A DNA stretch of 57,499 bases, from the NCBI GenBank assembly GCA_015521295.1, contig WAOL01000065.1, positions 1 through 57,499 of the forward strand, given 5' to 3'. Numbering within the stretch: the stretch's first letter is position 1; the number at the start of each line of letters is the position of its first letter. The stretch is from Desulfurococcales archaeon. GTDB lineage: Archaea > Thermoproteota > Thermoprotei_A > Sulfolobales > NBVN01. A program made the position numbers and the translations under genes. Positions 1 to 57,499 of the stretch are shown here, piece after piece. The notes under the pieces are model-generated. The model worked only from the letters and a program-made list of their open reading frames with translations. It ran no database searches and had not been told where the DNA came from.

Positions 1-302
1 CTTCGGAGTTCTACGAAGGCCATGATGTCTGCCGGTAACTCAACATACTCAAGCGTAGTGAGTAACACCTTCTCGTGGGGGTTTATGATGAAGGATTCAC
101 CTAACTCAATTTTGTAGAACTTTGAAAGGTCTGCATCAGGATCAGCTGTGTCAAGCACTTCGTCCGTAGAGGCTAGGCGCGCTATTTGGTTCCCAATCCT
201 AAGGTCAACACCATTCTCCCTCACTATAGCGTTGTCAAAGGGTTCTATCACTAATCTTTTGCTCTTAATATAGGCAAGTAAGTCGAAGTCCGACAGTATC
301 AT
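1..302 (-). CDS. dcd: dCTP deaminase (N-terminal part; gene runs off the left edge)
   Basis: Hand translation of the minus strand from ATG 300-302 gives MILSDFDLLAYIKSKRLVIEPFDNAIVRENGVDLRIGNQIA..., like the MILSD.D...SKR..I.PF start of archaeal Dcd. ATGA overlap with the thyX stop. Absent from the ORF track because no stop lies in the window. Confidence 0.75.
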   Translation of the reverse strand, partial: MILSDFDLLAYIKSKRLVIEPFDNAIVRENGVDLRIGNQIARLASTDEVLDTADPDADLSKFYKIELGESFIINPHEKVLLTTLEYVELPADIMAFVELR

Positions 303-937
303 TGTAGGGTCTCCCCGCAGACCTCCTCCACGAGTTCGGGCATTTCCGGTATTACTTTAGAGGCCTCCTCAACCATTCTCTTCACTAGTTCCCTTATTTC
401 CCACTGAGCTTCACTCCCAAGCCTTAGACAAGCTATATGTAAGAGTTCCCTAAGGTTAAGCGTCATGAGTATCCTGGTCTTGACGGCTTGAGGTAAAATG
501 TATCTAGCGTCCTCATACGGGATGCCTGAAGAGATAAGTTCATCGTAGAGGGCGTATGCCTCACTAATGAAATTCCTCACTTTCTTAGAGAGTGGGGACA
601 ACTCTATGGAACTAGGTATGACAGGCCCGTCACTTACCTTGGCGTATCTCTGGGATTCCTGAGTGTACGACGCTATTCTGTGTCTAACTAACTGATGCGA
701 CGTTACCCTAGATATGTCCTCTATGAGGAAAGTGAATACTATGTGTTCCTGAACTGACGGGAACTTAACGGATTGTAAGATCCAGTCCTTCACCTTACTC
801 TCAGGGTACTTCTCAAGGTAGTAGTCGGGATCCTTCTCACTAAGCTTCCCGCTCGAAATCTTGGCTGCCAGAACAATTAATCGCCTAGGGTCCTTCACCT
901 TCCCTCCAGACCAACTTATTAGCTTAACCTTAACCAA
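299..937 (-). CDS. thyX: Flavin-dependent thymidylate synthase ThyX
   Basis: ThyX signature RHRxxSxxQxSQRY is present (VRHRIASYTQESQRY). TTG start. Confidence 0.9.
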   Translation of the reverse strand: MVKVKLISWSGGKVKDPRRLIVLAAKISSGKLSEKDPDYYLEKYPESKVKDWILQSVKFPSVQEHIVFTFLIEDISRVTSHQLVRHRIASYTQESQRYAKVSDGPVIPSSIELSPLSKKVRNFISEAYALYDELISSGIPYEDARYILPQAVKTRILMTLNLRELLHIACLRLGSEAQWEIRELVKRMVEEASKVIPEMPELVEEVCGETLQ

Positions 938-1031
938 TCCTGCCCCTTAGGAGGGCTTCCTCTTCGTAATTTCTTATAAGCAGTGACGGGTATTGAAGGT
1001 ACGTAATTCACTAAACGAGAATACGGGTTAG

Positions 1032-1706
1032 CTACTCCCTGAAAAGTTGTGCGCACGTAGTCTCGTACTCCTTCCTAAGGTCACGCTTAACTACTGTTCC
1101 ACCTGGTTGTTCTTCCCTGAAGGTTACGGCGCTGAACCTAAGTAGCTCGGACTCGGCATCCAACCAACAGTCAGGCGGTAATCCGGCCTTAATGCACGTC
1201 TCGGAGAGGAAGGTCTCCTCATCCCAGCAGTACTCCACGGGAACCTCTGGTAGGAGGAGACCACTGTAGAAGCCTCTCCTTATTATTAACCCGTCCCTAC
1301 CTATAACAAAGCCCTTAACCCTATCCTTGCCTTGAAGCGTCACGACCTCTGGGTTTGAGAGTACGGAGACCTCGAAGACTATGTGCTGAAGCTCATAAGG
1401 CCTTACAGGAGGAAAGCGCGGATCCTCGGTTGCCGCCGCGATCGCGGCGTGAATCACGCTGTCAACCAACGGTTCTGCGGCCTTCACGTAACCTATGCAT
1501 CCACGCAGCTCCCTCTCGCCCGTCGGCATTATCTTTAGAAGGGTTACGAATGCAGCTCCCTTCCTTAGGAGGGCTTCCGGTGTTTCAGGAGGCCTTGAGG
1601 GTACTTTCCAGCTCTTAAGGTAGCTCGACACAGCGTCCCTAGCAAGCCTTACGAGGAACGCGCCCTCCTCTAGACTAAGCTCCTCCGGGTTTATGACTCC
1701 TTCCAT
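1032..1706 (-). CDS. AMMECR1-domain protein
   Basis: GAAFVTL...LRGCIGY and DPRFPPV motifs typical of the AMMECR1 family. Confidence 0.85.
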   Translation of the reverse strand: MEGVINPEELSLEEGAFLVRLARDAVSSYLKSWKVPSRPPETPEALLRKGAAFVTLLKIMPTGERELRGCIGYVKAAEPLVDSVIHAAIAAATEDPRFPPVRPYELQHIVFEVSVLSNPEVVTLQGKDRVKGFVIGRDGLIIRRGFYSGLLLPEVPVEYCWDEETFLSETCIKAGLPPDCWLDAESELLRFSAVTFREEQPGGTVVKRDLRKEYETTCAQLFRE

Positions 1707-2217
1707 CTTTCCTCACCCTCAGCTCTAGGAGTTTCCTGTTTGCTTTCTCTAAGACAGCGCTTATTGTTTTCCAGTGATTCCCCTGCCAGTAAACCCGCCT
1801 ACACCTTGGGCATAGCCAGAACTTATCATACTTTACGGCTACTTCCGGCTTCACCAAGGAGAGTGCTTCAGCCTTACTGATACTTACGAGCTTAACATTG
1901 CAGTGAGGGCACCTCGTTCTGGAGGCGCTGAATTCTAGGTCAATGCCTGACCGGAACGCTATCTCGGCAAGTATGTCCTCTATGGGTGCGTGCTCCACAA
2001 GTATCGCGTCAAGCTTCTTCCTGCGCGCTCTCCTGAAGAGACCTACGTCCCTCGTCAGTATTATCCGACCGTCCTTCTGAGCGATACGCAGGATTTCCCA
2101 GTCCTCGTAGTTGCGGGAATAAAGGGTATCGTACCCAAGTAGTCTAAGCCACCTAGCTACGTCGCCCAGCATTGAGTCACATATGAATCGCATGCCGCAA
2201 CATCGTATTGAGTACAT
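1675..2217 (-). CDS. Mut7-C / DUF82 PIN-like RNase with C-terminal zinc ribbon
   Basis: FICDSMLGDVARWLRLLGYDT, then CPHCN...CPRCRRVYWQGNHW. The true start is possibly M9 (2193). Confidence 0.7.
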   Translation of the reverse strand: MYSIRCCGMRFICDSMLGDVARWLRLLGYDTLYSRNYEDWEILRIAQKDGRIILTRDVGLFRRARRKKLDAILVEHAPIEDILAEIAFRSGIDLEFSASRTRCPHCNVKLVSISKAEALSLVKPEVAVKYDKFWLCPRCRRVYWQGNHWKTISAVLEKANRKLLELRVRKDGRSHKPGGA

Positions 2218-2288
2218 GATTTAAAAGTAAATATTTGTAGCGGCAGAAGCTTATAAAGGCGCTCCAAATTAGTTGTGGGGTATAGGCG

Positions 2289-2591
2289 ATGAGTCAGGAG
2301 GAAATGAAGGTACTGGAACTAGGGGTAGGTATTGTATTAGGTTACCGTAGAGGTAGCAACACACAGTACCCTAGGCAGGTACTCATCAAGGTTATTGAGA
2401 GCATAAAGAAGCGCGTAGACAACCTAGTAGGCGCCAAGGTCCTAGTTAAGGATAAGTACGGTAACAAGTATATCGGCAAGATAATTAAGGTGCATGCACG
2501 CGGGAAGAACAACGTCGTCATAGCAGTGTTCAGGAGGAACCTGCCTGGGCAGACAATCGGGGCTGAGGCACTAATATACTATACAAGGTAA
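2289..2591 (+). CDS. rpl35ae: Ribosomal protein eL33 (L35Ae)
   Basis: GYRRGSNTQYPRQVLIKV...KVHARGKNNVVIAVFRRNLPGQ. TATA-like CTTATAAAGG lies upstream. Confidence 0.85.
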   Translation: MSQEEMKVLELGVGIVLGYRRGSNTQYPRQVLIKVIESIKKRVDNLVGAKVLVKDKYGNKYIGKIIKVHARGKNNVVIAVFRRNLPGQTIGAEALIYYTR

Positions 2592-2631
2592 AGGGAACTT
2601 GAGCATTATCATCCAATTAAATCTCCCCCGT

Positions 2632-4443
2632 TCAGGTCTTCTCCTCAAGCTTCTTTAACTGGCGCTTGTACATTTCGAGAATCTCCTTAGTAGTGGTCGC
2701 TTCCTCAGGTCCCTTATCCGTTCTCCATCTTATGAATCTGGGGAAGCGTATTGAGATACCTACCCCCTTCCTTACAGCATCGCGGCAGCACGTGTGTATT
2801 GGTGATAATGTCAGCTCAGCACCTATGATTTCAGCCACGAAGTTAGGTACGAGCCACACATCAGGCTTCATTATTGACTCGACCCGCGGGTGTTTATGGG
2901 GTATTATGTAGTCCTTGAACATGTTAGTCATTTCCTCTAAGTCAGCGTCGGTGAAGCCGGTGCCGACCTTGCATACAGTTACGAACTTGTCGCGGTCAGG
3001 ATCGTATGCGGCCAGCAGTAATGTACCGTACTTACCTGCGCGCTTCCCCTTCCCAGCGAAGGCACCGACCACAACTAGGTCGACGGTATCTGTCATTTCG
3101 CTCTTGTAGTCACGCTTGTACTTTATCCATAGCCATCCACGCGACCCTGCTTGGTAAATGGCATTGCCGTGTATTGCCTTAACCATTACGCCCTCCGCAC
3201 CGTCCTCTATTGCTTTAAGGAAGAACTTCTCCAGCTCATCTACGTCATCAGTTACTATATGTTGGGCGATCCTGAATCGCTCGCCCTCATCAATTATGTT
3301 CGCTAGCACCTTCCTGCGTTCCAGTATTGATTTCAGTGTTAGGTCCTCACCTTCATTGTAGAGGGCGTCGAAGAGATACACAGCTACGGGATACTCACGC
3401 ACCGCCTCATGGATGTCATGCTTTCTCTTTCTGTGCATTAGCTCTTGGAAGGGCCGCATCTCACCCGTTTCAGGGTCTATGGCGACGATCTCGCCCTCGA
3501 TTATCGCCTCATTGCTCTTCACTCTCTCCTTAACCATCTCAACCACGTCTGGGTACTGGTGTGTTATGTTCTCTAACCTCCTCGAGAATATGATTACTGT
3601 GTCCCCCTTCTTGTGGATCTGCCCTCTCTCACCATCGTACTTATACTCAACTAGGGCCTTGCCGCCAACCTTGCTGAGGATCTCGTGCGGGTCGTTCAAA
3701 CGTTCAGCTAGCATGGGCCTTATCGGGATCCCGACCTCGGGCTTGATGTTCTTTAACGCGTCCACGCCCTTCTCCGCCAGTAGCTTCGCTATACCGCCTA
3801 AGTCCGCCCTTATGTTATAGGCACGCTCTATTACTGGCCTAAGAGCTTGGTTACCGGCGTACGCTATTGCTAAGGCATCCATTACTGTTGCATCCCCTAC
3901 ACCCAGTCTGAGCCTACCCTCAATCAACCTAACTAAGTACCTCGCCTCAAGCGGGTCAGCATCAGCGATTAAGCCAGCGATGAGGTTTATCTTAACATCC
4001 CGGCTCCCCTCGCCAGTGGCTAGAGCTACCCTAGTGAGCGTCTCGTAAACCTTCTCTACAGTTAATTCCTTCTTCGGTTGAGTTACGCCAAGGAACTTCG
4101 CTAACCCAACACCGCCTGCGCTAGCGGCTCTCCTCTTGAGTTCCTCCGCGACCTTACCTAGGTCTCCAAGTCTCTTGTACAGATTCTCTACTTCACTTTC
4201 ACGCGAGTGGGTCGCCTTAGCTATTGCCTTGATTAAGAACTTCTCACCCACACCTAGTTCTGGGAGCCCCTTCCAGTCGGGCCAGAGCTTACCCTGGATC
4301 AGGTAAATGACTTTGTCTATTACGTCCGGAGGCGTGTTACGGAATAAATCCACTAGGATCATGGTCATTTGAGTCCGGCTCGTTATTAACTCAAGCTTCC
4401 TGAAAGCCTCAACAAGTATCTTTAGATTCAATTCCTCACCCAT
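2632..4443 (-). CDS. lig: ATP-dependent DNA ligase
   Basis: 603 aa. Adenylation motif [12 protein letters not shown] (KxDG), plus later motifs EGVMVK and LWIKYK. Confidence 0.95.
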
Positions 4444-4833
4444 TAAGGAGGTATGTTTGAGAGTACTTAAAACCGGTTTAGGGAATGGAGGTAGGTTTAA
4501 TTCTCCGGACGCAATGTACTTAACGCCGATGACGAGAACCCGGCAAGAAGGTTACTGATGCCTGGTCAGTGTTACGCTGAGGTTCAAGGGCTGAGTCAAG
4601 TGTTTGGTGCAGTTTCTATTTCGTAGGTCTTTTAAAGGTCTTTGAAGGCTTCTTCTGAGGGTTATGTGGTGTGCTTATAAGTTGTTTTTCCTTAAACCTA
4701 TTGGTGACCCTTAGTTCCCGTTACTCGCTCCTCGGTCGGGCGGGGAGGGGCTAGGGGAAACCGTAATGGGCCAGCCTACGGAAACCTAAAAGACCGTAAG
4801 CGGGAACGGTTAAGGCGATCATGTAGTTTCTGA

Positions 4834-5295
4834 TTAGTGCTTGCCTCCGTGTAGTTCCTCCCACACGTACTCTAGTGCGAGTTCTAATTCCCTGTAGAAA
4901 CTGCGTTTAGGTACGCCCTTGATCTCTATGCTAGTTATGAAACCTCGCCTTTCATTCACCTCGTATGCCCTTATCTCGCCTTTCCGTTCTTTATCCTGTA
5001 GTAACTTGATTAAGAACGACTTAACGACAGGGTTGCTTGAAGGAATGGTCTCTGTAAACACTATCTTTACCCCGTCACCTGACTCAACAATGTCTGCCAC
5101 GACGTTACCGCCTACTGAAATGACCTTCACGGACGTAGGGCGGCTTCCGCGGGTGTGTTTGCGCTCCTCTGCCTCACTACTTCCCCCTTTAACTATGCGG
5201 AGAAGGGCTTCAAGTATCGTTAGCTCCCTACGTAGCTCCTCTATGCGTTTAGTTATGTATGATATAACTTCATCTCTTTCGGCTTCTTCAGACAC
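4834..5295 (-). CDS. Hypothetical protein (N-terminal coiled coil plus beta-rich domain)
   Basis: 153-aa ORF with a GTG start and no recognisable motif. Lies between lig and udg on the same strand. Confidence 0.5.
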   Translation of the reverse strand: MSEEAERDEVISYITKRIEELRRELTILEALLRIVKGGSSEAEERKHTRGSRPTSVKVISVGGNVVADIVESGDGVKIVFTETIPSSNPVVKSFLIKLLQDKERKGEIRAYEVNERRGFITSIEIKGVPKRSFYRELELALEYVWEELHGGKH

Positions 5296-5348
5296 CTGCG
5301 GTCTACCCCCTAATCATGTCATAATGTTACTAAGTGGTTCATTACTGT

Positions 5349-6020
5349 TTACTTCTTAAGAAAATCCAGTAATGACCTAGGCTTACCCTTTGCAGTGCCT
5401 CCCTCGACCCTAGTGAGGTTCTTCCGCGCTTCTGCTATTAGGCTAAAGTCCTTCTCCAGTGCTGGCCTTACCTTCGGGTTATACAGCGCGGCTGCCGGGT
5501 GGTATGTGGGGATAACCAGTACCTTCCCTATATCCTTTAACTCAAGTTCGTAGATCCTTCCTCGCATTCGTGATACGCCCCACCACCCGCGTCCCCCTAA
5601 CATTGAGAACACGTACCTGCCTGAGTGATTACCGAGGGTGATAATTATCTTAGGTTTAACTAGCTCTATTATTGCTTGAGTATGAATGGAGCACGCCTTA
5701 ATTTCCTCTTCCTTAGGGTCACGGTTATTGGGGGGTCTACACTTAACCACGTTAGTGATGAATACCTCTTCGCGCTTGAGACCTATGCTTTTCAGAAGAG
5801 TCTCCAGGAGCTTACCGGCCTGCCCTACAAAGGGGCGGCCGCTTAAGTCTTCCTGCCGTCCTGGTGCCTCGCCTATGAATAATACGTCGGCGTTTAGGTT
5901 CCCTTCACCAGGTACTGGCTTAGTGCGTGACTTGTGCAGTACGCATTTACTGCAATTCCGTATGGATTCTACAATGGTGCTCCATAGAGTTTCCTTGTCC
6001 TGCGTACTACCCCCAGTTAT
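5349..6020 (-). CDS. udg: Family-4 (4Fe-4S) uracil-DNA glycosylase; start codon unresolved
   Basis: The ORF track gives only 5349..5750. Hand translation upstream in frame gives CSKCVLHKSR...LFIGEAPGRQEDLSGRPFVGQAGKLL...VFITNVVKCRPPNNR, the hallmarks of family-4 UDG. There is no in-frame ATG/GTG/TTG above 5750. Confidence 0.75.
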   Translation of the reverse strand: MTGGSTQDKETLWSTIVESIRNCSKCVLHKSRTKPVPGEGNLNADVLFIGEAPGRQEDLSGRPFVGQAGKLLETLLKSIGLKREEVFITNVVKCRPPNNRDPKEEEIKACSIHTQAIIELVKPKIIITLGNHSGRYVFSMLGGRGWWGVSRMRGRIYELELKDIGKVLVIPTYHPAAALYNPKVRPALEKDFSLIAEARKNLTRVEGGTAKGKPRSLLDFLKK

Positions 6021-6070
6021 CCTTATCGTTGTATGGAGTAAAAATAACTGCTGAAGTCCAGCCCTAAACC

Positions 6071-6397
6071 TTACTTGGCCTTGGAGGCTGGAACAGCTAT
6101 TATCAAGGCCCTACTTTTATCGATCACCTTAACAACACCGTTCTCCGCTAGTAACCTTAGGACACGCCTAGCGAGGGATAACTTGATGTTTAACGTGGTT
6201 GCGAGCGTGTAAGGCGTGATTAGATCCATGCTTTCTACGGCTTTACTTGCTCTCCGAATTAATGATTCACTCAAATCATGGTAGGCTATGTAGCGCTCCT
6301 CTTTCTTCTTCTTAGCTGGTTGAGGTACTGCCTTTCTCCTTTTGTCTCTTGCTGATATTGGTTTCTTGGGTTTACCACCACCCACTTCCTTCACCAA
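6071..6397 (-). CDS. rps25e: Ribosomal protein eS25
   Basis: Lys-rich N-terminus followed by a winged-helix-like LITPYTLATTLNIKLSLARRVLRLLAENG. Confidence 0.75.
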   Translation of the reverse strand: MVKEVGGGKPKKPISARDKRRKAVPQPAKKKKEERYIAYHDLSESLIRRASKAVESMDLITPYTLATTLNIKLSLARRVLRLLAENGVVKVIDKSRALIIAVPASKAK

Positions 6398-6470
6398 GGC
6401 TTGGGTTATGGTTAAGCTATTAAGGTTTATCGGTCACGCGTCTCCGTTCTTTTAAGCTTATGCGTCCCGA

Positions 6471-6704
6471 GTGAATGTACGGTGTGTAACTGTGAGGCTG
6501 GTTACTGTGAAGATACCTGAACTATATCTTGAGGGTATAGATGAGCTGGTTAGACATGGGAGATACTCAAGTAGGTCTGAGGTCATAAGGACAGCGATTA
6601 GGGACCTTCTTCGGCGGGAGTTGTGGATGCCGGAAAGTGAGGCGTTCTATCGACCAAAGGCAGAATACGTGCATGGAGTGAAGCACATTTCCTTAACTCC
6701 CTGA
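6471..6704 (+). CDS. Ribbon-helix-helix (CopG/Arc) DNA-binding protein
   Basis: [37 protein letters not shown] is a classic RHH pattern. Confidence 0.7.
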
Positions 6705-6855
6705 CATCCTTCATTCCTTACTTCCTCTCTCACCGCAATTATTTAACGATTTAAAGGTAAGGTAATAGTGGCTATGAGGAGGGCTGGTATTTCTGACCGG
6801 TGAGGAGAGGCACCAGAACCGAGCCATTCGGGAAGGTGATTACGTACTGCTTTAT

Positions 6856-7608
6856 GTGGATGAAAGGCGCTCGAAGATATTCAGAGTAAGGAAGGGAGAT
6901 ACTGTAGGGACGGACAAAGGCATCTTACATGTTGATGATGTGATAGGGAAGGAGTGGGGTAGCGAGGTAAGACTATCGACAGGAGCTAAGGCCTACCTCC
7001 TAAAGCCGACGCCCGTGGACTTCACCATGAGGGGCTTCAGGAGAGTCACGCAGGTAATCTATCCTAAGGACTCTTCACTCATGGTGACGCTCTCCGGCAT
7101 AAGGTACGGTAGTCGTGTGCTAGAGTCAGGTATCGGCACAGGTTTCCTGACAGCCATACTTGCCCATGTCGTAGGTGATGCAGGACATGTTTACGCGTAT
7201 GAAATCCGCGAGGAGTTCGCTAGGGTCGCACTAAGGAACCTTAGCATGATGGGATTGGCCGATAGAGTTACTGTGAAGGTAAGGGACGTTAAGCAAGGTA
7301 TTGATGAGGAGGGGCTTGACGCGGCGTTTCTGGACTTACCGGATCCTTGGGAAGTGTTGAAGTTATTGCCTGGCTCCCTTAAACCGTCCTCACCCGTGCT
7401 GGTGTTCGTGCCTTCAGTTAATCAAGTAATAAAGACTCTGGCATGGCTGAAGAAAGGGCCGTATGTGGATGTGAGGGTTTACGAGAACATACTTAGGGAG
7501 TACCAGCCCGTGCCTGAAGCGTTGAGACCGCAGACGATTTCAGTTACGCATACGGGTTACATAATATTTGCTCGCCTAATCCGTAAGACTGAGGACTTAC
7601 CTACGTGA
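6856..7608 (+). CDS. trmI: tRNA (adenine-N1)-methyltransferase TrmI/Gcd14 family
   Basis: SAM motif VLESGIGTGFLT and LDLPDPW. The conserved N-terminal IREGDYVLL lies in frame upstream of the first canonical start (GTG 6856). Confidence 0.85.
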   Translation: MDERRSKIFRVRKGDTVGTDKGILHVDDVIGKEWGSEVRLSTGAKAYLLKPTPVDFTMRGFRRVTQVIYPKDSSLMVTLSGIRYGSRVLESGIGTGFLTAILAHVVGDAGHVYAYEIREEFARVALRNLSMMGLADRVTVKVRDVKQGIDEEGLDAAFLDLPDPWEVLKLLPGSLKPSSPVLVFVPSVNQVIKTLAWLKKGPYVDVRVYENILREYQPVPEALRPQTISVTHTGYIIFARLIRKTEDLPT

Positions 7609-7652
7609 AAACGCTTTTATGTAGCGCCAAGTAAAGCTTTGCGGGATCCCGT

Positions 7653-8876
7653 GTGGGCAGAGGGGTAGGCATCAGGACCGTGGGGCTGGACCTACTCTTC
7701 ATGGGCGTTAACTTCAGCGCATTAACACTGTTCAGCACCTTAAAGGACTTCTTCGCAAGCGAGTACGGCATGACCCCGACCCAGCTTCAGTGGGCCGCGG
7801 CCGCCTACTCGATAGGGATCTTCGCGGCATTCTTCATAGGGCACTCGAAGTACGTGGAGGAGCACCCCAAAGCGACCGTGCTAGCGGCGGCGATTCTAGC
7901 GGCTATCCCTCAATTCTTGATACCGGTTTCCGGTTCTCCAGCAGCGGTTATAGCGTTACGTTTCCTGCAAGGCTTAGTGATGATGGCGGTACCCATATTC
8001 TCCTCCCAGGTAGGCACGTTATTCTCGCATGCTAGGCCCCTAGCACTCGGCATAATACTGTCCGGGATATTCATAGGGGGCTTTGTAGGGAGCAACGTCG
8101 GCTGGCAACTGGCTGTGGCGTACGGCTGGAGAACAGCCTACATGGTCTTCGGCCTAGCGATGCTGATCGTCGCTCTAATATGGATAGGCTTGACCTCACC
8201 GGAAACGTTGCCTAGACATGCACATAAAGTCGAGGTAAGTAGCGCGTCCAGGGGAAGCGTTTGGAGGAAACCATTTACCATAGTGTGGGGCTTCACGTTC
8301 TTCCCCTCAATATGGATAATATTCACGTTAGCCCCGCTCATAGCCTTCATAGTTACGGCATCCTTCGGTACGGAGCTAGCTAGGACCTCGTCCGAGACCC
8401 TCGAAGCCTCATACATGTTCTGGTCAATAACCGTAGGTGCCGTAGCATACCTAGTGTCGAGGAGAGGAAGCGGGAACCCACGTCAACTCTTCAAGTCGTT
8501 TGCCTACGTGCAGGCAGCATGCTTTGTATTCGCATTAATAGGGGCTCTTAGTGCGTATGCGGCGAGCATGTCCGGTAGCGCAGTAGCGTTGCTCGCCTCC
8601 CTTTTCATACTAGCGGTAATTCAAGGTACAGCACCGACGTTCTGGTCAATACCCTCGACAGCCTACCCTAGAGAGGAAGTAACTAGGGCAGGCTACGCTT
8701 TAGGGCTGATATCAAACTCTGCAGCAATGATAGGCCCCGTAGCGTCGATACTAGTGGCCTCACTATCCACGAGCATGTGGTTGCTGACGTCGTTCCTGTC
8801 GCTTATGGGGTTAGTGTTGACCCTTGCCGCGTTGAAGCTAAAATTACCTGTAGAGGAAGTGGGAGAGAATACCTAA
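7653..8876 (+). CDS. MFS-type transporter
   Basis: 407 aa with about 12 hydrophobic segments in a two-halves arrangement. Confidence 0.7.
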   Translation: MGRGVGIRTVGLDLLFMGVNFSALTLFSTLKDFFASEYGMTPTQLQWAAAAYSIGIFAAFFIGHSKYVEEHPKATVLAAAILAAIPQFLIPVSGSPAAVIALRFLQGLVMMAVPIFSSQVGTLFSHARPLALGIILSGIFIGGFVGSNVGWQLAVAYGWRTAYMVFGLAMLIVALIWIGLTSPETLPRHAHKVEVSSASRGSVWRKPFTIVWGFTFFPSIWIIFTLAPLIAFIVTASFGTELARTSSETLEASYMFWSITVGAVAYLVSRRGSGNPRQLFKSFAYVQAACFVFALIGALSAYAASMSGSAVALLASLFILAVIQGTAPTFWSIPSTAYPREEVTRAGYALGLISNSAAMIGPVASILVASLSTSMWLLTSFLSLMGLVLTLAALKLKLPVEEVGENT

Positions 8877-8889
8877 TCTCTGATTCTCT

Positions 8890-9234
8890 TTATTTTTCCG
8901 GTTCCTTAGTGCTCCCCTTAACCCACTCAAGGTATTCTGGATTACCTAATGAGACACCCAATGCTAGGATCTCAGGCACACTGTATGGGTGTATTTCCTT
9001 GACATAATCCATCAGCTCTTGGAGTAAGTCCTGCCTCGTTTTACATATGAGTAGTGCTTCATCGTCTTCAACTACTTTACCTTCCCACCAATACAGTGAC
9101 TTTATGTCCCTGACTATGTTGACGCACGCAACTAGCTTGCGCTCAACTAGCTTCCTAGCAATGTCGTCTGCACTACGGGGTGGCACCGTAATGAGTACTA
9201 CGGCGTACTTACCCTTCTCTTCTGTATCTCTCAT
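8890..9234 (-). CDS. cutA: CutA divalent-cation tolerance protein
   Basis: KLVACVNIV...SLYWWEGKV.EDDEALLICKT...IHPYSVPEI. Confidence 0.85.
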   Translation of the reverse strand: MRDTEEKGKYAVVLITVPPRSADDIARKLVERKLVACVNIVRDIKSLYWWEGKVVEDDEALLICKTRQDLLQELMDYVKEIHPYSVPEILALGVSLGNPEYLEWVKGSTKEPEK

Positions 9235-9302
9235 AATTGCCCCCAGATTTCCTAGTTTCAGGGAGGATTCTTTAACTTGATTGAGGTATATCTTCCTGTT
9301 AG

Positions 9303-9365
9303 GAGAGTGATGAGCCCAGGCGGTACTGACTGGTACGGATGAAGAGATCAGCCTTGGCTGAGTAG
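9303..9365 (+). ncRNA. C/D-box sRNA candidate
   Basis: C box GTGATGA 9307-9313, 12-nt guide GCCCAGGCGGTA, D' CTGA 9326-9329, C' ATGAAGA 9339-9345, 12-nt guide, D CTGA 9358-9361. AT-rich TTTAACTT lies about 27 nt upstream. Confidence 0.6.
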
Positions 9366-9523
9366 CTGTTGTGAGATTGAAGAACGTAATGATAGTCGTG
9401 TTTTAAGGGTATTACCCTGAATATAGATGTTAGGGGGGAGGAGGTATAGGGCAAAGCATAGGATTACTAAGGCAGGGGAGTAGAGCAGTACGTAATCGAA
9501 GGCATAGAACGCTCTTTGATTAC

Positions 9524-12145
9524 GTGAGGAAAGCCAGCACGCTCCAGACCGAGGTTAACGGCGTGAGGTTCCGCATAGTTAAGAAGAACAGCGCTGTTCG
9601 TGAGTACTTGCTTGTTTCTAGGAAATGGAAGATTGTGAGTAAGCTCAGTTCAGCTTACTTACTGGGTTCCTACTACGACGGGAAGGCCGCTAAGGTATAC
9701 CTGAAATTCTATAGTGAAGCCGATGACATGGTTTACGTGTGGTATGATAGGACTGGTCACCTGCCGTACTTCATAACGGACCTCACAGTCGATGAAGTGA
9801 ATTCAAACAGACGTGTCGTTGAGGATAACTCATTTGTGAGGGTTGAATCAATAAGGAGGTATGATCTCCTCCGCGGTAAGGAAGTCACTATGACTAAGAT
9901 CGTTGTTAAGGATCCTCAGGCTGTACCTAGGTTAAGGAAAGTCGTAGGAAGAGCTTGGGAAGCGAAGATAAAGTATCATGATAACTACCTTTTCGATAAT
10001 GGCTTGATACCGGGTATGAAGTACAATGTTGAGAATGGACGTCCCATCCAAATAGCGCAGAAGGTACCCGAGAAGGTATTAAAGCTGTACAAAGCTGCGA
10101 TAAGTGATAACCCAGCATCCATTGACTTCGCTATGAGGTTAGCTCCTCTCTTCGAATCCAAGCCTCCTAAGATAAGGCGCCTAGCAGTAGACATCGAGGT
10201 CTACACTCCCTTCAGGGGGAGGGTTCCGGATCCGGAGAAGACGCCCTACCCCGTAATAAGCATTGCCCTGGCCGGTAGCGATGGGTTACGTAAGGTGTTA
10301 GTTCTGGCTCGAGAAGGTATTCGGTGGGGTAGGTATGAGGACATACCGCAGGACTTTGAAGTAGAACTCTTTGACAGTGAACGTGCCTTACTCATTGAAG
10401 CTTTCAGGATAATTAACGAATACCCATTACTCATATCGTTCAACGGTGATGGCTTCGACCTTCCATACCTCTTCAACCGCGCAGTGATGCTTGGGATAGA
10501 CCCGGACACAATACCCATAGTTAGCGTCAGGGACTTCATTTCAATACGCCACGGATTCCACATAGACCTCTATAGGTTCTTCAGCATAGAAGCCATCCAG
10601 AACTACGCGTTCGGATCTGCATACAAGGACAAGACCCTTGACGCGATAGCTAGTGCTCTCCTAGGGGAAGCTAAGGTAGTGATAGAGGAAAGCATAAGCG
10701 ACCTCATGCTTTCGAAGCTGATAGAATATAACGCCAAGGACGCAGAGCTAACGCTGAGACTTACGACATTTAGCGACGAGCTGGTGTGGAAGTTAATGAT
10801 ACTGATAATGCGTTTAGCGAAGATGAGTTTAGAGGACGTAACACGACGCAAGGTTTCAGCATGGGTAAAGAACCTAATGTACTGGGAACACAGGCGGAGA
10901 GGGTACTTAATACCAAATGAGGACGAGTTACTGAGCCTCAAAGGGAACGTGAAGACGGCAGCCAAGATAGGCGGGAAGCGCTACGCTGGCGCAATAGTAA
11001 TAGATCCCGTTCCCGGAGTTTACTTCAATGTTACGGTCTTGGACTTCGCTTCCCTATATCCCAGTATAATTAAAGTATGGAACCTCAGTTACGAGACAAT
11101 AGACCCTCCGGAAGGCTGGTGCCCGGAAGGAGGCCTGAAGGAAATACGGGATGAGAAAGGTAATGTGTTGCATACGGTGTGTATTAGCAGGCGTGGCATA
11201 ACATCTGAAATAGTTGGTTTGCTCCGGGATTTCAGGGTTGGTGTCTACAAGAAGTTGGCTAAGAGCGAGGAAGTGCCGGAAGGGCTTAGAGGATGGTATA
11301 GCGTTGTTCAAGCTGCTATGAAGGTGTACATCAATGCCAGTTATGGTGTCTTCGGTCACGAGAAATTCCCGTTCTACACCCCCTCCTTGGCAGAGTCAGT
11401 AACGGCGCTGGGCAGGTACGTCATAACCTCAACGCTACGCAAGGCCAGAAAACTTGGTTTGAAGGTGCTCTACGGTGACACCGACTCATTATTCCTTTGG
11501 AGCCCAAGCCAGGATAAGCTACAAGAACTCATAGGGTGGGTTGATAAGCAATTCCGGCTTGACCTAGAAGTGGATAAGGAATACAAGTACGTGGCATTCG
11601 CACTGAAGAAGAACTATATCGGCGTACGAACCAATGGTAAGGTCGACGTTAAGGGGATGGTCGGGAAGAAAAAGAATGTCCCCAGATTACTCCAAGATAC
11701 GTTCGTGAAGGTAGTTCAACTAATAAGTAGTATAGAGCCTGATCCAGTAACGCTGGATAGAGTTAAGCAGGAACTTAAGAACACTGTTCAAGAACTCTAC
11801 AACAGGCTAAAGAGCAGGGACTTCACCCTCGATGAGGTAGCGTTCAAGACAACCCTCAATAAACCCATAGAGGCATACACAAAAACAACACCGATTCACG
11901 TTAAGGCAGCTATACAGCTGAGTAGGTATGGTCTAATGGTGGGTAAGGGTGATATAGTACTGTACGTTAAGACCAGAACGAAGGATAAGGTGAAGGCAAT
12001 ACAACTGGCTAAGCTAGACGACGTTGACGTGGATGAATACATTGAGGCAACGAAGTCAGTACTTCAACAACTTCTTCTGCCGTTCAACATACCTTGGGAG
12101 GAAATAGCTGGTGGGAGAGGGTTATTTAGTTTCGTTACGCGTTAA
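9524..12145 (+). CDS. polB: Family-B DNA polymerase
   Basis: 873 aa. Exo I DIEV, Exo II NGDGFDLPYL, Pol A DFASLYPSI, Pol C YGDTDS. Confidence 0.95.
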   Translation: MRKASTLQTEVNGVRFRIVKKNSAVREYLLVSRKWKIVSKLSSAYLLGSYYDGKAAKVYLKFYSEADDMVYVWYDRTGHLPYFITDLTVDEVNSNRRVVEDNSFVRVESIRRYDLLRGKEVTMTKIVVKDPQAVPRLRKVVGRAWEAKIKYHDNYLFDNGLIPGMKYNVENGRPIQIAQKVPEKVLKLYKAAISDNPASIDFAMRLAPLFESKPPKIRRLAVDIEVYTPFRGRVPDPEKTPYPVISIALAGSDGLRKVLVLAREGIRWGRYEDIPQDFEVELFDSERALLIEAFRIINEYPLLISFNGDGFDLPYLFNRAVMLGIDPDTIPIVSVRDFISIRHGFHIDLYRFFSIEAIQNYAFGSAYKDKTLDAIASALLGEAKVVIEESISDLMLSKLIEYNAKDAELTLRLTTFSDELVWKLMILIMRLAKMSLEDVTRRKVSAWVKNLMYWEHRRRGYLIPNEDELLSLKGNVKTAAKIGGKRYAGAIVIDPVPGVYFNVTVLDFASLYPSIIKVWNLSYETIDPPEGWCPEGGLKEIRDEKGNVLHTVCISRRGITSEIVGLLRDFRVGVYKKLAKSEEVPEGLRGWYSVVQAAMKVYINASYGVFGHEKFPFYTPSLAESVTALGRYVITSTLRKARKLGLKVLYGDTDSLFLWSPSQDKLQELIGWVDKQFRLDLEVDKEYKYVAFALKKNYIGVRTNGKVDVKGMVGKKKNVPRLLQDTFVKVVQLISSIEPDPVTLDRVKQELKNTVQELYNRLKSRDFTLDEVAFKTTLNKPIEAYTKTTPIHVKAAIQLSRYGLMVGKGDIVLYVKTRTKDKVKAIQLAKLDDVDVDEYIEATKSVLQQLLLPFNIPWEEIAGGRGLFSFVTR

Positions 12146-12941
12146 TCCCCTCAATGCGTCCTCCAAGCCCTTTTAACTCGTTAATCAGTCTTTTCACAAC
12201 TTCATCAACTGTTCGCTTAACCCCCTCGAGGTTTTCAGAAGCACCCATCACATAAACGTCTAGCACAGGTGCCCTTATCTCATGACCCTTAGGGTGGGTC
12301 TTTATGTATACATTGCCGTAAGCCTTCAAGATCTTCTTAACTATCGGTGCAACGGAAGATTCAGGAATACCAATAACTCTAAACATACGCTCTACAATAT
12401 GAATTTCCGGAAATAGCTTGCGGAGCCTAGGCTCGACCCAGTTTTCCCACATCGCCTCTAACTCTCGGGGAACCCCCGGCAAAGACACTATTATAGTTCC
12501 ACTAACCTCAAGCCAGCATCCGGGTGCCGTACCCACGTTATTCGGTATCGGAATACTGCCTTCAGGAAGATAAGCCATCTTAACTCTATCCTCCGTTAGC
12601 TCAAGCCCTTTCTCGGAGTACTTTTCCCGCACCATCATCAGAGCCTCCTCATTCAGTACAAGATTTAGTCCCGCAGCCTTCGCTACAGCCTCTAACGTGC
12701 GGTCGTCGTACGTAGGTCCTAAGCCACCAGTCGTTACGATTAAGGTTGGCTTCTTACTCATTACGTACTTAAGGAACTCCGTAACAAGCGATACGTCATC
12801 AACAAGCGATATGTTCCCTCGCACGTCGAAGCCTAACAGCGTTAATCTCCTGCCAAGGTATGATGCGTTAGTATTAACTACCCTCCCTTGAACAACCTCG
12901 TTACCTAGCGTGAATAACCATGCTGAGCGGGGCGCTCTCAT
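12135..12941 (-). CDS. CinA-like / MoCF-biosynthesis (MoaB-MogA fold) domain protein
   Basis: TLGNEVVQGRVVNTNASYLGRRL...TTGGLGPTYDDRT. Confidence 0.75.
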   Translation of the reverse strand: MRAPRSAWLFTLGNEVVQGRVVNTNASYLGRRLTLLGFDVRGNISLVDDVSLVTEFLKYVMSKKPTLIVTTGGLGPTYDDRTLEAVAKAAGLNLVLNEEALMMVREKYSEKGLELTEDRVKMAYLPEGSIPIPNNVGTAPGCWLEVSGTIIVSLPGVPRELEAMWENWVEPRLRKLFPEIHIVERMFRVIGIPESSVAPIVKKILKAYGNVYIKTHPKGHEIRAPVLDVYVMGASENLEGVKRTVDEVVKRLINELKGLGGRIEGINA

Positions 12942-13516
12942 TGCTCGGTTCCCGATACTATATACGCAACCCTATGTATAATGGTTATTATGCACAAAGC
13001 TATGGAGACCCAGACAATGATTGTCGCTATTCTAACGTAACCCATGCATAGCAGGATTAGCGCGGTGCCGATCGCTATTATGCGGTCACCCCTTTCCATG
13101 AGGCCTACACCCTCCATCTTCAGTCCTAATGCCTCACCTCTAGCCCTAGCATAGCTTATGAGGAACGCCGTAATCACGAAGAGGAATGCCGGAACCCAAT
13201 CTATGCCTAGGAGCTTAAGCGTCAATATGTATGCAGCGTCAGCTACGCGGTCGCTAAAGGAATCCAGGAACGCTCCCTTTTTGCTAATGTTTCCCGTCGC
13301 CTTCGCTACGGCGCCATCTAGGAAATCGAAGGTGGCGGAAAGGATCATTAGAGCTAAGGAGGACCACGGATTAAATAAAATCGCAACTACTGGGGTGAGT
13401 ATGGAGAATACTAATCCCGCAACAGTTAACGCGTTAGGCGATATCCCAATCTTGCTTAGGCTTCTTCCCAAGGCCTCAGCTAACGGCCTTACGGATTCTC
13501 TTAAACGAGTCAGCAT
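12938..13516 (-). CDS. CDP-alcohol phosphatidyltransferase (archaeal polar-lipid synthase family)
   Basis: DFLDGAVAKATGNISKKGAFLDSFSDRVAD matches DGx2ARx8Gx3Dx3D. Multi-TM protein. Confidence 0.85.
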   Translation of the reverse strand: MLTRLRESVRPLAEALGRSLSKIGISPNALTVAGLVFSILTPVVAILFNPWSSLALMILSATFDFLDGAVAKATGNISKKGAFLDSFSDRVADAAYILTLKLLGIDWVPAFLFVITAFLISYARARGEALGLKMEGVGLMERGDRIIAIGTALILLCMGYVRIATIIVWVSIALCIITIIHRVAYIVSGTEQ

Positions 13517-13660
13517 GGATACTCACCGTACCTCCTACTCTCACTGATTACATTCCTCTGGGAAGGGAGACGTAATTACTTTTCTTTTAGCCATGAGACG
13601 GAAGATTACCTAAACTCCCATTGAATCAGAATTTAAAATACCTTAATGACCCTATAAACA

Positions 13661-13720
13661 GGGATGTTGAGGAATCCGGGAACTGACTGCATTGAATGAT
13701 GTCAGCTGCCGGCTGAAAAC
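13661..13720 (+). ncRNA. C/D-box sRNA candidate (degenerate C box)
   Basis: ATGTTGA 13664-13670, 12-nt guide, D' CTGA 13683-13686, C' ATGATGT 13696-13702, D CTGA 13713-13716. TATA-like ATTTAAAATA at 13631-13640. Confidence 0.45.
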
Positions 13721-13775
13721 CTGAACAAATAACCTATTTACCCCCTACGCACTACTTATCCCCGTGTGAATAGGC

Positions 13776-14093
13776 ATGGCTAAGGTAAAGAAACTAGTAC
13801 TGGTAACGAGTAAATCTCACCCACTCAATAAGCACTTCAGCAAGCTGGCTGAGAGGCTATCCAAGGAACTAAAGCTTGAGTTAGAGGTTAGGGAGGAGGA
13901 CTACGTTTACCTAACCGAGCATGGTGAGACAGACGAATTAGGATTAACGTGGCTTCCTCAGCTACTTGCCGAACTTGAAGACGGCACAGTGATAAAGGTA
14001 CTTACGCAACCTAACCTAACTAGTCAAGGGAAATTAGATGAAGAGAAGGACCACAACATAGCTATGGATGCACTACGACCCTACCTAGAATGA
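13776..14093 (+). CDS. Hypothetical protein (possibly a thioredoxin-like fold without CxxC)
   Basis: 105-aa ORF with an ATG start and acidic composition. No catalytic motif recognised. Confidence 0.45.
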   Translation: MAKVKKLVLVTSKSHPLNKHFSKLAERLSKELKLELEVREEDYVYLTEHGETDELGLTWLPQLLAELEDGTVIKVLTQPNLTSQGKLDEEKDHNIAMDALRPYLE

Positions 14094-14233
14094 TGAATGA
14101 TTGCGGATGAAAACAGATCGAGAACCTAGTTTTACTTTAAAGCGAATAAATTCCAGGGGAGTTACCCATATTATAGGTAAGATGCTGTGTGAGCACTATG
14201 GCGAGTAGTGGTAAGCAGTCATGGTGACTGAAG

Positions 14234-14560
14234 ATGTCCTCAGTATTCGTAATGGCTTCGGACAACCATGAGATTAAGCGTCACTGTAGCTTTGAGGATG
14301 CAGTTCATTTCTGCTTAGACTTCATGATTAATTCCACATGTGACGCGCCGGAAACGTTAACAGTAATGAGGTATAGTGCGTTACCTGAGCAGTGTCAGAA
14401 AGACAAGTCAAAAGTAAGTTTAATCAATAGTATGGTATTCCTCAAGAAAGATGCTGATGAGCAGAGGTTTTGTGTCGTTGTAGAGACTAGTAAAGAGGTT
14501 GATTTAAGGGAATTACGGGATATGGTAATGTGCGTCATTACGCTTTCTCGCTGGTACTAA
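14234..14560 (+). CDS. Hypothetical Cys-rich orphan ORF
   Basis: 108-aa ORF in a locally AT-richer stretch. No motif recognised, and coding status is uncertain. Confidence 0.3.
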   Translation: MSSVFVMASDNHEIKRHCSFEDAVHFCLDFMINSTCDAPETLTVMRYSALPEQCQKDKSKVSLINSMVFLKKDADEQRFCVVVETSKEVDLRELRDMVMCVITLSRWY

Positions 14561-14726
14561 TCTCAGACAGCTGATTAACTGAGAGGATACCATCGTTGAG
14601 GTCAGTATTATAGCCTCGATGCACCTGTAGGTAATGGTAGTGAGTATGTGTTAATAATGATGAGTGGTGTCCTAAAGGACCCTAAATGGGGATGAAGAAA
14701 GGACCACTAGCTGAAACCTCGGGTTA

Positions 14727-16736
14727 TCAGCTCCCGAGGTCAAGGAAGTCGGGGAAGTTCTCTAGAGTTAATTCAGCTTTCCTGGCCTTCCTGCTTCTGG
14801 CTCTCCTAGCACTTCGTTGAAGCTCTAATATGAACGAGTGCTTTCTCCTGGGCCTGCCTTTGGGGTTGTTAAGTAATTGAGGAATCAGAAGCCTCTCAGT
14901 GAATACCTCCGCGATAGGGCATGCTTCTATGCACGCTTTGCAACCTATGCATCTTCTGGGATCCACTACGGGACGACCTTCCTTTACCTTGATGGCGTTC
15001 GTCGGGCACCAGATCTCACAACTACCGCATGAGCAACATTTACTCCACCTAACCATAATCTTAAGTACATCAAAGGCAGTTTCTCTGGCATCGGGACCCT
15101 GAACTTCCACCTCATTAGGGCGTACTATGATGGTATTGCCTGACTTCCTAAGTGTGAGGGCACAGTCATCGTTAGGGTTATTGCTGCATACTTTCTCGGG
15201 TGGTGTGTCAGCTATGATGCTCCATTGCTCACATATGCTATCTAGGCTTAGTTGCCCATTGATTATCCTTATCCTATAATGATCCTCGCTTAGGGAGATA
15301 GGAGCCAGTGAGAGCCCACTGACCCTTTCGTAGAGTAATCGCCAGTCGCTGGGTTTCTTTATCCCTAACCAAGACTCCAGCCTTCTCCTTCCCTGAGACA
15401 GAGGGTTTAACCATCGCCATAAGTGGTACCTTATCCAGAGGTCACTCTCGTTGAGTCTTTCCTTCCACTCAATTAGCACGTGTTCCCATCTCCGCCAGCA
15501 CTCCGGGTAATTTCTCTCAACCATGTAATACTCAGCAATGTTACCTGCCGGACACATGAAGCACCCAAGCCTATCGAATCCTTTAAAGTAGAGTTCGTTT
15601 ACCGGGAGCCTCCTCTGTAGTATGTAAAACCATACTGTCAGTTGATCCCATTCCTGCAGCGGTGATATGTTGAGCGCGGCCGGCAGCCATCGATTGCGCC
15701 ACACCGCACCCGACCTGGACCTATCGACCGACTCGAAGGCCCGCTGACCTATTATTGCTAATAATCCGTTGGGGAAGTACTTCTTGTAGATTCGGGCGAT
15801 AGGAGCCATCTTAACTACTTTGCAACACCAGCGATAGTCCTTGGCAGGCGGGCCAAAGATGTTTACCGAGTCCCAGAACTTGTTGCCGGCTGACGCGGTG
15901 AGTAGCCTAAGGCCAAACTTATGGGCCACGTCATCAACGTTCTTGAGCGTCGGCGGAAGTTCGAGTCCGGTATCGTTAAACAGGATTACTGGTTCCAGCC
16001 CTGCTTCCATGGTTAGGGAGAGTGCCGTGATTGAGTCCTTACCTCCTGAGTAGGAAACCACTGGTGGGAGACCCGTTTTCTCTGCCATCATCACTAGGTT
16101 CTTAATAGCTTTCGATAATCTACTCCTTACCCAAAGGTCATTGCATTTCTCAAAGAGATTGAAGGAAGATGGCTTCCTTATTATTTCTCCCACTTGCTCC
16201 TTGAATACTGTCTGAACTCTGTAACGTCCGCGCCTAACGACGGCCAGTGCTACAGGTTCTCCCGAATTATCGATCACTACCGCCTGATTCCCTTCCCTGT
16301 CTCCGGGTCCTAAGTCCATTAGTGGCTTTGCCTTCCCCACCTTGAATGCACGTATCAGCCCTAAGTCCAGGGCTATTGGCGCGCTTACCTTATTAAGTCG
16401 CCAACGCCAAGCATACGTTGAGGGATCAAAGTACAGTCTGCCAACTATCGTGCCTCCCGAAATAACCTCCTTCATATCATCATAATGTGGTGTCTTATTC
16501 AGGTACACTGCGCCATCAACTATGAGTTCCCTATAGAGGGCATCACTCCCGAACTCGTACAGCATGGCTTCCCTAATTAGTGATAGGTCACTTGCGAACG
16601 CCGGTCTCGCGTCTCCGGGCTCCGATATGTTGACCTTAAATCCCTCACCCCCGCATCGGCTACATATCCTCTGCCTCAGCGGGACGTTGCAATTAGGGCA
16701 CCAATAAAGCGTCAGCGTCACTCCCCAAGGTCTCAC
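14727..16736 (-). CDS. PP-loop ATPase of the PAPS-reductase family, fused to an N-terminal Zn-ribbon/PUA-like region and a C-terminal 2x[4Fe-4S] ferredoxin domain
   Basis: CPNCN..CSRCGG; PP-loop SYSGGKDS; C-terminal CSCGSCEIWCP and CIGCKACIEACP; basic tail RRARSRKARK. Confidence 0.8.
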   Translation of the reverse strand: MRPWGVTLTLYWCPNCNVPLRQRICSRCGGEGFKVNISEPGDARPAFASDLSLIREAMLYEFGSDALYRELIVDGAVYLNKTPHYDDMKEVISGGTIVGRLYFDPSTYAWRWRLNKVSAPIALDLGLIRAFKVGKAKPLMDLGPGDREGNQAVVIDNSGEPVALAVVRRGRYRVQTVFKEQVGEIIRKPSSFNLFEKCNDLWVRSRLSKAIKNLVMMAEKTGLPPVVSYSGGKDSITALSLTMEAGLEPVILFNDTGLELPPTLKNVDDVAHKFGLRLLTASAGNKFWDSVNIFGPPAKDYRWCCKVVKMAPIARIYKKYFPNGLLAIIGQRAFESVDRSRSGAVWRNRWLPAALNISPLQEWDQLTVWFYILQRRLPVNELYFKGFDRLGCFMCPAGNIAEYYMVERNYPECWRRWEHVLIEWKERLNESDLWIRYHLWRWLNPLSQGRRRLESWLGIKKPSDWRLLYERVSGLSLAPISLSEDHYRIRIINGQLSLDSICEQWSIIADTPPEKVCSNNPNDDCALTLRKSGNTIIVRPNEVEVQGPDARETAFDVLKIMVRWSKCCSCGSCEIWCPTNAIKVKEGRPVVDPRRCIGCKACIEACPIAEVFTERLLIPQLLNNPKGRPRRKHSFILELQRSARRARSRKARKAELTLENFPDFLDLGS

Positions 16737-16787
16737 AGATAGTCACCTAACCATTGTGTTCAAGCACATTTTTTAAGCCTCCCAATT

Positions 16788-17066
16788 TTGCGGGTGGCAA
16801 CCTTGGACGTAGTGACGTTCGTTAGGAACTTGACGGTACAGATAATGGCTATCGCGTGGGCACTGTTCCTAGTGTCCTGGGTCGTAGGGTGGGCTGTTCG
16901 GGGCTCGCCCGTACCCATACATAGGGTGAAGAAGGCTGGGCAGTCGCTGGTAGAGGATGCTGTAATGGCGGCTTTCTGGATGGCGGTGGGCTCCTCAATA
17001 TTCGCACTAATTTCGTACCTAACGTCAAACCTCTACCAGCCATTACCCCCTCCGCCAAAGCCCTGA
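16788..17066 (+). CDS. Small 2-TM hairpin membrane protein (VirB2/CedA1/TedC-like architecture)
   Basis: Two hydrophobic helices (IMAIAWALFLVSWVVGWAV and AVMAAFWMAVGSSIFALISYL) are joined by a basic loop, RGSPVPIHRVKKAGQ. PPPPKP tail. The start could be GTG 16812 or ATG 16845. Confidence 0.55.
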   Translation: MRVATLDVVTFVRNLTVQIMAIAWALFLVSWVVGWAVRGSPVPIHRVKKAGQSLVEDAVMAAFWMAVGSSIFALISYLTSNLYQPLPPPPKP

Positions 17067-17079
17067 GCGGTGGGTACCC

Positions 17080-18423
17080 TTGGAAATACTGTTGCTAGCC
17101 ATGGACATAGCCATGCTAACATACGTGATCGGCGTGCTAATACTTGCATTGCCAATACCGCTTAGGTCAGTCAAGCGGTGGGGACCCAGATTAATAGCTG
17201 ACGCCATAGCTGCGGTGATTCTAGCGTCCTCAGCCACGCTGATACTATACCTCGGCAATGAATTGCTAAGAGTTGTAGGCGCAGACTGGCCTTCCTTCTA
17301 TGCATGGTTAAGTGCTCGAACAGCAGCACTAGGCGGTGTTTTTGCCGGCCTAACATACGCTGCCTCCTTCATTAAGTCAACAGAGTACTCTTACCTTTCA
17401 TCACCATTGAAGATGGCAGCATCGTTTCTAGCCACTTCGTTCTCCGCGCTTCGCGGGCTGTACCTGCTTTCGTCCTTTATCTATATATATAGGGACAAGC
17501 TGACGAGTATAGGGATACTGCTATATTCACTCCCCTTCCGTATCGGGAAAGGTGTTGGGGCTTTCTTCATAGCGGCATCTCTCATTATGTATGTTGGCAT
17601 GCCATTACTGCCTGCCTTCGTGTCGTCCTTCGAAAACGTAACCGTCGCCAGCGGGTTTAAGTGGAACTCCGAAACTATTAGGATACAGGTTGTTGACGCG
17701 TTAGGGAACCCGGTGCCTTACCCTGTACTTAATTTCTATAGTGAGAATTCCCTCGGAAAACCCGTGGGGATAATCGTAGGTGATGAAGCAGGACGTGCGG
17801 TCATAGGTGATGGTCTGGACGCATTACCTGAGAATTTCAAACTCAATGTAAAGGTGTTGTTCATGGGATACATAATAACGCCGAGTCCAAGTGTGATTAA
17901 GCATGGAGACAGTAATGTTAAGCTGGTGCTTAAGAGTTTGGTATACTCCTCTGGGGCAGCCCTGTTAATACCTTGGGGAACCGAAATTATATATTGTAAC
18001 GTAACCCCCGGAAGGATCTCTGTGGACCTATACACGGATACCGGCTTCACGACCTACTTAACCGTTGTAAAGGGGGCGAACGTGTCAGCAATAATGCTCG
18101 ACGGGAGTACCTTAACCTGTAACTTCACAGAGAGATTCTGGGCAGGAATATTAATGAAGGACTGCATGTTCCCCACCCCCTCAGGCGAGCACAACATAAC
18201 GGTTGAGTATACCCCATCCTTCTATGCTAAGCCTAGCGTAAATGAGAAGCGAATAACGTATCTGAGTTCGATATTCGACATAATCACAGGAATATTGACC
18301 CTCTGTATATCCTTCCTTTACGCCCTAGTATTCCTGCCAGGGGTATACTTAGCAATACTTCTCGCAATGTCGGCCGCATTAGCACGGGTCCTTGGTGGCG
18401 GACTAAAGCTTAAGCTGGTGTAA
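17080..18423 (+). CDS. Polytopic membrane protein with a large extracytoplasmic beta-rich domain (VirB6/CedA-like architecture)
   Basis: About 6 N-terminal TM segments, a roughly 200-aa domain with five N-x-S/T sequons, and 2 C-terminal TM segments. Confidence 0.7.
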   Translation: MEILLLAMDIAMLTYVIGVLILALPIPLRSVKRWGPRLIADAIAAVILASSATLILYLGNELLRVVGADWPSFYAWLSARTAALGGVFAGLTYAASFIKSTEYSYLSSPLKMAASFLATSFSALRGLYLLSSFIYIYRDKLTSIGILLYSLPFRIGKGVGAFFIAASLIMYVGMPLLPAFVSSFENVTVASGFKWNSETIRIQVVDALGNPVPYPVLNFYSENSLGKPVGIIVGDEAGRAVIGDGLDALPENFKLNVKVLFMGYIITPSPSVIKHGDSNVKLVLKSLVYSSGAALLIPWGTEIIYCNVTPGRISVDLYTDTGFTTYLTVVKGANVSAIMLDGSTLTCNFTERFWAGILMKDCMFPTPSGEHNITVEYTPSFYAKPSVNEKRITYLSSIFDIITGILTLCISFLYALVFLPGVYLAILLAMSAALARVLGGGLKLKLV

Positions 18424-18426
18424 GCC

Positions 18427-18588
18427 ATGCGTACGGCAGTGAGGTTAGCACTAGTGCTGGGAGCTGTGATTACTGCTGTGTTAAGCATGCATCCCTCTCT
18501 GGAAGTGTTGTGTTTAACGGTCATCATCACCTTGCTTTACGTGATTAGCGAGTATGTAATGTATAGGATTAGCGAGAAACCTACTTGA
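18427..18588 (+). CDS. Small 2-TM membrane protein (53 aa, below the ORF-track cutoff)
   Basis: Hand translation gives MRTAVRLALVLGAVITAVLSMHPSLEVLCLTVIITLLYVISEYVMYRISEKPT. The ATG lies 4 nt after the preceding stop. Confidence 0.4.
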   Translation: MRTAVRLALVLGAVITAVLSMHPSLEVLCLTVIITLLYVISEYVMYRISEKPT

Positions 18589-18832
18589 ATTCCAGCACAT
18601 CGACCTTATACCAGTTGACCTTGCCTCTCAGGAGATCCTCAACAGAGCGTGCGTCACCCTCCACTGCTATGTAATAGACTTCCTTAAGTACGTGACTTCG
18701 TTTACTTTCGAGAACCTTAAATTCCTTAGCGATCTTATTTATGATATCCTTCGCTATATTCTCATCGAATGTGGTGAAGAATATTGTGGTCTTTACGTAA
18801 CCTTTCGACCCTTTAGCAGTTTCCCCGCTCAC
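18581..18832 (-). CDS. Hypothetical protein
   Basis: 83-aa ORF with a GTG start, co-directional with the ykgJ-ribK-nfi-psmB run. Confidence 0.5.
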   Translation of the reverse strand: MSGETAKGSKGYVKTTIFFTTFDENIAKDIINKIAKEFKVLESKRSHVLKEVYYIAVEGDARSVEDLLRGKVNWYKVDVLEFK

Positions 18833-18848
18833 TGAGCACTCACCTAAA

Positions 18849-19292
18849 CTATTGTGTTCGGTTTTCCTTAATGTACTTAAACACGCTTATTACGGCTTTG
18901 AACTCCTCAGGAAATACCTCAGCTGGGTTGCTCGCTTCCCTCAACTTACTAAAGTTCTCCATAACCCAGTCGCAGAGTAGCGACACACTTACTTCACCTG
19001 TGCTGGGATTCAGTAGCAATGGAAACATACGGCACGATGACGGTCTGTAGTTGTAAATACTGCAACCTCTTTTCTTCACGTCATAGAAGGGGCAGAACCC
19101 CTCTATTACCCACTGATAGAGTCCTTCCCTCACCTTACGGAACTTTAAGTTAATCCCTCTTTGCGTCGCTATTTCCTTCAACCGACGATAATCGCTCTCG
19201 GTAAGTATGGGATAGTCAGGAGACCCAGCGAAGAAGCAGCAGTGAATGCACCTGTAACAAGTAAATTTCATCCCGCTCACACTTCGGCACAT
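18849..19292 (-). CDS. YkgJ-family (UPF0153) Zn/Fe-S cluster protein
   Basis: CxxCxxCC signature FTCYRCIHCCF plus later Cys residues. Confidence 0.7.
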   Translation of the reverse strand: MCRSVSGMKFTCYRCIHCCFFAGSPDYPILTESDYRRLKEIATQRGINLKFRKVREGLYQWVIEGFCPFYDVKKRGCSIYNYRPSSCRMFPLLLNPSTGEVSVSLLCDWVMENFSKLREASNPAEVFPEEFKAVISVFKYIKENRTQ

Positions 19293-19678
19293 ATTAACTT
19301 AACCTTAATAACGCTACCATCCCCTAGACCTAACTCCTTCCTTAGGTTCTTCTCAGCCACTACCTCCAGCACGTTCTCCGGGTGCTTAGTCAGGAAAGGT
19401 CTTATCACTAGGACGTGAATATTGGGCTCGACAATATTTCCGAACCAGTAATAGAATCCACCGTACTCATGGCCATTCATTACGACACTCTTTATCTGTA
19501 GGGGCGGGCATTCGCTGAGGAGTTCCTTGTAACTCTCTTGGATGTCTATGTTGAGGGTTCCTGGGTAGGGTGTATCGTCCAGGAGCTCTGTGAGAAGGAT
19601 ATTGTATACGGGCATGGTCACGTACTTAGCTCCCTCACCGAGGCCCGACACCACCTTGCCCTCAACGATTCTTGACAA
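19277..19678 (-). CDS. ribK: Archaeal CTP-dependent riboflavin kinase
   Basis: GKVVSGLGEGAKYV...YPGTLNI pattern of the MJ0056 family. Confidence 0.8.
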   Translation of the reverse strand: MSRIVEGKVVSGLGEGAKYVTMPVYNILLTELLDDTPYPGTLNIDIQESYKELLSECPPLQIKSVVMNGHEYGGFYYWFGNIVEPNIHVLVIRPFLTKHPENVLEVVAEKNLRKELGLGDGSVIKVKLICAEV

Positions 19679-20300
19679 GTTTTCTCCTCACCTCCTTGGT
19701 CACTTTGTCGGCGACGTACGTCGGTTCAGGTAGTGAGTGTCCCTTAAAAAGTATCTTGCTAAGCCTTTCAATTTCCTCTAACCCGACTTTGTGACCTATG
19801 CTTAAGTATATTGTTTTACTCTTCCTTGGCCTAACGACTATCGCCCCGGGTCTTCCATTAATGAATAGGTACTCCTTTCCATTAACCTCCCTCACCTCTC
19901 CAGTAAGCACTTTCTTCGCAGCCCCTATGCTGGGTGTGTCCAGCACAACGCCTATGTGTGAAGCAATACCTAACCCCCTAGGGTGGGTGACGCCGTGTCC
20001 GTCTACCACTATGAGGTCTGCTTGAACGCCAAGTTTCTCGTAAGCCTTAAACATTAACGGTGCTTCCCTAAAGGCAAGGAGCCCCGGCACGTAAGGTATT
20101 GGCACCTCACCAATCACTACTGAGTAACGGATAAGCCTTAAGTCAGGCATGCGTGTGAGCGCGGCGACTGCGACACCCTTATTACCCACGTATGCCAGGT
20201 CTAGACCAACAACGAACTCAAGCTTACTTACCCTGCCTTCCCAAGACACCTTCTCCGCAAGAAGCCTTTGAAGTTTAAAGGCCTTCCTAGCGCTGAACAT
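19662..20300 (-). CDS. nfi: Endonuclease V
   Basis: VGLDLAY...PYVPGLLAFREAP...VDGHGVTHPRGLGIASHIGV...IGAAK. Confidence 0.85.
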   Translation of the reverse strand: MFSARKAFKLQRLLAEKVSWEGRVSKLEFVVGLDLAYVGNKGVAVAALTRMPDLRLIRYSVVIGEVPIPYVPGLLAFREAPLMFKAYEKLGVQADLIVVDGHGVTHPRGLGIASHIGVVLDTPSIGAAKKVLTGEVREVNGKEYLFINGRPGAIVVRPRKSKTIYLSIGHKVGLEEIERLSKILFKGHSLPEPTYVADKVTKEVRRKLVKNR

Positions 20301-20329
20301 GGCCTTCAGCTTCTTTTCCTCCAGATTAC

Positions 20330-20944
20330 TTACCTTAAGGTAATGCTCTCGCTCCAGGATTTACTCGGCGTAATCACCACTACGTCGATGCCGTCACCTG
20401 AAGTCGCGTCCCTGCTAATTGCGGCTTTAATTGCGTTTAGGGCGAGTTCCTTCGCTTCCTCAGGGCTTAGATCCTTACGGTACTTGCTTTCGACAATACC
20501 TATAGCTATTGGGGCCCCAGTACCTATTGCGGCGTAATCATCCTCGATGACGGAACCCAGTGAATCCATTACGTATAAATGAGGGCCTTCCTCGTCTATG
20601 CCGCCGAAAATCACTTCAGATAGGAAAGGCATAAACTTGTACTGGTACATAATCACGGAGAGTAGCCTAACGGCCGACTTCACACTCATCTTACGTGAGT
20701 TCTCTATCTCGTAGTCATGGATTTGAAGGGTCATTATCCGCTTAAGTGTCTGGATGTCCGCGAAGAGTCCTGCAAATGCTAGGCCGTACCTGTCTTTTAT
20801 GAGGAATACCTTGCGTCCTGCCTTACTCATTACGAAGCCTCCATACGCTATCCGGCGCTCAGCGGCTAGGATTACGGAGTCCTTGGTTTTTAAGCCTACG
20901 GCGGTTGCACCTGTTCCCAGCTTCTCGTAGGACACGTCCCGCAC
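20330..20944 (-). CDS. psmB: Proteasome beta subunit
   Basis: The propeptide ends at G|TGATAVGLKTKDSVILAAERR (Thr1 nucleophile context). Confidence 0.9.
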   Translation of the reverse strand: MRDVSYEKLGTGATAVGLKTKDSVILAAERRIAYGGFVMSKAGRKVFLIKDRYGLAFAGLFADIQTLKRIMTLQIHDYEIENSRKMSVKSAVRLLSVIMYQYKFMPFLSEVIFGGIDEEGPHLYVMDSLGSVIEDDYAAIGTGAPIAIGIVESKYRKDLSPEEAKELALNAIKAAISRDATSGDGIDVVVITPSKSWSESITLR

Positions 20945-20998
20945 CTACTATCAATGGGGTGTGTCGAATTTTAAGGTTAAGGTTTACTTCCGCCGACA

Positions 20999-21283
20999 TT
21001 GTTTAGATTCCTAGAGGTTGGGGAGGTGAAGGATAACACCATAGCCGGCATGCTGAACAAAATAGTGTGGGTGGATAAGGCTAACTTACGTAGGTACTCA
21101 GTAATTGTTATTGATAGGTTACGGCCTGGAGGTTTACGCGAGGTACAGCTCTCGGAGAGCGTTAAGGTGCTTAAGGACAGGCTAATAATCGGTGAAACTA
21201 CAATACCTATCCACAGGATCGTGGAGATAAGGAGAGATGGTGAGCCGGTATGGGTGAGGAAGTCTGCATCAGCGAGGAAGTGA
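20999..21283 (+). CDS. UPF0248/DUF504 protein
   Basis: LNKIVW...IPIHRIVEIRRDGEPVW pattern. The likely start is ATG 21050. Confidence 0.6.
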   Translation: MFRFLEVGEVKDNTIAGMLNKIVWVDKANLRRYSVIVIDRLRPGGLREVQLSESVKVLKDRLIIGETTIPIHRIVEIRRDGEPVWVRKSASARK

Positions 21284-22281
21284 AGGGTGCTTCACCAGTT
21301 CCTTACTCAGATGTGCGTCGACGTGTCCTCGAGATATTTCGTAAGCCGGTGCCCCTAGCGAAAGGTGTCAAGAAAAAAGGCATGGTTAAGCATCTGATCA
21401 AGGTTGATAGGGTATACGGTTACATAGACTCGGCAGTCTTTGCTAAAGTAGAGAAATTGCCGAAGCCCGAGGAATTAAACGCGTTCTACGCAGAAATATT
21501 GAAGCTCGCTGGCATAACGGATTACGCGGACATCCTCAGGAAATTCAGGGGATACCGCAGGGTACTCAGGAAACTGTGGAAGGAGTACAGGCTCAAAATA
21601 AAGTCAACAGTGTCTGCTAGGGAAGCAAATGACGTTGCTAGGGAATTCGTTGGACGAACACTATCCCTCGTGAAGAGGATAAGGAAGGACATAGACCTAC
21701 TTAGGGCGGCCATAGCCGAACTCCGTAAGCTACCGTGCTTCAACTTCAACGAACCAATAATCGTTGTTGCGGGAATGCCTCAGGTAGGTAAGTCAACCTT
21801 TGTTCGCAGGGTCTCCACAGCTGAACCCGAGGTTTCTCCATTCCCATTCACAACGAAGGATGTGATATTGGGCCACATGTTCTTAGACCACGTGAGGGTT
21901 CAGATAATAGACACACCTGGAATCCTTGACAGACCTCTCGACGAGCTAAACGAGATAGAGCGTAAGGCTGTGAGTGCAGTGAGGTTTCTCGGGGACGTAC
22001 TATTATTCCTCATAGACCCCAGGTCATCAAGCTACTATTCCTTAGAGGAGCAGTTGGGACTGCTACGCATGGTAAGAAGCATCTTCAGAGGCAAAGGTAT
22101 GATAGTAGCTGTGAACAAGATAGATGAGGTCAATGACAGCAGGCTAGAGTACGTTGTGAAAAAAATAAGGAAAGTATTTGATGGTGAGATATACTTAATC
22201 AGCGCGCTTCAGGGTACGGGAGTTGATGCTGTTCTACGGAGACTGCTTGAACTTGCGGCAAGTAAGTACCTCACGACTTAA
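21250..22281 (+). CDS. NOG1-type GTP-binding protein
   Basis: G1 GMPQVGKST, G3 DTPG, G4 NKID, plus an N-terminal NOG1-like helical region. Confidence 0.8.
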   Translation: MGEEVCISEEVKGASPVPYSDVRRRVLEIFRKPVPLAKGVKKKGMVKHLIKVDRVYGYIDSAVFAKVEKLPKPEELNAFYAEILKLAGITDYADILRKFRGYRRVLRKLWKEYRLKIKSTVSAREANDVAREFVGRTLSLVKRIRKDIDLLRAAIAELRKLPCFNFNEPIIVVAGMPQVGKSTFVRRVSTAEPEVSPFPFTTKDVILGHMFLDHVRVQIIDTPGILDRPLDELNEIERKAVSAVRFLGDVLLFLIDPRSSSYYSLEEQLGLLRMVRSIFRGKGMIVAVNKIDEVNDSRLEYVVKKIRKVFDGEIYLISALQGTGVDAVLRRLLELAASKYLTT

Positions 22282-23023
22282 CTAATTCCTTGAATCTGAG
22301 TGCGTCGTCACGCATGTAGACGTTGTTAAATAGCACGAAGACCTTCTTAGAGCCTACATTGAGTACTTTCTCCCTCAGTTCCCTAAGGTCATCGTCAGTA
22401 TACCTGTACCTATAGTTCACCTCAGTGCCCCCTATCCCATGTAGCCTAAAGTATGTTGCATCCTTCTCAATCACTGGGGCCCATCTGAATGGGTCGACAA
22501 CATGTACCAGCCAATCATATCTTAGGACAACGTCCTTAAGCTCCGCCTCATGCTCTCTCCAATCTCCCCTGACTTCGAGGCCAATCAAGTAATTCCTTGG
22601 CTTAATAGTTGAGAAGAACTCCGTCATATTCCTTAGGTTTTCCTCTGTGAATTTGAAGGAAGGGGGTAACTGAATGATTATGAACTCGGCCTGAATGGTA
22701 TTGGCCGCCTTATCTATCACCTCCCACGCCTCGAAGTTCTCCTTGGTTGGCCTGAGGTACCCGTACTTGTCCCACTTATCTTTGGGTGGCACCATCTTAG
22801 CTCGTCTCCAAGTCCTCATATTGGGTGGGTGTGTTATAGCTTGCCAAGCTTTCATAGTGAACTTGAAGTTAGCGGGTGCTTCGTCACGTAGTTTACTTAG
22901 TTTACCCTCGTCAGGAGGGTTATAGAACGTGTCCTGAAGCTCCACAACATCGAATAACGTGTAGTACTTGCGGCGCCCAACGGCGAAACCGCAGCACCCC
23001 ACAAAAATGTTTTGCGGGGGCAT
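22271..23023 (-). CDS. DUF72 (UPF0759) protein
   Basis: VGCCGF...Y...F..VE.Q.TFY N-terminal pattern of DUF72. Confidence 0.7.
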   Translation of the reverse strand: MPPQNIFVGCCGFAVGRRKYYTLFDVVELQDTFYNPPDEGKLSKLRDEAPANFKFTMKAWQAITHPPNMRTWRRAKMVPPKDKWDKYGYLRPTKENFEAWEVIDKAANTIQAEFIIIQLPPSFKFTEENLRNMTEFFSTIKPRNYLIGLEVRGDWREHEAELKDVVLRYDWLVHVVDPFRWAPVIEKDATYFRLHGIGGTEVNYRYRYTDDDLRELREKVLNVGSKKVFVLFNNVYMRDDALRFKELVKS

Positions 23024-23431
23024 TCACATCGCCTTTCTAATAACTGGTTTCAAGCTAATTATCTTAAGGCCCTTCTCGCTGACTTTGCTCTTGAGGAGCT
23101 CTGCCGCCTTTAGGTCAAGAACTAATGTCGTTACTTGACACCTGTACCTATCACTTTCCTCCTTGTAGCATCTTAAAAGCCGCACCTCCCCGCCACTTTC
23201 AACGATAGCAGCCGTCAGCTGCTGGACGTCTTCAGCCTTGTTCAGGAGTACTTCGAAGTCGACGGCGAGTTCTCCAGGTGTTGACGCTGGTCGCAGGATA
23301 ATCACGCCCTCATCCCTGCTTACCTCAAGCTCAACGTACGATTCAGGCTCTATGCCAATAGCCTCCCTTAAGTAAAGGGGTATGGTTACCCTTCCCTTAC
23401 TATCCACTTTAACAAGCGCCCTTAACGACAT
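23024..23431 (-). CDS. SpoVT/AbrB-domain DNA-binding protein with a C-terminal ACT-like domain
   Basis: VKVDSKGRVTIPLYLREAIGIEPESYVEL. Confidence 0.65.
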   Translation of the reverse strand: MSLRALVKVDSKGRVTIPLYLREAIGIEPESYVELEVSRDEGVIILRPASTPGELAVDFEVLLNKAEDVQQLTAAIVESGGEVRLLRCYKEESDRYRCQVTTLVLDLKAAELLKSKVSEKGLKIISLKPVIRKAM

Positions 23432-23526
23432 GTGCTAGGATTCCCCCAACGATAAGGGTGGGAAATGGAGTAAAGAAGGTTCCTCAAGCACTGTACAAAA
23501 ATTTTTACCCTTCAGACGACAGTGAT

Positions 23527-23583
23527 GTTCGATGATGAGCGGAACACGGTGTGATGGATGATCGACCCCGCATTTCTGAAACT
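23527..23583 (+). ncRNA. C/D-box sRNA
   Basis: C ATGATGA 23532-23538, 12-nt guide GCGGAACACGGT, D' GTGA 23551-23554, C' GGATGA 23556-23561, D CTGA 23576-23579. Terminal GTT/AAC pairing. AT-rich box at 23495-23507, about 27 nt upstream. Confidence 0.7.
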
Positions 23584-24766
23584 AACCGCTCACGCTTGAA
23601 GCCTTAATGTCCCTAGCCACCCTCGCTAGATCATCGATGAAAGCGTTAATCACTTCCTTCGTTATGTGAGGCATTATGGTGATCTTGATCCCACCAAGGC
23701 TTGGACACGAATATACGTACCACCCCATCTTACGTAGCCTCCAAAGGAGCTCTATTCCAGGCAACTTGTCATGCCGTATGCACATAAGAGGGAGTTCCGG
23801 TCTGGTGGGGTTAAAGCCCTCACTGAGGAGACGCTCATACGCGTAGTCAGCTATCCTTATACACTCGCTATAGGTTTTCTCAAAGCCCTCACGTCCAAGG
23901 TACTTTATTGAGGCCCAAAGCGACGCAACCGACGCAGCTGTCCTAGTCCACAGCAAGCTTAACTGCTTTTCAGACCCCATATACTCGCTCTCGAAGACCA
24001 CGTTATCATACAGATCCTCCCTTCCAAATAATAGCATACCAGAAGGTATAGGAGTCAACCCAGCCTTATGTCCATCCAAACTCAGCGCGACGACGCTATC
24101 AATGCGGAAGTCAAAATCAGGTAACTTCCTTAAGCCGGTAATGAATGGGGCTATTAAGCCACCGAATGCGGCATCAACAAATATCGGAGCATCCGGTACT
24201 AAGTCATGAACAGACCTCACATCATCTATGACTCCCGTCTCAGTATTGCCTGCAGTGAGGAGGATTACTGAACTACTCCCCGCCTCACGAACGATCGCAC
24301 GGACACTCTCAGGCACAACCCTGAGTTCCTCATCTACATCAGCAACAAATATGCGCATCCGCAACACTCTACACGCTTTGAAAACAGAGGCGTGCGCAGA
24401 GCGCGGCACGATCACGTTTTCGTAACCTGCTTCCCGCAATGCGTAGAGGGCCGTTAAGTTAGATTCGCTACCGCCATACGTCGGTATGCCCTGAGCCTCA
24501 GGGTTGCCGAGGAGATCTCCTAGCATAGTGACTGTTTCGTGAAGAAGGTCAGCCGACACCCTAAACCATTGAAGGTCATTCAAATTCCTTCTAAGGAAAA
24601 CCATGTGTGCCTTCAACGACACGGGCAAGGGCGTGGACATCATCGGACCTAAAGAGCGCTGATCCCCTAGCTCGGGTTCACGCTCATTCAACTTGTCTAG
24701 GAGCTCAAATACCTTTTCCCCTAACCCTCTTGCAGGGAACTTACGCGCCCCTATATGCCTTTGCAA
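23582..24766 (-). CDS. mfnA: PLP-dependent L-tyrosine/L-aspartate decarboxylase (MfnA family)
   Basis: GGSESNL, DAAFGG and SLDGHKAG (PLP lysine) motifs. Confidence 0.8.
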   Translation of the reverse strand: MQRHIGARKFPARGLGEKVFELLDKLNEREPELGDQRSLGPMMSTPLPVSLKAHMVFLRRNLNDLQWFRVSADLLHETVTMLGDLLGNPEAQGIPTYGGSESNLTALYALREAGYENVIVPRSAHASVFKACRVLRMRIFVADVDEELRVVPESVRAIVREAGSSSVILLTAGNTETGVIDDVRSVHDLVPDAPIFVDAAFGGLIAPFITGLRKLPDFDFRIDSVVALSLDGHKAGLTPIPSGMLLFGREDLYDNVVFESEYMGSEKQLSLLWTRTAASVASLWASIKYLGREGFEKTYSECIRIADYAYERLLSEGFNPTRPELPLMCIRHDKLPGIELLWRLRKMGWYVYSCPSLGGIKITIMPHITKEVINAFIDDLARVARDIKASSVSG

Positions 24767-24898
24767 CCGTCCTCCCGCAGTATTAGGTTCGCGTGCGTTA
24801 AATGCTTAAATGACGCTGGTACTAGTAGGTTAGGTGGCGCTGAGTTGGTTAACGAGAATAGCGGTAAGGGAACACAGGTTCCAAGTAATGTCAATGAC

Positions 24899-27838
24899 AT
24901 GGCTTCCTACATCGATTATTTAAAGAGTATCGCAATGAAGTGGCTTGAGGTTTGGGAAAGGGAGAAAGTTTACGAAGCGGATCCAGACCCAAGTAGGAGG
25001 AAGTACTTCATAACGGCTGCCTTCATGTATCCTAACGGGCCAGCGCACATAGGTCATGCTAGGACCTACGTGATACCCGATGTCATCGCCAGGTTTAAGA
25101 GGGCTTTAGGGTATGACGTGCTGTTCCCAATGGGCTTTCACTACACGGGCACGCCAATACTCTCAACAGCGAATAAGGTAGCGTCAGGCGACGAAAACTT
25201 CATAAGGAGCATGGCTGCAGCCTTCGGGATACCCGAGGAGGAATTCCGCAAGTTGACGGAGCCGTTGAAGCTAGCCAGGTACTTCCACAGCATATCGAAG
25301 GATGCTATGAGGTTCTACGGCCTGTCAATAGACTGGAGACGCGAGTTCACTACAGTAGACCCTGAATTTAAGGCATTCATTCGGTGGCAGTTCAGTAAGC
25401 TAAAGGAGAAGGGATACCTAGTTAAGGGATCACACCCGGTTGGATGGTGCCCTAGGGACGAGATGCCTGTTGGGATGCATGACACCAAGGACGATGTGGA
25501 ACCGGAGATTGGGGAAGTCACCCTCATAAAGTTCGTGGATAATTCAGGGAAGTTCTACCCCACAGCCACGTTAAGGCCAGAAACTGTGCTTGGAGTAACG
25601 AACATCTGGGTCAACCCTAACGTGGAGTACTGCATCTGCGACGTTAACGTAGGTGGGAGGACTGAGAAGTGGTTTCTTGCGTGTAAGGCGGCCTGGCGTC
25701 TGTCTTTCCAGCTAGACCTTAAGGTGGTTGAGAGGGTTTCTGGGAAAGAATTGGTGGGTAGGAAGGTCATTAACCCCTTAACAGGGCGTGAGGTTGAGAT
25801 ACTGCCCGCAACGTTCGTGTCTGAAGGCTTCGGAACGGGCATAGTGATGAGTGTGCCAGCTCATGCACCCTACGACTACGCTGCCCTCAGGGACTACGTG
25901 ATTAAGTTCCGAGAGGGAAGGTGGGGCGACCTAACACCCATTCCGCTAATAGTTGTTGAGGGCTACAGTGATGTTCCTGCGAGGGATGCGGTAGAGCGTA
26001 GGGGCGTAAAGTCTCAGGAGGATACAGAGAAGCTCGAGGACGCCACGAAGGAGATATACAGGGCGGAACACAGTAAGGGCATCATGAGAGAGGGCTTAGA
26101 AAAGCTAGTAGCTAAGGAGATAATTCCAGGCGCGAGGCAATTCATTACTGAGTCAATTAACGGCGTACCAGTACAGGAGGCTAGGGAGAGGATAAAGGAG
26201 TACCTGACGAAGAATGATTATGCGTGCATTGCGTACGAATTAATGAATGCCCCAGTATACTGCAGGTGCGGTGCTGAAATCGTTGTTAAGTTACTGAGAG
26301 ATCAGTGGTTCCTAGACTACGGTAACCCCGAATGGAAGGAACTAGCAAGGAAGCTACTAGCTAGGATGAGGATAATACCTGAGGCAAGACGTAGTGAGTT
26401 CATAGCAACCATAGAATGGCTTAAGGCGAGGGCATGCGCCAGGAGCCGTGGGCTAGGCACGGAATTACCGTGGGATAAAGGATGGATAATAGAGTCCTTA
26501 AGCGACTCAACGATCTACATGGCGTTCTACACAGTTATACATAGAATAAGGAAATATGGAATAAGCGACACCCAGCTAACACCGGAGTTCTGGGATTACG
26601 TAATGCTAGGTAAAGGAGACGCTAGGGAAGTATCCATCAAGACAGGTATCAATGAGGACGTGCTCAAGGAGTTAAGAGAGGAATTCAACTACTGGTACCC
26701 CCTAGACTCCCGGAACAGCGGCAAGGACTTAATACCTAGCCACCTAACGTTCTTCATATTCAACCACGCAGCCATATACCCGCCGGAAAAGTGGCCTAAG
26801 CAGATAGTGGCCAACGGTTGGGTCCTCGTCAAGGGAGAGAAGATGTCGAAGTCAAAAGGTAACGTGATGATCCTACACGGTCTAGTGAATACGTTCTCGC
26901 CAGACATAGTTAGGTTAGCAATGACGTTAGGCGCTGAAGTTGAGGCAGACATGAACTTCACCATAGAGCTAGTGGATAACGTCGGCGGCAGGCTCAGGAA
27001 AGTGGAAACCATGATTAGGGACCTGTACGGCAAGTGCAATGCGGAGGGTGAGGGCATAGCTGAGAAGTGGATAGCGTCCCGGTTCGCGTTACATGTGAGG
27101 AGGGCAATCAGCGAGTTAGAGAATGTCCGCGTAAGGGCGGCTGGAATCAGAATATTCTACCTAATACCTCAGGACATTGAGGAGTACCTCAAGATGGTTG
27201 ATAAACCTTCAAAGATCCTCAAGAGAATTATTGAGGAATGGATAAAACTAATGTCGATCTATACACCCTTCATAGCTGAGGAGTTATGGCACGCTATCGG
27301 CAAGGGTACGCTAGTTGTAAGGGAGCGCTGGCTTTCGGAGGACGAGCTAAGGAAGATGACGCATGAGGATGTGCTACTGAAGGTCGAGTACGTTAGGAGG
27401 CTAATTCAGGATGTCAAGGAAGTACTGAGGGTCATCGGTAAGGGTAAGGGTATCGTGGTTTACGTGGTTCCTAAGGAATCATACACACACCTCCTCAAAG
27501 TAGCTGAAATCATAAACGCGGGAGGCAAGATCGGGGACGTAATGCGGTACGTTGCCAAAGAGATGAGTGTGAAGGGGAAGGAGGTTCCAAGAGTAGGTAA
27601 GATGTTACTAGAGCTCGCAGTGTCGATGGATCCTGAGGTAATGAACATGCTCAAGAAGGCAGGCGGGATCGACGAGGCAGAAGCTATTAACGAGTTAAGG
27701 CATTACGTAGAGCGTGAGACTGGAGTGAAGATTGTAGGGATCTACCGAGCCGACGATCCTAAAGTCCCTGACATGGGTGGGAAGAAGAGGCAGGCTCTCC
27801 CATGGAAACCCGGAATCTATGTAACCGGCGCTGAGTAA
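24899..27838 (+). CDS. leuS: Leucyl-tRNA synthetase
   Basis: HIGH-type PNGPAHIGHA and KMSKS. The ORF track starts at 24755, but that extension overlaps the mfnA start. ATG 24899 (MASYIDYLKSI...) fits homologues. Confidence 0.95.
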   Translation: MASYIDYLKSIAMKWLEVWEREKVYEADPDPSRRKYFITAAFMYPNGPAHIGHARTYVIPDVIARFKRALGYDVLFPMGFHYTGTPILSTANKVASGDENFIRSMAAAFGIPEEEFRKLTEPLKLARYFHSISKDAMRFYGLSIDWRREFTTVDPEFKAFIRWQFSKLKEKGYLVKGSHPVGWCPRDEMPVGMHDTKDDVEPEIGEVTLIKFVDNSGKFYPTATLRPETVLGVTNIWVNPNVEYCICDVNVGGRTEKWFLACKAAWRLSFQLDLKVVERVSGKELVGRKVINPLTGREVEILPATFVSEGFGTGIVMSVPAHAPYDYAALRDYVIKFREGRWGDLTPIPLIVVEGYSDVPARDAVERRGVKSQEDTEKLEDATKEIYRAEHSKGIMREGLEKLVAKEIIPGARQFITESINGVPVQEARERIKEYLTKNDYACIAYELMNAPVYCRCGAEIVVKLLRDQWFLDYGNPEWKELARKLLARMRIIPEARRSEFIATIEWLKARACARSRGLGTELPWDKGWIIESLSDSTIYMAFYTVIHRIRKYGISDTQLTPEFWDYVMLGKGDAREVSIKTGINEDVLKELREEFNYWYPLDSRNSGKDLIPSHLTFFIFNHAAIYPPEKWPKQIVANGWVLVKGEKMSKSKGNVMILHGLVNTFSPDIVRLAMTLGAEVEADMNFTIELVDNVGGRLRKVETMIRDLYGKCNAEGEGIAEKWIASRFALHVRRAISELENVRVRAAGIRIFYLIPQDIEEYLKMVDKPSKILKRIIEEWIKLMSIYTPFIAEELWHAIGKGTLVVRERWLSEDELRKMTHEDVLLKVEYVRRLIQDVKEVLRVIGKGKGIVVYVVPKESYTHLLKVAEIINAGGKIGDVMRYVAKEMSVKGKEVPRVGKMLLELAVSMDPEVMNMLKKAGGIDEAEAINELRHYVERETGVKIVGIYRADDPKVPDMGGKKRQALPWKPGIYVTGAE

Positions 27839-27846
27839 CTACTCTT

Positions 27847-27905
27847 GGGCTATGATGTCTACGACGGGCGGACTGAACGTGATGAACCACTGTAGCGCTG
27901 AGCCC
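27847..27905 (+). ncRNA. C/D-box sRNA
   Basis: Terminal stem GGGC/GCCC. C ATGATGT 27852-27858, guide CTACGACGGGCGGA, D' CTGA 27873-27876, C' GTGATGA 27879-27885, 12-nt guide ACCACTGTAGCG, D CTGA 27898-27901. Confidence 0.7.
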
Positions 27906-28151
27906 TCATTTTTGCTTCAGAAGTAAACGATCACGTATATACTTCACAAGCTTGTACCATAGGAAGAGCCAGACAGCATTAATTAGCAGGTACGCAATGA
28001 CGCTAATGACTTGACGTAGGACAGGCGTGCCAGTATCAAGTATGCGTAAACTCATAATCAGAAAGGGTTGCACGGCAATCCAGACGATCCCGTAAAGCAC
28101 TAGCATCAAGGGTATCTCAATTGCCCGCAGTATCCGCGCGATGCTCACCAT
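27906..28151 (-). CDS. Small membrane protein (2-3 TM)
   Basis: 81-aa hydrophobic ORF with an ATG start. Confidence 0.5.
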   Translation of the reverse strand: MVSIARILRAIEIPLMLVLYGIVWIAVQPFLIMSLRILDTGTPVLRQVISVIAYLLINAVWLFLWYKLVKYIRDRLLLKQK

Positions 28152-28213
28152 ACCTAAGCCCTAAATAAGGTTATAGTAAACCTAATTTAAGTGGAGGACT
28201 TAATAATAGAGCC

Positions 28214-28276
28214 TCACGTGATGAGTACCTCCGGTACTGACCTACGTGGTTGATGAGAAGGCATTTGCCTGATAAT
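28214..28276 (+). ncRNA. C/D-box sRNA
   Basis: C GTGATGA 28218-28224, 12-nt guide GTACCTCCGGTA, D' CTGA 28237-28240, C' TTGATGA 28250-28256, 12-nt guide GAAGGCATTTGC, D CTGA 28269-28272. TATA-like TAATTTAAG at 28183-28191. Confidence 0.65.
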
Positions 28277-28455
28277 CATCCTGACCATTAAAACAAACTA
28301 AGGTCGAGACCAGGAGAAGTCACCGCGTGGGTTTGTCATCATTATTCAGCGCTTATAGACCTAGATCATCCCTCACTAATGCGGTTCCTTACAAAGTAAA
28401 AATCATTCCCTTCCGAGATTCCATATAGGTGGGTGAGTGGTAATAGTAATGTTTG

Positions 28456-28570
<115 letters not shown>

Positions 28571-28690
28571 CCAACATCTTTATTATATCGCAAACTTAAA
28601 CTTATCGAGTGAGGCGTTGATTCACGCGTTAAAGCTTATAATTAGAGTTCTAGATTTCCTAGTTAGCTGGGAGTAGCGGGTTGATAATTC

Positions 28691-28939
28691 ATGTCCGGAA
28701 AGAAGAAAATCAGAATCACGGATCACGAGCTCGTCCCGAAGCACGAGGTAGTGCCGAAAGAGGAAGTTATTAAGATATTAAAGGAATTGGGTGTAACGCC
28801 TCAGCAGCTCCCCCTACTGAGAGCATCAGACCCTGTCGCCAGGGAAATTGGGGCTAAGCCAGGCGATGTTGTTAGGATAATAAGGAAATCACCAACTGCG
28901 GGCAAGATAGTTATTTACAGGTTCGTGATTGCGGGGTGA
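28691..28939 (+). CDS. rpoH: RNA polymerase subunit Rpo5 (H)
   Basis: [10 protein letters not shown]...LP.L...[20 protein letters not shown] pattern, at the head of the rpo operon. Confidence 0.9.
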
Positions 28940-28946
28940 TGGAAGA

Positions 28947-31900
28947 ATGGCACAGGAAGTAAGTAGAAAGAATGATGATAGCGTGCTGACACCCGAGGAC
29001 CGTTGGGTGCTAATGCAAGCTTTCCTGCAGGAGAAGGGGCTGGTTAGGCAGCACCTTGACTCCTTCAATGCCTTCGTAACCTCATGGATTAAACGCATAG
29101 TTAAGGAATTCGGTCGAATAGAGACTAATCAAGCGGGCGTATACATAGAGATTCAAGACATAAAGATTGGTGAACCGCAGTTCCGTGAAGTCGAAGGGAA
29201 CATTGAACGCCTAACACCCATGATTGCTAGGATAAGAAACCTAACATATGCATCCCCCATGTGGTTAACGGTGGTGCTCTACGAAAACGGGATCGAGGTA
29301 GCTAGGCAGGAAATACCGCTTGGTAACCTACCCGTCATGGTTAGGTCAGTCCTTGACCCCACCTCAAGGATGAGCAAGGAGGAGCTAATACGTATAGGGG
29401 AGGACTGGAGAGATCCTGGAGGTTACTTCATAGTTAATGGTTCCGAGAAAGTGATAGTCACTCAGGAAGACCTAGCTCACAACAGAGTATTCGTGGATAT
29501 TTCTAAAGAGGGCTCGAACATCACGCACTCAGCTAAAGTAATCTCAGCATCGGCAGGGTACAGGGTACCAATAATCCTCGACAGGCATAAAGACGGTGTA
29601 TTAATGATTAACTTCCCGCCGATACCCACTAAGGTGCCGTTCGTTGTCATGATGCGTGCGCTGGGGTTAGAGAAAGACAGGGATATAGCCCTAGCGGTCT
29701 CGACCGACCCTGAGATACAGAACGAGCTAATACCCTCACTATATCACGCTAGGGAGATAAGAACCCAGGAGGATGCGTTAGACTTCATCGGTTCTAGGGT
29801 GGCGTTAGGTCAAGCGAGGGAAGCAAGGATTGAGAGGGCATTACAGATACTGGACAATTACTTCCTGCCACACCTAGGTACGACGCCTGAGGCTAGGCTA
29901 GCTAAGGCCCTTTACCTAGGGCAGATGGCGTGTAAGCTCCTGGAACTCGCGCTAGGGCGTAGGGAACCTGATGATAAGGATCACTATGCTAACAGGAGGC
30001 TTAGGTTGGCAGGCGATCTAATGGCACAGCTCTTCAGGGTCGCGCTCAAGCAGTTCATAAAGGACTTCAGATACCAAATCGAGAAGCACAGGCTCAAGGG
30101 AAGGAGACTCAACTTAAGAGCCCTAGCAAGACCCGACCTAGTTACAGACAGGATAAAGCACGCGCTAGCCACAGGTAACTGGGTAGGCGGAAGAACAGGC
30201 GTGAGCCAGATAATCGACAGGATGAACTGGGTCTCAATGCACAGTCACCTAAGGCGTACCGTAGCTCCCTTAAGCAGGGGACAACCTCACTTCGAGGCAC
30301 GTGACCTCCACCCAACGCAGTGGGGCAGGATATGCCCATTCGAGACCCCTGAAGGTCCTAACTGTGGCTTAGTCAAGAATTTAGCTCTAAGCGCGTACAT
30401 CTCGGTAGGCACCGACGAAAGAGCAGTCTTCGCCGTCCTGAAGGAGTTAGGCGTAGTCCCGGCAGTTGAGGTATATGAGCGACTAAGGAACGGCGACGTC
30501 AACCTCCTAACGAACCTATCACGCTACGCTAAGGTCTTCCTCAACGGAACCCTAGTTGGGTACTATCTGAAGGAGGACGCGTCGGACCTTGTCAAGAAAG
30601 TGCGTGAGTTAAGGAGGTCAGGAAGGCTACATCACGAGGTCAACATATCGTACCTCAAGACCGAGTACCTGAATGAGGTTTACGTCAACTGTGATCCCGG
30701 CCGTGTTAGGAGGCCGTTATTAATAGTAGAGAACGGTAAGCCAAAGATAACCAAGGAGATCATAGAGAAGCTTAAGAGTGGTGAGTTAAGGTTCTCCGAC
30801 CTAGTAAGGCTAGGTGTAGTGGAATACCTTGACGCAGAGGAGGAAGAGGACACATACATAGCGATAGACCCGAAGGATCTAACCCCGGAGCACACGCACC
30901 TAGAAATATGGCCGCCATCCATAGTCGGGATAGCGGCCGCAACAATACCTTACGCTGAGCATAACCAGTCACCCAGAAACGCGTATCAGTCAGCCATGGC
31001 TAAGCAGGCAGTAGGTCTCTACGCAGCCAACTTCCACTTGAGGTTTGACAGCCGTGGCCACTTCCTACACTACCCGCAGAGACCACTAGTCCAGACGAAG
31101 TTTCTGGACGTCACCGGATACAATGACAGGCCATCAGGGCAGAACTTCGTCGTCGCAGTACTTTCATTCACTGGCTACAACATGGAGGACGCCCTAATAA
31201 TGAATAAGTCATCCGTCGAGCGTGGCTTAGCCCGCTCAACATTCTTCCGTGAGTACAGCACAGAGGAATTAAGGTACGCTGGAGGGCAGAGGGACAGAAT
31301 AGAGATACCTGACCCCAGCGTCAGGGGATACAAGGGTAGGGACAACTACCTCCTCCTCGATAGTGACGGCATAATAAGCCCAGAGATTGAGGTGAACGCA
31401 GGTAACGTCCTAGTAGGTAAGACATCCCCACCTAGGTTCCTCGAGGAATACAAGGAGTTCGGCTTAACCGGCGTCTCGAGAAGAGACACATCAGTAACGC
31501 TAAGACACGGTGACAAGGGTGTAGTAGACAGCGTCGTCATAACCGTCAGCGGCGAGGGTAACAGATTAGTGAGAATAAAGGTAAGGGACCTAAGGATACC
31601 TGAGATAGGAGATAAGTTCGCATCAAGGCACGGACAGAAGGGTGTCATAGGTCTCCTAGTGCCTCAGTACGACATGCCCTACACACCAGACGGAATAACG
31701 CCCGACCTCATAATCAACCCGCACGCACTACCCTCACGAATGACTGTAGGACAGCTCATAGAAACCATAGCTGGTAAGGTCGCGGCCCTAGCTGGAAGAA
31801 GCGTTGACGGCACACCCTTCTACGGCGAGAAGGTCGAGGACCTGCAGAGGGAACTATTACTCCTTGGGTACCCAGCAGATGGTACTGAGCCAATGTACGA

Positions 31901-32354
31901 TGGCAGGACAGGCGAACTCATAATGACCCCGGTCTTCATAGGCATAGTATACTACCAGAGACTACACCACATGGTGACGGACAAGATACATGCTAGGGCA
32001 AGAGGCCCAGTACAGCTACTTACCAGGCAGCCAACTGAGGGCAGGGCAAGGGAAGGTGGTCTAAGGTTTGGTGAGATGGAGAGGGACTGTATCATTGGCC
32101 ACGGAGCCCCGATACTCCTCAGGGAGAGGCTTCTCGAGAACTCCGACAAGACCGTGATATACGTGTGCGAGGAGTGCGGCATGATAGGGTGGTACGACAG
32201 GCGCCGCGGTAAGTTAGTGTGCCCAATACACGGCGATAAAGGCAAGCTATACCCCGTAACAGTTTCGTATGCCTTCAAACTCCTCATACAGGAGATGATG
32301 AGCATGCTAATCTATCCCAAGCTAATACTTAAGGACAGGTTCGGAGGTGAGTAA
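28947..32354 (+). CDS. rpoB: RNA polymerase subunit B (unsplit)
   Basis: About 1135 aa with conserved blocks ([22 protein letters not shown]-terminal Zn motif CxxC..C). ATG 28947 is preferred over the TTG at 28929. Confidence 0.97.
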
Positions 32355-32359
32355 CGGTA

Positions 32360-34999
32360 ATGAAGGAAGAGAAGGTCATAGGGGCCATTAAGTTCGGGAT
32401 ACTATCCCCAGACCTCATAAGGAAGATGTCAGCAACAGCCATAGTTACTTCAGAGGTTTACGATGAGAACGGACTGCCCGTAGAAGGAGGCGTCATGGAT
32501 CCGAGGTTAGGTGTCATAGAGCCAGGACAGAGGTGTGCCACCTGTGGCAACACCCTAGCAAGGTGTCCAGGTCATTTCGGCCACCTTGAGCTCGCGAGAC
32601 CGGTAATCCACATAGGGTTCGTCAAGCACATATACGACCTCTTGAGAGCCACGTGCAGGAAGTGTGGGCACTTAAAGATACCTAAGGACGAGATAGACAA
32701 GTACTTGAACCTGTACGAAAGGCTAAAGGACAAGTGGCCGCAACTAGCCCGCAGCCTCTCAGAGTTCGTCAAGCGCAAAGCAATAAAGAATATGGAGTGC
32801 CCTCACTGCCACGCCAAGCAATACAAGATCAGGTTGGAGAAGCCCACAACATTCATTGAGGAGGGACCGCTAGGCAGGCTCTGGCCAAATAAGATCTTCA
32901 ACTGGCTTGACCAAATCCCCAGCGACCACCTACGCCTCCTCGGATACGACCCCAACTTCTCCCACCCGAAGTGGATGGTCATTCGCGTCCTTCCTGTCCC
33001 ACCGATCTGTGTGAGACCTTCAATACTTCTCGAGACCGGCATCAGGTCCGAGGACGACCTCACTCACAAGCTAGTGGATATTGTCAGAACTAACGAGAAG
33101 CTAAGGGAAAGCATAGCGTCTGGCGCGCCTGAAGTCATAGTCGAGGACCTCTGGGAACTCCTCCAGTACCACATAACTACGTACATAGACAACGAAGTGC
33201 CTGGTGTGCCGCCTGCAAGAAGGCGCTCCGGAATGCCGCTAAGAACCTTGGCGCAGAGGCTGAAGGGTAAGGAAGGCAGGTTCAGAGGGAACCTATCAGG
33301 CAAGAGAGTAGATTTCTCCGCCAGAACAGTGATTAGCCCGGACCCATACATAAGTATAAACGAGGTAGGTGTCCCCATAGAGATCGCTAAGACTGTGACG
33401 GTTCCTGTCAGAGTGACGCCATGGAACATTGACGAGATAAGGAAGTACGTCCTCAACGGCCCCAACAAGTATCCCGGCGCAAACTACGTTATAGACCCTA
33501 CAGGGAGGAGAATAGACTTAAGGTTTATCAGGGATCTGAAGGCAGTTGCCGAAAGCCTCAAGCCCGGCTACGTGGTTGAGAGACACTTAATTGACGGCGA
33601 CATAGTGTTGTTCAACAGGCAACCATCACTTCACAGGATGTCCATAATGGGTCACATAGTTAGGGTCCTGCCAGGCAGGACCTTCAGGCTCCACCTAGCT
33701 GTGTGCCCGCCATACAACGCGGATTTCGACGGAGACGAGATGAACCTCCACGTACCTCAGAACATCGAGGCTAGGGCGGAGGCTAAGACGTTACTTCTGG
33801 TGCAAGAGCACATCCTGAGCCCCAGGTACGGAGGCCCAATAATAGGGGGTATCCAGGACTACATCAGTGGCGCTTACCTACTCTCATCCAAGGTGACGTT
33901 GCTAACGCAGGATCAGGTCTCGGACCTGCTGGCAAGCATTAACTACGACGGTGAGATTCCAGAACCTGCCGTACTCTCCCCGAAGCGGGTGTGGACCGGT
34001 AAGCAAATAATAAGCCTGCTCCTACCGGAGAACTTTAACTTCTCAAAGGAAGCTAAGATCTCAAGCGGTGTCCTCAAGTGCACGGATGAGGAGTGCTTCT
34101 GGGACTCATACTTAGTTGTCAAGAAGGGCAAGTTACTCCTAGGAGTTCTCGATAAGGCAGCAATAGGTGCGCAGCAACCTGAATCAATGCTTCACTTCCT
34201 CGTTAGGGAATACGGGAACACGTTCGGCAAGGAGTTCATGGACAGGGCGTTCAAGCTATTTCTAAGATTCATTGAGATGCGGGGCTTCACGATGGCGCTC
34301 ACCGACATAATGATACCTGAGCAGGCTTACGAGGAGATCAAGGAGGTCGTTGAGGAGGCTAAGAAGGAGATCGAGGAACTAATAAAGATGTATAGGGAAG
34401 GGAAGCTTGAATCTATGCCTGGAAGGACGCTTGAGGAAACACTGGAGATCAAGATTCTCGATGTCCTCTCGAAAGCAAGAGACAAGGCAGGTGAAAGGGC
34501 TGTTAAGTACCTAGATCCATTCAACAATGTCTTCATAATGGCTAAGACTGGTGCTAGGGGAAGCGCATTAAACATAACGCAGATGACCGCCATGCTAGGC
34601 CAGCAGTCAGTACGTGGTCAGAGAATCTCCAGAGGCTACAGAGGGAGGACGTTACCACACTTCAAGCGCGGTGATATAGGTCCGGAGGCAAGGGGCTTCG
34701 TAGCGAGCTCATTCGTCAAAGGACTAAGCCCCATAGAGATGTTCTTCCACGCCGCCGGAGGTAGGGAAGGTCTGGTGGACACTGCTGTCAGAACATCGCA
34801 GAGCGGCTACATGCAGCGCCGACTCATAAATTCACTCATAGACCTAGTCGTCGAGTACGACGGAACCGTAAGGAGCGCGTACGGTGAGCTAGTACAGTTC
34901 AAGTACGGTGAGGACGGTGTTGACCCGAAGAACACATCCTTCGGCAAGGCAGTCAACGTAGAGAGAATCATTGAGAAGCATGTGGGGTGGAAGAAATGA
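32360..34999 (+). CDS. rpoA1: RNA polymerase subunit A'
   Basis: Zn motifs CATCGN..CPGHFGH; catalytic [10 protein letters not shown]. Confidence 0.97.
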
Positions 35000-36453
35000 C
35001 AGGTAAGAAGACAAGCAAGAGGAAAAAGAAGACCGAGACTGAAGCAAAGAGAGCTAAGACGGAGGAAATCCTAGAGGAGATAACGCGGCCAGATAAACTA
35101 GTCGAGCGCGTGATGAAGTTAACGAGGAGGAAAATACCAGAGGAACTCAGGGAAGAGATACGCAAGGCCCTCTTAAGGGAAGTCTTGGACTACGGTGTCG
35201 AAGACGAAGACGCGTTAAAGGAGAAGCTTAACGAATTCATTGATAAGGCCAAGAAGATCATCGCGATTTCAGAGGTAGCTAAGGAGGTGCTTCCGGAGGG
35301 TATTTACCTTGAGTTAGTAACGTCTTTATTCAGAGTTAATGCAAGGGTAAAGTTAAACGACGATGAATTAAGGATAATTCGCGACGATGTGATAAGGACA
35401 TACCTGAGAGCCATAGTTGATCCGGGAGAGCCTGTAGGGACTGTTGCTGCACAATCGATAGGTGAGCCCGGCACGCAGATGACTCTGAGAACCTTTCACT
35501 ACGCAGGTGTTAAGGAGTTAAACGTAACCTTAGGTCTCCCCAGGTTAATAGAGTTAGTTGACGCAAGGAAAACGCCTGAAACACCGATGATGGAGATACA
35601 CCTAGATGAGGAGCATAAGTATGACAGGGAGAAGGCAATAGAGGTTGCTAGAAGGATAGAGATGACCCGCATAGAGAATGTAGTGGACGTCGTCGACATA
35701 TCCATTGCTACCAAGCAACTGGTGATTAAGCTGGACCCTGTCATGCTTCAAGATAAGGGTCTTACGAGGGACGACATAATACGGGTGCTTTCCAAGAGCA
35801 AGTCCCTAGCAGGTAAGGTGAATCCGGATCCGGACGATCCGCATACCATAATAATTGACATGCCTACGAAGGACCCCATAAAAGCGCAGAAATTCAGGGA
35901 CAGGATACTTAGGATGAAGCTCAAGGGGATAAAAGACATTAAGAAGGTCATACCGCAAAAACGGAAAGACCCGGAAACGGGGAAGGAATACTACGTCCTA
36001 ATAACCGACGGAACTAACCTAGCGGCCGTAATGAAGGTAGAGGGTGTTGACCCAACCCGTACGAGGTCCAATAGCATTCACGAAATAGAAAACGTCCTCG
36101 GGATCGAGGCGGCTAGGGAAGCCCTCGTCAGGGAAATAAAGAACACGCTGGATGAGCAAGGTCTTGACGTGGACATACGCCACATAATGTTACTAGCGGA
36201 CATGATGACTAGGACAGGAGTTGTTAGGCAAATAGGTAGGCATGGAGTTGCTGGCGAGAAGCCCAGCGTCCTAGCCAGAGCTGCCTTCGAGGTCACTGTG
36301 AAGCACCTATTCGACGCCAGCGCACGCGGCGAGGTAGACTTAATTCGTGGCGTGACGGAGAACGTAATTATAGGTCAGCTAGCTCCCGTAGGAACTGCGA
36401 AAGTACAGCTTAAAATGGACCCAACTAAAATAAAACCCTTGAGTAAGAGGTAG
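34996..36453 (+). CDS. rpoA2: RNA polymerase subunit A'' with an N-terminal extension
   Basis: ATGA overlap with the rpoA1 stop. [30 protein letters not shown] begins about 140 aa from the N-terminus. A Lys/Arg-rich tail sits at the extreme N-terminus. Confidence 0.95.
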
Positions 36454-36469
36454 GGGGAGGTGAGGAAGA

Positions 36470-36778
36470 GTGCCTAGGGCGTCCTCGTTGGATAATGAAC
36501 TGAGGCGTCTCCTAAAGACCGGGAAGGTCGTGATAGGTGCTAAGAGGTCTTTGGACGCGATAAAGCTAGGTAAAGCTAAAGGAGTCGTTTTAGCTACGAA
36601 GCTACCGAAGTATATTGAAGACGACGTCCTCTACTATGCCAAGCTTAGCGGCATTAAAGTCATTAGGTTCCCAGGCAGTAGTTATGAATTGGGGACGGCG
36701 GTGGGTAAGCCGTTCCCAATAACAACCATAGCGATAATAGACCCAGGCGACTCAAACCTGCTGGAAGAGGGTGAGTGA
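36470..36778 (+). CDS. rpl30e: Ribosomal protein eL30
   Basis: LKTGKVVIGAKRSL...VVLA pattern in the conserved position after rpoA2. Confidence 0.85.
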   Translation: MPRASSLDNELRRLLKTGKVVIGAKRSLDAIKLGKAKGVVLATKLPKYIEDDVLYYAKLSGIKVIRFPGSSYELGTAVGKPFPITTIAIIDPGDSNLLEEGE

Positions 36779-37214
36779 AGGTTTGCCAGTAAAGTTAACG
36801 GCAGAGGAGTTAAGGTACATTGCGTTGCTGAGTGATATCACGGGAGTATCTGCTAAGGACTGTATAATCGACGATGGTACTGGGACCATAGTATTCGTTG
36901 TCCCACCAGGTCAGGCAGGCTTAGCTGTCGGTGCTAAGGGCAGGAACGTGAAGAGATTATCTAAAATCCTAGGGAGGAGAGTAGAGATAGTTGAGTGGGC
37001 AGATACGCTGGAGGACTTCGTCAAGAACATATTCCTGCCAGCTAGGGTTCTCGGCATAAGACTTAACAAGATGCCCGACGGGAGGAAGGTACTGTACGTT
37101 AGGGTAGCGCCTGAGGACAGGGGAATAGCAATAGGTAGGGGAGGAAGGAACGTCGCTAAAGCGAAGTTAATTCTGAAGAGGTACTACGACATAGACGTTG
37201 TTTCTGTCGCGTGA
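36771..37214 (+). CDS. nusA: Archaeal NusA-like KH-domain termination factor
   Basis: Two KH GxxG motifs (GAKGRNVKRL and GRGGRNVAKA). Confidence 0.85.
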   Translation: MSEGLPVKLTAEELRYIALLSDITGVSAKDCIIDDGTGTIVFVVPPGQAGLAVGAKGRNVKRLSKILGRRVEIVEWADTLEDFVKNIFLPARVLGIRLNKMPDGRKVLYVRVAPEDRGIAIGRGGRNVAKAKLILKRYYDIDVVSVA

Positions 37215-37278
37215 GTAATGCGAGTAAACGCTTATAAGGAAATGAAAGGTAACCCCTACTAGGCATGGAGGTGTCGGT

Positions 37279-37722
37279 ATGCCTGGCAAGAAATCACCCT
37301 ATGGCCTCTACGCGGCGAGGAAGTTAAGGCAGAAGAGACTGAAGTTTAGGTGGAGCCAGAAGGAGTTCAGGATAAGGATGCTTAGGCTTAAGGAGAAGCA
37401 CGACCCCCTCGGCGGTGCCCCAATGGCTAGGGGAATAGTGCTCGAGAAAGTAGGTGTCGAGGCTAGACAGCCTAACTCAGCTCTCAGGAAGTGTGTTAGG
37501 GTGCAGTTAGTGAAGAACGGGAAAGTGGTCACGGCATTCGTCCCTTATGACGGTGGTGTGACGTTCATTGACGAGCACGACGAAGTAATAATAGCGGGCA
37601 TAGGTGGTAGCCAAGGTAAGTCCCTCGGCGACCTACCCGGAGTCAGGTATAAGGTAATAATGGTCAACGGTGTCTCACTAGACGCCTTAATTAAAGGCAA
37701 GAAGCAGAAGCCAGTGCGCTAA
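37279..37722 (+). CDS. rps12: Ribosomal protein uS12
   Basis: [23 protein letters not shown]. Confidence 0.95.
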
Positions 37723-37822
37723 TACTTAAGCATAGCAACCCACACTCTTAGCTCCCTCCAAACGATTTCCTAGCTTTAGCTTAAGTCAAGGCCACTTTAC
37801 AGAGATCCCTGCCGCACCTATG

Positions 37823-38347
37823 CTAGAATTCATCTTCAAACTCATCATAGAACTCGTCTTCTTCGCCAATGCTTTCAAGTTCCTGCGAAATCCTTACTAT
37901 TTCCTCCGTGACGTATATGGGTTTATTGAAGAGCATCGCGAGGAATATTGCGTGGCTAGGAATTAACGTGTACTTAACCTTGATTCCGTCAGCGTTTAGG
38001 TAAAGGCTGGCACTGTATGTTGCGTTCTTCTCGTTATACCCGTCTATCACCACCATTTCTATAGATTCTCCAAGGCCACGGAGTTTTGGTGCCATCATTA
38101 TCAGTAATTCGTAAATACTATCTCTAAAGTCTTGGGCAGCCTCAATTACCTCCTCCATCGCTTTGAGCCTAGCTATGGCTCTAGCCACTTCCAGCGGTAC
38201 GTAGTATAGGACAACACTGCCTCCACGCTCTAGGTAACACGTGAGTGCCCCGCTCATGAAATCGTCTGCCTCAGTAACGAAGGGTTCCACATCCGTTACC
38301 CTTACAAGGTTACCCCCTGCTTCATCAGCCCACATGACATCGCACAC
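37823..38347 (-). CDS. DUF151 / bifunctional-nuclease (BFN)-like domain protein with an acidic C-terminal tail
   Basis: The segments VVLYYVPLEVARAIARL, DSIYELL...ESIEMVVID...YSASLYL and IPSHAIFLAMLFNKPIYVTEEIV align by eye with the BFN pattern (LPI.IG..EA.AI / THDL / RPSDAIALA...PI.V). The tail reads EEDEFYDEFEDEF. Confidence 0.55.
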   Translation of the reverse strand: MCDVMWADEAGGNLVRVTDVEPFVTEADDFMSGALTCYLERGGSVVLYYVPLEVARAIARLKAMEEVIEAAQDFRDSIYELLIMMAPKLRGLGESIEMVVIDGYNEKNATYSASLYLNADGIKVKYTLIPSHAIFLAMLFNKPIYVTEEIVRISQELESIGEEDEFYDEFEDEF

Positions 38348-38443
38348 TCCGATTAGAATTCAATAGCCTCTCTCTGTGCTTCGTGTCACACTTAAAATCT
38401 TTTAAAGCTCTGCAGAGGAATTGCCTAGGGTTGAGTGGTAACC

Positions 38444-39037
38444 ATGAGTGCGGGTGAGTACGCTACAAGAACTATTGAGATAAAGCTCTTCGGTAAGTGG
38501 AATTTCGAGGGTGTGGTGGTTAGGGACCCGAGCCTCAAGAAGTACATATCGTTGAGGCCAGTGTACCTACCCCACACTGGCGGGAGGCATGAGCACAGGA
38601 GGTTCGGTAAGGCTGAGGTACCCATCGTTGAGCGCCTGATAAACAACCTCATGAGACATGGAAGGAACGCTGGTAAGAAGCACCTAGCCTACAACATAGT
38701 GAAGCGTGCCTTTGAAATAATCCACATTAAGACAGGGGAGAACCCGATACAGGTGCTGGTTAGGGCAATAGAGAACGCTGCCCCTAGGGAGGAAACCACA
38801 AGGATAATGTACGGCGGCATCATTTATCATGTCGCCGTGGACGTTGCTCCTTTAAGGCGTGTTGACCTAGCTCTCAGGCACCTCACTGAGGGGGCTAGGA
38901 ATGCGGCCTTCAGGTCTCCGAAGAGTATTGCCGAGTGCTTAGCTGATGAGATCATAAACGCTGCCAACAACGATCCGAGGAGCTATGCCGTCGCGAGAAA
39001 AGAGGAGATAGAGAGGATAGCCCTAAGCTCCAGGTAA
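38444..39037 (+). CDS. rps7: Ribosomal protein uS7
   Basis: [25 protein letters not shown] 38444 is preferred over the GTG at 38435. Confidence 0.95.
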
Positions 39038-39116
39038 GGCGGTTTTCAACTCTCATTAAAAAACTTTTATAAGGTACTCGCCATAACTACTTGATGCCGT
39101 GTAGGGGTGATGCGTA

Positions 39117-40436
39117 ATGAGCAAGCCAAAGAAGGAACACCTAAATCTGGTCGTCATAGGACACGTCGACCATGGTAAGAGTACTCTAGTAGGTCACCTG
39201 CTGCTAAAGCTAGGTGCGTTAGACCCTAAGATGGTTAAGGAAGTAGAGGAGGAAGCCAAGAAGAGGGGCAAGGAATCAGAAAAGTATGCATGGTTCCTTG
39301 ACAGGCTCAAGGAGGAGCGTGACAGAGGCGTAACCATCGCGCTAACCTTCATGAAGTTCGAGACACCAAAGTACTACTGGACCATCATCGACGCCCCCGG
39401 CCACAGAGACTTCATCAAGAACATGATCACCGGAACCAGCCAGGCTGACGTAGCACTACTCGTGGTCTCCGCCAAGACCGGTGAGTTCGAGGCTGGCATG
39501 AGCAGGGAAGGCCAGACAATGGAGCACATCGTGCTGGCTAGGACCATGGGTATTGACCAGATGATCGTTGCCATTACTAAGATGGACATCACTGATCCGC
39601 CATGGAGCCAGGAGAGGTACAACAAGGTAGTGACGATCCTTAAGAACTTCATGAAGAAGCTCGGCTACAAGGTCGATAAGATACCCTTCGTACCTGTCTC
39701 CGGCTGGACTGGCGACAACATCATCGAGAAGTCACCGAACATGCCTTGGTACAAGGGCCCGACCCTCGTGGAGGCCCTTGACTCAGTAACTCCGCCACCA
39801 AAGCCCATTGACAAGCCGCTCAGGATCCCGATACAGGAGGTCTACAGTATCTCCGGCGTAGGCACAGTTCCTGTCGGTAGGGTAGAGACCGGCAAGCTGA
39901 AAGTCGGTGACAAGGTAGTCTTCATGCCTCCAGGTGTCGTCGGCGAGGTCAGGTCAATCGAGATGCACCACGAGAAGCTCCAAGAGGCCATACCCGGCGA
40001 CAACATAGGCTTCAACGTCAGAGGTGTCGCTAAGAACCAGATTAGGAGAGGTGATGTGGCGGGCCACCTAGACAACCCACCGACCGTAGTGGACGAGTTC
40101 ACCGCTAGGGTCTACGTCGTATGGCACCCAACAGCGATCCACGTAGGCTACAGCCCGGTGATCCACGCCCACACAGCCTCAATAGCGTCCAGGATCATTG
40201 AGATACCCGGCAAGCTAGACCCGAAGACTGGTAAGATAGCTGAGAAGAACCCGCAATTTGTGAGGCCGGGTGAGTCAGCAATCATAAAGTTCAAGCCGAT
40301 AAAGCCGATGGTGCTGGAGAAGTACTCAGAGTTCCCGCAACTCGGCAGGTTCGCCATGAGGGACATGGGTAAGACCATCGGCATCGGCATCGTAATGGAT
40401 GTTAAGCCTAGGGCCGTAGAGATTAGGAAGAAGTAA
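39117..40436 (+). CDS. tuf: Translation elongation factor 1-alpha
   Basis: GHVDHGKST, DAPGHRDF and NKMD-type ITKMD motifs. Confidence 0.97.
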   Translation: MSKPKKEHLNLVVIGHVDHGKSTLVGHLLLKLGALDPKMVKEVEEEAKKRGKESEKYAWFLDRLKEERDRGVTIALTFMKFETPKYYWTIIDAPGHRDFIKNMITGTSQADVALLVVSAKTGEFEAGMSREGQTMEHIVLARTMGIDQMIVAITKMDITDPPWSQERYNKVVTILKNFMKKLGYKVDKIPFVPVSGWTGDNIIEKSPNMPWYKGPTLVEALDSVTPPPKPIDKPLRIPIQEVYSISGVGTVPVGRVETGKLKVGDKVVFMPPGVVGEVRSIEMHHEKLQEAIPGDNIGFNVRGVAKNQIRRGDVAGHLDNPPTVVDEFTARVYVVWHPTAIHVGYSPVIHAHTASIASRIIEIPGKLDPKTGKIAEKNPQFVRPGESAIIKFKPIKPMVLEKYSEFPQLGRFAMRDMGKTIGIGIVMDVKPRAVEIRKK

Positions 40437-40482
40437 AAGCCTTTTAACTAACCAACCTCACAAACCTTAAGGGTATGCCGCC

Positions 40483-40794
40483 ATGACAAGCAAAGTAAGG
40501 ATCAGGCTGTGGAGCACTAACGTCCAGCACCTAACTGCTGTAGCGGAGCAGCTAGTAAGCATAGCAAAGAAAGCAGGCGTCGAGGTAAGGGGCCCCGTCC
40601 CCCTACCAGTTAAGAGGTTAGTAGTCCCAGTGCTGAGGCTGCCGCACGGTGAAGGCACTAAAGTCTACGAGAAATGGGAGATGAGGATACATAAGCGCCT
40701 CATAGACATAGCGGCCGACGAGAAAGTAATGAGACAAATAATGAGGGTAAGGGTACCGGACGACGTATACATAGAGTTAGAACTTTTAAGGTAA
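40483..40794 (+). CDS. rps10: Ribosomal protein uS10
   Basis: KVRIRLWS...GPVPLP......R.PHGEG...+E.+[11 protein letters not shown]. Confidence 0.95.
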
Positions 40795-40883
40795 GAGAAA
40801 ACCCTAAATTATTTCTGGTAAGCAGAACAACTTCCTTAACGAACCCCATGCTTTAAAACCACACAATAAACAACTTACTTGGA

Positions 40884-40971
40884 GCCGGGGTGCCCGAGCG
40901 GCCCAAGGGGCCGGCCTGGAGAGCCGGTGGGCTACGCGCCCACGCGGGTTCAAATCCCGCCCCCGGCGCCA
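40884..40971 (+). tRNA. tRNA-Ser(GGA), long variable arm, CCA encoded
   Basis: GCCGGGG/CCCCGGC acceptor, CCGGC-CUGGAGA-GCCGG anticodon arm, 16-nt variable arm, GCGGG-UUCAAAU-CCCGC T arm. TATA-like CTTTAAAA at 40851-40858. Confidence 0.9.
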
Positions 40972-41082
40972 CCTCAACTATGCTCATACTAGGTTATTTC
41001 TTGTCTTATTGATTTGGGTTAACTTCAGCTCTACACGGGTTAAGGAGAATAGGGGGGTGACGCAGGGTTATCTTAGGGCATT

Positions 41083-41139
41083 ATCGATGATGAGCCCGTA
41101 AAGTAGTGATGGATGATCGCGGAGTTTTCGGCTGAGAAT
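41083..41139 (+). ncRNA. C/D-box sRNA (paralogue of the one at 23527)
   Basis: C ATGATGA 41087-41093, 12-nt guide GCCCGTAAAGTA, D' GTGA 41106-41109, C' GGATGA 41111-41116, D CTGA 41132-41135. It shares the TCGATGATGAGC and GTGATGGATGATCG cores with 23527-23583. Confidence 0.7.
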
Positions 41140-41269
41140 TTCCTTAGTTGTCCGTTAATCCTCATGTGCTACATGATCAACTTAACTAATCGTGTTCCGG
41201 CTTAGATGGCATGATTGCAAAGGATTAACTAAAAAGGTGTGTCATGGTATTCGTAACTAGTGATGCGAA

Positions 41270-42451
41270 GTGGTTAGGGATGATACGAGTGCTGTGCATG
41301 GGTGGAAGTGGAATGAAGAGCAGTTTGGTTCAGTAGTTACGCCAGTGTACCTCAGCACTGCTTACAGGTACCTAGATGAGGAGCATGCTATGGTGAGCGA
41401 TAGAGGTAAGGTGATTAAGTATGCCCGGGAAGAGACACCAACTGTACGGGCTCTGGAACGTGTGATCGCGTCGTTAGAGGGTTACGATGATGCCCTAGTC
41501 TTCTCAAGTGGGATGGCTTCAATATCTACGTTAATGTTAAGGGTTCTTGAGCCAGGTTGCAAGTTGATCGTGCCGCTAGAGATGTATAGCACCACCCTTC
41601 AGCTTCTGGAGTCGCTATCCAAGAAGATTGGGTTTGACGTCATCAAGGTCTGGCCCTCTGCTGATGCGATAATAGACGCGTTAGAGGGTGACGATAGGGC
41701 AGTAAAAACTGTGATTTTCTTGGAAGTTATGTGTAACCCGACGCTGAAGGTAATAGACTTAAATAGAATATCGAGGGTCGTGCAAGACCGCGAAAACACT
41801 ACATTAGTTGTTGACAATACTTTCACCACTCCTATTCTATTGCATCCTAAGGACTATGGCGCCTCAGCAACAATCCACAGCCTCACGAAGTACTTAGCCG
41901 GGCATAACGATGTTATTGGGGGTGCGGTGGCGGCATCAAGCGCCGTCATCCAAGATCTCTGGGATTGGCGTAGGATGTTGGGGACCGTAATGCAGCCCCT
42001 CGAGGCGTACCTAACGATACGTGGGATTAAGACATTGCGGGTGAGGTTCGTTAAGCAATGTGAGAACGCTAGAGCCATAGCAGAATATCTTCTGGATCAC
42101 CCGAAAGTTAAGGACGTTATGTACCCCGGACTGCCTAGCAGTCCCTACCATAGCATAGCCAATAAAATATTCCGCGCAAAGCTCTACGGCGCCGTAGTTA
42201 GCTTCGTTCCACGCGGTGGTAGGGACTCGATCATAAGGTTCCTTAAGGAACTTAAGGTAATTGCACCATCACCGAGCCTGGGCGGGCCTGAATCACTGAT
42301 ATCCATAGCAAGTGCCTCCGCAGCCAAGTACATACCGCCAGACGTTAGGGAGGAGTTAGGCATTGAGGACACGCTATTAAGGCTCTCCGTCGGGCTGGAG
42401 GACGTCAATGACTTAGTAGAGGATTTAGACAAGGCGTTCGCAAAAATCTAG
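41270..42451 (+). CDS. PLP-dependent cystathionine gamma-synthase/beta-lyase family enzyme
   Basis: TPVYLSTAY..., SLTKYLAGHNDV (PLP lysine), LGGPESL. Confidence 0.85.
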   Translation: MVRDDTSAVHGWKWNEEQFGSVVTPVYLSTAYRYLDEEHAMVSDRGKVIKYAREETPTVRALERVIASLEGYDDALVFSSGMASISTLMLRVLEPGCKLIVPLEMYSTTLQLLESLSKKIGFDVIKVWPSADAIIDALEGDDRAVKTVIFLEVMCNPTLKVIDLNRISRVVQDRENTTLVVDNTFTTPILLHPKDYGASATIHSLTKYLAGHNDVIGGAVAASSAVIQDLWDWRRMLGTVMQPLEAYLTIRGIKTLRVRFVKQCENARAIAEYLLDHPKVKDVMYPGLPSSPYHSIANKIFRAKLYGAVVSFVPRGGRDSIIRFLKELKVIAPSPSLGGPESLISIASASAAKYIPPDVREELGIEDTLLRLSVGLEDVNDLVEDLDKAFAKI

Positions 42452-42453
42452 AG

Positions 42454-43392
42454 GTGATCAGGGTGAGTGCGGAGAAGGTGACTAACCACGTTTACTTGAT
42501 AGACACGAAGCCCTTGGGTGTGCCTCAGTTAATAGGGGTTTACCTAGTTGTGGGTGAAGGCAAGGCGGCACTAATTGATGCCGGAGCAATGACGGGATTG
42601 AGGAACCTGCTAACAGAACTTAGGCCACTGCTAAGCAGTAATAACGTTAGGAGGCTCTTCGTGGCACTGACCCACATACACCTAGACCATGGGGGCGCCG
42701 CAGCTTCACTCCTCAAAACCCTAATCAACGAAGGATATGATGGAGGGATCTTAGTTCACCCCCGCGGTGTCAAACACGTCGTCAACCCAACGAAGCTGTG
42801 GTCATCAGCACTAACAGTGCTAGGGGAAGAAAGGGCAAACGCCATGGGTAAGCCGGAACCCATAGACCCTGGGTACGTGCATGGCGTGGAGGACGGTGAG
42901 ATAATCGATTTAGGGGACGTTAAGGTCAAGGCGATATACACACCGGGGCACGCACCACACCACGTAGCATACTTAGTGATCCCCGACTCAGTTGCGGTGA
43001 CTGGTGACGCGTTAGCCATTCACCACGATGGCAAGCTACACCCCGTCACCCCACCACCCTTCCGGGCAGACCTAGCGCTAGCAAGTATTGAGAAGATTAA
43101 GGAGGAACGCCCCGACGTAGTGACGGTCTCACACTACGGGGTCCTGCCGTGGCGGGGTGAAGAAGCCCTCGAGAAAGCGAAGAGCAAGATACTACAGTGG
43201 TTAAACATAGTGGAGAATGCGGTAAGAAAAGGCTTAACGGACCCCGACACAGTGTTCGAGATAATCCTTAAGGAGGATCCCGAAGTAGCTGAGATAATGG
43301 CTGCCCGCGAGAATAACCCTATATTCAGGAACTCGGCTAAGACAGCCTTACGCGGCATACTTGAGTACGTCCTAACAACGCAGAAACACTGA
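42454..43392 (+). CDS. Metallo-beta-lactamase-fold hydrolase
   Basis: THIHLDHGG (HxHxDH) and a later TPGHAPHH. Confidence 0.8.
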   Translation: MIRVSAEKVTNHVYLIDTKPLGVPQLIGVYLVVGEGKAALIDAGAMTGLRNLLTELRPLLSSNNVRRLFVALTHIHLDHGGAAASLLKTLINEGYDGGILVHPRGVKHVVNPTKLWSSALTVLGEERANAMGKPEPIDPGYVHGVEDGEIIDLGDVKVKAIYTPGHAPHHVAYLVIPDSVAVTGDALAIHHDGKLHPVTPPPFRADLALASIEKIKEERPDVVTVSHYGVLPWRGEEALEKAKSKILQWLNIVENAVRKGLTDPDTVFEIILKEDPEVAEIMAARENNPIFRNSAKTALRGILEYVLTTQKH

Positions 43393-43431
43393 TGAACCCT
43401 ACCAACACATTAGGGAAGGTGAACATGCCTC

Positions 43432-45822
43432 TTGATAAACGAGGGGGCCTTCAGGAAAGAAGCAGTGCGCCTCACTTACGAACCTCTAAGTAATAACATC
43501 CTCAAGATAAGCGCGTGCCGTGAAGGGTGCGAAGAATCGTTAAGGAGACTCGAGGAGTTGCTAAAGCTAATACCAGCGACTACCGCAACAAGCACCCAAC
43601 GCACGGTCAAGGCTTGGGACGTAAGGATCGAGGAAGCAAGCCTCAAGATAAGTTGGGAGGGCAAGACATTAACAGAACTCAGCGTCACGTCCCCCAAGGA
43701 CGGTATGCTTGTACTCGAGCATCATGCGGGAGACTCATACATTTATGGCTTAGGTGAGAAATACGGCCCCCTCGATAGGCGAGGGAGGACGTACAGGCTA
43801 TGGAACGTTGACCAGCCAGTTCACCTACCTCTAGGGGAACCGATGTACGCGTCAATTCCTTTCTACCTAGCGCTGAAACCTGGAAAGTACCTTGGTGTAT
43901 TCGTAAACCACGCGGGATACGCGGAGGTCGACGTAGGTGCTAGGTCCCCGGGTCTGGTGAGGACCTCAATTTACGGTAATGCGTTAGTAGCTTACGTAAT
44001 GGCTGGTAGGAGCCCATTAGAGGTTATCGAGGCGTACACATCCCTAACCGGGAAGCCTTACTTACCGCCTAAGTGGGCGTTAGGCTATCATCAAAGCAGG
44101 TACAGCTACATGAGTTCAGAGGAGGTCCTCAACATAGCTAGGGCCTTCAGGGAGAGAGGCATACCTTGTGACGCCATACACCTTGATATAGACTACATGG
44201 AGGGATATAGGATATTCATGTGGAGTAGGGATTTCAGGGAACCCAAGAAGCTAGCTAAGGAATTACGTAAGCTAGGCATTCGACTGGTAACGATACTGGA
44301 CGTAGGTGTTAAGGAGGAGCGAGGGTACAGAGTGTTTGAGGAAGGCGTAGCGATCAACGCATTCATGAAGACCCCTAACGGCGAACTATTCCGCGGTGGC
44401 GTGTGGCCGGGAGTATGCGTGTTCCCAGACTTCCTCCGTGAGGACGTGCGTGAGTGGTGGGGAGAACTAGTAGCGTGTGAGTTACTCTCAAAGGGTGTCA
44501 GCGGCATTTGGTTAGACATGAATGAACCGGCAATATTTTACAAGGTAAGTGACGTCGAGTCCGTGGCCAGGAAAGCGGGCGCTCTACTGAGTGAGGGCAG
44601 AACACGTGAGCTCGGCGAACTTCTTCGCAAGGCCCCAGCACTGATCTCCACGTATGGATGGCCTTGGCTGGGTGTGCCGCGAATAGATGCCGTCCACGAG
44701 GCTAGTAACGGACTTAAAGTGCATCATGATAGTATTCACAATGCATACCCGCTACTAGAGGCGGAAGCAACCTTCCGAGCATTCAAGAAGCATAACCCCA
44801 GAAGCAGGTGGTTCATCCTCAGCAGGGGGGCCTACGCCGGCATACAGAAGTACGCGGCGGTATGGTCAGGGGATAATCAGTCTTGTTGGGAACATCTCTC
44901 TGTCTCAATACCTATATTATTGAATATGAGTTTAAGCGGGCTTCACTTCGTCGGCGCGGACGTAGGCGGCTTCGAGGGTGACACAGAACCGGAACTCCTC
45001 CTGAGATGGACACAGTTAGGTGCCTTCTACCCGTTCTTCAGGAACCACAGCAGTAAAGGTACGCGAAGACAAGAACCATGGGTCTTCGGCCCTGAGTGGG
45101 AGAGGCTAATAGCTGATGCCATTAAGTTGAGGTACAGGTTCCTACCATATATCTACAGCGTATTTGTTGAGGCTAGCAGGAGCGGTAAGCCAGTCATGCG
45201 TGCACTCTTTCTGGAGTTCCCCGAGGATGAGCGATCCTACACTGTAAGCGATGAGTTCATGGTTGGTAAGTCATTACTCGTGGCGCCAGTGATGGCCTCA
45301 GGGAAGGAGGCTAGGGCGGTGTACTTACCGGTGGTGAAGTGGGTTAATTACTGGACGGGCGAAGTTCTTGAACCGGGTTGGAAGCTCGTTAACGCTCCCT
45401 TAGACAGAGTTCCCTTATTCATTAGGGAGGACACGGCCGTCATAACCACGGATCCCAAGCGGACAGCGCATGAAGTGTGGGACCCGCTATATGTTGAGTC
45501 CTTCGTTAATCATGAAGCCGAAGTAATTATCTACGATGATGATGGCGAGAGCCTTAACGGTGAGTACTTCGAACTTGCTGTGACCCTCAAGAAGCGTGAG
45601 GACGTGTTAAAGATAAGCACAGAGCCAAAGTCCTTGAGGTACTCACCTGAAATAAAGGACGTGGTGTTCAAGGTATTTAGTTCAGGAGTGATTAGGGAAG
45701 TAAGCCTTAATGGGGTAAGGGTTGACGCTAGGGTTGAGGACGGCGTAGTTTACTTCACCGTACCGCTAAGCGTGCTATGTGGCACTGAAGGTAATGCGTG
45801 GTGTGGGCGGTCTATCCGCTGA
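43432..45822 (+). CDS. GH31 alpha-glucosidase
   Basis: GIWLDMNEP nucleophile motif and WSGDN. Confidence 0.9.
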   Translation: MINEGAFRKEAVRLTYEPLSNNILKISACREGCEESLRRLEELLKLIPATTATSTQRTVKAWDVRIEEASLKISWEGKTLTELSVTSPKDGMLVLEHHAGDSYIYGLGEKYGPLDRRGRTYRLWNVDQPVHLPLGEPMYASIPFYLALKPGKYLGVFVNHAGYAEVDVGARSPGLVRTSIYGNALVAYVMAGRSPLEVIEAYTSLTGKPYLPPKWALGYHQSRYSYMSSEEVLNIARAFRERGIPCDAIHLDIDYMEGYRIFMWSRDFREPKKLAKELRKLGIRLVTILDVGVKEERGYRVFEEGVAINAFMKTPNGELFRGGVWPGVCVFPDFLREDVREWWGELVACELLSKGVSGIWLDMNEPAIFYKVSDVESVARKAGALLSEGRTRELGELLRKAPALISTYGWPWLGVPRIDAVHEASNGLKVHHDSIHNAYPLLEAEATFRAFKKHNPRSRWFILSRGAYAGIQKYAAVWSGDNQSCWEHLSVSIPILLNMSLSGLHFVGADVGGFEGDTEPELLLRWTQLGAFYPFFRNHSSKGTRRQEPWVFGPEWERLIADAIKLRYRFLPYIYSVFVEASRSGKPVMRALFLEFPEDERSYTVSDEFMVGKSLLVAPVMASGKEARAVYLPVVKWVNYWTGEVLEPGWKLVNAPLDRVPLFIREDTAVITTDPKRTAHEVWDPLYVESFVNHEAEVIIYDDDGESLNGEYFELAVTLKKREDVLKISTEPKSLRYSPEIKDVVFKVFSSGVIREVSLNGVRVDARVEDGVVYFTVPLSVLCGTEGNAWCGRSIR

Positions 45823-45937
45823 AGGAGCATCATTTTTATTCTCAGGCAACCCGGTTCACGTCATCCCGCCCAAGTGAGGTATTGTTTTGAAGGGATAAAG
45901 CGTTAATCTAGGTACCGTTCCATACCCTCTTAGGAAG

Positions 45938-46660
45938 TCACGGTAATAGCATCTTAACGGACGTTACGAGAAGCACGCAACCGATAATTAACCTGAGTGT
46001 TTGAGGCTTCATCTTAACCGCCAGCCGGGACCCTATGGACGCACCTACAAGCGACCCAGAAACGAAAGGTATAGCGACATCGTAAATTACCTCACCATGG
46101 AGTATGTGTTGGGTTGTAGCTATCACTGCTGTGGGGAATATCGTGAAGAACGACGTAGCCACGGCGTTGTGTATGGGCATACCTAAAACCGTGGTGTAGA
46201 GCGGCATGTTCACGGAGCCGCCTGCGGTCCCTGTTATTCCTGCTATGAAGCCTGCTATGAGACCTACGAAAGCGCACTTAAGTAATGTGTTTAGTGATGG
46301 GTTGACACCATAGTCGTTTTCCTCCCCCTCCTTTCTCACTTTCTTCCTTATGAATGCGGAGAGGAGTCTGAGGCTATAGATCATTATGAATGAACCAACA
46401 ATGAACTTCAGTATCGATGAATTCAGGAGCCCTGAAAGGTAGGCGCCAACGTACGATGATGGTATCATTGCCGCGAGAGCCACTAGCCCTACGCGGTAAT
46501 TCACCTTACCACTTCTTAAATAGTTCACCATACTCACGAAGCTTATGAAGGTGATTACGAACTTGCTGGTTCCTACGGCGTTGCTCATTCCTAGCCCTAA
46601 GAAGTAGAATAGGGGGACCATGAATACCCCGCCCCCAATTCCGGCCATGGAGGAAAGCAA
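45938..46660 (-). CDS. TauE/SafE-family anion permease (copy 1); true N-terminus probably extends to about 46711-46718
   Basis: AGIGGGVFMVPL motif repeated as GTAGGSVNMPL. The upstream in-frame HWLTYVAYAGIAITIS looks like the missing first TM helix. Confidence 0.75.
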   Translation of the reverse strand: MLSSMAGIGGGVFMVPLFYFLGLGMSNAVGTSKFVITFISFVSMVNYLRSGKVNYRVGLVALAAMIPSSYVGAYLSGLLNSSILKFIVGSFIMIYSLRLLSAFIRKKVRKEGEENDYGVNPSLNTLLKCAFVGLIAGFIAGITGTAGGSVNMPLYTTVLGMPIHNAVATSFFTIFPTAVIATTQHILHGEVIYDVAIPFVSGSLVGASIGSRLAVKMKPQTLRLIIGCVLLVTSVKMLLP

Positions 46661-46766
46661 GGATATAGTAATGGCGATGCCGGCGTAGGCAACGTACGTT
46701 AACCAATGTATGGTGCATGCACCCGCTTACTTAGTGGTTGAGTTAAAACCTGCATTTAAATCACCT

Positions 46767-48116
46767 TTAGGACTTAGAGAGCATCAGTTCCCTCAAGTAA
46801 TCAGCTATGCGCTCTATAGGCATCTCACCGCCCATCCCGCGAGACACCGTCCCTTCAGGGTCGTAGACGGTGAACACGCCATGCCAGTCATGAACCGCGT
46901 CGTCAGGCCCTCTGTCGTTCTCCGGAAGGAACGGAGTGTCCCACCCAACGGTTCCAGCAGCGCGCCAGCTTAGGTCGTCGAAGTACGCCATCAGGTCAGG
47001 CGGGTCACCCCGCACTTCAGGGTATATTTCCTCCGGTCTAAGCACTATGTTGCGCCATAACGCGCCATTATCGCCTTTCACTCTCCGTAAGTCGTTGGAG
47101 AGTTGCGTTATGACGTCATCGAATTCTTCCTTGCCGACAATTCCCTTCGGTTCCCTGCCCTTTAGGTTGATGAAGATGCGTGAGTAGTAGCCTCCCCAGC
47201 CCCAAGCTATTGTTGAGTCCCAGTCAATCATCTCTCTGGTTAGGTCAGTGCCGGGCTTCTTCGGCTTCTCCTTCAGCTTCAGGTACCCCTCCTTAATGAG
47301 CCATTCGTTCACGGCGAACGCGCCAGCCATAGACTTGACGCCATGGTCGGACGCAACAACTATTATCGTGTCCTTCGGCAATGCTTTCCTGATTCTCTTG
47401 AACCCCTCGTCTATTAACTTGTAGTAGTCGGGGATCACACGTGATAGCTCCTTGTTCTCCTCGTACCTAGGGTGGGAGACGTCGAAGTACTTCCAGAAGG
47501 CATGATGTATTCTGTCAATACCTATCTCAACGTATATGAAGAGGTCCCATGCTTTGCGCTTAACTAGGTACTCAATTATCTTCAGGTGCTGCCTAGTCAT
47601 CTGGAAGAGTTCGTCCCTAACCCTCTCCTTATCATGCCTCCTGAACTTCACGTCGAATATGAGTGGTCCGAACCTCGACTCTAGCTCATGCTTAAGCCAC
47701 GGCGGGAACGCGTACTGGTTTTCCGGGCCCGGAGTCATGAAGTCCGTTATCATGAAGCCCCTCACGGGCCTCGGCGGATATGTTGGGGGCACCCCGAAAA
47801 TCCCTACACGACCGCCAGCACGGCTGATGGTATCCCATAGTGTCTGATGCTTAATGAAGTTCGAGTTTATTATGTAGGTGTGTCCAACATCCCCAGGCTT
47901 CCTATGCCTGAACCCATAAATGCCTAACTCTCCCGGCGTCTTACCGGTGAACATCACTAGCCACGCCGGTATCGTTATTGGCGGGTGGCAGGTGCGCATT
48001 AACCACCTTCTGGAGTCATCTATGAGCGAGCCCAACACGGGAATGTCGACACCGTACCTCTCGTATAGGGTTTTCGGCGGCGCCGAGTCCAGCCCAAGCA
48101 CGAATACTTTCCTCAA
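46767..48116 (-). CDS. Alkaline-phosphatase-superfamily nucleotide pyrophosphatase/phosphodiesterase (NPP)-like enzyme
   Basis: VLGLDSA...PPITIPAW..MFTGK.PGE.GI N-terminal metal/nucleophile motif and a later ASDHG. No signal peptide or TM segment. Confidence 0.7.
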   Translation of the reverse strand: MRKVFVLGLDSAPPKTLYERYGVDIPVLGSLIDDSRRWLMRTCHPPITIPAWLVMFTGKTPGELGIYGFRHRKPGDVGHTYIINSNFIKHQTLWDTISRAGGRVGIFGVPPTYPPRPVRGFMITDFMTPGPENQYAFPPWLKHELESRFGPLIFDVKFRRHDKERVRDELFQMTRQHLKIIEYLVKRKAWDLFIYVEIGIDRIHHAFWKYFDVSHPRYEENKELSRVIPDYYKLIDEGFKRIRKALPKDTIIVVASDHGVKSMAGAFAVNEWLIKEGYLKLKEKPKKPGTDLTREMIDWDSTIAWGWGGYYSRIFINLKGREPKGIVGKEEFDDVITQLSNDLRRVKGDNGALWRNIVLRPEEIYPEVRGDPPDLMAYFDDLSWRAAGTVGWDTPFLPENDRGPDDAVHDWHGVFTVYDPEGTVSRGMGGEMPIERIADYLRELMLSKS

Positions 48117-48118
48117 AT

Positions 48119-49213
48119 CTACTGCCCCTCCTTACTTAGGTCACGGCATAAATGTGTGGTTATTTTACCTAGCACTTCATCGCAGTCCTCTCCCTCGGAG
48201 CACGTCACCACGAACACCATGTCCTTACCACCCACGCTCAGTCCCTCCTCTCTCAGCTTCTCAAGGAACCTCCTTAGCGGTACGGAATAGCTTCTGACGT
48301 ACACGTACGTCACGTTGAGTGACGGTATGTTATGCGCTAGTAGGATCACGTTGTCCGGATACGCGCGTGCTAGCGACCTTCCAACGTATGAAGTCACTAG
48401 GGAGTCTAGGCTTAACTTCCATATCTTCACACCGGGACAGGGCTCCTCAAGGCTCTGGAGACGGTCGTAGGCACTGTCAACATAACGTGCCGCTGACTCA
48501 TGAGCATCAATCAATACCTCGTCATGTAAAACACCTCTAACACCCTCCTCTGCAAGCACTTGAACCGCGTACTCGATGCACTTACTGTTCACAATCCTGT
48601 AGCAGGAGTCTATGAGTTCAGCCGCCCTAACGAAGTCGTTGAGGGTCATGTTGAGCTCAGCGGCAACGTTATCAACAAACGTCACGTGCTCGCTCGTAGC
48701 GAGTGCTGGCCCAAGGTCTCCAACGATACCTAGTGCCACCAAATCAACGATGTCAGAGGGTGTGTTAAGAAGTTCGTAGAGTACCCACGTGGTTGAGGGG
48801 TATTCGGCCTCGCTCATGCCTAGTGCTACGGGGTTACAGCAGTGTTCCCGAGCATTACAGCTTAACTCAACAGCGTGGTGATCAACGATGAATGCCCGAA
48901 GCCCCTGAGGCACTTGCGCTAACACCTCGTCGGGGCGTGCTCCGTAATCCAGCATCACCAGGGTGTCAGCCCCGCTCTTCTTAATCTCATTGGGGTTCAG
49001 AGCGCTTGCCCCATACACACCTATCTTAGGTGTGCTCATACCCACTATGCGGGGTCCCAGCACCCGCAGGAGTATTGCTGCGGACGCCACGCCGTCAGCA
49101 TCCCAGTGATGTAGCACGTAAACCTTCCTACCTTTCTTAAGGACTCCCTCAATAAACTCAGCGCATGCGGGGATTTCCCTAAGTGACGAACGGGTTGTCG
49201 AAGCTGAGGACAA
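48119..49213 (-). CDS. DHH-family phosphoesterase
   Basis: VLHHWDADGVAS (motifs I/II), DYG, IVDHH (DHH motif), and a C-terminal GGK in place of the DHHA1 GGH. Confidence 0.75.
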   Translation of the reverse strand: MSSASTTRSSLREIPACAEFIEGVLKKGRKVYVLHHWDADGVASAAILLRVLGPRIVGMSTPKIGVYGASALNPNEIKKSGADTLVMLDYGARPDEVLAQVPQGLRAFIVDHHAVELSCNAREHCCNPVALGMSEAEYPSTTWVLYELLNTPSDIVDLVALGIVGDLGPALATSEHVTFVDNVAAELNMTLNDFVRAAELIDSCYRIVNSKCIEYAVQVLAEEGVRGVLHDEVLIDAHESAARYVDSAYDRLQSLEEPCPGVKIWKLSLDSLVTSYVGRSLARAYPDNVILLAHNIPSLNVTYVYVRSYSVPLRRFLEKLREEGLSVGGKDMVFVVTCSEGEDCDEVLGKITTHLCRDLSKEGQ

Positions 49214-50327
49214 CTTCCGCTACCTCCGGCCTCATCATGTATTCCGGTGGTTTCTCCTTATTCCTTATCATTTTCCTGAGCTTGGTTCCGCTTATCCTCA
49301 CCCTGAATTCGTCGCTGTGCGGGCAGATCTTAGCGTTTACCATGCCTCCACACTTTTTGCAGTAGAATGACTCACGTATGAATAGCGGCGTTATGCCTAG
49401 GTCGGGGAACTCGTTGAAGAGGTCCCACGCCTCGTATGGTCCGTAGTAATTACCTACGCCAGCGTGGTCCCTGCCCACGATGAAGTGTGTGCATCCGAAG
49501 TTCTTCCTAACTATCGCGTGGTGTATTGCTTCCCTAGGTCCCGCGTACCTCATCTGCATCCAGAGCACGGAGAACACGACCGAGTCCTTCGGGTAGTAGT
49601 GCTTGATTAGTGCCTCGTAAGCAGCCACTATAACCTCGTCCTTGAAGTCGCCGGGTTTCTTCCACCCCACTAATGGGTGAACTAGGAGGCCGTCAACGAA
49701 TGTTAAGGCAGCTTTCTGGACGTACTCATGCCCTAAGTGCGGCACGTTACGTGTCTGGAACGCCACTATGGTTCTCCACCCCTTCTCTTTGAACAGCACC
49801 CTCGTCTCAAGCGGTGTGAGCGCGTATCTGTCGAAGGGGTGTTTCAGCGGGTTAAGCAGGTCTATCGGGCCTCCAATCAGTAGTTCCTTACGGGCGTACG
49901 TGCGGGCAACACCGGGGTGGTTGGGGTCCTCAGTCTTAAACACGTGCCTAGCGAACTCCTTCTTATCCCACTCGTAAATCTCCTCGACCTTCATGACGGC
50001 TAGGATCTGACCCTCGTGCGTTAAGGCCACGTCATCACCTTCCTTGACTCCTTGGATCTCATCCTTGCGTACGTCGAGTACTATGGGTATGGTCCAGGGC
50101 GTGTCGTCCGATAACCTCATGTCGTAGAGTACGTGCTCGTAGTCCTCCCTAAGCAGGAATCCCTGGAGGGGTGAGTACGCACCATACGCTATGTTGTGGA
50201 TATCTGACGCGGTATTCTTTGTTACCTCAATACTGTGAAGCTCCTTCGCCTCCTCGAGGAGGGCATCCCTCCTTCTTCCCTTAGCAACCCTATTGACTAA
50301 CCTCCCCCCATGCGGTCTAGACACCAT
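49179..50327 (-). CDS. sat: Sulfate adenylyltransferase (ATP sulfurylase)
   Basis: FQTRNVPHLGHEY and VGRDHAGVG motifs. Confidence 0.92.
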   Translation of the reverse strand: MVSRPHGGRLVNRVAKGRRRDALLEEAKELHSIEVTKNTASDIHNIAYGAYSPLQGFLLREDYEHVLYDMRLSDDTPWTIPIVLDVRKDEIQGVKEGDDVALTHEGQILAVMKVEEIYEWDKKEFARHVFKTEDPNHPGVARTYARKELLIGGPIDLLNPLKHPFDRYALTPLETRVLFKEKGWRTIVAFQTRNVPHLGHEYVQKAALTFVDGLLVHPLVGWKKPGDFKDEVIVAAYEALIKHYYPKDSVVFSVLWMQMRYAGPREAIHHAIVRKNFGCTHFIVGRDHAGVGNYYGPYEAWDLFNEFPDLGITPLFIRESFYCKKCGGMVNAKICPHSDEFRVRISGTKLRKMIRNKEKPPEYMMRPEVAEVVLSFDNPFVT

Positions 50328-50341
50328 CCCGCATCACCTCC

Positions 50342-50587
50342 TTAAATGTAGCCTAACCTACGGAGCTTCTCTATAATCTTCTCCTTTTCCTCCTCGGTGA
50401 ATGGCTCCTCAGCCTCACGGGCCCTCTCATACTCAACAACTACTTCCCTGAGCACGTAGGTAACGAACTGGGAGACATTGGCAAAGCCCGTACCCTCTAT
50501 GAGTTTCTTTATCCTATTGTACAACGTCACGGGTATTGAGACCGTGGTGTAGCGGCTTCTACCGCCTTTCTTCCCTCCCTCTGGCAA
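50342..50587 (-). CDS. RHH (CopG-like) regulator with conserved acidic/LGY C-terminal tail (copy 1)
   Basis: TVSIPVTLYNRIKKLIEGTGFANVSQFVTYVLREVV, with a tail EEEKEKIIEKLRRLGYI. TTG start. Confidence 0.65.
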   Translation of the reverse strand: MPEGGKKGGRSRYTTVSIPVTLYNRIKKLIEGTGFANVSQFVTYVLREVVVEYERAREAEEPFTEEEKEKIIEKLRRLGYI

Positions 50588-50615
50588 GTGAGCACCCGTG
50601 AATAAGTTGCGGTAG

Positions 50616-50645
50616 CAATTAAATATAATTACCCGTAATTAATTG
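50616..50645. promoter_or_regulatory. AT-rich nested inverted repeat in the RHH-copy-1/sat promoter (candidate operator overlapping the TATA region)
   Basis: CAATT-aaatat-AATTAC-cc-GTAATT-AATTG, lying 30-58 nt upstream of TTG 50587 on the minus strand. Confidence 0.3.
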
Positions 50646-50694
50646 AGCAGAAAGTTACTCCTAAAAAGCTAGCGTGTTACTTAGCTACGTACCC

Positions 50695-50910
50695 TCACAG
50701 GTACCCTAAGGATCTGAGCCTCTCCTTAACCTTCTCCTCCTCTTCCTTAGTGTAGCCAGCACTAGCTTCCTCCTCGGTTGAGAGTACCTCGTTAATGACG
50801 AACTCAACGAATTCCCTTACTGAGGAGAAGCCCCCGTTCTCCTCAATATACTTCTTCACCTTCTCATAGAGCTCCCTCGATATCTCGATGCTTACAGTTT
50901 CCTCACCCAT
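50695..50910 (-). CDS. RHH (CopG-like) regulator with conserved acidic/LGY C-terminal tail (copy 2)
   Basis: TVSIEISRELYEKVKKYIEENGGFSSVREFVEFVINEVL, with a tail KEEEEKVKERLRSLGYL. ATG 50910 is preferred over the ORF-track start at 50967. Confidence 0.65.
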   Translation of the reverse strand: MGEETVSIEISRELYEKVKKYIEENGGFSSVREFVEFVINEVLSTEEEASAGYTKEEEEKVKERLRSLGYL

Positions 50911-51000
50911 CCCATTAACCCTCAATCTAATGAGGAGTTTTCCCAATAAGAGTGTTTGCGTAAACACACAGTACTAGCTTAATGGTGGGAGATGCACCTC

Positions 51001-51777
51001 TCACAATACAGTGAGTGCCTTAATGAGCACGGCTAAGGCCAGGAAAGTCATGCCTGCCGTCATGACTTTCCTTAAAGTCGTGTTTGATGCAACCTTAACG
51101 GTCTTGGCTACCAACGGCGCGCTCAGCGCTGTTCCGGCAATCATTGGCGCTATGAGTGCTGGGTTAAGTAGCCCGGTAAGCCCATACAGGATAACTGCGG
51201 TTACCTCAGTTATGAATTCCGCCATGGACGTGACAGCGACTGCTGACTTTGGATTAACCCCCAGTATTAGTTGCCCCGCGGTCACTATGGGGCCGTATCC
51301 ACCACCGGTTAATCCCTTGTTGAAGCTGGCGACAGTGGCTATGAGGAAAAGCTTCTTAGTCGAGTACTTAACCCTGACCCTCCTGCTTAACACGACCAGA
51401 ACGCTCATGGATAGCATTAAGATGGCTACGTAGGCCTTAAGTAAGTTCACCGGCATGTGTAGCATAAGGATCACAGCAACGAGGGGGCCCACTATCCCTG
51501 AGACCCCTAGTATTATGGCTCGCCTCGATTCCTCGCCTCCCGGCCTTAGGTCGGCGTTCCCAAACCTATGATGCATAAGGGAGAGCACGGAGTTCCCCAC
51601 TAACTGGGAAACAACTACCGAAGAGACAGCGTTGAGCGGGTTAACCCCTAGAAGTATGAGTACTGGCGTTAAGATTGTTCCGTACCCCATCCCTATGACG
51701 CCACTGACGTACTGCGTCGCTAGTGCTAAGGTGATTAGGGTCGTGGTCCACGCTAGCGATGCTGGCTCTAACGGCAT
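51001..51777 (-). CDS. TauE/SafE-family anion permease (copy 2)
   Basis: GVIGMGYGTILTPVL motif and its repeat in the second half. ATG 51777 is preferred, since a palindromic ATAATTAT x2 TATA region lies at 51790-51807. Confidence 0.75.
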   Translation of the reverse strand: MPLEPASLAWTTTLITLALATQYVSGVIGMGYGTILTPVLILLGVNPLNAVSSVVVSQLVGNSVLSLMHHRFGNADLRPGGEESRRAIILGVSGIVGPLVAVILMLHMPVNLLKAYVAILMLSMSVLVVLSRRVRVKYSTKKLFLIATVASFNKGLTGGGYGPIVTAGQLILGVNPKSAVAVTSMAEFITEVTAVILYGLTGLLNPALIAPMIAGTALSAPLVAKTVKVASNTTLRKVMTAGMTFLALAVLIKALTVL

Positions 51778-51893
51778 TCTCTCCCCATAATTATTTATAA
51801 TTATCACTAATTAAAAATAATTACTCTTAATGTCGCGGAGAAGGCTCATGTACGGGGTGCCTTAAGAAGCGGTCAGGAAAACGTTGCTCTGGC

Positions 51894-52439
51894 TTAAATC
51901 TCGATCCCGTGCTTCCTGAGTAGGTTGAGCACAGCTTCCTTATTCTTCTCTGGCGGATCGTGCTCAGTGTCTATTACTAGGTCGGGGTTCTCCGGCGGTT
52001 CGTATGGATCGCTTATGCCTGTGAAGTGTTGTATCTCCCCTTTCAAGGCCTTCTTGTAGAGCCCCTTCGGATCCCTCCTTATGCATTCCTCAACACTGCA
52101 CTTAACCCAGATTTCTAGGAAGGGGACCTCCTCAGCTATAATGTCCTTAATCTTCTTCCTTACGTCCCTGTAGGGTGACACGAAGCTGCATAGAACTATC
52201 ACACCGTTCCTCGCTAGTAGCCTCGCTATCCATGCGACCCTGAGGAGGTGGCGTTCCCTCTCCTCCTTCGTGAAGCCGGCCCCGACGTTTATTGTTTTCC
52301 TGACCCAGTCCCCGTCTAGGAGCTCCACCCTGTACCCCGCCTTACTTAACTCCTCCTTAACTAGGGAAGCCACAGTTGTCTTACCACTTGCGGGGAGTCC
52401 CGTGAACCATGCGACTAAGCCTTTCTCTATGCACTTCAT
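51894..52439 (-). CDS. cysC: Adenylylsulfate (APS) kinase
   Basis: WFTGLPASGKTT P-loop, LDGD, and the FVSPY pattern. Confidence 0.9.
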   Translation of the reverse strand: MKCIEKGLVAWFTGLPASGKTTVASLVKEELSKAGYRVELLDGDWVRKTINVGAGFTKEERERHLLRVAWIARLLARNGVIVLCSFVSPYRDVRKKIKDIIAEEVPFLEIWVKCSVEECIRRDPKGLYKKALKGEIQHFTGISDPYEPPENPDLVIDTEHDPPEKNKEAVLNLLRKHGIEI

Positions 52440-52532
52440 GGTTACCGACCCTAACCTACTTAGACGCTTTACTTAAAAGGATGAGGTCCCCCGCCAACGT
52501 TAATTTGGGTCGAGCAACCACCTCTTGAGGAG

Positions 52533-53927
52533 TTGATATTGAGCGTAAGCAACCATGACCCTGTGGACGCGGTCGTTAGTGGGGAGGCATGGATAGCTAT
52601 TTACGGCATGGGGTACGTTGGCAGGGCATTAACTGCGGCTTTCCTCAGGCGTGGTCTGCGGGTAATCGGCGTCGATATCGATAAGAGTAAGCTAAATGAC
52701 ATTCGAGAGGGCCGCGTGAAGTTCTTTGAAGCAGAGGTCAGGGAAGCTATTGCTGAAGGTCTTAAGACGGGTGCCTTGAAATTAACGAGTGATGCTGTCG
52801 AGGCGTCCCGTCAATCAAGGGTTAAGGTAGTTACGGTCCCTATACACTTCGACTGGAACCACAGGATCGTGAGATTTGATGCTTTCATTGACGCAGTAGC
52901 ATCCGTGGGTGAGGGGCTAAGTGCTGGAGACCTAGTGGTAATTGAGTCCAGTGCACCGCCAGGCACTACTGAACGTGTCGCTAGACCGGTTCTTGAATCC
53001 ATAAGTGGGTTAAGAGCTGAGGAAGACTTCCTCCTCGCCTATAGTCCGGAGCGCGTCTACGTTGGCAGAGCTTTAAGGGACATTGAGGAGAACTACCCTA
53101 AGATCGTGGCTGGGATCGGTCCCCAGAGCCTTGACGCGGTAGTGCGCCTCTACTCGCTAGTCGCTCGTAAGGGCGTCGTGAGGCTTTCCTCGACGATCGC
53201 GGCGGAGTTCGAGAAGCTTGCTGAGGGAGTGTATAGGGACGTAGTGATAGCGCTTTCCAACGAGCTTGCCTTAGCGGCCCAAGCACTAGGCGTTAACTAC
53301 TACGAGGTTAGGGAAGTAGCTAACACTCAGCCTTACTGCCACCTACTCCTGCCCGGTCCCGGCGTGGGTGGGCCGTGTATACCCTCGTACCCATACTTCC
53401 TGATAGGTGAGGCGACGAAGGTCGGGGTCTCGATGGAGTTAACGAGGCTTGCCAGAATCATTAACGAGTCCATGCCCTCAATCGTTGCTGACTTAGCCCA
53501 CAGGCTGGTAGTTAAGCATGGACTGAAGCCCAGGGGTGTGCGGGTAGCTGTCCTTGGCGATGCCTTCAGGGGGGACATCGACGATCCACGCCTATCACCG
53601 ACACATGGCGTGGTTTCCACACTCCTCAGTAGGGGATATAGGGACATTATCGTGCATGACCCACTCGTGATCAAGGATGACTACTTGAGTGAGTTAGGTG
53701 TGGGCTTAACAAACAACTTACGTGAGGCCCTCAAGGACTCATTACTGGTAATCGTATGCGTTAGGCACTCAGCTTACTGGAGGCTTAAGGTGTCCAGCAT
53801 AGTCGAGTTTTCTGGGCGTGAGCCGCTAATCGTTGACGCCGTTAACGTGCTTCACGACGATGTCAACTACAGCGTTAGGGGTAGGTTACTCGTGCTGGGT
53901 GTCGGTGACCTCAAGAAGTGTCCTTAG
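52533..53927 (+). CDS. UDP-sugar 6-dehydrogenase (WbpA/WecC-like)
   Basis: Rossmann IAIYGMGYVG and the catalytic region GPGVGGPCIP. Confidence 0.85.
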   Translation: MILSVSNHDPVDAVVSGEAWIAIYGMGYVGRALTAAFLRRGLRVIGVDIDKSKLNDIREGRVKFFEAEVREAIAEGLKTGALKLTSDAVEASRQSRVKVVTVPIHFDWNHRIVRFDAFIDAVASVGEGLSAGDLVVIESSAPPGTTERVARPVLESISGLRAEEDFLLAYSPERVYVGRALRDIEENYPKIVAGIGPQSLDAVVRLYSLVARKGVVRLSSTIAAEFEKLAEGVYRDVVIALSNELALAAQALGVNYYEVREVANTQPYCHLLLPGPGVGGPCIPSYPYFLIGEATKVGVSMELTRLARIINESMPSIVADLAHRLVVKHGLKPRGVRVAVLGDAFRGDIDDPRLSPTHGVVSTLLSRGYRDIIVHDPLVIKDDYLSELGVGLTNNLREALKDSLLVIVCVRHSAYWRLKVSSIVEFSGREPLIVDAVNVLHDDVNYSVRGRLLVLGVGDLKKCP

Positions 53928-54830
53928 CCCGTCAACAAGCTCTATCTTAGGCTCCCACCCCAACACCTTCCTAGCTCTTTCCACCGACGCGACACTGTGC
54001 CTTATGTCACCCTTCCTAGGCGGGGCGTACCTAACCGGAACCTCCCTCCCTACTACACTCATTACCAACTTAGCCAGCTCGTTGATAGTCGTTCTCGTTC
54101 CTGTTCCTATGTTTAGGGTTGCGCACGTTTCAGTGGCGGTTAGCGCTTTAATTACGGCCTCCACCACGTCCTCAACGTGGATGAAGTCCCGGCTCTGTTT
54201 GCCGTCACCATATATTACTATCTCCTTCCTGTTCATTACTGCGTGGATGAACTTCGTTATGACTCCAGAGTAGGGGCTTGAGGGATTCTGTCCCGGACCG
54301 TACACGTTGAATAAGCGTAGGATAACATATTCAGGCTTCTCCAAGCTTTTCATTAAACTCTCGAGGGCAAGCTCTCCCGCGAGCTTTGAGGCTCCATAAG
54401 GTGATATTGGCTTCGTTGGGTGCTCCTCATCTATGGGTAGGTACTTCGGGATGCCGTACACCGCAGCCGAACTCAGGTAAATCACCTTTTCTACGCCAGC
54501 ACTAATCGCTGCCCTAACCACTGCGGCAGTTCCTTCCGCGTTGACGTGCATGTACGTGTGCGGTTTCTCGACGCTCTCAGCAACATCTATTAGTGCAGCC
54601 GAATGTACTACCGCGTTGGGCCTCAAGCGGTTTAGGGCTTCATGCATTGCGGCGTAGTCCGTTATGTCTGCCTTAAGCAGGTCTATGTTGAGTTGCTTGA
54701 GTGTTGCTAACCCCCTTGGGGAGGGTCTTGAAAGGTCATCTATGACTGCCACCTCATGACCTTGCCTCACTAACTTCATAACTATGTGATGCCCTATGAA
54801 GCCAGCACCGCCAGTGACAACTACCCTCAC
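53886..54830 (-). CDS. NAD-dependent nucleotide-sugar epimerase/dehydratase (SDR)
   Basis: VVTGGAGFIGHH and YGASK (YxxxK). Confidence 0.85.
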   Translation of the reverse strand: MRVVVTGGAGFIGHHIVMKLVRQGHEVAVIDDLSRPSPRGLATLKQLNIDLLKADITDYAAMHEALNRLRPNAVVHSAALIDVAESVEKPHTYMHVNAEGTAAVVRAAISAGVEKVIYLSSAAVYGIPKYLPIDEEHPTKPISPYGASKLAGELALESLMKSLEKPEYVILRLFNVYGPGQNPSSPYSGVITKFIHAVMNRKEIVIYGDGKQSRDFIHVEDVVEAVIKALTATETCATLNIGTGTRTTINELAKLVMSVVGREVPVRYAPPRKGDIRHSVASVERARKVLGWEPKIELVDGLRTLLEVTDTQHE

Positions 54831-54836
54831 TACCCA

Positions 54837-55469
54837 CTACCTCTCAAGAAGTGCTAGGTGTTTCCTAAGTATCCTCACATCCTTCCCACAGTGCCCGCAC
54901 CTGAACGTCACCGCCTCCTCATCCTCCTTAACAGGCTTACTCAGGTCTAATGGTCTTCCGCAGTAGCACACGAAACCCCTAACACGCGCAGGGTTCCCGT
55001 AAACCAGGGCGTGCGGAGGCACATCCTTAGTGACGACCGCCCCAGCACCAACCATCGCATACTCCCCTATAGTCACACCACACACGATCGTTGCATTCGC
55101 ACCTATGGATGCACCCTTCTTAATCAAGGTCGGCACGACTTCCCAATTCTCATTGAAAGACCTCGGATACAGGTCGTTCGTGAGCGTGGCGTGTGGGCCT
55201 AGGAAAACATCGTCCTCAACCTTAACCCCCCTGTAGACGGAGACGAAGTTCTGGATCTTTACCCTATCACCTATCTCGACCCCAACATCAATATACACGC
55301 CCTTACCTATGTTACAGTTCCTCCCTATCTTAGCGCCTGCGCGCACGTGTGCGAAGTGCCATATCCTCGTCCCCTCACCTATCTCCGCCCCCTCCTCAAC
55401 GACGGCGGTAGGGTGTACAAAGTAAGACCTGCTTTTCCTAGGTCCGCCCACGCTGAATTCAGCCTCCAT
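54837..55469 (-). CDS. Left-handed beta-helix N-acetyltransferase (WbpD/WlbB-like) with a C-terminal Cys4 ribbon
   Basis: Hexapeptide repeats. IWHFAHV...[18 protein letters not shown] resembles WlbB. CYCG...CGHCG. Confidence 0.8.
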
Positions 55470-55693
55470 TCATTCTAGTGGAGTGGAATTATAGCTTAAC
55501 TTGCTTCCTCATAGATGCTGTGGTGCATTCATTTCGAGTCTTCCAAGAGGTTTCTTGCAAGGCATCCACGCTGATCCTCGTACTCGTTAGTTAAGGGTAA
55601 TCATGATCAAGTAATTACCTAATCGATACCTCTCCCCAGTAAACCTAGAGGTTATGAAGGCACCGAAAAAAGTGTTAGTGAAACATTAAGGGC

Positions 55694-56035
55694 CTACTTT
55701 CCCCCCTCACTCCCTGTCTGCCCAATAGAGGGTGTTGACGTGCTTCCACCACTTTCTAATTCCTTCTCCAGCCTCTTCAGCTCCTCCTCCAACTCCTTCT
55801 CAATCTCTTCGATGGGTTTCGGTGGGGGCGTGGTTGCTAGGGTGTACCCTATCCACGCCAGGATCCCGAAGACTCCCGCAACCGCTATTGCTCCGGTTAA
55901 CTTCAGCACGATTAAGTCAATCCCCGCCCACGGAGGGAAGAACACAAGCCACACGTAAACCACGATTACAGCTATGGAAACCACGACTAAGCCAGCCCCG
56001 ACAACCTGATCTTTGCTCATCTCTGCTCCCTCCAC
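55694..56035 (-). CDS. Small 2-TM membrane protein with a PPPKP linker and E/K coiled-coil tail
   Basis: 113-aa ORF with two hydrophobic helices, then IEEIEKELEEELKRLEKELE. Confidence 0.5.
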   Translation of the reverse strand: MEGAEMSKDQVVGAGLVVVSIAVIVVYVWLVFFPPWAGIDLIVLKLTGAIAVAGVFGILAWIGYTLATTPPPKPIEEIEKELEEELKRLEKELESGGSTSTPSIGQTGSEGGK

Positions 56036-56101
56036 AGAACTTATTCAAAGAGAAATGCATGGACGAAATATTAAAGGATGACGCTTTCTTACAGGCCCTC
56101 A

Positions 56102-57466
56102 TCATGGTAGCTTAGAAGGTACGGCATTACTTAAGAGCCAAGCAACGTACAGCCACTGGAGTCCAACGTACAGTGGAACTACCCACCTCCATTTCCTCGA
56201 TCCCCATGCCTGACTTAACGCGTAAGCTACGAACAACCAGTACGCGGTGTTCATGAGTACTCTATGAACCATGAATCGAGGGGTTAAGGTGAGCAACGGG
56301 ACAAGTGTTAATGCGGTCGAGGTTAAGAATGGTAAGTATTTACTTAACTCCCCCTCTCTCCATACCTTAATACCCCCGGCCGTTGCCAGTAAATAAGTTA
56401 GCCATGTTGCTGGAACTCCCCAAAGCATGATTAATAGCTGGAAGTCCAACTGGGTTATTGTTGGCGCGCCACTAGCCAATAACTTGCCCGCGAGCACCAC
56501 ATACCTCGGGGACACTAATAACTCCCTTGCCACTAGCCATGAAGAACCGCTAACGACCCACGTAACAAGGGTGGGGATATCCAGAAGAAAGAGCGGCGTA
56601 TACAGTATCCAAGCCTCCGAGTGAGTAGCTGCTGTAGCTAGGGACGCTACCCCAAGCAATGCAAGCCTACGGATCTCTACGGAACTTTCACGCCACCCAA
56701 GCCGCCAATAAAGGGTAGCTAACGCTAAGCACATTGCCGCGAGGTTAGCGTGATAACCGCCAAAGACGAAGTAGAGGGGAACAGAAGCAAGGAGCGCGGC
56801 CGTGAACCCAAACCACTTTCCGATCCCCACCCTCCTACATACGCCTTCCGCAAGCACCGTCACCAAGGCACCAGCACCAGCTATGTAGAGTACGTCAAAC
56901 ACCCTGAACGGAATAAGCCTAGTTATCAGGAAGACGAACCCCACGAAGAGCGGTCTATCACCCTGATTGAACTCCAGTAACCTAACTGTTATGTTGCCCC
57001 ACTCAGTGCTCCGTAGCCAGCGCCAGTAGTAAATATGGTCAACATCAACTAACACGCCCCTAGGATTCAGCCACGGGTAGTAAGGAGCCATAAGCATTAT
57101 GAAAGCAATCAGCCAAGCGGTCACAGCCTCACTAAGCGTTAAGGAATCGCTACCAAATACCTTAACCCTAAGCAACCAGCCCCACTTAAGCCTCCTAGCC
57201 TGCCTTAGTAACGAAGCAACTAATAACCCGGTACACACAGCTAAGGCAACGTACCATACCTTAGCGGAAGGCACACCTGCAACGTACAAGGACAAAAGAA
57301 CGTACGCAACTCCGCGCCCGCCACCCAACGCTGCCACACCGCCGACAAACCCGATTATGAGTACGATGTAGGCAAGAGTCGCCCAGTACTCAAGCGCTGA
57401 CCTAATTCTAAGGAACGGAACCACACCCACAATCATGGCTACCCAAGACGCTATTAGGGCTGTCAC
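56102..57466 (-). CDS. Polytopic membrane protein (about 12 TM), possibly a glycan polymerase/transferase
   Basis: 454 aa, almost entirely hydrophobic helices, adjacent to nucleotide-sugar genes. No diagnostic motif recognised. Confidence 0.6.
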   Translation of the reverse strand: MTALIASWVAMIVGVVPFLRIRSALEYWATLAYIVLIIGFVGGVAALGGGRGVAYVLLSLYVAGVPSAKVWYVALAVCTGLLVASLLRQARRLKWGWLLRVKVFGSDSLTLSEAVTAWLIAFIMLMAPYYPWLNPRGVLVDVDHIYYWRWLRSTEWGNITVRLLEFNQGDRPLFVGFVFLITRLIPFRVFDVLYIAGAGALVTVLAEGVCRRVGIGKWFGFTAALLASVPLYFVFGGYHANLAAMCLALATLYWRLGWRESSVEIRRLALLGVASLATAATHSEAWILYTPLFLLDIPTLVTWVVSGSSWLVARELLVSPRYVVLAGKLLASGAPTITQLDFQLLIMLWGVPATWLTYLLATAGGIKVWREGELSKYLPFLTSTALTLVPLLTLTPRFMVHRVLMNTAYWLFVAYALSQAWGSRKWRWVVPLYVGLQWLYVAWLLSNAVPSKLP

Positions 57467-57499
57467 CCAAACACCCTCAACCCTAAGGCCGTAAGGAAC

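Follow-up and report, generated by a model that had tools for sequence, protein, structure and literature searches.

A chromosomal cedA1-cedA gene cluster with an extended, ectodomain-bearing CedA in an uncultured Desulfurococcales archaeon

The stretch of DNA analysed here (hereafter the window, 57,499 nt in length) contains three membrane-protein genes on its forward (+) strand: ORF1, which is cedA1 (16788-17066, with a longest possible ORF of 92 aa), ORF2, which is cedA (17080-18423, 447 aa), and ORF3, which encodes a CedA2-like hairpin with two transmembrane segments (18427-18588, 53 aa). The original prediction had described a trio of co-directional and tightly spaced genes, and this was confirmed by the ORF coordinates, as only 13 nt separate ORF1 from ORF2 and 3 nt separate ORF2 from ORF3. 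Thermoproteales, the group to which it had pointed, have to be replaced, as the DNA comes from an uncultured member of Desulfurococcales, and the relatives are all Desulfurococcales-type MAGs. General annotation gave no significant Pfam-A family for ORF1, ORF2 or ORF3 (the release was older than the entry PF27251 ‘CedA1’, which turned up in precomputed annotations alone). A sigma-70 promoter scan returned counts equal to the shuffled expectation and an intrinsic-terminator scan found no terminators; both scans are uninformative for an archaeon.

ORF1 was compared with the CedA1 pilin family (NCBIfam NF041797; Pfam PF27251) and matched the NCBIfam Ced_CedA1 model with 121.2 bits (E 1.4e-35) over model positions 1-74 of 75, thus passing the curated cutoff of 100 bits. 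In a phmmer comparison with PDB 8DFU, the solved conjugation-like Ced pilus of Aeropyrum pernix, aa 6-79 of ORF1 aligned to residues 2-75 of the pilin (74 residues, E 1.7e-23). The predicted two-helix hairpin with its basic loop is readily seen in the sequence, where hydrophobic segments at aa 14-38 and 57-78 are joined by the loop RGSPVPIHRVKKAGQ. Judged by these matches, ORF1 is a VirB2-like CedA1 pilin orthologue.

The 73-aa form of ORF1 that begins at an ATG could not be upheld; the conservation of residues 6-24, and their alignment to the solved pilin, show it to be too short. The start is most likely the TTG at 16803, which would give a protein of 87 aa (MDVVTFVRNLT...). This start agrees with the N-termini of the CedA1 family, and some 27 nt upstream of it there is a TATA-like box, TTTTTTAA (16769-16776, + strand, read directly from the sequence), which sits in the 51-nt divergent intergenic region between a PAPS-reductase-like gene and cedA1. 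The distance from this box to the TTG would be compatible with a leaderless or near-leaderless archaeal transcript. The conserved N terminus of the protein follows directly from the start codon, and a signal-peptide extension is lacking.

ORF2 matched the NCBIfam Ced_CedA model (NF041796) in two stretches with E 1.8e-49, aa 2-197 being aligned to profile positions 6-204 of 259. At 168.7 bits it does not reach the equivalog cutoff of 330, a shortfall which would fit a 200-aa insertion plus divergence, and it is because of scores below the curated cutoff that long CedA proteins are labelled hypothetical in public records. ORF2 also matched the CedE model (E 4.5e-34), and it is 36% identical over the membrane core to the short CedA of Metallosphaera (Sulfolobales), while its residues 417-441 align to residues 214-238, the last helix of short CedA. 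AlphaFold2 (AF2) placed helices at aa 2-23, 34-66, 70-99, 104-150, 157-188 and 395-437. The count of ‘6+2’ transmembrane segments given previously has therefore to be revised to five helices on the N-terminal side, among them one of 47 residues, and one C-terminal helix, making 6-7 passes. The membrane core with its five helices occupies aa 1-188 (17080-17643, + strand), and the C-terminal membrane helix with a basic tail (aa 395-447), together with the stop codon, lies at 18262-18423 on the same strand; the mean pairwise identity of this C-terminal segment within the family is 51%.

The first hairpin of ORF2 is itself pilin-like. The CedA1 model matches aa 2-54 (E 8.9e-8), a profile search of PDB sequences gave 8DFU as the sole real match, at about aa 2-57 (E 5.9e-6), with matches to RNF8 (E ~0.2) that were noise, and Foldseek aligned the ORF2 core with 8DFU at a probability of 0.97 and an rmsd of 1.8 Å. 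ORF2 is a CedA-family polytopic membrane protein, probably a VirB6-like platform or channel, with a first hairpin of pilin type. The link of CedA to VirB6 rests on published HHpred and CEalign comparisons of profiles and structures (PMC9905601, PMC11868833). In our Foldseek search with the membrane core alone, VirB6 (7o3v_H, TrwI/VirB6) ranked 9th without significance (E 2.7, probability 0.09), and Pfam VirB6/TrbL did not match ORF2. An unrelated transporter or protease was also considered as the identity of ORF2, and no such family was matched.

Between the fifth and the last membrane helices of CedA lies an insert of aa 189-394 (17644-18261, + strand), a segment that is missing from the 249-aa CedA of Sulfolobales. 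That ORF2 should carry a beta-rich insert of roughly 200 aa had been foreseen, and AF2 indeed gave a beta-rich structure at aa ~197-380 (mean pLDDT 83; about 85-92 for the insert). It consists of two beta-sandwich domains on the + strand: D1, CarboxypepD_reg/transthyretin-like (~aa 197-291, nt 17668-17952), and D2 (~aa 292-380, nt 17953-18219). Foldseek matched the insert to transthyretin, the SusC NTE domain and the BcpA pilin, and Pfam CarboxypepD_reg matched 4 of the 27 family members (best E 9.7e-7). A pair of cysteines, Cys347 and Cys362, is conserved in the insert. When full-length ORF2 was submitted to Foldseek, the beta domains dominated the outcome, with generic Ig-like or transthyretin-like matches.

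The insert is predicted to lie outside the cell, as the basic loops at aa 24-33 and 151-156 and the C terminus follow the positive-inside rule. All five predicted N-X-S/T sequons were found in ORF2 (at aa 186, 307, 334, 348 and 372), four of these N-glycosylation sequons being within the insert. Their enrichment in ORF2 alone is not significant (4 observed vs 1.8 expected, P=0.08); family-wide there are 86 vs 47 expected, an approximately 1.8-fold excess. The insert had been regarded as an unusual elaboration of the protein. This turned out not to be the case, as some 100 of the best 150 clusters at 50% identity have such a conserved module of two domains, which makes CedA with the insert the majority form outside Sulfolobales, and the short Sulfolobales CedA is the minority form among the same best 150. 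Long CedA is an undescribed, widespread variant within the known Ced system, and PMC9905601, PMC11823120 and PMC11868833 contain no mention of an extracellular two-domain module of CedA.

ORF3 did not match the CedA2 model NF041798 at E values up to 10. The positional CedA2 of Metallosphaera matches the same model weakly (E 6.7e-5, 23 bits vs a cutoff of 80). A small hydrophobic hairpin ORF is found 3' of cedA in about 30 of the 40 loci, Metallosphaera included; these counterparts are 39-72 aa long and share a common layout of a basic end, a transmembrane segment, a polar loop, a second transmembrane segment and another basic end. Compared with them, ORF3 scored barely above shuffled controls (rank 1-2 of 2001), which is a weak order-specific similarity. 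ORF3 is CedA2-like in position and architecture, and not in sequence.

The proposed CedA1-CedA-CedA2 architecture stands by sequence for the first two proteins and by position and architecture for the third, where a match to the CedA2 model is lacking. The likeness in gene order to Sulfolobus (a small two-segment protein, a polytopic one and again a small one) holds as well, since cedA1, cedA and a small hairpin gene follow one another in the same way in Metallosphaera. The alternative of a Ted-like module was abandoned: ORF1 and ORF2 match Ced models directly, the host is within Desulfurococcales with relatives outside Thermoproteales, and ORF1 has no signal-peptide extension. Ted of Thermoproteales (TedC/TedA/TedB) does fill the same three roles of pilin, VirB6-like platform and VirB4-like ATPase (PMC9905601), but Ted proteins have no recognisable sequence similarity to Ced and the signal peptide of TedC is cleaved.

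In Sulfolobales, Ced comprises CedA1, CedA and CedA2 (Saci_0569/0568/0567), CedB (Saci_0748) and CedD (PMC11823120). CedA and CedB are needed for DNA import in Sulfolobus, and deletions of CedA1 and CedA2 abolish DNA transfer (both PMC9905601, PMC11823120, PMC11868833); genetically, Ced DNA import has been shown in Sulfolobales only (PMC11823120, PMC11868833). The locus in the window is similar to that system in gene order, in a CedA1 above the family cutoff, in the related CedA core and in having no ATPase gene linked to the trio. It differs in the additional ~200-aa two-domain beta-sandwich ectodomain of CedA and in a third protein that does not match the CedA2 model, and neither CedB nor CedD nor genes of Ups pili were seen in the window. 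In A. pernix, CedA1 (APE_0220a, 8DFU) forms pili of conjugative type, polymerised with lipids (PMC9905601). ORF1 aligns over nearly the whole of this pilin, which is likewise devoid of a signal peptide-like extension. However, A. pernix, whose pilus has been seen, belongs to a different Desulfurococcales family. Moreover, A. pernix is reported to be without CedA2 (PMC11868833), whereas the window has an ORF at the CedA2 position.

Across the 40 genome loci that we recovered, cedA1 and cedA are adjacent in every one. Comparison with close relatives gave dN/dS values of 0.01-0.05 for ORF1, 0.03-0.07 for ORF2 and 0.06-0.17 for ORF3, which indicates that all three ORFs are under purifying selection. 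The absence of an ATPase gene, already pointed out in the original prediction, was borne out for the entire 57 kb, in which no VirB4/HerA-type P-loop ATPase was found. With four Ced-linked ATPases as queries, tblastn returned no match in the window below E 0.3, and the only ORFs with a Walker-A motif encode a GTPase, RpoB, EF-1alpha and a small kinase-like protein. A VirB4/CedB/CedD-like ATPase is likewise absent within 10 kb of the cluster in 34 of 34 loci of the window’s clade. One candidate, a 611-aa P-loop protein encoded about 6 kb upstream of cedA1 in locus L027, was rejected, as its CedD/HerA matches are faint (E ~1e-7) and it has no counterpart in the other loci.

The situation is different in sister lineages. 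An ATPase gene lies 3' of long cedA in loci L035, L036, L038 and L039, and cedA1 is followed by long cedA, an optional small ORF and then the ATPase gene in L041, L043, L045-L048 and L050-L057, so that an ORF3-type small ORF, where present, stands between cedA and the ATPase gene. The linked ATPases are 439-624 aa long and bear DUF87/HerA_C, AAA_10, FtsK_SpoIIIE and TrwB_AAD_bind signatures. These four-gene ced operons of other Desulfurococcales (L041-L057, for example from Thermogladius-like and ex4484 MAGs) resemble the locus in the window in that their long CedA has the same domain layout, with cedA1 upstream and a small two-segment ORF downstream, and L048, L056 and L057 also share the upstream PAPS-reductase-like neighbour. 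They are unlike it in the ATPase gene directly downstream and in their CedA, which is 23-29% identical to ORF2. Profile searches with Ced-linked ATPases, followed up on ten contigs, returned matches that were all beside long cedA in other lineages, and none came from assemblies of the window’s clade. The window’s clade is without an ATPase gene at the syntenic site where sister lineages carry a VirB4/HerA-like one. Within Desulfurococcales there are compact operons of four genes (pilin, platform, small hairpin and ATPase) as well as a clade with no ATPase gene at that place.

We consider it likely that the trio encodes the pilin, platform and accessory protein of a Ced DNA-exchange system, in which CedA bears an outward two-domain module and the motor, if the system is active, is encoded elsewhere. 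CedA would span the membrane so that the N terminus faces outwards and the C terminus the cytoplasm, and it might nucleate or dock the CedA1 pilus and form the membrane passage for incoming DNA. The insert, placed in the last outward loop of CedA, would form two glycosylated beta-sandwich domains projecting towards the S-layer. Most plausibly these would form a collar or spacer where the pilus is based, or else serve in contact or recognition. An accessory or minor pilin-like subunit could be provided by the small hairpin protein, and a CedB-like VirB4/HerA-like ATPase would power both assembly and DNA translocation. If the system is active in the window’s lineage, this ATPase should be encoded away from the cedA site.

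To our knowledge, no domesticated cellular relatives of conjugation systems other than Ced and Ted import DNA. In the context of S-layer crossing and partner recognition by these machines, S-layer-binding components have been explicitly called for (PMC11823120). The bacterial ‘extended VirB6’ proteins offer a parallel, since they too combine a polytopic helical core with a large hydrophilic domain, central or C-proximal, whose function is also unknown (PMC12857230). Beyond this parallel in layout, ORF2 gave no sequence match and no significant fold match to VirB6, and the archaeal side is without the stalk and core subunits VirB3, VirB5 and VirB7-10 and without an outer membrane. Tentatively, one may speculate that the fast-evolving ectodomain is the missing envelope-spanning or partner-recognition part of Ced. 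It might be an oligomeric collar that leads the CedA1 pilus across both pseudo-periplasm and S-layer, or a binder of the partner cell, and in lineages devoid of Ups it might replace both the T4SS stalk and core subunits and Ups-mediated species recognition. If this were true, the short Sulfolobales CedA by which the family was defined would be a derived, reduced form. The findings on long CedA also allow better annotation and provide targets for structural work in cultured relatives, for instance Thermogladius, Ignisphaera and Fervidicoccus; we know of no genetically tractable member of the Desulfurococcaceae.

A different explanation, which we consider rather unlikely, is that the CedA1 pilus serves adhesion, aggregation or some other kind of exchange instead of DNA import, with CedA acting as an assembly platform only. 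It is in keeping with the fact that Sulfolobales, the one group in which DNA import by Ced is known, have never been observed to make Ced pili (PMC11823120), while for the visible CedA1 pili of A. pernix no DNA-transfer assay has been reported (PMC9905601). Furthermore, the trio of the window’s clade has neither an ATPase gene nor genes for DNA processing linked to it, and the ectodomain resembles Ig-like modules of adhesin or pilin type. On the other hand, the domain signatures of the linked ATPases in sister lineages are those of DNA translocases, and the pilus lumen, together with homology to conjugative pili, favours transfer of ssDNA (PMC9905601).

The lack of a linked ATPase might also mean that the trio is what remains of a four-gene ced operon after ATPase loss, being now either non-functional or engaged in an ATPase-independent role in the membrane. 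Loci L057 and L048 share the window’s flanking genes and carry the ATPase gene after the small ORF and before the next gene downstream, whereas ORF3 of the window runs into the convergent gene that follows it, so that neither an ATPase gene nor any relic of it would fit; a candidate ATPase was found neither in the window nor in the 34 related loci. Yet the strong purifying selection on all three genes (dN/dS 0.01-0.17 overall) and the retention of the trio across a clade diverged to 33-34% CedA identity make such a decay improbable. An unlinked ATPase is, besides, normal for Ced, because cedB is found at a separate locus in Sulfolobales too (PMC9905601).

Finally, despite the homology of the parts to VirB2, VirB6 and VirB4 known from the literature, there is hardly any chance that the module is part of an integrated conjugative plasmid or another mobile element exporting its own DNA in the manner of a bacterial T4SS, as there is no GC anomaly across the window, no integrase, VirD4 or relaxase-like gene among the large ORFs tested in it, and no match in a PHROGs search, which gave no pointer to viral or plasmid origin. 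The cluster lies inside a housekeeping synteny (genes for PAPS-reductase-like and proteasome subunit-like proteins, LeuRS, RNA polymerase, EF-1alpha, PolB and DNA ligase) that is kept around the trio in dozens of species-level genomes, and the locus in the window is an ordinary chromosomal member of the long-CedA group.

Three co-directional genes lie in close succession on the plus strand: ORF1 (16788-17066, 92 aa at most), ORF2 (17080-18423, 447 aa) and ORF3 (18427-18588, 53 aa), with gaps of 13 nt between the first two and 3 nt between the last two. The trio is real, and its reading as a module of the Ced DNA-import system, put forward in the original prediction, is supported, as ORF1 and ORF2 match the Ced models NF041797 and NF041796, respectively, and the ced gene order is conserved. 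ORF1 was correctly recognized as a Ced-type pilin: it scored 121.2 bits with NCBIfam NF041797 (‘DNA import protein CedA1’; curated cutoff 100), and its residues 6-79 align to residues 2-75 of the Aeropyrum pernix Ced pilus subunit (PDB 8DFU, E 1.7e-23). Conservation starts at about residue 6, and the N-termini of relatives read MDxxxF[IV]RxLT. A TTG codon at 16803, about 27 nt downstream of a TATA-like TTTTTTAA at 16769-16776, gives MDVVTFVRNLT and a protein of 87 aa. The alternative 73-aa form starting at ATG has to be abandoned, as it would cut away the segment aligning to the solved pilin. Purifying selection on ORF1 is strong (dN/dS of 0.01-0.05 versus close relatives).

ORF2 is homologous to CedA, a membrane protein which published profile comparisons relate to VirB6 (PMC9905601, PMC11868833). 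It matched the NF041796 ‘CedA’ model at E 1.8e-49 and the model of the paralogue CedE at 4.5e-34, both under the equivalog cutoffs; as its 168.7 bits, like the scores of other long CedA proteins, stay below the CedA cutoff of 330, public records call these proteins ‘hypothetical protein’. The Pfam-A release searched gave no match for ORF1, ORF2 or ORF3; in precomputed annotations, however, the newer family PF27251 (CedA1) is placed both on the pilin and on the N terminus of long CedA proteins. The first hairpin of ORF2 is likewise matched by the CedA1 model and by 8DFU, in agreement with the pilin-like character published for the N terminus of CedA (PMC9905601). An AlphaFold2 model (27-sequence alignment, mean pLDDT 83) predicts helices at 2-23, 34-66, 70-99, 104-150, 157-188 and 395-437. 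Throughout the family, the loops at 24-33 and 151-156 and the tail at the C terminus contain basic but no acidic residues, which would make them cytoplasmic and leave the insert on the outside, in an N-out, C-in topology. The same topology is established for A. tumefaciens VirB6. A Foldseek search of the PDB with the membrane-core model (pLDDT 85.6) gave no significant match and did not reproduce the published link to VirB6; VirB6/TrwI (7o3v_H) ranked ninth, at E 2.7, and 8DFU third, with a probability of 0.97 for the first hairpin. The dN/dS of ORF2 versus close relatives is 0.03-0.07.

In a BLASTP alignment with the 249-aa Metallosphaera CedA, residues 2-213 of ORF2 align at 36% identity, while its last helix (417-441) falls on residues 214-238; ORF2 therefore carries an insertion of about 200 residues between helix 5 and the final helix. 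AlphaFold2 predicts two beta domains here, at about 197-291 (D1) and 292-380 (D2). The Foldseek matches of this part were domains of the transthyretin or CarboxypepD_reg type (SusC NTE, transthyretin, teneurin) as well as tandem Ig-like pilins, BcpA for example, and the BFVD matches were tandem sandwiches of the tail-fibre and surface-anchor type. Pfam CarboxypepD_reg matches 4 of the 27 family members (best E 9.7e-7), and a cysteine pair at 347/362 is kept in 23-24 of 26 sequences. Glycosylation sequons are enriched in the insert across the whole family (86 versus 47 expected from shuffles), but not significantly in ORF2 alone (4 versus 1.8, P=0.08). Mean pairwise identity falls from 54% in the core to 39% in D1 and 25% in D2, so the insert changes more quickly than the core, yet close relatives show purifying selection on it as well.

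The original prediction regarded this insert as an unusual elaboration, which does not agree with its distribution. When 1.84 billion representatives clustered at 50% identity were searched with a profile, 259 matched at E<=1e-3. About 100 of the best 150 are 440-515 aa long and matched end to end, insert included, while about 25 are short forms (246-300 aa) matched in two stretches; since only long forms went into the query profile, this ranking is biased towards them. Outside Sulfolobales, CedA with the insert is therefore the usual form, and the insert is no local peculiarity. A few proteins of about 485-511 aa among the best 150 were matched in the core only, which suggests that they carry other or diverged inserts. 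Where long-form clusters have named members, these belong to Fervidicoccus fontis, Ignisphaera or Desulfurococcales MAGs and are all ‘hypothetical’ or ‘uncharacterized’, whereas 263-aa Saccharolobus proteins bear the name ‘DNA import protein CedA’.

ORF3, at the CedA2 position, matched no family in Pfam-A or NCBIfam. Nevertheless, its proposed place as the third gene stands: a strongly hydrophobic hairpin ORF of 39-72 aa follows cedA in about 30 of 40 loci, Metallosphaera yellowstonensis included, and the dN/dS of 0.06-0.17 versus close relatives shows that the 53-aa ORF3 is a real gene. These hairpins share a layout (basic N terminus, TM, short polar loop, TM, basic C terminus) with zero invariant residues. 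In a leave-out HMM the real sequences ranked first and second against 2,000 shuffles each, which is weak evidence of similarity beyond composition. The positional CedA2 of Metallosphaera yellowstonensis itself matches the CedA2 model only weakly (23 bits, E 6.7e-5).

The 40 loci were retrieved from a set in which each GTDB species is represented by a single genome, and in every one of them cedA1 immediately precedes cedA. Nearly every locus is from a MAG labelled as uncultured Desulfurococcales, Desulfurococcaceae, Acidilobaceae or (GTDB-style) Sulfolobales; these MAGs include Zestosphaera tikiterensis, Ca. Calypsonella and Ca. Tiamatella. Two loci differ: L037, from the cultured Metallosphaera yellowstonensis, and L040, a short contig in a Nitratiruptor-labelled bin. 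The closest loci share 95-96% protein identity, and the host is therefore not a member of Thermoproteales. In loci L001-L023 the wider neighbourhood is kept, from a PAPS-reductase-like gene through the 83-aa, CxxCxxCC, 133-aa and 212-aa genes. An Orc1/Cdc6-type gene (NF001623, 427 bits, tested in L024) lies just upstream of and divergent from cedA1, at about 7600-8900 on the minus strand, in L024, L025, L028, L029, L030, L032 and L034. A FlaI/BasE-like type-IV-pilus ATPase is found about 8 kb upstream in L024, L025 and L028-L030; in L034 a 795-aa FlaI-like ATPase (118-2505, plus strand) is interrupted by an intein-like segment, its residues ~195-640 matching intein-containing Tes, RpoA'' and PolD models.

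As the original prediction noted for the window, no VirB4/HerA-type ATPase gene was found in these 57 kb, nor in the 10-kb flanks of the trio in the 34 loci of the window's clade. In L035, L036, L038 and L039 an ATPase gene begins at the cedA stop; the encoded proteins (439-506 aa) contain GPTGxGKT and match CedB, CedD and VirB4 weakly. Profile searches with these ATPases retrieved DUF87/HerA_C/AAA_10/TrwB_AAD_bind/FtsK-like proteins of 435-625 aa from Desulfurococcales, including the cultured Thermogladius. Long CedA is linked to such T4SS-type ATPases in sister lineages: in nine of ten loci examined the ATPase gene sits in an operon behind cedA1 (81-91 aa), long cedA (455-483 aa) and, in many cases, a hairpin ORF of 47-66 aa; in one of the nine (L046/L047) no cedA1 gene is called upstream of cedA. 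In the tenth, the ATPase lies at the contig end and the upstream genes are beyond the contig. In L057 the gene after the ATPase, on the minus strand and 87 aa long, is a homologue of the 83-aa gene of the window (31% identity, E 1.8e-5). Given this downstream gene shared with L057 and the upstream PAPS-reductase-like gene shared with L048, L056 and L057, the window's clade therefore has the same site as the sister lineages, minus the ATPase gene. For L045, a Staphylothermus-like host is suggested by a giant gene resembling tetrabrachion (S-layer stalk) at 1-1699 (plus strand), which precedes a four-gene ced operon by a few kb. In the L051 MAG the ribosomal protein L4 gene (8252-9294, plus strand) is split into two called ORFs (152 and 161 aa), probably through a frameshift or assembly error; near-identical contigs have a single 271-aa gene.

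Going by the family record (PMC9905601, PMC11823120, PMC11868833), CedA1 would build a lipid-containing conjugative-type pilus, CedA would serve as membrane platform or channel, the small hairpin might be an accessory or minor pilin-like subunit, and a CedB-like ATPase would drive assembly and DNA import. We suppose that the ectodomain could form a collar at the base of the pilus, act as an S-layer spacer or serve in recognition. According to a recent T4SS review, bacterial ‘extended VirB6’ proteins have hydrophilic domains in a central or C-proximal position, whose role is not known (PMC12857230). The widespread ectodomain-bearing CedA, which the three Ced papers cited above do not mention, goes beyond the known picture, as do the CedA2-position gene in Desulfurococcales and the syntenic absence of the ATPase gene in the window's clade.

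The system is known, and the locus itself is one of its ordinary chromosomal representatives. GC along the window is unremarkable, and the trio is surrounded by housekeeping genes (DNA ligase, PolB, LeuRS, EF-1alpha, a glycosidase, sugar-nucleotide enzymes). Its upstream boundary is a divergent 669-aa gene (14727-16736, minus strand; NCBIfam PRK13795-type ‘hypothetical protein’) fusing a PAPS-reductase-like and a 4Fe-4S ferredoxin domain, and downstream it is bounded by the convergent 83-aa gene, which overlaps the end of ORF3. The fusion gene is the conserved upstream neighbour of ced genes in many Desulfurococcales loci, among them the ATPase-containing L048, L056 and L057. Two ORFs of about 450 aa (46767-48116 and 56102-57466, both minus strand) have neither an NCBIfam match nor a Walker A motif. 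The sole tRNA reported by ARAGORN in the window is tRNA-Ser(GGA) at 40884-40971; a further Rfam tRNA match (62 bits) at 28459-28569 on the minus strand is 111 nt long, a length which suggests an intron-containing archaeal tRNA.

Follow-up and report, generated by a model that had tools for sequence, protein, structure and literature searches.

A sulfate-activation cassette in an uncultured Desulfurococcales archaeon that probably supplies PAPS for sulfation rather than for sulfate reduction

What does an archaeon do with activated sulfate when the genes that make it stand beside neither a reductase nor a sulfotransferase? The question is raised by the window, a stretch of 57,499 nucleotides from the metagenome-assembled genome (MAG) of an uncultured Desulfurococcales archaeon, in which eight ORFs on the minus strand (45938-52439) follow one another in the order cysC, TauE, two small RHH-like genes, sat, DHH, an NPP-fold gene and TauE (Table 1). 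An earlier note had described this co-directional island and its lack of any reductase or known sulfotransferase, and both descriptions agree with the ORFs and their family assignments; it hesitated between a PAPS-generating module for sulfation and the front end of sulfate reduction. Our analysis makes it likely that the island is another copy of a published archaeal cassette that supplies PAPS for sulfation, not for sulfate reduction.

Table 1. Genes of the island and adjoining context genes (positions in the window)
Feature	Position	Strand	Evidence
cysC, APS kinase (APS + ATP -> PAPS + ADP)	51894..52439	-	PF01583 5e-58; TIGR00455 200.9 bits, cut-off 138.7
TauE/SafE (TSUP) permease 1	51001..51807	-	PF01925 4.7e-29
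Small RHH-like protein 1	50695..50967	-	translation; paralogue of RHH-like protein 2; tail ...EEEEKVKERLRSLGYL
Small RHH-like protein 2	50342..50587	-	translation; directly upstream of sat; tail ...EEEKEKIIEKLRRLGYI
sat, ATP sulfurylase (sulfate + ATP -> APS + PPi)	49179..50327	-	PF01747 1.2e-95 + PUA_2 3.8e-58; NF003166 566 bits, cut-off 387
Predicted DHH-family pAp phosphatase, MtPAPP type	48119..49213	-	DHH N-domain 4e-10
NPP-fold (alkaline-phosphatase superfamily) enzyme, cytoplasmic	46767..48116	-	PF01663 2.4e-41
TauE/SafE (TSUP) permease 2	45938..46660	-	PF01925 4.5e-51
NDP-sugar dehydrogenase (context gene)	52533-53927	+	
GalE-like SDR (context gene)	53886-54830	-	
NeuD/PglB-type acetyltransferase (context gene)	54837-55469	-	

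The genome has one cysC only. Its product and that of sat exceed the curated equivalog or subfamily cut-offs, and the two genes share a strand with 1.6 kb between them. The DHH ORF is directly downstream of sat and overlaps its stop, and the start of the NPP gene abuts the DHH stop. Note that the N-terminus of TauE permease 2 may be mis-called, since its PF01925 match starts only at profile position 11, and that the true start of RHH-like protein 1 is probably the ATG at 50910. The abutting nucleotide-sugar/glycan cluster of the earlier note is real; its three genes could make an acceptor glycan, and we count them as context, not as cassette members.

The small gene directly upstream of sat is conserved, most related loci having an RHH gene ahead of theirs. 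The designation of the two small genes as RHH is more tentative: a Pfam search of both gave no match even at E ≤ 10, and the best match of the family profile is the RHH domain of NikR (2bj1) at E 0.029. The AF2 model of RHH-like protein 2 has a strand-helix-helix topology followed by a tail helix (extended segment 13-19, helices 20-30 and 38-59, tail helix 65-78), and its top Foldseek matches are all RHH proteins, at a non-significant E of about 1. In the published cluster the counterpart of this protein is named copG (PMC8268124). A C-terminal peptide is common to the RHH, NPP and CysC proteins.

The gene combination, once thought not to be a textbook operon, is in fact already in the literature. 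According to papers that cite Lee (2009; J Bacteriol 191:3415), Thermococcus onnurineus NA1 carries a copG-sat-DHH pApase-NPP-cysC(-DUF81/TauE) cluster, TON_1704-1707 (PMC4463584, PMC9653972); Jin et al (2021, PMC8268124) describe it in Pyrococcus yayanosii (PYCH_17520-17560 with an adjacent DUF81 gene), where the pApase was characterised, and also give crenarchaeal copies in Aeropyrum pernix and Ignicoccus hospitalis. The window has in common with the Thermococcales cluster a small, putatively copG/RHH-type gene, ATP sulfurylase, the DHH pApase, the type I phosphodiesterase/NPP, APS kinase and the TauE/DUF81 neighbour, the last represented by two PF01925 genes inside the island, as well as the core order sat-DHH-NPP. 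It differs in having two RHH paralogues and two TauE genes, and in the position of cysC and one TauE, which lie upstream of the RHH genes in the window but downstream of NPP in the Thermococcales cluster. Compared with a Thermococcus MAG locus of the same sat-DHH-NPP order (L082), identities are 68% for Sat, 49% for NPP, 45% for CysC and 25% for DHH, the window DHH being a divergent member.

This linkage is not scattered in other genomes, a check that the earlier note had proposed. Searching with the NPP protein gave 74 non-redundant loci, drawn from many archaeal lineages plus a single bacterial MAG. In these the genes beside NPP are RHH (45/74), cysC (44/74), sat (39/74) and DHH (37/74), a linkage far beyond chance that is seen in Desulfurococcales, Pyrodictiaceae, Acidilobaceae, Thermofilaceae, Archaeoglobaceae, Thermococci, Bathyarchaeia, one Asgard MAG and one Aminicenantes MAG. 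TauE genes lie beside the cassette in 18 of the 74 loci, epimerase homologues near it in 11 and hexapeptide-transferase homologues in 10; in other loci its neighbours are glycosyltransferase, flippase-like and S-layer-like genes. The island belongs to a widely conserved archaeal cassette making PAPS and clearing its two by-products, which is already published and not new.

Of these by-products, pAp would be cleared by the DHH protein. Its best PDB match is MtPAPP, a characterised PAP phosphatase (8a8k; E 9e-16, residues 22-355; Jespersen et al, 2023, PMC10322725), with which it aligns end to end. The motifs HHWDADG, MLDYG, VDHH and VGDLG align with MtPAPP His6/Asp8/Asp10, Asp57, His76/His77 and Asp127, and all the metal (Mn) ligands are kept. 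The E-value between the DHH protein of the Thermococcus cassette and MtPAPP is 2e-137, and that between the window protein and the Thermococcus protein is 1e-19. As a full-length homologue with conserved ligands, the window protein is a predicted MtPAPP-type pAp 3'-phosphatase, the role that the earlier note had given it under sulfation. The role proposed under reduction, a family-II-like pyrophosphatase pulling Sat, is rejected: a Pfam domain search found the DHH N-domain only and no DHHA2, the best relatives are MtPAPP and RecJ-type proteins, and the literature gives the PPase role to the NPP-fold protein. The sulfate-assimilation locus of Methanothermococcus thermolithotrophicus likewise combines the genes for Sat, CysC and a DHH-family PAP phosphatase. 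In that organism, which grows on sulfate, the pathway is continued by a PAPS reductase resembling APS reductase and by the F420-dependent sulfite reductase Fsr; the pyrophosphatase is another protein (WP_018154121), and no NPP gene is described in the cluster (PMC10322725). In the genome that holds the window, unlike in M. thermolithotrophicus, no AprA-like or NIR_SIR protein was found.

The NPP-fold protein has no sequence match in the PDB, and the folds nearest to its AF2 model (pLDDT 93.7) are ENPP5, Xac NPP and ENPP1 (Foldseek, E 1e-16 to 1e-17, TMq 0.55-0.60, 13-16% identity). Invariant in 34 homologues are D10, T48, D201, H205, D257, H258, H409 and R70-H71-R72; judged from motifs, these residues fit a bimetal ligand set (Asp, Asp/His, Asp-His, His) with a Thr nucleophile, and fold and residue set both place the protein in the NPP clade of the alkaline-phosphatase superfamily. 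It shares the fold of known NPPs (Xanthomonas NPP, ENPP1/3/5/6/7; PF01663) but is cytoplasmic, with no apparent signal peptide in its sequence, and its family is set apart by the invariant R-H-R motif after the nucleophile; the substrate cited for the Thermococcus cassette protein is PPi, not a nucleotide diester. The window protein holds the cluster position of TON_1705 and PYCH_17550, a link based on position and on the full-length homologue in the same position of the Thermococcus MAG cassette. Citing papers give TON_1705 as an inorganic pyrophosphatase with a kcat of 2.1 per s and a Km of 18.8 µM on PPi (PMC4463584, PMC9653972). Of the "unrecognised transferase or hydrolase" first suggested for this protein, the hydrolase gains from the cited TON_1705 activity, and the transferase becomes a minority reading. 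A soluble PPase would be useful to the host, since a search of its genome found a membrane H+-PPase only and no family-I soluble PPase. NPP-family domains also occur fused to PPi-releasing enzymes, namely Sat (P0020, P0033) and NTP_transferase (P0089); these fusions are imperfect witnesses, because the P0020 domain has lost the D-H metal ligands and R-H-R is absent in P0089, P0033 and P0132.

In the preferred explanation, sulfate would enter through one or both TauE/TSUP permeases, whose direction and substrate are presumed (sulfate uptake has been shown for a TauE-family member; PMC11535334). Sat would convert it to APS and PPi, and the NPP-fold enzyme, to judge from synteny and homology, would hydrolyse PPi and pull the unfavourable Sat reaction. 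CysC would turn APS into PAPS, some enzyme would spend PAPS in a sulfation that releases pAp, and the DHH protein, from its homology and conserved ligands, would convert pAp to AMP and Pi; the two RHH-like proteins may regulate the cassette. We only infer the end use of PAPS, because the genome search revealed no enzyme that consumes it. Sulfation is the reading that fits best; its acceptor is probably a glycan, with a surface glycan or a lipid- or nucleotide-linked glycan precursor as the likely candidate. The PAPS-for-sulfation proposal of the earlier note therefore proves largely right: the module, the predicted DHH phosphatase and the glycan neighbours are there, and no complete reductive branch was found.

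The genome, 98.4% complete, was searched for dsrAB/aprAB/cysH/sir and sulfotransferase folds, as had been suggested. It gave no match to NIR_SIR, aprA, Sulfotransfer_1/2/3/4 or Stf0, nor anywhere to PF00685, PF13469, PF03567, PF17784 or PF09037 (PF03567 and PF09037 carry little weight, control genomes being silent as well), and no ORF in it combines the 5'-PSB (PKSGTT-like) and 3'-PB (RDPxDxxxS-like) sulfotransferase motifs. Canonical sulfotransferases (Sulfotransfer_1/_3), whose fold is unrelated to that of the NPP protein, would fill the step missing from the cassette. Two Archaeoglobaceae genomes served as positive control, and aprB and aprA do appear in their sat loci. Nor did NIR_SIR give a match in those cassette-bearing families that were sampled within the order (0/21, 0/20, 0/21, 0/15 and 0/5). 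Three ORFs of the genome, one inside the window, have a PAPS_reduct domain: a 669-aa PAPS_reduct + 4Fe-4S protein (14727-16736) belongs to the "hypothetical" PRK13795 models and scores 57.8 bits with the PAPS reductase model (cut-off 154) and 37.8 bits with the cysH model (cut-off 165), and the C90 protein is TtuA/NcsA-like. Dissimilatory reduction (Sat-AprAB-DsrAB) is rejected on the lack of aprA and NIR_SIR matches, and assimilatory reduction (CysH + sulfite reductase) on that of NIR_SIR and on PAPS_reduct scores far below the CysH cut-offs. The front end of sulfate reduction that the earlier note had offered as its second reading is unlikely, since no sulfite reductase, AprA or CysH-grade PAPS reductase was found in the genome.

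The same scores and the missing NIR_SIR make a non-canonical assimilatory front end improbable, in which a PAPS_reduct-domain protein such as the 669-aa one would reduce PAPS to sulfite, to be used or exported via TauE; a search of the genus gave no UDP-sulfoquinovose synthase, and the neighbouring SDR is GalE-like. For it speak the three PAPS_reduct-domain ORFs, a homologue about 5 kb from the cassette in another locus (L007), the first description of TauE as a sulfite exporter (Pfam name), the term "assimilatory" used for the cluster in published papers (PMC8268124; PMC4463584), and the pAp that PAPS reduction also makes, which would explain the DHH phosphatase. Still more improbable is that PAPS and pAp act mainly as signalling or regulatory nucleotides without a dedicated sulfated end product, as Jin et al speculated for P. 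yayanosii (PMC8268124). The genome search found no PAPS consumer and the cassette carries its own small presumed regulators, but it is costly, comes with transporters and lies within glycan loci time and again. There is also no obvious receptor or effector, and the presence of a pAp phosphatase implies that a reaction releasing pAp runs at real flux.

A further alternative, unlikely yet of more substance, is that the NPP-fold enzyme is itself the missing PAPS-spending step, PPi hydrolysis in vitro being a side activity; it may be a non-canonical sulfotransferase or other PAPS-dependent transferase that uses its Thr nucleophile to modify a glycan or lipid-linked sugar. The active site is the standard NPP bimetal + Thr set, a kind of site that within the alkaline-phosphatase superfamily transfers phosphoryl groups far better than sulfuryl groups. 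Two observations nevertheless sit awkwardly with a Sat-dedicated PPase, as the preferred explanation has it: the cited kcat on PPi is low (although the Km cited for TON_1705 is micromolar), and sulfate-reducing Archaeoglobaceae keep RHH-(DHH)-NPP-cysC together while their only sat sits beside aprBA, in a separate sat-x-aprB-aprA locus. Among the downstream neighbours of NPP that were identified, cysC is the most frequent (26/74 loci). PF13469/PF00685 occur in only 4 of 56 Thermoproteota genomes with both NPP and cysC, against 21 of 112 with cysC but without NPP. Within one genus, one genome (G182) has RHH-sat-NPP-cysC-RHH and another (G254), without NPP, has immediately upstream of sat a gene that resembles sulfotransferases (PRSGTT and RDPxxxxxS motifs); in two more NPP-less genomes (G325, G180) a sulfotransferase adjoins cysC. 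The two are not strictly exclusive, because some genomes carry both (in G202 a canonical sulfotransferase lies 4.5 kb from the NPP gene), and related genomes are non-independent observations. In Acidilobaceae, NPP ends a glycosylation cluster (AglH-like gene, glycosyltransferases) and has an S-layer-like gene beside it, with sat and cysC some 15 kb away; an NPP-GT2 fusion (P0013) keeps every motif. Association with glycan clusters is equally to be expected of a PPase, since PPi is set free when nucleotide sugars are made, and fusions to the PPi-releasing enzymes named above are seen in other members of the family. The Archaeoglobaceae arrangement, the rarity of sulfotransferases in NPP genomes and the shared C-terminal peptide are new comparative points, and they keep alive this minority reading that the NPP enzyme itself may spend PAPS.

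The window, contig C65 of a 1.39-Mb genome of 98.4% completeness, carries eight consecutive minus-strand ORFs between positions 45938 and 52439 (ORF listing), six of which were identified by Pfam and NCBIfam, bearing out the eight-gene, co-directional sulfate-activation island that the earlier note had read from the sequence. The sat, DHH and NPP genes are tightly packed, the DHH ORF overlapping the stop of sat and its own stop abutting the start of NPP. The closest public loci come from Desulfurococcales archaeon MAGs, whose NPP proteins are 95-98% identical to that of the window. A nucleotide-sugar dehydrogenase, a GalE-like SDR and a NeuD/PglB-type acetyltransferase lie on one flank of the island; a neighbouring Cys/Met PLP enzyme and a metallo-beta-lactamase-fold gene are kept only in near-identical relatives.

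Genes of the sulfate-activation island and the PAPS_reduct protein of the window
Feature	Position	Strand	Basis or remark
APS kinase (cysC)	51894-52439	-	Pfam/NCBIfam
TauE/SafE permease 1	51001-51807	-	Pfam/NCBIfam
Small RHH-like ORF 1 (RHH1)	50695-50967	-	paralogue of RHH2
Small RHH-like ORF 2 (RHH2)	50342-50587	-	paralogue of RHH1
ATP sulfurylase (sat) with PUA-like domain	49179-50327	-	Pfam/NCBIfam
DHH-domain protein	48119-49213	-	Pfam/NCBIfam
Type I phosphodiesterase/NPP-family protein	46767-48116	-	Pfam/NCBIfam
TauE/SafE permease 2	45938-46660	-	Pfam/NCBIfam
669-aa PAPS_reduct protein	14727-16736	-	N-terminal Cys-rich segment, C-terminal 2x[4Fe-4S] ferredoxin domain

The NPP protein, used as query against genome contigs, retrieved 79 loci spanning Desulfurococcales, Pyrodictiaceae, Acidilobaceae, Thermofilaceae, Archaeoglobaceae, Thermococci and Bathyarchaeia, with further loci in one Asgard MAG and one Aminicenantes bacterium. 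Neighbours were counted by tblastn and ORF clustering over the 74 loci not near-identical to the window: RHH genes are present at 45, cysC at 44, sat at 39, DHH at 37 and TauE at 18, and the gene upstream of NPP is DHH at 32 of the 74 loci and sat at 10, while the downstream gene is cysC at 26. Among 401 sampled Thermoproteota genomes, 68 have NPP, 168 have cysC and 56 have both; seven of the twelve NPP-only genomes have an NPP match of at most 42% identity, and in the remaining five the match is partial or comes from a small contig in a fragmented assembly. Where sat is not adjacent to NPP, it was found elsewhere in four of five genomes tested. The linkage of the cassette is real and old, and the conserved neighbourhood around sat and cysC that the earlier note had set as a check is indeed found.

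The gene combination, described there as no textbook operon, is a cluster that has already been published. Jin et al (2021; PMC8268124) described in P. yayanosii a five-gene cluster of copG, ATP sulfurylase, DHH phosphoesterase, NPP and APS kinase, adjoined by a DUF81/TauE gene, with copies in Ferroglobus, Aciduliprofundum, Aeropyrum pernix and Ignicoccus hospitalis. They reported the structure and function of its DHH phosphoesterase as a pApase, speculated that the type I phosphodiesterase/nucleotide pyrophosphatase degrades PPi and were unable, from KEGG, to assign a sulfotransferase or an enzyme of sulfite reduction to P. yayanosii. PMC4463584 cites Lee et al (2009) for the T. onnurineus cluster, and PMC9653972 gives, for the T. 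onnurineus NPP protein TON_1705, a kcat of 2.1 per s and a Km of 18.8 uM at pH 9.5. By these sources, the cassette was known before, with its NPP protein reported to be a pyrophosphatase; the island is one more copy of that cluster and hence adds little by itself.

The DHH protein finds its best solved relative in MtPAPP (PDB 8a8k; E 9e-16, residues 22-355), a DHH-family PAP phosphatase encoded near ATP sulfurylase and APS kinase (Jespersen et al, 2023; PMC10322725). For the DHH protein of a Thermococcus MAG cassette, L082, the match to MtPAPP has E 2e-137, and that to the window protein, end to end with 25% identity, E 1e-19. By alignment, the motifs HHWDADG, MLDYG, VDHH and VGDLG of the window protein correspond to the MtPAPP Mn ligands His6/Asp8/Asp10, Asp57, His76/His77 and Asp127. 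Its assignment as a probable pAp phosphatase is thus well supported by homology and by the retained ligands, in line with one of the two roles that the earlier note had offered for it. The other, a family-II-like pyrophosphatase pulling the Sat reaction, was rejected, since Pfam detects no DHHA2 domain in the protein and its nearest solved relative is a PAP phosphatase.

Sulfate reduction via the cassette is unlikely. The host genome gave no match for the NIR_SIR domain or for aprA, and its PAPS_reduct proteins are not of CysH grade: of three ORFs with the domain one is TtuA/NcsA-like, and the 669-aa protein falls among "hypothetical" PRK13795 models, with 57.8 and 37.8 bits against PAPS reductase models whose cut-offs are 154 and 165 bits, respectively. 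Within the host's order, NIR_SIR is confined to families f5 (16/20) and f63 (1/7); the sampled families in which the cassette was seen have none (f1, 0/21; f2, 0/20; f3, 0/21; f4, 0/15; f7, 0/5). Of the overall interpretation proposed earlier, a PAPS-generating module with the DHH protein as its likely pAp phosphatase therefore stands, whereas the option of a front end for dissimilatory or assimilatory reduction is rejected for this genome.

A pAp phosphatase implies a PAPS consumer that releases pAp. We considered a hidden sulfotransferase and rejected it: the host genome gave no match to five Pfam families (Sulfotransfer_1, _2, _3, _4 and Stf0), where the controls were silent for PF03567 and PF09037 and those two null results thus say little, no ORF in it combines the 5'-PSB and 3'-PB sulfotransferase motifs, and no homologue was found of the sulfotransferase-like protein of genome G254 (below). 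In these searches, the lack of a recognisable sulfotransferase, first noticed in the island, extends genome-wide. Of the 56 sampled Thermoproteota that have NPP together with cysC, 52 likewise show none, and the question of the consumer concerns the whole cassette family and not the window in particular. Many hyperthermophilic archaea spend ATP on PAPS and keep a dedicated pAp phosphatase; the consumer, once found, would explain the sulfation of surface glycans or lipids in archaea.

A PDB sequence search with the window NPP protein gave no match, and the protein was placed by fold search alone. Its AF2 model (pLDDT 93.7) is nearest to ENPP5, Xanthomonas NPP and ENPP1/3/6/7 (Foldseek; TMq 0.55-0.60, 13-16% identity). 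Residues D10, T48 (in PPITIPAW), D201, H205, D257-H258 (SDHG) and H409 are invariant in 34 homologues, as is an R70-H71-R72 motif. From a reading of its sequence, the protein begins directly at MRKVFVLGLDS and so looks cytoplasmic. We lean towards a pyrophosphatase role for this enzyme, given the published assay, the fusions of NPP to Sat and NTP_transferase, partners that both release PPi, and the outcome for the 98.4%-complete host genome, where a search for family-I soluble pyrophosphatases (PF00719) gave no match and a membrane H+-PPase (C17:14192-16189, minus strand) is all that is present. The fusions, seen among representatives of the NPP family, are Sat-NPP (P0020), NPP-pyruvate kinase-Sat (P0033, with a pyruvate kinase barrel as partner) and NTP_transferase-NPP (P0089); as caveats, the D-H metal ligands are lost in P0020, and the R-H-R motif is absent from P0033, P0089 and an NPP-pyruvate kinase fusion, P0132. 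A pyrophosphatase would be useful beside nucleotide-sugar synthesis too.

That the NPP-fold enzyme is instead the PAPS consumer of the cassette appears unlikely to us, although several genomic patterns speak for it, as does the low kcat on PPi cited for TON_1705. Archaeoglobaceae loci read RHH-DHH-NPP-cysC (L055, L057, L059, L062, L064, L069, L071, L079) or RHH-NPP-cysC (L058, L074, L078, L081), without sat; in five genomes with such cassettes the sole sat match is distant (39-41% identity, 454-470 aa; L088-L092) and, at the two loci examined (L088 and L092), sits in a sat-x-aprB-aprA dissimilatory locus, so that NPP tracks cysC and not sat. Canonical sulfotransferases occur in 4 of the 56 genomes with NPP and cysC versus 21 of the 112 with cysC and no NPP, although related genomes are non-independent samples, and the sulfotransferase gene of two genomes without NPP (G325 and G180) lies directly beside cysC. 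Within a single genus, G182 carries RHH-sat-NPP-cysC-RHH, whereas the complete genome G254, with no NPP or DHH gene near sat and cysC and no NPP match genome-wide, has instead a 258-aa sulfotransferase-like gene (L100:1736-2512, minus strand) directly upstream of sat (L100:309-1466, minus strand; compare L101), with PRSGTT and RDPVSVYHS motifs and a PF13469 score of 26.8 bits, just under the cut-off. The fusions NPP-GT2 (P0013) and CysC-NPP (P0042) both keep the catalytic motifs. Against this, G202 has NPP and a canonical sulfotransferase gene 4.5 kb apart. In its specific form, which we regard as improbable, NPP would be a new class of sulfotransferase or PAPS-dependent transferase with an alkaline-phosphatase-type Thr/bimetal site, acting on glycan precursors in a complex whose components may be tethered by a "...RL[RK]xLGY[LI]" C-terminal peptide on RHH, NPP and CysC; if true, an NPP-fold consumer would be a new catalytic solution for sulfuryl transfer.

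The surroundings of the cassette fit glycan sulfation. Epimerase homologues lie near it in 11 loci and hexapeptide-transferase homologues in 10, and glycosyltransferases, Wzx-like flippases, a DegT-type aminotransferase and S-layer-like proteins also recur. In an Acidilobaceae genome (G341; L093, C1:57500-77400), NPP lies about 15 kb from sat and cysC, the genes between including an ABC transporter, a glycosylation cluster (GT28/GT4-like, epimerase, GT2, GNAT, AglH-like PF00953, GT2) and SfsA, with an S-layer-like gene just beyond NPP. We also considered a route from PAPS through sulfite to UDP-sulfoquinovose, in which the neighbouring SDR would act as Agl3/SQD1 and a GH31 as sulfoquinovosidase. 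It was rejected because the GH31 resembles MalA, UDP-sulfoquinovose synthase (NF041015) has no match in the genus and the SDR is GalE-like, with 233 bits, whereas it reaches 57.8 bits with the UDP-sulfoquinovose synthase model, whose cut-off is 575.

Both small RHH-like proteins have a strand-helix-helix pattern and a common acidic tail ending LGY[IL]. The label is plausible, if weakly supported: neither ORF has a Pfam match even at E<=10, a 20-member family profile matches best, at E 0.029, the NikR RHH domain, and the nearest folds to an AF2 model (an extended segment followed by two helices and a tail helix) are all RHH proteins, yet at E about 1 (Foldseek). Upstream of RHH2 and sat (50590-50690, minus strand), an A/T-rich, TATA-like stretch lies within an imperfect palindrome, GGTAATTATATTTAATTGCTACC, which could be an operator overlapping the promoter.

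The tail peptide, EEEEKVKERLRSLGYL, carries a motif, [ED][ED]..[VI]..RL[RK].LGY[LI], common to three kinds of cassette protein, RHH, NPP and CysC. It forms the extreme C-terminus of both window RHH proteins (gene ends 50342-50420 and 50695-50770) and was found in no other protein genome-wide in the host. The motif also ends eight NPP-family representatives (P0023, P0038, P0042, P0067, P0081, P0104, P0128, P0132), in most of them after a long non-conserved linker, and in P0033 it is internal, about 10-15 residues ahead of the PUA-like domain of Sat. A close likeness to it is seen in the native C-terminal helix of CysC from euryarchaeal cassettes, with the exact motif in CysC of L055, L058, L059, L062, L073 and L078 and similar ...ELGYL ends in L063, L065, L066, L075-L077 and L082. 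The motif may serve docking or oligomerisation, tying the cassette proteins together.

Sulfate import by the TauE genes of the island is a reasonable inference, since an E. coli cysA mutant could be complemented with a member of the TauE family, which was assigned to sulfate uptake (PMC11535334), and the C. glutamicum sulfate transporter CysZ is classed in the same TSUP family (PMC5840216). In the second TauE ORF, the Pfam match begins at profile position 11, one residue into the ORF; the called TTG start may therefore miss the first helix, which would lie further upstream.
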